NCBI GenBank assembly: GCA_000320545.1
Contig: ADNK01000102.1
Location: 1 to 36,154, forward strand
From: Bigelowiella natans CCMP2755
Taxonomy: Eukaryota > Protista > Cercozoa
Reading direction: 5' to 3'
DNA: 36,154 nucleotides
Shown here: positions 1-36,154 of the stretch, piece by piece
Numbering within the stretch: position 1 is the first letter of the stretch
Layout: every line of letters begins with the position of its first letter
Position numbers and translations under genes: made by a program
Notes under the pieces: model-generated
What the model saw: the letters and a program-made list of their open reading frames with translations, nothing else
Database searches by the model: none
Told to the model about the DNA's origin: nothing

Positions 1-1298
1 TTAATTTTCGCCCCTTTTTCCCTCTTCAACAGTATAGGCCACCGCTGAGTTTGGTTTCCTCCTAAAACTTCACCCACCCCCCCCCCCCCAATTTTTTGTT
101 GATGTCTAGGTCCAAAAAATTTTGGATTTCGCCGCGGACAACGTAAATCCCCCCCCCCCCCCCCCCCCCCCCCCGCCCCCTCCTCCTTACTAGCATCATC
201 GCGGCTGCAAGCAGCACTCATACATGCATAAACACGACGCATAGTGCGCTCCTAACCCGTCTTCCGTCCTGAGCTTCGCATAGTCGATGTGACCGTTCAC
301 GATGAAGTCTTTCAAGGACACCAGCTTCAGCTCCTAACGTGTGTGTACAGGACAGACTCACGATTGTGTTCTGCGATCATTAGTGTTGCAGAGGGCGACA
401 GCACCGAGACGGGCTAGCACATCATCAAAGCGGAATGGGGAAGGGGTTCAGCCATCGCCAGCTGGTAAGCACGTACCGATGAAGCGCGCGAGCCGTCGGG
501 TGATTTATACTCGTCGCCGTTCGTTGGAACAGGCCCCGCAATCGACACCAAGTTGATGCAGTAACGGTTGCCTGGGGGGGAGGGCGTTGGCAGGGAAGGA
601 GGAGGAGGGAGGAGGAGGGAGGAGGAGGAGGACGAAGAGGAGGGGAGGGGGGCGAGAAGGAAAGAGCGAGGAAGGGGGTTATTCAGACGTACAAGATGAA
701 AGAGAAGATGCAAGGGGGGTGAGTGGGCTTTTCTGATTAGAATACCACGCTAGATAATAACATGTTGTTCGCGCCTCTTCCGTGAATACATGATCGATCT
801 CTGCTACATACAATCCATCTTCTTCTTCTCCTTCTTCTTCTGCTGCTGCTGCTCATACCTTTCCCATCCGGCAGATTATGGCCGAGGTGAGTACCCGCGC
901 GCGACACCACCTCGCCGTTTCGCAGCACGCGCACATCGTCCCATATGACCTCACTGTCGCGGAACGAGGGCCAGCCGTGCTTCTCGCTCTCCGCCAGAAA
1001 TTGGCGGAATGTTCTACCGATCGGGGCGCGGAAGAGCGGCTTGCCTGTGATGGAGTCGTAGTACACGGTAACAGCCCTGCGATTTACTTCCGAGTACCTG
1101 TTGTAGGCGGACCATGGCGCATGGCAGCTTCATCAATAGCACGCGACGCACGACGCATGCTGCGTGTGATAGTAGGAGTTCTTGCCGGGTAAAGACGAGG
1201 GAGAGTGCGACGAAACTAGGCCGGTGAGAAGGAGAGGGATGCTGTGCACATCTTCCTCCTTACGGCTATTGCTCTCGTTGAAAGTGATAATAATAGTG

Positions 1299-1329
<31 letters not shown>

Positions 1330-2585
1330 CAATAATAATAATTTTGTTGTTGTTGTTGTTGTTGTTGTCAGTACTATCATATCATGATTACATGTACTAT
1401 TGCTACCATTTGCTCCGCTTAAAATAGCCCGAGCTTTCGGCAAAGTGCCTGTTGAAGCAGCAGATCTTATTCGCCTTCGCCCAATCTACTTTCCAGCGTA
1501 AGGGCTTGATTGGCGGGTTCTCCGTTGTCCCATTCTTCTTCTTTGACATGATCGCCTCGCTGCCTATCACAGGGATGCTCATAGGCTTCGATGACGGTGA
1601 CGCCCCCGTTCCTCCCTGCTCACCAAAACAAAGCCAAACGATTCGGAGAGGGGGGGGTGGGGGTAATACCCATCAATGGTGACGCGGTGTCGTGTCGGCA
1701 GGGAGAGAAAGGAAGTGCAGGAGAAGGGAAGAAAGCTTGCTCAGGGGAGAGAGGAAACCGGCATGATGATGATGATGATGATGACGATGATGACGAGACG
1801 AGTGCATAATCGTCCTCTAAAGAATTTAAGAATCAAGCGCGTAGCATCCATGCATCATCGATTCGCCGAAGGGAGGCATGGGAAAGCATCATCGCATCGG
1901 TGTGCAACGAACGAGGCGTTCCGATTGTCAAAACCACCAACAAAGTCGACATAACCCTTAATAGAATACTAGAAACGATATTTGCAGCTTCCCCCGTCAG
2001 CCCCACCGCCCAGGCCATTAGTCATCATGTTTCTCCTGCCCCCCCCCCCCCCCCCTTTCTCCTTATATTCTCATTCCCACCTTCTTCTCATCTCCTTCCT
2101 CCTTGTCCAGCATGGCCCATCCTCGAATGGCGGCTTTGGATATTTCGTTGACGCCATCCTTGGTGATTCCTGCGGATGGAGATATATGGTGTTCATGACG
2201 GAGAGGGCAATGCACAAACGCATTTGGTTGCTTTGGTCGCTGATGATGTGCAGACGCATCAGGAAAGCATGAGAAGTGAACCGTGAAGTAGACTTTATTT
2301 CTCTTGGTTTACGGTTTTCCCTTCTCTACTTAACGTCATTATCATGTTCCTCAGCATCTTCGCCCGCTATCTTATTACCTTTTCCATCTTTCGCATAGAT
2401 GACTAGGGATGGGATGTGCTTGTTCGCGTTCTTGGCCGCCTTTGAGTTCTGATCGAAAGGCACTGCCAGCCATGGCATTCCGCTGAAGTATTCTTTGAAC
2501 CTGTCATCATTGCCGTAGTAGCCGTGCTTTCAATCTACGACGTTTGTCGTCATGCATTCATCTGGGTTGTACTTATTTTCCTATG

Positions 2586-2622
<37 letters not shown>

Positions 2623-4675
2623 CAAGAGCCGTGTTAGATGTATTCTGTGATGAGTTTGGGCAAGCGTACTCCTCTGGAGATCGGTCGTTGCTTCGGAACA
2701 CAATTTCAAAGGCAGCACGCTCTTCCTTGCTCAGACTCGAGTACCTTTCGAATTGTTGTTGATGGTCAAAGATTGAAGGTGGCAAACCATGCCGTAGCGA
2801 TAACATTTTTGCCGCGCGAACGAAACGGTTGTGTGAATGGATGAAGCGATCTAGAAACGAGCTAGCTAAATTTCTTTCCGTCAGACACAGCACACCGCAC
2901 AAACGTACAATTCGGCCAGCTTGGGCGTGAAGGACTTGCAGGGACCGCACCAATGTGCAGAGTGATAATAGCCGATGACTTTCCCATTGAGTGCCTCTGA
3001 CACGGATACTCGCTTTCCCTGGGCGGAGGAGCCAGTGTGGGTGAGGATGTTATTGTTGTTGTTGTTGTTGTTGTTGACGATGATTATGTATGATGATGAT
3101 GATGATAATGATGATGAATAATGTTAATTATAATGTTTGAGGTATCAGCGGCATACTTTGCTAGTGAGGAGATTGCGGCAATGAAAGAGGCGCTTTCCTG
3201 CTCCAATGGCTTTTGGGTCCGCTCCCAGCTCTATTTTCTCCATACTTTCGCCTGTGTGGTAGAGCGCCTTGTTTCAGTCTTCTGAATTCGTCGCGTCGTC
3301 ATCATCATCACCATCGTCACCATCATCATTACATTCTTGGAGATGATTGGATCCCTAGGCTTCGGAAAATGGGTACAATTTTTTCTTACTATCCATTATC
3401 GCTCTTTATATTCTTAGATTGATAGGCACCCTTATCGGATTTTGAGTCGTCGCCCGCAGAGAGAGAAAGGGCTGGCATGACCACGCCTGTGGGACGCAAC
3501 CCGCAATACCTTGAACAACAACAGGCCAATCACACACAGAACGCACCACACCTCTTCCCGCTGAGACTTTCCCTACTACCTTATATATCTAACACTGACA
3601 TATGTGCATGTGTATGCTCATGCGCTTAGTAGATGTGAGGAGCATGCGTGCATATGCAACCGTTAGCCAGACGGGCGGTTTTTTGGTTTTAGAAAACCGC
3701 CACTACGCTTGCATGCGATGCCATTTGTCATTTTTACTCGCGGTTGCCAGGCTTCGCATCGTATTGCTGGTGGTAGTCCTCAGCGTAATAAAAGGTCTCG
3801 GCGGGAAGAATCTCAGTTTGAATCCTGCCGAAATTCTTCTTGGACAGTGCCTCCTGGTACGTCTTCACGGAAGCTTCAATCACGGGTTTGTGCCCCTCAT
3901 CGTAGTAGTAGATTCCCGACCGATATTGAGTTCCGCGATCGTTCCCTTGACCCAATTTCTAGAGGTTGAGAGCGGCAAGGGAGGGTAAGAACGAGGGATG
4001 ATTGCCAACGACAGAAATTTCGAGCTTTGGTTAAAGCAAGAGGAGTGAGGAAGGAGCAGCTAAGAAGTGGGGGAAAGTTTTTATTTCACCTGGGTAGGGT
4101 CATGCGTCTCAAAAAATATCTTGAGAATCTATGGGGGGTAATAACAGGAAATTGCATTTAGATACGTGAGGTATCGAGGAGGTTTATGCCGTGTTTCATA
4201 TAAGCATGGTCGTGTCAATTCATCACCTTGGTCAAAGGGCACAATCTTGGATCAAAGACAATTCGTGTGACTGATTATAGGGTTCCATGATTCAGAATTG
4301 AATGTGATATTCGCCACATGTTCACTTTTGCCAACACCTTCGTTGTGATTCGTCTTCTTAGTGCAAACTTCTCTGTAAGATGGGTTGGGAGTGCATCCCA
4401 TCTGGTAGCCAACGTGGGTGCTGTAGACTCCTTCGAGATCCCAGAACAAGTTCTCAGAGCACCTGTATCATACATGTAACCTCTATGAACAACATCCCTC
4501 AACTCCACGTACATCGCCACTACCAAAAGCAGCCCATCCCAATCGAGATCATCTGTAGGTGTTCGGGGAATGGGGGATATAGCTTCGTATTGAGGATGAA
4601 GTGCTTCGCTTCCTTCGGCGGCGCATCACTTATGGGGTGCTTGCGACCTTTCAGGCACTTTTGCGCGGGAAGCAT
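1..4675 (-). CDS. Methionine sulfoxide reductase fusion: MsrA + nucleoredoxin/tryparedoxin-type thioredoxin domain (WCGPC) + MsrB-like domain, ~617 aa, 16 exons
   Basis: Phase-consistent GT-AG exons 4675-4524, 4462-4338, 4270-4227, 4128-4090, 3958-3738, 3509-3430, 3251-3157, 3018-2909, 2744-2670, 2500-2379, 2169-2081, 1615-1407, 1097-859, 571-477, 333-236, 61-1 (1854 nt, ending TAA at 3-1). MsrA motifs: [45 protein letters not shown]. Trx motifs: [55 protein letters not shown]. MsrB motifs: GWPSF, HLGH, RYCIN. The start codon and the last exon are less certain; an alternative stop lies at 198-196. Confidence 0.85.
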
Positions 4676-4794
4676 CAGAGGCGAACTCAGCGACAGAGAG
4701 GGGGAGGGGGGAGGAAGATATTCTCAACCGAAGTTATTCGACTCGCTTATCGTGGCGAAAGACGCTGCGAAGATTTTGCCCTAAATTTCTCTTT

Positions 4795-4998
4795 CATAGC
4801 ATGTCGCAGTCCAGTTTCGTCCTTGCATATGTTGCCGAAATTAGATCCGTCCTGGTTAGATCTATGTTAATTATGTTTCCCACCGCGGATCGGAACGAAC
4901 AGGTAAAGATTCGATGACAAACCGCAGAATCGCGCAGGAAAATCCCGGCAAGGAAAATAGGGTAAATAGACTTCATTTTCTCACTGCGACATGCTATG
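4795..4998. promoter_or_regulatory. Perfect 16-bp inverted repeat (CATAGCATGTCGCAGT / ACTGCGACATGCTATG) in a divergent promoter
   Basis: 4795-4810 is the exact reverse complement of 4983-4998. The copies lie 120 and 121 bp from the inferred ATGs at 4675 (-) and 5119 (+). The regulatory role is inferred. Confidence 0.55.
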
Positions 4999-5118
4999 TA
5001 AGTTGTGGTTGTTGAAAGGAAAATAACATCCCGAATGCAACTGTTGACACAGTGATTTCAGAGTGCCATGGAGGAGGCAATTGGGCAAAGCAGATACTAC
5101 TAGATACTACTAGAAGCA

Positions 5119-7030
5119 ATGATGTTATTCCTTCTACCCTTTGTGTTGCTCACTGTGGGCGATGCCGCTGAGGAGATTCATAATGGAGAAGAGGAGCTAG
5201 GGAAAGGAATCGAAAGCTTGTTCAGAGTAGGGTACTGTCGGCCATCGTCAGCTCAAAACGAAGAAGCAACTCGCCAAGGGATGTCAAAAAACTGGGAATT
5301 GATCGCAGAGACGCAACTAGACCTGCCCCACGAACCCAATCCGTGGAATATGGACGTTTGTAAGGAATTTGGCGTCCCTGCATGGTATAACGACTCGATT
5401 CGGTACTCGAACGACATCACTACGATCACTGTCGAGTCCGCGGCCCTCTCTATGTCCCACAAATGCGGCATGGCCGCCGCCGAATCCGAAGGGGAGGCCC
5501 CAATGCCGTTACCAAAAGAAGCTCCTTCCCACAGCGGACCGGAAGTTCAGATCGAGAGGATCCAAAGAGGGTCTTTTTCTGTAGCGGAATTCTACGAGGA
5601 ATACATCCGAAGAGGAGTGCCGGTAGGATAATCATAGTTCTAGATAAATGTTTGATACTTTGCCCAGTCGATTCAATTCTTTTGAAATTCGCACGATGCT
5701 ATGTCTGTGATGAGACTGGTGCCGATTGATTGTTACGAAGGTTATTCTCTCGGATCCTTTCGACGAGGAAGAAAAGGTTTGCGCGATTTGAACCTTAAGC
5801 CGGTGTATAAACTATCTTACGAGAATTTGGTTTTTCGAAGTCGCTAGACTCATGTAATGTGCATGAGTGCCCCTCACACGCGAGATCTACATTTTGCAAC
5901 GGCGTCTTTCATGTCTATCTGGAATCACAGATATCGAATAACAATAACAGGTGTGGTGGGAAGGTCGGGCAGAGCTTTCGCTAATTTTGGCTCGCGCAGA
6001 GCACGCCAACATGGATGTAAAGGAATACGAAAAAATGTTTCAAATGAGTGAAAGTGGTGAGCCCACATTTCACCACCCCCCCGAGCCGGAAAAGGCTGTT
6101 TTTTGCGACATCTGTGAAGAGATGGAACCCGTTCCGGAAGTTTACTACCCGTGGCCATTTCAATATCCTCGTATCATGAAGGAAGCTAGTTTACTTAGAG
6201 AGAGTTTCGACAGTACGATGACTATCTGGGGACGATACAATTTCTCGACGCCTTTGCACTACGACCAGTCGTGTCATGGCTCTCTCTCTCTCCAACATAT
6301 CGGTGAGCCATCCTCCATTGTCTTATTAGCAAGCACTATCAGCAAAAGAATATTGAATTTCGACATCATATTGTCAACTGATTTTTCTAGGTGAATGAAT
6401 CTCTCAGGTGAAAAACGTTGGTGGCTATGGGCTCCTTGGGACATTGAAAGAAGGAATGGCACAATGATATCAGCTCACACCAGGTTTACAGCTGACCTCA
6501 AACCAGGGGAGATCCTGATGTACGGGCCAGCTTGGTGAGACAATTTCCAACTGCACACGCCTGTTTTCTAGCTCATATAGCAAAGTTGTTTCGGCTTCAG
6601 GCGAATAACTTATGATGAGCCTAATCGACAGATGGCAATCATAACTTTTTATTCCATCGACGTGAGTTGACAAAATTCTTATAAAAGGTCAATATTCTAT
6701 AATATCAGGTACCACCAAACGCAAACGCTTGGGGAAGAGCTTTCGCTCGCAACTGTTGTTTTCTTAAAGGATCCTCCATTTTTTGGGATTTTGCCTGAAC
6801 ACTTCCGTTCACCCCGAGGGTTTGCTGCATGTGCGGAGCCAGAGGGTGGATGGTTATGGCGGGATACAGGATGGGAAAACTCTCTGAAGCAAAGTGCCTT
6901 GTCGCCCAACAGTTTTTCCACCGCCTCGAAGTACGTGCGATGTGTTCTGGAGAATGAGGATTCCTGTTTAAATCCAGCTACTATCCATGCAAGTAGTTGT
7001 GACGCAAGTGAGGGCGAGTGTAAATTATAG
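5119..7030 (+). CDS. JmjC / cupin-like Fe(II)-2-oxoglutarate oxygenase with N-terminal signal peptide
   Basis: Exons 5119-5622, 5741-5776, 5951-6302, ~6408-6535 and ~6709-7030 join in phase. Motifs FYEEYIRRGVPVIL, TPLHYD (HxD), GEKRWWLWAP, LKPGEILMYGPAWYHQT (distal His). Hydrophobic N-terminus MMLFLLPFVLLTVGDA. Confidence 0.8.
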
Positions 7031-7914
7031 AATGGTACATGTGTGTGCTCCATGGAGGATCGTATGATCATGCTGTCAGCCAACGACTCGACTGATGCCT
7101 TCGCCAATGCTACGCTCTGATATTATCCATCTCACCTGTCCTTCCATGTAAAATGTGTCATCTACACGTTCACGTTCGTACGCCACATGACACATGTACG
7201 TCCAACAAACCATAGGAGAAACAGTACTGTGTAATGATGTGTGCAAAATGCAAACATGATGACAATTGAAAGAATTTAACACATTCATCACATCCGTCTC
7301 ACAACATGTAGATGTTGTAGGAATTACTGTTGCCACTAATTCAAGGCTGCATGGTTTCTGCGCCTAACTTGACACATGCAAATTGTCGTCACATGTAGTC
7401 GTGGTCCAATTCAAATGCACGCAAAGCTGGCGCAATGTTCACACGTTGTAGATCCCTAAATGCGCTACTACCATTGCCCGTGCAGTCCTCGTCGATCAGT
7501 TGTCATTTAGCAGTGCTCTTGGCACTACAAGGTCACGAGATTGATGTGACTACGTACAGCAGTACATGCATGCTTTTCGCTAGCGCGGTCACTTACGCGT
7601 CTGCATGAGTTTGATGTTGGGCGAGGACAAGCGCGATTGATTAGAAGAGGGGTTATACTAATGTCAGTAGATTGCACGTTCGTATGACATTAGGTGTAAA
7701 CGTACATAGCTGCAGCTCCCTCTTATGAATGCAGCTTCTCCTGTGCACTGCACGAGTATATATGAAGACAACTTATGCGATACTAACTAAATAAAAGATA
7801 TACGAGTGTACATGTATAAACTACCGACAAATGACCGGAAAATTTGAAAATATCTATGTTCTGTACAACATCAGCTAAAAGCTATTTTGTCTTAGTCAAT
7901 CGATCTTGGTACTT

Positions 7915-8952
7915 TTAGAGGACGGCGTTGGCTGTCAAAGGATATCTGGTCGAAGCTAGTGTTTCATTCTAACAAATTTATGATACATACGATATAATAA
8001 TATCCACTTGATCTTTGTCAAGGACGGGTTCCTGCTCTTCAAGAAGCACGTCTAATATGGACGGAGTGACCATTTCCTGGATGATCTTGGCTGCCTTAAG
8101 AAAGTCTCTCTTTAAACCAAAACTGTGAACATTTAGCATTTATTATTATAGTATAGTCCGAAACAAAATTTACTAATCTTCTTACCCCATCTCAAAGCAC
8201 CATGCCAGATTTTGCATACCATAGTGATCGCCTTTTTCCGCGGAAATTTCGTAGAACACTACAGCCTTTGCGGTAAAGGGAAAATATCAGGTTGAACTTT
8301 CACATAGCAAATAGATGAATCATACGACTTAGAAGTTACCAGACGATACTGTGCCATGTCGTAGTAATAGTCACCACACCGGTTGAGAGTCTTCGCATCA
8401 TAATTCTTCCTTTCCGGGTTGTCAGGCAGCTTCAATGGATATTCTACGTGCCCCCCTGATCCCGGCCAAGCGAGAAGACCCACATCTATGGAGTTCATAC
8501 CATGAATCCCAGTGACCATCGGTCGACGTCGAGCGCGAAGGTAACGACGCGACCGAGCAGGGACAGGTATTGCAAACTGATCATTCGTGGACATTCTGGA
8601 GGTCCTCCTCGGATGAACACGCCTTCAAGGCCAATTCCTTGAAGCTATAGAAGAAAGATTTTATGACGGGTCCCTTAAGCATACTGTTTGATGAGAAAAC
8701 TCGAAATATACGAAAAAATGAATTCATGCCATTTGGCAAAAGCTTCACAGCACTCAACATGAAATAATTTGGAAACAGAAAGAGGAGGGGCCCGGATAAG
8801 TCGAATTCAGCAGAATATGAAGCATCGAAATTCACGGAGGGCTCGTGCGATAGTATCGAGCCGGTTTTGTGCGTCCCTCCGTTTCTTTGACTAGAGAAAT
8901 TCGAATCGATTTGCTGGGAAGGATACCTCTTGGTGGGGGAATGCGACTTCAC
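7915..8952 (-). CDS. Sel1-like repeat protein (5' end unresolved)
   Basis: Spliced 3' exons read TLNRCGDYYYDMAQYRL|AVVFYEISAEKGDHYGMQNLAWCFEMG|FGLKRDFLKAAKII...SYPLTANAVL*, matching the Sel1 consensus (A..wy..aAe.G...A...LG..Y..G.Gv..D). Stop at 7917-7915. Upstream exon structure is ambiguous. Confidence 0.65.
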
Positions 8953-9503
8953 TCGGAAAGAGAGTCCCCGATAAGACTCATCTATTGTGTTTTCTCTGTC
9001 AAAAGATAGCCAAAATACAATGCGAAAATGCCCCCAGCCAAATCACAAATTAACTAAATTGGAGAGAACGCTCTACAGATAGAAGTTTCCACCTTTCATT
9101 CCTTGTTCTCGATTGGGAAAAAAATGTCAACGAAGGTGGGAAAACCGGCTTCCCCGCCCGATGTCTCCTTGCGACTTCGATTTCTGTGTAATAATGGAAG
9201 GAAAAGGATCCAGAACGATGCGAGTACTCGCAGTTCGGTATTTCACTCCACGGCTACGAGAAAATAACCGGGATTCTTTCACTGCCCTAACGCTTCGCGC
9301 AGGTATGCGAGAAATATCGTGGAATCTTCGCCAGCAAGGATCGTGGATGTCTTAGGCCGTGTTACTCCGTAATCTGTGTGTCCTGGTAAACGACATGGAA
9401 AATGTGATGTCGCATGAGAAATTCGCCCGATGAAAGGCGATCCCGAGTCCCTTACTTTCCCTCTCTAATCCCAACAGGCCCCCCCCCTTTTATCCGTACC
9501 CCA

Positions 9504-10893
9504 ATGACGTCGTCGACATCGCTGCGCGTGTGTGTGTTTGGCTCCTCGTCGAAGCAAACTCCCGAGACTTATCTAAAAGAGTCGTACAAACTAGGCAAGC
9601 TGATCGCAAAGGTAGTTGTCAGCAACCTGAAAAGATAGTTCCTGCAGCAGGTCTGCTGGCCTCCCAGGCAGCGACGAGCACAAAACCGGGCTTCTCTAAC
9701 ACGTACTTCGGATGTTTTCCACAGGGTGGCCATGTATGTGTTACGGGAGGTGGGATATCAGGCTGTATGGGCGCGGTGAGCGACGGATGCGCAGATGCTG
9801 GAGGTCTGTAAAATCGTGGGGTTTTCAATCGATTTGAGTAGCAGTGGGTCCACGGGAATCTTGCGAGATAATGAGGGGAATATTTGCGCCCACCCTTCTT
9901 AGAGAAGAGGATTAGGAAGACGTTAACGAAAACAGAATGAAATCAGCTTATGCACTACACGTTTTTGCGCTACGAATTGAATGATATACCTCTCTTCTGA
10001 TTAAAGCCCATATTTTGTAGGCACTGCTGTAGGTGTAATCCACGAGATGTGGTGTGCTGAGGGAGAAATGGACGAGAAGCATCGTCGTCTCAGCGAACTC
10101 ATTGTAATATTCATATTGCAATTTGTCCTGCAAGCAAGTTCTTGTTGTGAGTGCTGAACGATTGACAGTCTATTTGTAGAACTTGCATCAATGCGTATAG
10201 GGCATATTGATTTTTATGCTTATGTATAATTTGCTGTGCCTTGTGTGTGTTATCTACTCCGCGTGGTCCGTTTTATCGACGTGTTGAAATTAACAGAAAG
10301 TAGGTGGTAAGAACCTCATGAGGAGAAAGGAAGCTCTCCTAGGTCACCGTACACACAATAACATTCTTCCTGAACCTTACATTAAAATGTTGATTTTTCT
10401 GAAGATATTTTGTGTCTACCCTCCCTCCCCCCCTCCACTCTCTCCTCCTTGAAACCATGCAGAGCGCGCAGACTGTTTTGTATCCCTTCCAGGGGGTGTT
10501 GGAACATTTGATGAAGTACACACACACACACACACACACACATAGAGAGAGGGAGAGAGAAAGGAATCCCCTATATGTTGTACAATATATATATATATAT
10601 ATATATATATACAACATTGTACTCAATCGCGCAACCCGCATGTAAGAATATACGCTATCAGAAAGACGGCCATTGATTTTCGTGGCGCCTACATTTGTAC
10701 TAACACCGTCCTCGTCGTCGTTGTGGGTGCTCCCCTCCCCCTCCTTTTCCTCCTCCTAATAAGCTGTGTGAGGTGGTGTGTGAGAAACAACTTGGCATGA
10801 ACCCACGGGTCTGCGTTCTTCTCAACATCGATGGCTACTATGACGGCTTTCTACAACAAGTAATCAGATTAGCACATATGACACACGCACACA

Positions 10894-10974
<81 letters not shown>

Positions 10975-11192
10975 GAGGGAGAGAGAGAGAAGGAAAGCAC
11001 GCGAAACAGTCGTTACGACACCGTGATGGTGGGTTTTCGAAACGCTCAAAAAGCTCGCATTGTTCTTCAGATGAAGCGGATGCAAAAGGACAAAATCCTG
11101 TACGTTCCAACTGAAAAGGTAGAGTCCCCTTCGACGACGATAACACCAACGATCACAAAGAGACAGCGGGAGCAATGTTGATGACAACAGCA

Positions 11193-11231
<39 letters not shown>

Positions 11232-11448
11232 CGCGCGGTGTGGTTCTCATTGTGTATACATGCTTGTTGTGTTGAACAATGTGGTCGCTCCTCTTCCAAT
11301 GATGGAAACAAGCTCATTCTCACTGCAACTACTGCCGAGGAAGCGCTCGAGTTGTGCGTCAAGCATCATGCTGAAAATCAGAATCTCAAAATTGTACTTG
11401 CACACGATGCACAGACCCTCCCCCTACAAATACACTTTCGCCCACACA

Positions 11449-11495
<47 letters not shown>

Positions 11496-12658
11496 TTACA
11501 TATATATTATATGTGTGTATAGAGAGAGATAGAGAGAGAGGGAGAGAGAGTCTCACAAGATAATATGAAAAGCCTGCATACAATGCGGTGATCCAGTGCG
11601 CAATAGAGATGTCGCCGTTATCATCGTAGTAGTTGTTATTGTCCTTGTCGGCATTGCCGTGAAATTGTCGGTGCTACTGCTGCTGCTGCTGCTGCTGCTG
11701 CTTCTTCTTCTTCTTCAGAATACGGACGAAAACATGAAAGCCGTAGAGAAGAAGAAGAAGACAGAGGAGAAGGAAAAGGAGGAGGGGCAGACAGGCGGAA
11801 ACGGCGAGAAGATCGAGATAAATGAGAAGGAAGACGTGGTAATAATAATATTGTGAGAACAAGTCATGCCGATGACCACTAGCAGCAGCAGTATCCTCCT
11901 CCTCCTCCTCCTCCTCCTCCTCCTCCTCCTAATACTACTACTTCCCTTTCTTCGCATGGTGTGTATTATTTGCGCTGGATGCAGGTAAGAGCTGCCATTG
12001 AGGCTCGTGCCCAGTCGTTGAAACTGCAGGTTGACTGTGCTTCTTGTCTTATATTATTACATTGCATATGAGTGCGTGATGATTGATGATAGCGCTCAAG
12101 CTACTCCTCGTATACGGGCAACGACGACGTGATGAGCGACAACTAATTGACCTTCTCCTTCCTCTCCTTCTTCTTCTTCCTCCTCTTCTATCTTCGGAAC
12201 GCCAGGCCTTGGACACTGCCAGCCGCCGGGCTATTCTGTTAGAAATAGCAAAGACGCTCGCGGCGAACAAAAACGAGATTCTCGAGGTAAATAGTGGCAC
12301 AACCCATGACCCGAAGACATGTAGATGCAAAGCGAGTGTGCTGCGCAGCTATGAGCACCTCAATCAGGCGCCGCCAGTTGTTGTTAATGCAGGCTTGCCG
12401 GTGGTGTTCTTTGCTGTCGTCTTTCCAGGTAAATAAGGAGGATATCAAGGCCGCCCAATCTATGAAAATGTCCAAGTCGATGCGGAAGGTACAACCTACC
12501 TGCGTGTTTGATGGTGCGGTCGCTCGAAGGGAGATAAACTCACAAATATACTCACACACAAACACGCAGAGAGGAAGGGGAAGGGGGGGGGGAGGGAGAG
12601 AGAGAGAGAGAGAAAGAGAGGGAATTCGCTGCATACGATTGTCATATTATATAAATGT

Positions 12659-12693
<35 letters not shown>

Positions 12694-12939
12694 TATAAAC
12701 ACACTTTTTCCTTAACCTGTATAGAATGTGAGTGTGTGCGTTGTTGGTGTGTCATACATCTCGATTTACAGCGTTTGGTGATGGATGCAAAGAAGATAGA
12801 AAATCTGTGCAAAGGTCTGCTCTCCACATCTCTCGCAACAATATCCCCCCAATTTGATCAATGCAAACGCTCTAACCGTCGTCGTCATCATCGTCATCAT
12901 CATCATCACCAATTATCAGCACAGTGGCAGTATGACCAA

Positions 12940-12971
<32 letters not shown>

Positions 12972-14313
12972 TCATGCCATCATCGTGTTTGTCGTTGAGA
13001 TCGATCCATCATTGCTACCCCCCCTCCCCACCCCCCTCACAACACAGGCATCACGCAAATCGCCAACGACGAAGACCCGATCGGGCAGCTTGTAAGCGCG
13101 ACGGAACTATCGAAGAAACTCATTCTCCACCAAAAAACGGTCAAAAGCAATTATCTAAGGAATAAAGGGGAGAGGGGGGTACTAAGGCTAGCATGGTGGT
13201 GCTGGTAGAAGTAGTAGTAGGAGGAGGGGGAGGAGGAGGAGAAGGAGGAAGAGATGTTTCTGCAATAGATGATGAAGTATCAATGTGCCCCCCTTTCTTG
13301 CGAAAACAACAAATCGTTTTAGGTGCCTATTGGAGTCCTTCTCATCATCTTTGAGTCTCGCCCAGGTGATGGCTCGACGTGATCACCACCGCCATCATCG
13401 TTGTCGTAGTAACCTGATATATCGCCTCATCGCATCGTCGCTTACACACCTGCTGCATCTTTTCCGCACGTAGACTGTCTTCCTCAAATCGCTGCTCTCT
13501 CTATCAAGAGCGGAAACGGTATGCTGATAGCGGCGTGCAAATACGATGTGGGGATCGTTCGTTCAAAGCAATAGAACAATGTTATCATCCTCATCATCAT
13601 CATCCTCGCAACCGAAAGCATCGTGTTAAGACATATCGTGTTCTACGGCGTGTATGCAGGCTTGCTCCTCAAGGGCGGCAAGGAGGCGCGCATGTCGTGC
13701 AGATTCCTTCATAAGCTCATCACGGTCATACTATCTTGCAAACAACGCACAGCCGAGTTGTTATCTTCGGCTCTTGCAGCGTCTACAAAGCAAAACAAGT
13801 CTCTCAGCTGACCTACCTCCTCCTCCTCATCATCCTTTGTTGTTGTGTTGTATCACAGCAAGCAGTTGAGAAGGCGACCAAGGGAAAGGTAAAACAAACG
13901 GAAATGCTGCCGTCTCTCTCTCTCTGACTCTCTCTCTCTCTCTCTCTTTCTCTTTCTCTCCTTTACCGTTGTGTTGTGCCAGCTGGAAGTTAATTCCTCC
14001 CCCCCCCCCCCCCCCTCTCCCCTCACCTATGCATGCAGAAAGACACTGTGGTCTGCACTGCCATGATGATAGCAATAAGCAGTAATACTGATGATAATTA
14101 TAATACTAATGATGAAAATGATAAAAGGTGTCAAGCGGAGTCGTTTCTCTCGTAGAAACACGACAGGAAATAGCACAGGTGACCAGCTGTAGTGGATAGC
14201 GGTGTGTTGCATGCACACAGCGTGCGAAGCCTTTCTTCACCCTAGTAGTCTCCCATCGAAGACCGACTGGTTGCGCATTTATTACTACTACTACACTACT
14301 ACTACTACTACTA

Positions 14314-14345
<32 letters not shown>

Positions 14346-14430
14346 ATGAAATCGAGCAAATAACTCATCGTCAGCTCCTGAGCCTGGATCATGTTATCGA
14401 CCTCGTGATTCCAAGGGGCTCGTACGGTGA

Positions 14431-14461
<31 letters not shown>

Positions 14462-14566
14462 ATGGTAGCGGTGATCAATTGGGGGGGGGGATGAGTGGAT
14501 AATAGCATTATGATCTCAATGTGATGGCGTGCAATTGAATTTGAATCTTTTTTAGTGCGTGTGCGT

Positions 14567-14609
<43 letters not shown>

Positions 14610-16205
14610 TATGTGTTGTTGGCATATCGGCTCACTGCGTGTATGGATTTGTGTGTTGACCACGACAATTAGGCCTTGTGAATTTCATCAAATCGCATAC
14701 CAAAATCCCTGTGCTAGGCCACGCGGTGAGTACCGAACTAAGATAGGAGGGGGTGGAGGGGGGGAGGCGAGAAAATATACTTAGATTTGAATGTGCGAAT
14801 AATGCACGCTCGGGTGAGAGCTTCTAGTCTCTTTTTTCTAATGATATCTGACAACTATGCTCATGGTTACGACGGCTATCTAAATCATCATCGTCGTCAT
14901 CATCGCTCGCTTATGAGTATATTCGTATGAATCTCTCTCTCTTTCAGGACGGTATCTGCCATATATTCTTGGATACTGATCTCGACGTTGCTATGGCTAT
15001 TCGTCTCATCATCGACGCAAAACTCAACTATGCCGCCGCCTGCAATGCGGTACTGTCTTTGGCCTTCTTTCTCCTCGTCCTCCCCCTATCACTCACCCCT
15101 TACTCTCCTCACCTATACATTCAACCTATGGCGAGCTTGTATTTATGCTATGCGTGCTTTGGAAAAGGTGGAGAACGTGCTTTTCCACGAGGGGCTCTTC
15201 GAGGATGGCAGAGCAGGGAAGATCCTTGCAGCTGTGCGAAAGGAGGGCATTCAAGTGCACGCTTCCAAGGAGGTACTACCAACCATCATTTATCAGGGGC
15301 GGGGAGAAGGAAAGAGAGGGAGGGAGAGAGAGAGAGAGAGAGAGAGAGCAGTTCCGTTGTTGTACGGGTGATCTATTGCTTGAAGCACATGCACACACAT
15401 GTAAACACACACGCATACACACACACACACACACAACCTTATCAGATCTCCCAATTGCTGGGAAAGGACACCACCTGCGCTGCGATTCCGGTAAAATGAA
15501 AATGCAAAAGTGAAAAAAACCCCAAAAAAAGTAAAATCAACAACAACAACAACGACAACAACAACAAACAAGTTCAGTGCGGGCATGCTGAAGACGGTGA
15601 CTATAGTAATAACCACGCGACGCGGTGATGGCGAAAGGCTTTATATTATTAATAACAATGAGAGGAAATGGATACTTTGAACACCACGTTCCCGGTGTTT
15701 CTTCTGGCCGTTGTCGTCGTCGTCATCGTTGTTGTTGTTGTTGTTATTGTTGTTGCATGCTTCTCATTCGGCTCCCAATCATAAACAAGGCGGACACCGG
15801 GTTCTCCACGGAATACGGCGATAATAGAATGAGCATCCACGTGGTGAAGGTAATACTAGCGTGGTGGTTGTCGAGGAGGGGGAGGGGGGGGGAGGAGGAA
15901 GAGCAGTAGTATGCTAAGGAAACGACAACACAGCCTGTGATTCTCATACATACCTACACATAATATATATTTATTGTGTGTGTGTGTGTGTGTGTGTTTG
16001 TGTGGCTATTATTATCTTCGCTGCCGTCATATTGATGCTGCCCATCATCATCATCACTATGATCATCATCATCATCATCATGATGTACAGAACGTCTCTG
16101 CGGCAATGAGGCACATCAACGAGTTCGGCAGCGGTCACACAGATTGCATCGTCACCAACAACAAAGACAACGGTGCGTTTTCACACGCTCAAACACTCAC
16201 ACACA

Positions 16206-16259
<54 letters not shown>

Positions 16260-17138
16260 CAGCCACACACGACGTGAAGACAGTATGCTTTACATGCTCT
16301 AATATTACACGGCATGGAATCATGGGATATTATCTATATTTTGGAATGCGTGCCCCCTCCCCCTCCTCCTCCTTATGTTGTTATTTTTTCTTCTTCTTCT
16401 TCTTCTTCTTCTTCTTCTTCTTCTTGTTGTCCTGCAGTGGAAGCATTCCTGACCGGTGTGGCGAGCGCGTGCGTCTTTCACAACGCCTCTACTCGTTTCG
16501 CCGACGGGTCCGTACGCATATGTCGTAGAAATATTAGTTGCAGAAGAAGGAGGAGGAGGAATTGAACGAAGGAGAAGGACAATGGGGTTATTTTCATTAG
16601 AAGAATCGTCGCTGGTTCTCGTTGCGAACATGCTTTCCAACGCAAAGCTGTTCCTCAAGTTGTGAATTTCCCTTTTTTCTTATGGCCATATTCTCCCCCC
16701 CCCACCCTCCTCGTCGTCGGCATCGTTGGTCAGATTTCGATTCGGGCTGGGTGCGGAGGTCGGGATCAGCACCGGGAAGATTCACGCAAGAGGGCCTGTT
16801 GGAGTGAAAGGGCTGACGACGACTCAATGGACTTTAGCCAGCGGGTGTGTGTAGTTTCGAGTAGCAGTAGCTGCTAGCCGTTGTAGAGGGGGGCGGGAGC
16901 GGCAAGCGACAAAGTGTGCAGAGATGTGGCATGCGGCTGTAATTCTTTCTACCAATTGATGATACGCGAAATAACCATTCAATGCTTAAACTTCTATTCA
17001 GTGAAAAGGACGGCCACACTGTCACGGATTTCGTGGAGGGCGCATGCGAGTACCATCATCATTAGCCTCCTCTTTCTCCCCCACTCATCGTCATCATCAT
17101 CATCATCATCATCATCATTATCATTACATCCACACACA

Positions 17139-17172
<34 letters not shown>

Positions 17173-17335
17173 ATCTTTATCATCGTACAAGTTTTGACAT
17201 GACTCTTGATTCTTTCCAGCTAGCTCACTCTATGCATCTAACTTGCACTGTGGTTGGGGTGTGTGTGTTAACCCGGAATTACTTTCAATCGCAACGCTCA
17301 GGTATACTCACAAGAAGCTCGAATTGAAAAGCTGA
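9504..17335 (+). CDS. LOG-family nucleotide phosphoribohydrolase fused to gamma-glutamyl phosphate reductase (ProA / GPR domain of P5CS), 30 exons
   Basis: LOG part (exons 9504-11393): [66 protein letters not shown]-rich linker exon 11719-11838. GPR part from 11985: [72 protein letters not shown] (catalytic Cys), [49 protein letters not shown]. Ends [10 protein letters not shown] with TGA at 17333-17335. All junctions traced are GT-AG and in phase. Confidence 0.85.
10517..17170. repeat. Dense intronic microsatellites ((CA)n, (GA)n, (TA)n, (CAT)n, (CTA)n, (CCT)n, poly-C/G)
   Basis: Visible in most introns of the LOG-ProA gene, for example 10894-10990, 11445-11495, 12660-12692, 12945-12970, 14285-14345 and 16195-16260. 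Similar tracts occur at 590-3320, 23130-24650 and 34680-35812. Confidence 0.95.
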
Positions 17336-17606
17336 TGATAAAACGGCAAGATAGAGGCCTTTTGATTTCTTACCGTCGGCTTGAGTCGGGAGTGACTAGC
17401 AATACATGCACAGAAAAAAATGTACCAGTGCACATCTCCCATATGACTAGATGAAAGATGATACTCTCACGTATGTCGTAGCTGTAACGCCCATGCGTGC
17501 AAACATGATGTACACATGATCATGGCGCGCCCAGGCACCATTGCAGACGCATGGAAGACGGAGCAATTTTCCATCGTACGCACACGCAAAAGTGCTGACT
17601 TGCATG

Positions 17607-17640
<34 letters not shown>

Positions 17641-18005
17641 CTAGCATGGTCATAGTCATGTGTACTACGTGTGTTTTTGTGCACAGCTACAGCAGTAGGA
17701 TGACCATTGATGCAGGTGCGATTCGTTGATTCATCATTTCCGTCTCGTGCATCCAATGCTTGAGAATATTTTAAATGTTTAAGCTTGCATGCGGCATTTA
17801 GCATCTCCGCGTTTGCTACACAGCTACATGTACCTTATGGCGGAACATAATAAAAACCGCTAACAAACTCAATACACGCGATAATATCGCGCGACGTCGG
17901 CGCTCATGTGCGAACGATCTCAGCTAAAGAAACGTTGTATATCATCTCACAGTGTAACTTTGAACGCATCGCAGACTTTCATGTATGGACTATATGCAAC
18001 AATTT

Positions 18006-18213
18006 TTAGCAATTGAGGGACTCTTTCGTCGAAACCCCCGTCTTTGTGTTCACTCCATCAGCGATAGAGCATAAATACCTGTTGCGTATCATCACGTGCA
18101 AGGCAGTTACATATATGAATGTCATCATCGCTAACCCACGTATACACGAACTAGACGAACTGCAGAATTTCCTGGAGGAAAGCGCTAAAACAGATCTACA
18201 TTTCAGAGTGAAA

Positions 18214-18256
<43 letters not shown>

Positions 18257-20153
18257 CGTGTATCATGCTGCTCCTCTGTGGAACAGTTGGGGCATCTCAT
18301 TGTAAAAATGTGAATGTTCGCAGGTATGTAAACACGCACTCACACACACAAACATACAAAATGATGTGCACTATTCATTTGTCGTGTAGTAATTACTGTT
18401 TCTGGTCCTTCCTCACGAATGTGTCCGTCCAGTCCCTAGCATATGATAGTTTGCCAATCGAATCATCATCATCATCACCATCATTATCATCATCATCGTC
18501 ATCATCATTAATCAATCGTTTATCTTTCACAGACGCATACAGGCAGATTATCGTGCGAGCTTGCGCATATGCTCGCTTACGAGTTCTTGATGTTGATTCC
18601 CCGCAGATTGGTGCTGAGTAGGAAAGATGCGAAATAATAAGGGGGTGAGTGGTGAGGTGATGGTTGCCACAACATCCACATCAGCACTTTAAACACCATT
18701 CTCATCGGAAAAATAACTTTTCAATCTAGTAGAAACCGAATCTAATCTTCAACTATGCAATGGATGCTTTCTCTACTTTCACGATAATATCGTCGAGGTT
18801 CTCTTCCCCCCCCCCCCCCCCTTCCCCTCCCTCCTCTCTACTGTCGCTTAAACAAAAGTTCTAGCACAGCAATGATTAGGTAATGAGATCCCACTGATCT
18901 ATGTGCGTGCTCTTATTACTTTCCACTAACGTACGCTTCTTCAAGAATCGCGTTCTCAAAATTTACTTTCTCCAAATTTGCCGCCTAATTTAACGAAACA
19001 GAGCGAAGAAAAGCGTACGAAGAGGAAAGATGAGGACTCGTAAATGGTAGCGATAATACACAATTTATTGTCCTATTTATCATCACTTCTCCCCTTTCTC
19101 TTTCCCCTTCTCTCTTCTAACATGCCCCTTCCAACCGTCCAATAAGCTACTACCACCTCTAGATTGGTTCCTTTCAATATCGCGTCTGTGAAGTCGCTAC
19201 CATACAGGTCTGCATCGAAGAAAGAAGCTCCGGATACGTCCGATTTCTTGAAGTTGACCTGCCGCACCTACCAGCACATTGGTCGAAGAAGAAATTAAGT
19301 GTTATGGATGGTTTTCAAGAAGATTATAAAACTGAATTATCTGTCGCACAATGCTTTGCTGAAAGCTCACTCCAGAGAGATCTCTTCCTGAGAAGTCCGA
19401 GTTGTCTAGGATGACACCACGTGTGGCGATCCCGCTGACAGCGAAGTTAACGTCGTTCGTCATCATCATTGTTGGCAAGACTTTGATTCGTGGAAATATT
19501 ATGCATGCGCTCAGCATTAAACAATGTACGTGCAAGCACGAGTGGTTGGTCCAACCCTACTATGTTCCTGCTCCCATTTCCTTACCATCTATATATGTCA
19601 CACCTTTGTGCAGCTATTGCTTTCTCGCCGCCCGTCGACGCAGCTCCCATGGCAATCTTGGAGTCAGCAGCATTGTTCGCACCAGCTTTATTCGAAGACA
19701 AAAGCGCTATGGAACCCAGATTGAGTAGCAAGGATTGCATTGCACCCCTGCGCCGGCGGCAAGGGATCGACGGCGGTGAAGCCCAAACTAGATAAAAATC
19801 GAAAAGGAGTTGAGTACAAAGGTTAGCGGGCGATTGTAGGTGTTGAGCAAAGCACACGTAGAAGTTCTGCATCGCATGTTGGAGGCCATGATGAACCCCC
19901 CCTTCCTCTTCTTCCAATACCCTGCAATTTCGAGCTGTGATTGGGTCGGCACACCTCTTGTCGTGCCTCGTCCGGCCGCATGTGGCAACGTCGACGTAGG
20001 CAGCATTCGTGACCGAACCGAGGCTTGAATCGACTGAGCATCGATGCTCGGAAGCGGGGAGGCTTTCAAAGCCATGAAAATGGCGGCGGCGCCCAAGCAT
20101 AAAAGTATTGCGGCGGCAGAGGCCTGTCCGGGCGAGCTCCTCCTGGTGGTCAT
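18006..20153 (-). CDS. Thylakoid lumenal 15 kDa (TL15-type) pentapeptide-repeat protein with a multipartite targeting presequence
   Basis: Spliced mature part GIATRGVILDNSDFSGRDLSGVSFQQSI|VRQVNFKKSDVSGASFFDADLYGSDFTDAILKGTNLE|AANLEKVNFENAILEEAYVSGN|TNLRGINIKNS|DWTDTFVRKDQKQ|YLCSIADGVNTKTGVSTKESLNC* closely follows the plant TL15 pattern, including the C-terminal two-Cys cap. N-terminus has a hydrophobic signal, an S/R-rich transit-like region and an RR...AGA lumen peptide. The first intron boundary is uncertain. Confidence 0.88.
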
Positions 20154-20457
20154 GTTCAGTTGGAAGGGGGTGGGTTCGATCTTGAGATTTAGTTCAATTT
20201 TTCCTTCATAAACGCCCTGGGTTTATCCTTTGAGACTTGAATCCAGTCATGAAAACTCAACAAAATCCGCGTGGCGTTGTTGGTCGAATCGGACCACCGG
20301 ATCCGTCGGGGAAATTACGGCCAGACTTCCCAGTCAACCCCACTGATCCTTCGGGGTTTGGCCAACCAAAAAAGCTTACAGGGAAATAAATTTACGATAT
20401 ATTCCGTGTATATCTTGAAGGATTTCTGTCCATGATCACTATCAGCCATCGCCGGTC

Positions 20458-21850
20458 ATGCGCATCATGAAGGGGGTCATCAACGAGGACCAGACTCCAA
20501 TGGAGGTAGAGACGGCGATGATGAGAGTGTATTCCAGGGGGGAAGAGGGGGGGGGGGTAAAGAGTGAGGTGGGCGGTGGATTTGGACCGCGCTTAAGCTC
20601 ACGTATGTTGTAGGAACCCGGGCCAGTGAGAACGGCGATTTCCGATGGCAGGTATGTGAATTCGCCAGCTTCTTCCTATCGCTGCGGTTCTCATCGTTTA
20701 CGATAACACACGTAATCAGGATGGTCAGGATACAGCAGCGCACACTCAATGCGGATTTGACTTGCCCCGTCTGCCTAGGGATCTTGCGGGACACGATGGT
20801 CGTCCAATTAGCACTTACTATTATTACTCGATTAATTAGGAGGCTGTTTTTCTTTGTCTCCGTTCCGAGTAGTTGTGACGCCTGACCTCTCACCCATCTT
20901 TACGTACAGACGGTCATGAATTGCTTGCATAGATTCTGTGCAGAGTGCATTGAGCTATCTCTCCGCATGGGCAGAAAGGAGTGCCCATCTTGCAGGTGTA
21001 GTGCGTTGTCGATTCACACCCCATTAACCGCCATCCTCCACACTCGTCCTTGACATTGAACTTGAATGCACTTGTTCGAGTGTTGGAAGCAGCATCGTTG
21101 TTGAACCTCTTTTTCTTTTTAACTGCAGAACGAGCTGCCCGTCGAGACGCAATCTCCGCAAAGATCCCCAATTCGACAAGCTCATCGCCGAGATATACCC
21201 TGACGTGGACAAGGAGGAAACCCAGCAAATGGAGATGACCAAGAAGATCATCGAGCAGCACAATGATACAGCTTTCGTCAAGTCGATAGAGAAAGGTGGT
21301 TTTGCTTCTTGCCTATTTTGCGCGCTGCAGCTATTCGTATCTACCCACAAAGTTACTGCTTAAATGCTTAGTTGCAGTTCTCCTTTATGGTTTTGCAGGC
21401 CAATCTGAGCAGGCCATAGCTCGGCGTTCACGGATCTCGAGGCCACGCCCCGTCGCGATGGATATGATGTCCTCCTTCAATCCCAATGTCCCCTCCTCTT
21501 CCAGCAATTCTCTTGAAAGGAGTTCCAAGCGCCAGAAAGTTGCTCCAAGGGAAAAGCTACTGGACTTTGGCTTGTTTCTACATCCCGAATGTAAAGAGGA
21601 TGATTTCTTGAAGCAACCGCTCAAAGTGTCGTTCCTTCGCTGCCCGCCCACTGTAACGTGCTCTTGGCTGCAAGTTTACCTGAAAGAGGCGTTTGGAAAG
21701 GAGTTTTCGTTCGAAATCACAGTCAGAAAGGATGGGAAGGAGAGGGTCATAGTTCCGGACCAGAATCTTCAGAAATTAGCCGAAGAACTGATGGAAACAG
21801 GCGATACATCGTTAGTGTTGTACTACTCACCACGTGCCGCAGAGGAGTGA
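20458..21850 (+). CDS. RING1: RING1/RNF2-like E3 ubiquitin ligase (PRC1 catalytic subunit): RING + C-terminal RAWUL-like domain
   Basis: Spliced [18 protein letters not shown]|[29 protein letters not shown]|[25 protein letters not shown] matches the RING1-specific signature (CLHRFC..CI...LR.G.KECP.CR...S.R.LR.DP.FD.LI..IYP). C-terminal FGLFLHP...FLRCPPTVT...LVLYYS resembles RAWUL. Start codon uncertain. Confidence 0.85.
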
Positions 21851-22658
21851 CAAATGTGCATGAGATACCGGCATATTACACAATAGACATACGTGTATAT
21901 ATATAAAATATATGAAGTATACCGTGTCTATGGTTTACTACAGCGTATCCCTCCCTCCCCCGCATGCCTGACCTAATAAAACAAGATGCGATCTAGCGAT
22001 ATCGACAGTATCACAGCTGTATGTGAGTGTTATAGAGTATTTTTCACGCACCAACATTCCCACCATCGGGTGTAATATCCCAGAGCAAAATGCGTATGCG
22101 TACGTATATGGACGGATGTAATGAATAAATATTTTTTTTTCAATAATCACTCTAATGTAGCTAACTAATTAAGCGTGTGCGTGTATGTGCATGTACACAC
22201 ATGCTGCATTGCACAGCTACATAAGGATGACCATATTGAACAAATATAATTGAAAATATTCATTACATCCGTCTTACACATGCGTGTATTTATACGTTGT
22301 ATGATGTGTGTTTGTGTTTGAATAGAGCATATATCGTTAAACCGCGATGAGAGAGGGCGCGTGCTTGCGGCACACGCAGCTTGTGGTGCAACGCAAAGCG
22401 TGCACGTTGCGCGCGGCGACATGCAACATGGATTTCATTTCATGATTAGACCGGGAGAGAGCATCGTGTCGTGCATCATCTGAGATGTATATTCCCATCA
22501 TGTATATTCCCATCATTGGCGTGCGCTCTCGTACAAATGCATGATTCACCCTCAAAGTACTTCGTTGCAAAAAAAAAGGTGTGGCTCTTTAGTTTGGACG
22601 GAGAGACATGAACTTCTTCTTGTCCGCTTCATGCCATTGATGATCGATACCGCATACC

Positions 22659-23134
22659 TCACAACAGTGTACATGGACCACTCGAGGCATTGTCGCTAGT
22701 GGCTGCAGCTTTCTCTACTATCTCCTGAGACTTGTGAAAAATAATTCGTTCTTCTGGGCCTAAACTTGCGCCACCCAGAAGCATCATATTAGCAGATTCA
22801 GCGAATGATCCCGGAAAATATGTACAGGATGCCTGGGAGCATACACCAGATATCAAAATATTACTGACGATGACTGTGCGAGCATATAACGGCTTATTCT
22901 GTACCGAATGGCTCGGAAGTAAAGATGCCTGCTTGTACGCTGCAGCCACTAGTTCTGTATTTATCGTCATCGTCGGATTATAGAATGAATATATCTTAAC
23001 ATGAATCATCGTCCAACACAAGCGACGAGCAGACCTGAACAAAAGAAGGCTCTGTCCGGGTTGTGGGCCGGCAGGGTTGACTTTCGACGATAGAGGGAGG
23101 TTGGCTTCCAAAGGTTGTATCTTTCCATGTAGAG

Positions 23135-23184
<50 letters not shown>

Positions 23185-24139
23185 TACGTCATAGTATGAA
23201 GACGAAATGATAGTGATCGCGTCGTTGTTGTTTACTTACTTTCGCCCAATCACCATCTTAACAAACTCCTCCAACTGCTCAAGTTTCCTGGATACACACA
23301 CAGATAGAGAGAAAGAAAGGGGGAACGATCGTTTTCAGTTGCTCGCTCTCCCCCTACCCCCCCCACCCCCCCCTTCTCTCTCTCTCTCTCACACAAAAAC
23401 GCGCGCACGCTGGCGATAGTTACTATACTTCTTCCTCCCTTCCCCCCCCCCCCCAAATGCGGGTTGGTCATTTGTAGGAGTAAAAAAAGGCTACTTACTT
23501 TTCCGTGAGATTTCCATGTAGCCTTCGTACAGACATGCAGGTATACTGCTTGTACCAATCATAGTCTCGAAAATCAGAGATGTTCACCATTTCAACGCCT
23601 ACATTATGAATAGGCATTAGAGCCTCCAACAGCTCCTTCCTCGTTGTACTAGCCGCAACCCATGACTTCACCGCCATATTCATAATCATGCGTTTCTGGG
23701 TGGGGGTTGTGTGTGTGGGGAGAAACAAACAAATCATTCCGATATCCCACCTTCGCCAAGTGCCTCCAACACGGCCGGTGGCCTTCCTTTCAACTTTACG
23801 ACAACGCCGACATGATCATAGGCAGAATTCGTTCCGAACTGACAAGAGAAAATAAATGAAAGGGCTCACGTACATAAGAATCAGCTGTTCAGTCCTCGTG
23901 TGATTACGAAACTCTGCTCATCGACCCATTCACCCTTCCCCCCCCCTTCCCCCCCCCTGCCCCCTTCCCTCCACAGCTCGTTGCTTTTCGGTTCTTGAGG
24001 GTGGTCGACATCTCGTTTGCAACACGTACTTACTCGAATGACAGCAGGGCCCGTGCCGCGGGTGTGGAAAAGGACCACCTTAGTGTTGCATAACGGAGCA
24101 CATGATTTCAAAGTATTTATGGTGTGAGTTGATAGATAG

Positions 24140-24185
<46 letters not shown>

Positions 24186-24586
24186 TATGCATACATCGCC
24201 TGTTTTTGCACTCTGATTGTATGCCTTCCATTTAATTGTGGCCAATTCCCTGAATGCCTTCGTACACATGTATGTATGTATGTGCGTATGCACGTGAATA
24301 TATGGCATGAAAAGATTTATGATCATACGCAGCTTGTCATCAAGAACAAATGCAACCAGTAAAGACATGATCCCTCTCCAACTAAACAAATATAAGGAAA
24401 GGAATTCGTCTTCTTTCTGCTGATTCTCTCATCCATCATCATCGTCGTCATCATCATCATCATTTCCAGTTCTTTTGCATCATTCTTGTCGCTCTTTGAG
24501 TAGCACCTTTTGCTTGCCGTGTTGCACCTTCCATCCCCTAGAAGACCGAGCCCTCTCTATCGCCACAGAAGGTAATGGGACAACAC

Positions 24587-24639
<53 letters not shown>

Positions 24640-26344
24640 GAGAGAAGCGCAGATACACTGTGTTAACAAGTGACGAAGCAGCCACACACAATCTGAATTC
24701 AGTACATGTGTGGTAATTAAATTCTCTGTCTATCGTATCGTCGTACTAGGAGACTTGCTGGATGCTCGAGCTCGTTTATCCGTATCAATCAGTGGATGGT
24801 CCTAACGACATTAATTTATAACAAAAAAGGGCCGCTCGTTACAAGGCAAGTCTGTGACGAATGGCGCCCTCTCAGCATGCGTGCCTAATTTCCTTACTTT
24901 CTTCGGTGTCGTCGACTCTTGGCGCTGCGGCAAGAGGGGAAGGGGAGGGTTAGGGCGGAGTGATTGGTAGTGTAAACTTAGTCAGAGCACCTTTGCTGCT
25001 GTGATATTCTGGTTAATAGCTGCGATCCATCCTGGAGTATGTAATGAGTAGCCAGTCGTGCAGAAACAACAACAGTATTATAGTGTCAGGGGAATAATGT
25101 GCATGGCATCGTCTGAGATAAGTTCTCCTCACTCTCTTTTTCAGCAGCCTGGTCGTACATTTCATCCTGATTTGATAACAGCACGCTCTGAGCGCCGAGT
25201 GTTCATAATGTTCATCTATAATGTAAGAAACCTACCGCTTTTTTCCTATATGTATCGAAGTAGAATGTGTCCTTCTCGTCGTCGCCAAACTTCATTTTAA
25301 ATCTTCCCTATTTTTTGCACATAGAAACACACACGGACACAACATGCATCTTAATCTAACAAAATAGTCCACATTTAAATCCACACGAACCTTATACTGA
25401 GGAGTGCTATCGTCTTCACAGAGAAAACACTGAATCAAGTAGATAAGAATGAAGAGTTTTCTCACAATGACAAAGATGTCTACTCTTAAAGACCTTTTCC
25501 AGCGGAATGCTGCCGGCTGGTTTTGCCTTTCCACGTTTGAAGTAAATAAGCTTGTTCTTCATCAAATAAAACCTGGCAGAGAGATAGTAAGGCAAGCCGT
25601 ACCCAGTCTCTAAGATCTGGTTTGATAAAAATGACCATCGTTTTTGCCAACCATGCCCAATGCCGTGTGAGCGTTTCTTCAGAAAACCCTGAGTTATTCA
25701 CATATAAAGTCACACACATAACTTCATGGCTGCTGCTATTGAAAGACAAACCTCTTTTATACGCATCCTCTCATCCTCTCCAGGTTCCTGATGCTCTTTC
25801 TTCCCCTCAGCCTCAGCATTGGGCTTCGTGTTTTCCGTTAGCGTGGCTTCTGGAATCTCCAAATCGAGCCTGCTTTTTGACTATGAGAGAAAACACAATC
25901 AATATATCTCGACAGACCCATTGACAAAACACAATCAATATCTCGACAGACCCATTGACACTACCCCATACCTTGATCATATGCTGAATGTAAGTTTCAG
26001 CCTCGTTTTTCTAAGAATAACAGCAACAAAGCCGAAGGCCCTATTTGTTACAAGGGGATTTGACACGAAACATTGTGTGCATTCCTAGGCATTTATTTAA
26101 AACCCATCTGCCGGAAGGAATTTTTTACCTCCTCAGCCCCACGGGCCCGTTTGTGATCCGAAGGATGGTATACTTCATCCTGTTCGTTGTCTATATTACT
26201 GTCCTCTAACTCAACTGCAGGGATGTTTGAGTCGAAGAATGCTTTGTAATTCTCATACGGATCATTCTTTGGGGTATCACAAAAGATGCCGGAGGCACCG
26301 GAATCAGAGTTATTTTCAATGTGAACACCACGCCTTCGGTTCAT
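22659..26344 (-). CDS. PH domain + permuted papain-like NlpC/P60 (YiiX/YebB, peptidase C92-like) protein ending in CaaX (CTLL)
   Basis: PH: KEGFLKKRSHGIGHGWQKRW|FYLMKNKLIYFKRGKAKPAGSIPLEK...RWIAAI (exons ~25690-24990). Catalytic domain: AKTGD|VVLFHTRGTGPAVIR|FGTNSAYDHVGVVV...VLEA...GV...MSVRRL...VIGRK|Y...FFCSE|LVAAAYK (His precedes Cys, so permuted order). Ends GPCTLL* at 22659. The 5' end may extend to ~26470 or beyond. Confidence 0.78.
25890..25959. repeat. Intronic tandem duplication, ~35-bp unit x2
   Basis: AAAACACAATCAATA(TA)TCTCGACAGACCCATTGAC occurs at 25890-25925 and 25926-25959, differing by one TA. Confidence 0.85.
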
Positions 26345-26871
26345 TGAATCTACTGGCCAAGTTCCACCATAGATGGGCGGTTAGGAGTAGGCGGATGACA
26401 CCTTGCTGGCACTGGTTCCGACACCCTGATTCGAAGAAGTGATAGTCCCCCCCCTCTCCTCGCCTGACCTAAGCGGAGGAATCGGCTGAAAGGAAACTGC
26501 TCGGATATCGAGTAAGTAAGTGGCAACGATAACGACGGTTATCCTAAATGCGTCCTCTCATCGGTGTTGTCGCTTTGAAAAAATGCCAATCGTTTTCGAA
26601 TTTAACATGGCAGTTCAAAACTTGCTTCTCCTTCAATTCGGAGTAGCAAGGGGGCACCATCCATCAAGTTGTTGCAGAGTTGTTGCGAAGTTGTCGCCGA
26701 TTCATCATTTTCCACGCCTGGAGCTGCCGCTACCAGGAAGCAGGATCGCTATTCGGATCATTTTTTGTCCGGGATAGATCTTAGAATATCACCCGTTCAT
26801 TGTTTGTGAGCAAGTTGCAGACCACAGCCACCTACTCTTCTCCAGTCGAAGCATTTTTCAACTCTTCGGGA

Positions 26872-27410
26872 ATGGCGGACGCTAAAGCGACGTCTGTGGA
26901 GGACGACGGCAACCACTACGCTTGGGTCAAACGGGAGATTCTAAATTACGTTGTGAAGCCCCTCACACATGTAATACCATATACTTTAATTTGTGTCTAA
27001 TTGACAAGTAGAACTGGGCAGTAGGGAGGTGTATGGAGTTGGGAGGGAGGAACTGTGAAGTTTTGTGTCCTCTTACTGGTTCTTACGACTGGTTCGTATG
27101 TCGAATAGATTTTAATGGTTGCATGAACACATGTGTGCACGTGATTGAGGGGAGAGGATTGTAGGATAGAAATCCTATCTTTAAAACCTTTCTCCAGCTC
27201 CTCGTTTACTCGTCACGTCTTTATTGCTCCTCTTAAGTTTCTTTCTTTTTCTCTCTGCTCTTCCTGTTCATTGTGACACATTTTCCCTCTGTTGGATACA
27301 ATGCGCAGGGCATTTTCTTCGGCATCGGATTGCAACTCGCAAGATGGTGCGGCATACGATATTTAGGCATCCGCCCTTTTGAGATGAAGGCACCCGAACC
27401 CAAAAGCTAG
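26872..27410 (+). CDS. Possible small (~80-90 aa) single-pass membrane protein
   Basis: Phase-0 exons can be joined: MADAKATSVEDDGNHYAW|NWAVGRCMELGGRNCEVLCPLTGSYDWF|GIFFGIGLQLARWCGIRYLGIRPFEMKAPEPKS* (TAG ends at 27410). It lies divergent to the PH gene. No homology recognised. Confidence 0.35.
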
Positions 27411-28248
27411 CATCAACATGAGGAGAGCACTGTCACAGTCTAGCAGTGTTTTAGTTAATCCCCAGTGTGTGATCTAATGTAAAAAGGAGTCAATGAACAT
27501 AATTTTTCCAAAATGGAACTCCGGGCTCTGATGTACATCGAGATGGCGAGGTGTTCATTTGTTCTAGTGCTGGGGGTCGGACTTGACAGCACAGCTGCCT
27601 CCGCTGCACGCATTTGTTTGTCAACATCTAGATGTGCGCAATGAACACAATATCGTGTTGTTTGTGATGGATTTTCATCGCAGCATACAGCACAATGCTA
27701 GCCAATGCGTGACGTGCCCGCTAGCTGTGCAATGTAAACACATTGTCATTTCTAGTGTCGTGCAGCGTCTAGCGCTCATCCTGCTGAAGTGCTTAACGTC
27801 GCCCTCGTGGATCAGTGATGCATGTATAACATATATATGAAGCCTCGAACGTGCAGAGACAATTTGCGCTAGCACACAGCTGACAGTGTACGTGAAAGAT
27901 CGCATGTTTGTGTAATAACGTAGTAACACATCATGCGACGGAGCCTTGCACTGCCGACCCTCGTTGTTTTTGTGCAGCTGCGATTCGTGCAGCGTGCAGG
28001 AAATGCAGCGCATGCACGTTTTTAGGTTTGTGTTTGCGCATGATGCTGCCTGAGCACATCTTCCATGGATTACCAATTACTAAATAATTATATGTATAGA
28101 TTCCTCTAGTTCCAAAATCTGTTGTGATTAATTAATTACGTTGTTGAGTGTATGCGTCATCATACACGCACACTAGCCAAGCACACGATGAGACAATATA
28201 TTGTTGTAGGTGATGGCACCATGCTTTGATAATTTTGGGTGTTAAAAA

Positions 28249-29947
28249 CTAAGTTGACTTGAAGCAGGGAGGCTTTGGAGAGGTTGCATCAGTTGCTGCT
28301 CCTTCAACGCCTTCACAATGATAAAAATCAGACCCCCAAGGTTTCTTTGACGGATCTATTGGTGTGAATGCTACATCATCAAACACAATGCCCTTCATAG
28401 GTCGTTGAGGGTTGCCTAGTATCACACCGGGGCTGTGCTTCGCATTTTGTACCTTCACTCGGCGCAGCGTGATGTTTGTGAACGAGACGGTTGTGGGAGG
28501 CGCTGGGCAATGATTCGATAGTGATGGCCAGAGCAGTGAACACGCGCCTTTTGAGTCTGATTCCTGGGCAGGGCCTATCCATATTGGAACTTGTTCGGGC
28601 GTGTCCATTTCGATGTCTTCGAAAAGGATATTAGTGATTTCGGCGGACGCAGAGAGGTCGGTGCTGTTACCGCTCTTCACATATATTCCCTTGAATGTGT
28701 GGTGCATCCGTGCGTGTCTGAATGTGATGTTGCGTACACAGTTGTGGCCAGGCGACGGATGGATAGCTCCAACGGTGAGACCCTATCATGTTAGGTTTGG
28801 ATTCACATTTTGTTCTTTTCTATGTTTAGGCTAGCATGTGCTGGGAATTCATACGGAAGTGTTTATTATATGCCACTCATGCATCACGCGCGCTATTCGT
28901 GCAATTATATGTGTGGGTTATGGATTGGGACAGTGCACCTCGGACAATACAAAGCCAACTGACAGTCAAAAAGTCACATGAGCTTTGCTATCATCATCAC
29001 CACACAGGTCACCATGATCATCATAGGTACTATTAGCATTATCGCGCACACAGCATAACTACATTCACCATGCAGATCAGCATAATCAAGTCAAGAATAA
29101 CAAAAACAAACAACAAAAACGTAAGAAGGTTTAGATTTACCAAGCCGCTTGCGTTGACATTCTCAACAAGTACGTTTTCCGTGCACTTTGCATTCAGACC
29201 TCTAGAATCCATTGGCTGGATCGTGAAGCAGTCGTCTTGATTCCACACGGAGCAGTCGTGTATGTGTATGTCACGCCCGGCCACATCAAAGCCGTCCGTG
29301 TTCAATGCATCGAGATTCCACACATCATGAGCGTCGTCCTGGTTAACACGGTTGTCTATGCTGCAGTGGGAAATCTCGAGGCCGGCAACATCAAAGGCTG
29401 TGAATGTCCAGTAAGGAGACTGCTCAAACAACCAGTGCTCTACCAGTACATCGGTAGCATTCACGATCGACAGCAAACGTGGGCGATCCTCGCCGTGTAT
29501 CAGATACTTGATGTACCCCCACCACGCATTGCCACTACCGTAGAGCTTTCCTGTGCCGGTCGATGTCAGAGTGAGTCCTGTCGCATTGGCGATGAAGAAA
29601 GCTTCCTGCACACACGTCCCATTCTTCTTTGGTTGAAGCGGGTTGCCTCCCATTGCGCAGTCCTGTGTTGGCCAACCCTTGCGTCCAGGCAGGAAGCTAA
29701 GTGTGCCATCGAGGACAATTGTCAAGTTGATGACGTTTGAAGCTCTCACACCCCCCGCGAGCCAGAAAGTCTTGTTCGGGACTACCAGCGTGTCTCCTGG
29801 CAGCATCCTAGCGAACGCGGAGTTGAGGAGAGCGGTGTTGGAGATACCCGAAGACTGTGCGCCTGCGGTGCCATTGAAGATATAAGTCGAAGCTTCCACT
29901 TTGACCAAGGACAGCACACACGAAAGCAGCGCCAGCATCATCATCAA
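28249..29947 (-). CDS. Secreted glycoside hydrolase family 28 (polygalacturonase-like), 2 exons
   Basis: Exons 29947-29141 and 28782-28249. Signal peptide MMMMLALLSCVLSLVKVEA, G.G..WW, RPRLL, SPYWT, NTDGFD, NQDDC, GL|GLTVG, GIYVKS, NITF/NILF beta-helix turns. Confidence 0.9.
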
Positions 29948-30502
29948 TCAAAAAGTGCAATCTCTCCTATGTATATTATCCCCCGGGCTTGTATTGCTGG
30001 CTTGTGCCAATGTTGTTGTCTCCCTGGCGAAATCTGTGAAGTTGCGAGCTTCGACGCCTTATTAGAACCACAAGAAGCCGGGAAGAGGGCAGGGCAACGA
30101 GGATGGGAGTTGGGAAATGAGGTGGTGTCGGCTTGGCCAAGCGTAACGCCGCTGTGGGTACCTGCCCTTAATTAGCAAAATTAAAAAAAATCCTTGCAAA
30201 GTGTTTGTCGCAGAAAGGAAAACCCAAGGATTCTACACCTGGAGCGATGTCAATGTTGTTCCGATGAATTCAGCACGAATTCTCTCCTGAAGTGACGACA
30301 CTCTGGTGGCGACTCACCCAGCTGTGTAGAGCAGCTTTGCAAGGCGAGGCTAGCTCCATGCCAGCTGTCAATATCTGAAAAATATTGCCTAGCTGTTTCT
30401 GCCAAAACAACAATTTCTGAGGTTGTGAAGATTCGGTCAGTCGTCATCGACCGTCAGAACTGAGAACCGGAAGGGCGGAACTGGAGACTGGACACGCACG
30501 TG

Positions 30503-30550
<48 letters not shown>

Positions 30551-30555
30551 GGAAA

Positions 30556-33025
30556 ATGGCGTCACTGGATCAAATTGGGAAAAAGAGGAAAAGGCAGGAC
30601 CAAGAAGAGGTCAGGAGATGATCGATTGTGTTGAGCCATGTGCCCGATGTCCACAGCCTGAGACTTGCTCTGAGAACACGACGTGCTCTTTGATCCACAA
30701 TTCAAGGATGGAAAAAAATCTTCAACCGTTGTACCATCACGTTTGCTGGAGGCCATCATTGGAAAGTTGGCTCCCATTGAAGATGAGGACGGAAACAAGT
30801 AATCGAACCTAGCGTTTGGTGGGGTAGATGATTTTTTTTCAATAACGGTGACAATGGTTCTCCCTAGATTCAAAGTTTTGTCGCACAAGATTCTGGATCC
30901 AGCACGGCGTGAGATTTATGCCAGGTTGACGAAGATTGGTTGAAGAAGTATGTGGGTGTGTGCTGAATAAATTTGGCTTTAATGAAGGCGTTTCCCCGAA
31001 ATGACTAGCGGGACAGTTGTCAGTTTAATTTGCAAGCAAGAGGAGAATGATGACGATGAGGAAGAAGAGGAGGGGGGGGAAGGTCGGTGTTAGTCTATGA
31101 TAGGCAGGCCACACACATGAACATGCACATATTTCACATGGCATTGATGCGTGTGGCTGGATGTGTCCCGAAGCGTACACGTCTGGAGATACATAAGCTT
31201 CACATCTTTCCTAGCTGACCACTATAAACATTCAAATGAATTCAAATAAACATCCCCCCATGCAAATGCGAAGCAAATCACAACATTTGTGAATTTGAAT
31301 TGGTCTTCGGAATGAAAGGAACGGATTTCCCACACCTTTATGCACTTAGATTCGAAAACCAAACTCGTTGAGCATTTGGCTATTGTTTCCAGGTGATTAT
31401 GACGTCACCTTGCTATGTCGTTGGGAACGGATAGCAGTTTTAAGCAACCTTTCTTCATGAAAATCTACCATTTTTTTGGTTTTGTTTTGGGTCCATCATG
31501 TGTGTTTATGCGTAATATTTCAACCATTTAGGAATGAAGGAGAAGACATTTCTTCAACATCTGAAGACGGTACTCTTTTGTATCTCTCATTGATAATATT
31601 GATGACGGGGTTCCGATATTTAATCGATCAGCATATGAAGCCAAGCCTTTCCTCACTGAATGCAAAATTTCATACGAAGTAACTGAGCAAGGTCACACAA
31701 GATGCGAAGACACCGACTGAAGATTTCTTCCACTTTCTTAGGAAGTATCTCCTACGCAGCTTGTGGAATACAAGTTCAAAGAGAGTCCTCGCTGGTATCT
31801 TGGAAGTATGTCCACAAACCATAAAGGAGATCAGATGTCTTCATAATTCCTCTTTTTTGGGTGTTGTTGGACAGTGAGCACGCGTCTATACTTGGAAGCT
31901 TTCCGAAAATCCAAAGTAGCATTACTGAATATTCAGAACATATACATTTCGTGCATAACCCATTTCAATGACCCCGTGGTCAGTTCAAATCCTGGAAGGA
32001 ACTAATTCTGACGACGACTTGCCAGAAGACATTAAAAAGGTACCCAGTTTTGGAAAATGCATACACAAGACATTGGGTCATAAGATGTATTAGTACGTAT
32101 TCACAATATTGCCTGGTGGTTCTATTTTCCCATTTTTTTGCTGCTGAGTTCGGGTGCGGAGCGTTGGTAATTAATTGGTGTGTGAGCTTGTAACATCCGT
32201 GCTCCTTAGTCTTCTAGGGCTGGGCCCGATAACACGATTGTACGATCGATTTGCCCTCCCAACGCCTCCCGAGTTGAAGGGAAAGTTTGAGGTGTTCACA
32301 GCATCTAGATGTATACGCATCACATTCTGATTTTCCGGAGGTATTGTGCTCAGACCGTTGATGACAACGGAAAGATCGTCCACATTCCCCATTGCGTCGC
32401 TGGGTTAAGGGTACTATGATTTGCTACTCTGAAGATTCTTGTGTCATGGCGAATGCAGTCCACATGCGACAACAGCGTGACGGGCGATCTAATGGTGCGG
32501 TGTAGTGAATGATGAAACGCCATGTCTCAGGTTTGGGAGCCGGACAGCAAGTCCTACGAGGCAATTACACCACACCTTGATGGTACTGCATTGTGCAGCA
32601 TTATCACGACGATGGAGTGTTAAACAACCACACGCATACGCACGCACACACACACACGCACGCACGCAAAGGTCGATGCAAAATTATAGGTGCCCCAAGC
32701 AGCGACGCAGCCGTAGATGCGATGTGGAGCTCTATTCTGGATCAGCTCCGTCAGGTTAGATTGAGGGGGGAGACTGTATGATGCCTGCGAGCGCCCACAT
32801 AATATGTGCAAAATATGTGTGTGTGTGTGTGTGTACTCTTGCCAATAAAATGCTGTAATTCTTGCACCCTATCTCTGCTCTCGTCATTCAAATCGTTCGC
32901 CATTCACCATTCAAATTGATTCGAAGGCACACGGGTCAGACGTGATAAACAAGTTGATAAAAGAAGGCCAGACGAGGTTCGCAGCGCAAAAATCCCCAGG
33001 AAAAGAAACAGCAGCCAAGGCATAA
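30556..33025 (+). CDS. Multi-exon hypothetical protein of unknown function (5' end uncertain)
   Basis: Seven or more consecutive in-phase GT-AG exons from ~31742: EVSPTQLVEYKFKESPRWYLG|MSTRLYLEAFRKSK|FKSWKELILTTTCQKTLKS|LLGLGPITRLYDRFALPTPPELKGKFE|TVDDNGKIVHIPHCVAGLR|VWEPDSKSYEAITPHLDG|APSSDAAVDAMWSSILDQLRQ|AHGSDVINKLI...AKA* (TAA 33023-33025). Confidence 0.7.
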
Positions 33026-34020
33026 GATGATAAATGCCACCTTTTTCAGCATTAAGCAGGCGAAATGAAAACGCATCTTCGTATTAGCGTGCGGAGCTTG
33101 CAACACTTCATATTCCTAGTGTCTATCCTCTCATAATCAGTGTCAAAAAGTGGTATGAGCCTACAAAATTCAATCGCTGCAAGTTCTTATTGTTTTTCGT
33201 CGTTATTTGTTCCGGTTGTTCGCTAGCATGCAGATGTGACTTTGCGCCATTTAGCGATGAAGAGTCCAACGCGTAATGTAGATTATGCGTGTGTGTATTG
33301 ATCTATGCTAACGTACGAAGGCTCATTCCCAAGCTCAACCGCCCAGAAAATCCAGACCGCTTGCCCACATTTGCTCAACTTGCAGCCTCGGCGCGATTGT
33401 GCGCTGCCTGTATGCGGCTGAATTTGGGATCCTGCCAGCAGCCGCCGTATCATGACCGCATGCCCCACATTTCATTTCGCTACTATCCGCAGTAGCCCAA
33501 ATTGCGAAAATGCGTAACATGAAAATTTGCCTACTGACGACCTACTGCTGAACTAAATTGCTAGAATGACATGGTGAAAATCATAGCTAGACAGATAAGC
33601 ACATCACATGCTAGCATGCCTTTTGTGAAGACAACCTGTTTGTATCAAACATAGTTACATAGATCCATACACACTTAGCCCTTGAAAACTATGACAGATC
33701 ATGTGATGAGCGAATTTCACTTGTTACGTAGCGTGCTAGCGTGAGTGCATTAGGCATTGCCTGTGCCACATTGACCATGCACAGTCTCACCTCAAGCTAG
33801 CAAGGATACGCTCACATACACAAGTATTATAATAAACACATGTGTAACTCTCTTTGATCTTATCATTTGTTGCTTTAAATAATGGCATATTCACATTGCG
33901 TCCTGTGTCTACCATTCAATGAGCAATCTAGACATGCGGTCGTTGAACGTGAAAATGCAATGCCACGCTTTGATCAAAATGCAAAAGAAATATTCATCAT
34001 CATGCGGTGATGATGCTCAA

Positions 34021-34690
34021 TTAGGAATCATCCATGAACAATGGTTCCGGCCCCACATTGCTATCCTCATCATCAGATATCCATTCACTGGCACTTATGT
34101 CAAGCATCTTATGCCTTGCGTCGTAGAAATCTGTGACATTGATCCTACCAGAAGTTACTGCTTCTGTGTAATGCCGACGATCGTCTCCTCCGACGACAAT
34201 GTTCTCAACGCTCGCACCGGGAAGCTGAAATCTCAATTGATCATTGGAGCGGCGGGCTGATTTCCCTTTCTCATCTTTGGGTGTTGTCAGCTCAAAGAAC
34301 ACTTCGACGCTGTCGGACATCGCATAAGCGGTCCTGAAGGCCTCTCTCGCCTGGCCAGGGGTCTCTACGTTCTCCCCGTTTATACAGACGACACGCCAGC
34401 CTTCCTTGATTCCCGCGCTCTTTCCCTTTTCAAATACGTGGTCTACGCACAGATCATTGCCAATGGTGCATGTCGGCTCGTCGCATGGTAGGGTGATGCA
34501 GCGGACATTGGGCTTAGAAGAAAGACTGTCCCCATCGACACTCTTGATGCGGGTATTGCAGAAGCAGCAGCACACGAGCGCACAGCAGGGGGCAAGAAGA
34601 GCCATCTCAAGTAGAAAGATCACGAAGACTCGCATGCTTATCTGTTGGAGTGGTGGAGGGAAGAGATGTAAAGTTAATTCTCTTTCTCTG

Positions 34691-34733
<43 letters not shown>

Positions 34734-34818
34734 GGTGTGCGTGTGCGTGTGCGTGTGAACATGCTACTCCTATTGTCTTGGGGGGCCAGCTGCCACCACA
34801 TACCCACTTCCACAACTG

Positions 34819-34852
<34 letters not shown>

Positions 34853-35405
34853 CACTGCTAGTACGCATGCAACAAGAGATAGATATTTACGATGTTGTAT
34901 CGTACCGATTGTCCTAGGGCTAGAATCGTAGCGAGCACAGCCTTGCCGTTGGTAGCGTTTGCACGGTAGGATAGTGTCGCGATGAGTAAGGAGCAGCCCG
35001 ATATCAAAACCAGGCAAACGAGGATACCGATCACATCACTCAGTAGCAACACATCGTGGGACTCCTCAGTCCGGAAATTCCAATTAATTGTCGATCGCCT
35101 GCGATGAAGCTTAGGCAATGCCGATGATTCGGTAGGATCATTCTTGAACAATGCGGTGCTGTTGCAACGAAGCAGCTTTTTCTCACTCTTCGTCTCCAAC
35201 TGCATTGCCTTTTCTTCCATTCCGCCGTCGCTGTTGACGCCAGATCTAGGAGAGATCGATGAAGACGAGGGCGGCTTCTTCTTTCGTCCGCCGCTCATCC
35301 ATCCAGCAGCCGTACCTGCGTCCATGTGCGCGAATGTTAATAAGTGTGGAGCCTTGGAAATTGAAGCAGAAAGAAAGAGGTGTGTGTGTGTGTATGTGTG
35401 TGAGT

Positions 35406-35481
<76 letters not shown>

Positions 35482-35761
35482 GGGATGTATAAATTGACTG
35501 ACCGACTGCTGCGCCACCCACAACTGCATGATCTCCTGCCTCATCGTCATGATTCTTATGATCCTTATCCTCCTCTCCAGCACCAGTTTCACCTTCATTC
35601 CCTCCATCGCCTTCGTTCTCTAATGGCACTTCGACGTCTTCCAAGAGAATAATGAGGAAAGCTAGGACGGACATACCACTCCACACTTTAAACTTCACCA
35701 TATACTCATTAGGAACGGGCCGCGAGAAGAGCCAGATTAGGCAAAACGGAACTGGGAACGC
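34021..35761 (-). CDS. 3' part of a multi-pass membrane protein with a C-terminal PDZ-like domain (probably continues beyond the window end)
   Basis: Hydrophobic helices (FPVPFCLIWLF; VIGILVCLVLISGCSLLIATL; VFVIFLLEMALLAPCCALVCCCFC) followed by VDHVFEKGKSAGIKEGWRVVCINGENV (PDZ-like). The first visible exon starts at an AG acceptor (35761) without a convincing start codon. Confidence 0.6.
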
Positions 35762-35772
35762 CTATGATTGAT

Positions 35773-35813
<41 letters not shown>

Positions 35814-35853
35814 GGTGTGTGCAATATATACATATACAGTGGTTTCCATTCAT

Positions 35854-36146
35854 TCAAACGAATGTAACTGCGATATGCTCAGTGGATAAGGACTAGAATA
35901 TTTAGTGTCGTTGCGCACTTATTTTTCATGCACCCCCCCCCCCCCCTCCTCCCCCTCCACCTCTCTCTCTCTCTCTTCGTTTTCCCCTCTTGACAAAACA
36001 TAAACAGTGAGCGAAAAATGGAAAAAGAAAGTATGAAAAGGGGGAAGGGGAGGGGGGGGGGGGGGGGGGGCGTGAAAAATAAGTGCGCGCCGACACAAAA
36101 TATTTTAGTCTTTATCCACTGAGCGTATCGCGGTTACATTTGTTGA
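35854..36146. repeat. ~290-bp inverted-repeat (fold-back / MITE-like) element
   Basis: 35861-35930 aligns without gaps to the reverse complement of 36071-36140 with 8 mismatches in 70 bp. The arms continue inward as poly-C versus poly-G. Confidence 0.85.
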
Positions 36147-36154
36147 TCCCTCTC

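Follow-up and report, generated by a model that had tools for sequence, protein, structure and literature searches.

A gene for a two-domain protein

A gene in which a LOG domain is joined to a domain of gamma-glutamyl phosphate reductase (GPR), which catalyses the second step of proline synthesis, was identified in Bigelowiella natans, within the window analysed here (the 36,154 nucleotides of contig ADNK01000102.1), and assembled transcripts confirm that this fusion gene is real. The gene model has 28 exons on the plus strand (CDS 9504–16854), with GT..AG borders at all introns, and predicts a 72-kDa chain of 652 residues, consisting of a LOG domain (TIGR00730; aa 1–198), a linker (aa 199–238) and a GPR domain (aa 239–652). 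Exons 10–27 were set by the coordinates of transcript contigs, and exon 28 by homology only (56.9 bits, E 1e-15 in a family profile search). The features are collected in Table 1. The first-pass annotation had let the gene run to 17335, which is too far, as the CDS closes at the TAG at 16852–16854; an open reading frame ending at 17327 was rejected as part of the gene, having no family match and just one short hydrophobic stretch. An upstream ATG at 9414 is in frame, and lies outside contig 4 of transcript set X4.

Table 1. Features of the LOG–GPR gene of B. natans; positions are those of the window
Feature	Position	Strand	Basis or remark
5' UTR	9467..9503	+	upstream limit is the start of X4 contig 4 at 9467
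LOG (TIGR00730 / PF03641) half, exons 1–8	9504..11393	+	exon model, GT..AG joints, contig pieces
Exons 1–4 (LOG)	9504-9611, 9725-9803, 10021-10103, 10297-10342	+	
Exons 5–8 (LOG)	10463-10515, 10764-10859, 11071-11118, 11313-11393	+	
Intron 8, 325 nt	11394..11718	+	absent exactly from X4 contig 4 and X6 contig 6
Linker exon 9, 120 nt	11719..11838	+	phase 0 at both ends; codes for aa 199–238
GPR (glutamate-5-semialdehyde dehydrogenase) half, exons 10–28	11985..16854	+	transcript coordinates and homology
Exons 10–14 (GPR)	11985-12029, 12206-12286, 12429-12488, 12772-12814, 13048-13139	+	
Exons 15–19 (GPR)	13323-13365, 13474-13518, 13660-13724, 13859-13888, 14128-14178	+	
Exons 20–24 (GPR)	14375-14426, 14673-14725, 14948-15049, 15168-15272, 15446-15490	+	
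Exons 25–28 (GPR)	15790-15849, 16091-16172, 16438-16507, 16734-16854 (TAG)	+	

The 27 introns measure 108–325 nt (mean 200). Intron 8 is the longest, followed by introns of 299 and 283 nt, and is rich in (CA)n, (GA)n and (CTG)n; if two genes were present, it would form the spacer between them. Reading past exon 8 into this intron meets a stop at 11522, and exon 9 holds an in-frame ATG at about 11735. The 40-residue linker encoded by exon 9 is charged, counting 11 Glu and 9 Lys, and gave no family match in a profile scan.

Transcripts spanning the fusion

Spliced contigs in X1, X4 and X6, which derive from three different studies, unite exons of LOG, linker and GPR in a single record, at a depth of 256–299 and with every listed joint of the GT..AG type, showing that a single spliced transcript encodes LOG, linker and GPR. 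X4 contig 4 (1875 nt, depth 256) is base-for-base equal to the exon model from the 5' UTR to exon 27. Cumulative exon lengths fit all listed pieces of this contig, and the model predicts its total length, with position 1875 being the end of exon 27. Positions 11310–11393 of the window lie at 548–631 of this record and positions 11724–11837 at 637–750; since only five letters (11719–11723) remain between the two pieces, there is no insertion at the junction. The same 11393/11719 junction is spanned by X6 contig 6, and the joint 11837->11984 (GT..AG) is present in X1, X4 and X6. The two junctions flanking the linker exon, 11393/11719 and 11838/11985, which had been deduced from the genomic letters, are thus real splice junctions.

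Introns 2 and 8 are touched by low-depth contigs only (6–11), and a variant of linker exon 9 with 45 additional in-frame nucleotides occurs in X1 and X6. Placement of reads covered the window up to 15349. The end of exon 27 is precisely where both long contigs stop, and alternative processing of the last intron may be the reason. In the raw RNA run X21 just seven reads were placed.

The LOG half and its algal relatives

The N-terminal half is predicted to be a nucleoside-5'-monophosphate phosphoribohydrolase, a prediction that we consider probable as part of the overall explanation given below and that is based on family membership and motifs. Model residues 8–152, encoded by exons 1–6, are matched at 100% identity by a public protein fragment of 145 aa (P0001); this fragment belongs to the LOG family by its score on TIGR00730 (125 bits; cut-off 96.35), and carries the precomputed Pfam domains PF03641 and PF18306. 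The LOG half aligns to the solved LOG structures 1t35, 5zbj, 2a33 and 5its. Its motifs are intact, as had been noted from the translation: the Arg-Lys pair is found at aa 100–101 and PGGVGTFDE at aa 115–123, and both RK and PGGxGTxxE line up with the motifs of 1t35 and 5zbj and do not vary across the aligned clade members. The equivalog for cytokinin LOG proteins, NF058542, has a cut-off of 300 bits, and only 86 bits were obtained with P0001 and 105.5 bits with the full LOG domain of the metagenome protein P0005 (see below), so that these scores do not assign the LOG half to a cytokinin substrate.

Among the matches listed, the closest relatives of the LOG half are LOG proteins of algae and protists, the closest named homologue being P0003, a stand-alone protein of 213 aa marked 'complete' in MMETSP. 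The algal clade to which the LOG half belongs has the signatures VIHEMW and DGYYDG. A hydrophobic C-terminal tail, i.e. a maximal Kyte-Doolittle mean over 17 residues of at least 1.6 within the last 40 residues, was found in 130 of the 188 clade members of at least 215 aa; the corresponding value for the fusion protein is 0.53, i.e. below that of a hydrophobic helix. LOG proteins of this tail-anchored type (P0021–P0039, and P0195–P0301 from diatoms) are 40–56% identical to the LOG half and, like the fusion, have a low-complexity segment past the LOG domain. They end in a hydrophobic helix followed by a few basic residues, whereas the fusion has the GPR at that place and no hydrophobic tail. 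Judged from these alignments, the GPR occupies the place of the predicted membrane anchor of its LOG relatives. The comparison also draws attention to the algal LOG proteins with apparent membrane-anchor tails as a widespread clade that has apparently gone unstudied.

The GPR half and the P5CS of the same genome

The C-terminal half is a complete GPR of the eukaryotic P5CS type, in agreement with the first-pass annotation; family matches and structure scores concur on this. Its exons, searched one by one and therefore scored per exon and not as a whole protein, match TIGR01092, TIGR00407 and NF001221 collinearly (E down to 1e-15). On the P5CS model of 715 positions they match, in genomic order, positions 366–394, 395–409, 409–432 and 424–452, and for the later exons 503–542, 599–630, 631–654 and 654–689. 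The catalytic Cys490 lies in AACNA, aligned with the motif of the P5CS and Pro2 structures 8y2h, 1vlu and 7f5t, and further GPR motifs are ESRP (aa 356), KGGKE (379), PRGS (436), NASTRF (605) and HARGP (630). When the exon scores are added up, P5CS of plant, fly and human and Pro2 of yeast come out above the bacterial ProA structures.

A canonical P5CS, with kinase and GPR, is also present in the genome, on the minus strand of contig C2164 (about 44.2–54.05 kb), where kinase motifs and GPR exons follow one another in collinear order. It shares local segments of 36–95% identity with the GPR of the fusion, and its intron positions differ. The fusion thus holds a second, kinase-less GPR of P5CS type: no amino-acid-kinase match was found in the window, and hence no glutamate 5-kinase (PF00696) in the fusion. 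That LOG stands where P5CS carries its kinase is therefore correct as topology, with LOG preceding GPR on one chain. Genome matches to PF00696, TIGR01027 and the kinase part of TIGR01092 are confined to contigs C910, C866, C1107 and C2164. A separate ProB did not emerge from this search, the only glutamate-kinase-like exons in the genome being those of the P5CS on C2164; the best amino-acid-kinase match, on C910, was rejected as ProB since it is a carbamate kinase.

Distribution of the fusion

Evidence from a second organism is provided by P0005, a metagenome protein of 250 aa that aligns from end to end with model residues 7–263 at 54% identity, in one open frame that crosses the charged linker and extends 24 residues into the GPR. 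An exhaustive search with exon 6, run against 1.84 billion representatives, yielded only the fragment P0001, four further LOG proteins or LOG fragments (P0002, P0003, P0005 and P0006) and a repeat protein that is unrelated, and no full-length homologue of the fusion. Likewise, PF03641 and PF00171 were not found together on any protein among the best 120 matches listed for P0005 and for the profiles A1 and A2. These homologue searches covered proteins of up to 437, 637 and 667 aa, the latter two limits being near the expected size of the fusion, and the search with A2 was dominated by diatom LOG proteins; given these length ceilings, the listing of the best 120 and the diatom swamping, the negative result for full-length homologues is a weak one. 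In a metagenome scan with P0005, none of the six LOG loci had a GPR downstream, and in the ESM Atlas P0005 retrieved ordinary LOG clusters only. No GPR-like match was present within 6 kb on either side of 80 bacterial LOG loci, providing no independent genomic link between the LOG and GPR families. The fusion thus looks rare, being seen in the B. natans genome and in one environmental fragment.

LOG and GPR are each well known, and no description of both on one chain was found in the searchable literature, which bears out the expectation that this architecture had not been described; literature on Bigelowiella combined with proline or P5CS held nothing relevant. The public fragment that was retrieved holds part of the LOG half only, explaining why the architecture did not show up in the protein searches of this analysis.

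Possible origin and function

We favour, as the probable explanation, that a predicted LOG and a predicted GPR enzyme act independently on one chain, and that the gene arose from a LOG gene and a kinase-less P5CS paralogue. A paralogue of the P5CS reductase domain would have been joined downstream of a LOG gene of the tail-anchored type, through the symmetric phase-0 linker exon and with loss of the anchor. The gene is probably well expressed, with the fused form as its main mRNA, and the 652-residue product of this nuclear gene would be cytosolic, its two enzymes separated by a flexible Lys/Glu-rich linker. The LOG half would convert AMP-like nucleotides to base and ribose 5-phosphate, and its fold, normally dimeric or hexameric, could supply an oligomerising N-terminal module in place of the kinase domain of P5CS. 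The GPR half would reduce gamma-glutamyl phosphate that the separate P5CS makes with its kinase domain; according to the title of PMC11573504, this intermediate need not be channelled.

In other proteins, LOG-like (SLOG) domains sense ligands, and there is a link from proline synthesis to NADPH and the pentose-phosphate pathway. Both facts count in favour of a different reading, in which the LOG half serves less as an enzyme than as a regulator or sensor that binds nucleotides and stands in for the kinase domain with its sensitivity to proline feedback, with GPR activity tracking the level of AMP/NMP, cytokinin ribotides or ribose 5-phosphate. That a second organism has kept the fusion, at about 54% identity, suggests that selection has acted on the two joined halves, and the low score of the LOG half on the cytokinin-LOG equivalog also fits a sensor role. 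We nevertheless consider this reading rather unlikely, as the Arg-Lys pair and the Glu of PGGxGTxxE are retained and clade-invariant as in an active enzyme, the low-complexity linker with its length variant speaks against a tight interdomain interface, and none of the 80 bacterial loci has a LOG–GPR neighbourhood. Decidedly doubtful is the more specific proposal that LOG, by sensing or consuming nucleotides of the AMP type or cytokinin ribotides, controls how fast glutamate semialdehyde and proline are made in the NADPH-dependent pathway.

The two halves might instead channel or share a metabolite, with the GPR acting on the aldehyde form of ribose 5-phosphate or on a different acyl phosphate. 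The Rosetta-stone argument would fit this, as would the canonical P5CS, which could free this GPR copy for a new function, but the reading is very improbable in view of the motifs of a true GPR, which are all kept, and of exons that score as GPR/P5CS and not as generic aldehyde dehydrogenase. Hardly tenable is the view that there are two adjacent genes, a LOG gene ending near 11522 and a GPR gene starting at the exon 9 ATG, with the joined RNA as minor read-through: this ATG, the stop in intron 8, the restriction of P0001 to LOG exons and the fact that contigs cannot reveal transcript ends would fit it, but all high-depth contigs in X1, X4 and X6 have the 11393/11719 junction, intron 8 sequence is found in an 11-fold contig as against 299-fold for spliced contigs, none of the listed joints, loose ends and molecule ends falls at 11393 or 11719, and the independent environmental P0005 has LOG, linker and GPR in one open frame.

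Under the favoured reading of two independent enzymes, direct metabolic or allosteric coupling of LOG and GPR is no more than conceivable, and any tie between nucleotide catabolism or sensing and the synthesis of proline is purely inferential. If coupling is real, it would constitute an unrecognised link between the turnover of nucleotides or cytokinin ribotides and proline synthesis, and a natural case of a P5CS-type reductase without its own kinase; such a reductase bears on the recent claim (PMC11573504) that gamma-glutamyl phosphate does not have to be channelled. If LOG–GPR is a regulated unit, an input of nucleotide or energy state would take the place of the proline-feedback kinase module of P5CS, tying purine and ribose 5-phosphate status directly to osmolyte synthesis in a marine alga. 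Without coupling, the gene is still a clean case of domain replacement.

Comparison with known systems

A precedent for LOG and another enzyme on one chain is the IPT-LOG fusion of Claviceps purpurea (PDB 5ajt, 'phosphoribohydrolase LONELY GUY'), the LOG part of which matches that of the fusion at E 1.5e-10. The partner there is an enzyme of the same cytokinin pathway, whereas the partner in B. natans is from proline synthesis and has no known metabolite in common with LOG. With the known members of LOG/TIGR00730, i.e. LONELY GUY, Bacillus YvdD (1t35) and Corynebacterium LOG (5its), the LOG half aligns end to end and has GGG, RK and PGGxGTxxE in common; it differs from them in being fused to GPR, in scoring below the cytokinin-LOG equivalog cut-off and in belonging to the algal clade. 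Free-standing GPR proteins (ProA, yeast Pro2; TIGR00407, NF001221) have the same catalytic domain, motifs and C-terminal end, but lack the approximately 240 additional N-terminal residues of LOG and linker, and the GPR of the fusion scores nearer to P5CS-type domains than to bacterial ProA. P5CS (delta-1-pyrroline-5-carboxylate synthetase, ALDH18A1; TIGR01092) has a C-terminal GPR domain of the same type, the best solved matches being plant, fly and human P5CS, and likewise has an N-terminal alpha/beta domain before it; this domain is glutamate 5-kinase in P5CS and LOG in the fusion.

Gene model and domain identities

The gene is modelled on the forward strand as an open reading frame of 28 exons (9504–16854) encoding 652 residues, in which a LOG-type phosphoribohydrolase is joined through a charged linker to a gamma-glutamyl phosphate reductase (GPR). 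All 27 introns are GT..AG introns of 108–325 nt (mean 200) and are rich in microsatellites. The first-pass annotation had placed the two splice junctions flanking the linker, 11393/11719 and 11838/11985, exactly where the exon model has them, and had drawn the end of the gene, at 17335, too far in the 3' direction. Translation probably starts at 9504, since a transcript contig begins at 9467. An in-frame ATG is also found at 9414, 90 nt upstream, and would add 30 residues without a hydrophobic core.

Domain identities were established exon by exon. A 145-residue database fragment (P0001), which is 100% identical to residues 8–152 of the model, reaches 125 bits with TIGR00730 (cut-off 96) and 86 bits with the cytokinin-LOG equivalog, below its cut-off of 300. 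It can be aligned end to end with the solved LOG structures 1t35, 5zbj, 2a33 and 5its, and the GGG, RK and PGGxGTxxE motifs of these structures are kept in the LOG half. The GPR exons match TIGR01092, TIGR00407 and NF001221 in collinear order and contain the motifs ESRP, KGGKE, PRGS, NASTRF and HARGP; the exon with the catalytic cysteine aligns with AACNA of Arabidopsis and Drosophila P5CS (glutamate 5-kinase and GPR on one chain) and with GCNA of yeast Pro2. Summed over four exons, plant P5CS (105–114 bits), fly (99), human (95) and yeast Pro2 (91) outscore bacterial ProA structures (61–68 bits), and by this crude, tree-free ranking the reductase is assigned to the eukaryotic P5CS type. The LOG domain with its PGGVGTFDE and RK motifs and the complete eukaryote-type GPR, both read from the DNA in the first pass, are thus borne out. 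Exon 28 lies outside the read-covered stretch (9350–15349), and its support consists of a canonical acceptor, the reading frame and similarity to the P5CS/GPR C-terminus (56.9 bits).

Coordinates of the LOG-GPR gene, of the pieces of a spliced transcript contig, and of other genes elsewhere in the genome
Feature	Sequence	Position	Strand	Details
LOG domain, exons 1–8	window	9504–11393	+	aa 1–198
Linker, exon 9	window	11719–11838	+	120 nt, both ends in phase 0; 40 residues, 11 Glu and 9 Lys
Complete GPR, exons 10–28	window	11985–16854	+	stop TAG; model frame and family matches
X4 contig 4, pieces	window	9467–9609; 10019–10103; 10764–10859		
X4 contig 4, piece	window	11310–11393		record 548–631
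X4 contig 4, piece	window	11724–11837		record 637–750
X4 contig 4, pieces	window	13046–13138; 14947–15048		
X4 contig 4, piece	window	15167–15272		record 1513–1618
Canonical P5CS, multi-exon (glutamate 5-kinase and GPR)	C2164	~44200–54050 (L011, L012)	-	
Carbamate kinase ORF, intron-less	C910	~71800–72700 (L001:1297–2238)	-	
LOG ORF, intron-less	C3210	31379–32611 (L099:1379–2611)	-	410 aa

Expression as a single transcript

The LOG, linker and GPR exons are part of one transcript. Sequencing runs were compared with positions 9350–15349, and contigs without introns were found in three different studies (X1, X4 and X6), with GT..AG at all joints listed. One of these, X4 contig 4 (1875 nt, depth 256), has record positions that all match the cumulative exon lengths of the model counted from 9467, and its total length corresponds by the same count to the end of exon 27; this arithmetic fit therefore also fixes the exons missing from its pieces in the table. 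X6 contig 6 forms an independent bridge over 11393/11719, so that the LOG-linker junction proposed from the DNA is spanned in two studies. Beside this bridging, the joints and loose ends listed for the X1, X4 and X6 contigs include none at 11393 or 11719; contigs of this kind give no information on transcript ends. Intron sequence occurs only in contigs of depth 6–11, against 256–299 for the spliced form. The RNA nature of these runs is a guess, but the systematic absence of 22 introns within the covered stretch marks them as cDNA. Of the words sampled from the 8-kb stretch, runs of one organism contain a share of about 0.2, near the exon fraction of about 0.25, and a raw RNA run (X21) has only seven reads on the covered stretch.

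By coordinate arithmetic, the long contigs of X1 (1733 nt) and X4 (1875 nt), which come from two studies, both stop exactly at the donor site of exon 27 (16507/16508). This suggests a branch at this point, e.g. into transcripts that keep the last intron or use a different final exon. Translation into intron 27 would reach a stop after about 19 codons, with loss of the conserved GPR C-terminus. Contigs of X1 (depth 44) and X6 (depth 78) return from 11785 to 11746 and include five additional letters, an apparent in-frame lengthening of the Lys/Glu-rich linker in exon 9 by 45 nt. This form could belong to another allele or strain, or be an artefact caused by a repeat in the assembly graph.

Proposed function

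One mRNA encodes two intact catalytic domains joined by a flexible linker, and the genome has a separate P5CS. The product is proposed to be, most probably, a bifunctional enzyme of the cytosol whose two activities are independent of each other. A signal or transit peptide is predicted to be absent, because the LOG fold begins at residue 7. LOG proteins of solved structure form dimers or hexamers, and for this reason the LOG half may, by analogy, serve as an oligomerising N-terminal module, the role of the kinase in P5CS. A regulatory role of the LOG half is unlikely, and it is highly improbable that the two halves share a metabolite. A tight interface between LOG and GPR is disfavoured by the long low-complexity linker and by its apparent +45-nt length variant. 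In the bifunctional enzyme, the GPR half would take gamma-glutamyl phosphate supplied by the kinase domain of the separate P5CS; according to its title, a 2024 paper (PMC11573504) finds no channelling of this intermediate between ProB and ProA.

Genomic context and origin

The host assembly (91.4 Mb, 3736 contigs) does contain a canonical P5CS with kinase and GPR exons. Its exons match positions 16–66 and 393–696 of the P5CS model, and glutamate-kinase motifs are readable between these two parts. Local segments of its GPR exons are 36–95% identical to those of the fusion and the intron positions differ; the fusion therefore represents an old second GPR copy without a kinase. A neighbouring LOG gene appears to have acquired this copy via the symmetric phase-0 exon. 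Independent loss of the kinase domain of P5CS in some green algae was described in a 2024 evolution survey (PMC11061531).

The best general amino-acid-kinase match, on C910, was considered as a ProB candidate and rejected as a carbamate kinase (284 bits on PRK12354, below the cut-off of 361); this ORF has no introns, unlike the intron-dense rest of the genome. Apart from the fusion, a single LOG gene was detected in the assembly; it lies on C3210 and encodes a TIGR00730 domain (residues 219–386, 98 bits) preceded by about 218 further residues at the N-terminus.

Relatives and distribution of the fusion

Relatives of the LOG half were collected by an exhaustive search with exon 6 and three homologue searches. 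The closest named homologue among the matches listed is a stand-alone LOG of 213 residues (P0003, from MMETSP). A JGI metagenome protein of 250 residues (P0005) aligns over its full length with residues 7–263 of the model at 54% identity, through the charged linker and into 24 residues of the GPR N-terminal helix, these being 58% identical. The LOG-GPR fusion is therefore present in at least one further organism, a fairly distant one. No protein with both PF03641 and PF00171 is present among the matches listed, a weak negative because the searches were capped at protein lengths of 437, 637 and 667 residues, near the expected 640–650. GPR was found near LOG in none of six metagenome loci and in none of 80 bacterial LOG loci, each taken together with 6 kb to either side.

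As the first reading of the DNA had supposed, a literature search gave no description of a LOG-GPR protein, and the only public protein fragment retrieved for the locus is part of the LOG half alone. We regard LOG-GPR as a new architecture built from the domains of two known enzyme families; it is real and expressed, but has a narrow distribution.

The LOG half falls within an algal/protist LOG clade with members in haptophytes, cryptophytes, ochrophytes and many diatoms, the latter with an additional insertion within the LOG domain. The clade proteins retrieved (P0021–P0039 and P0082–P0301) are widespread eukaryotic LOGs in which a low-complexity spacer precedes a hydrophobic C-terminus of the tail-anchor type; the literature search gave no paper on them. 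Most members have a low-complexity segment after the LOG domain, followed by a hydrophobic C-terminal helix; among the matches listed, 130 of the 188 members of at least 215 residues exceed a hydropathy threshold within their final 40 residues. The fusion shares the low-complexity segment with this clade, but has its GPR domain where the other proteins have the helix.
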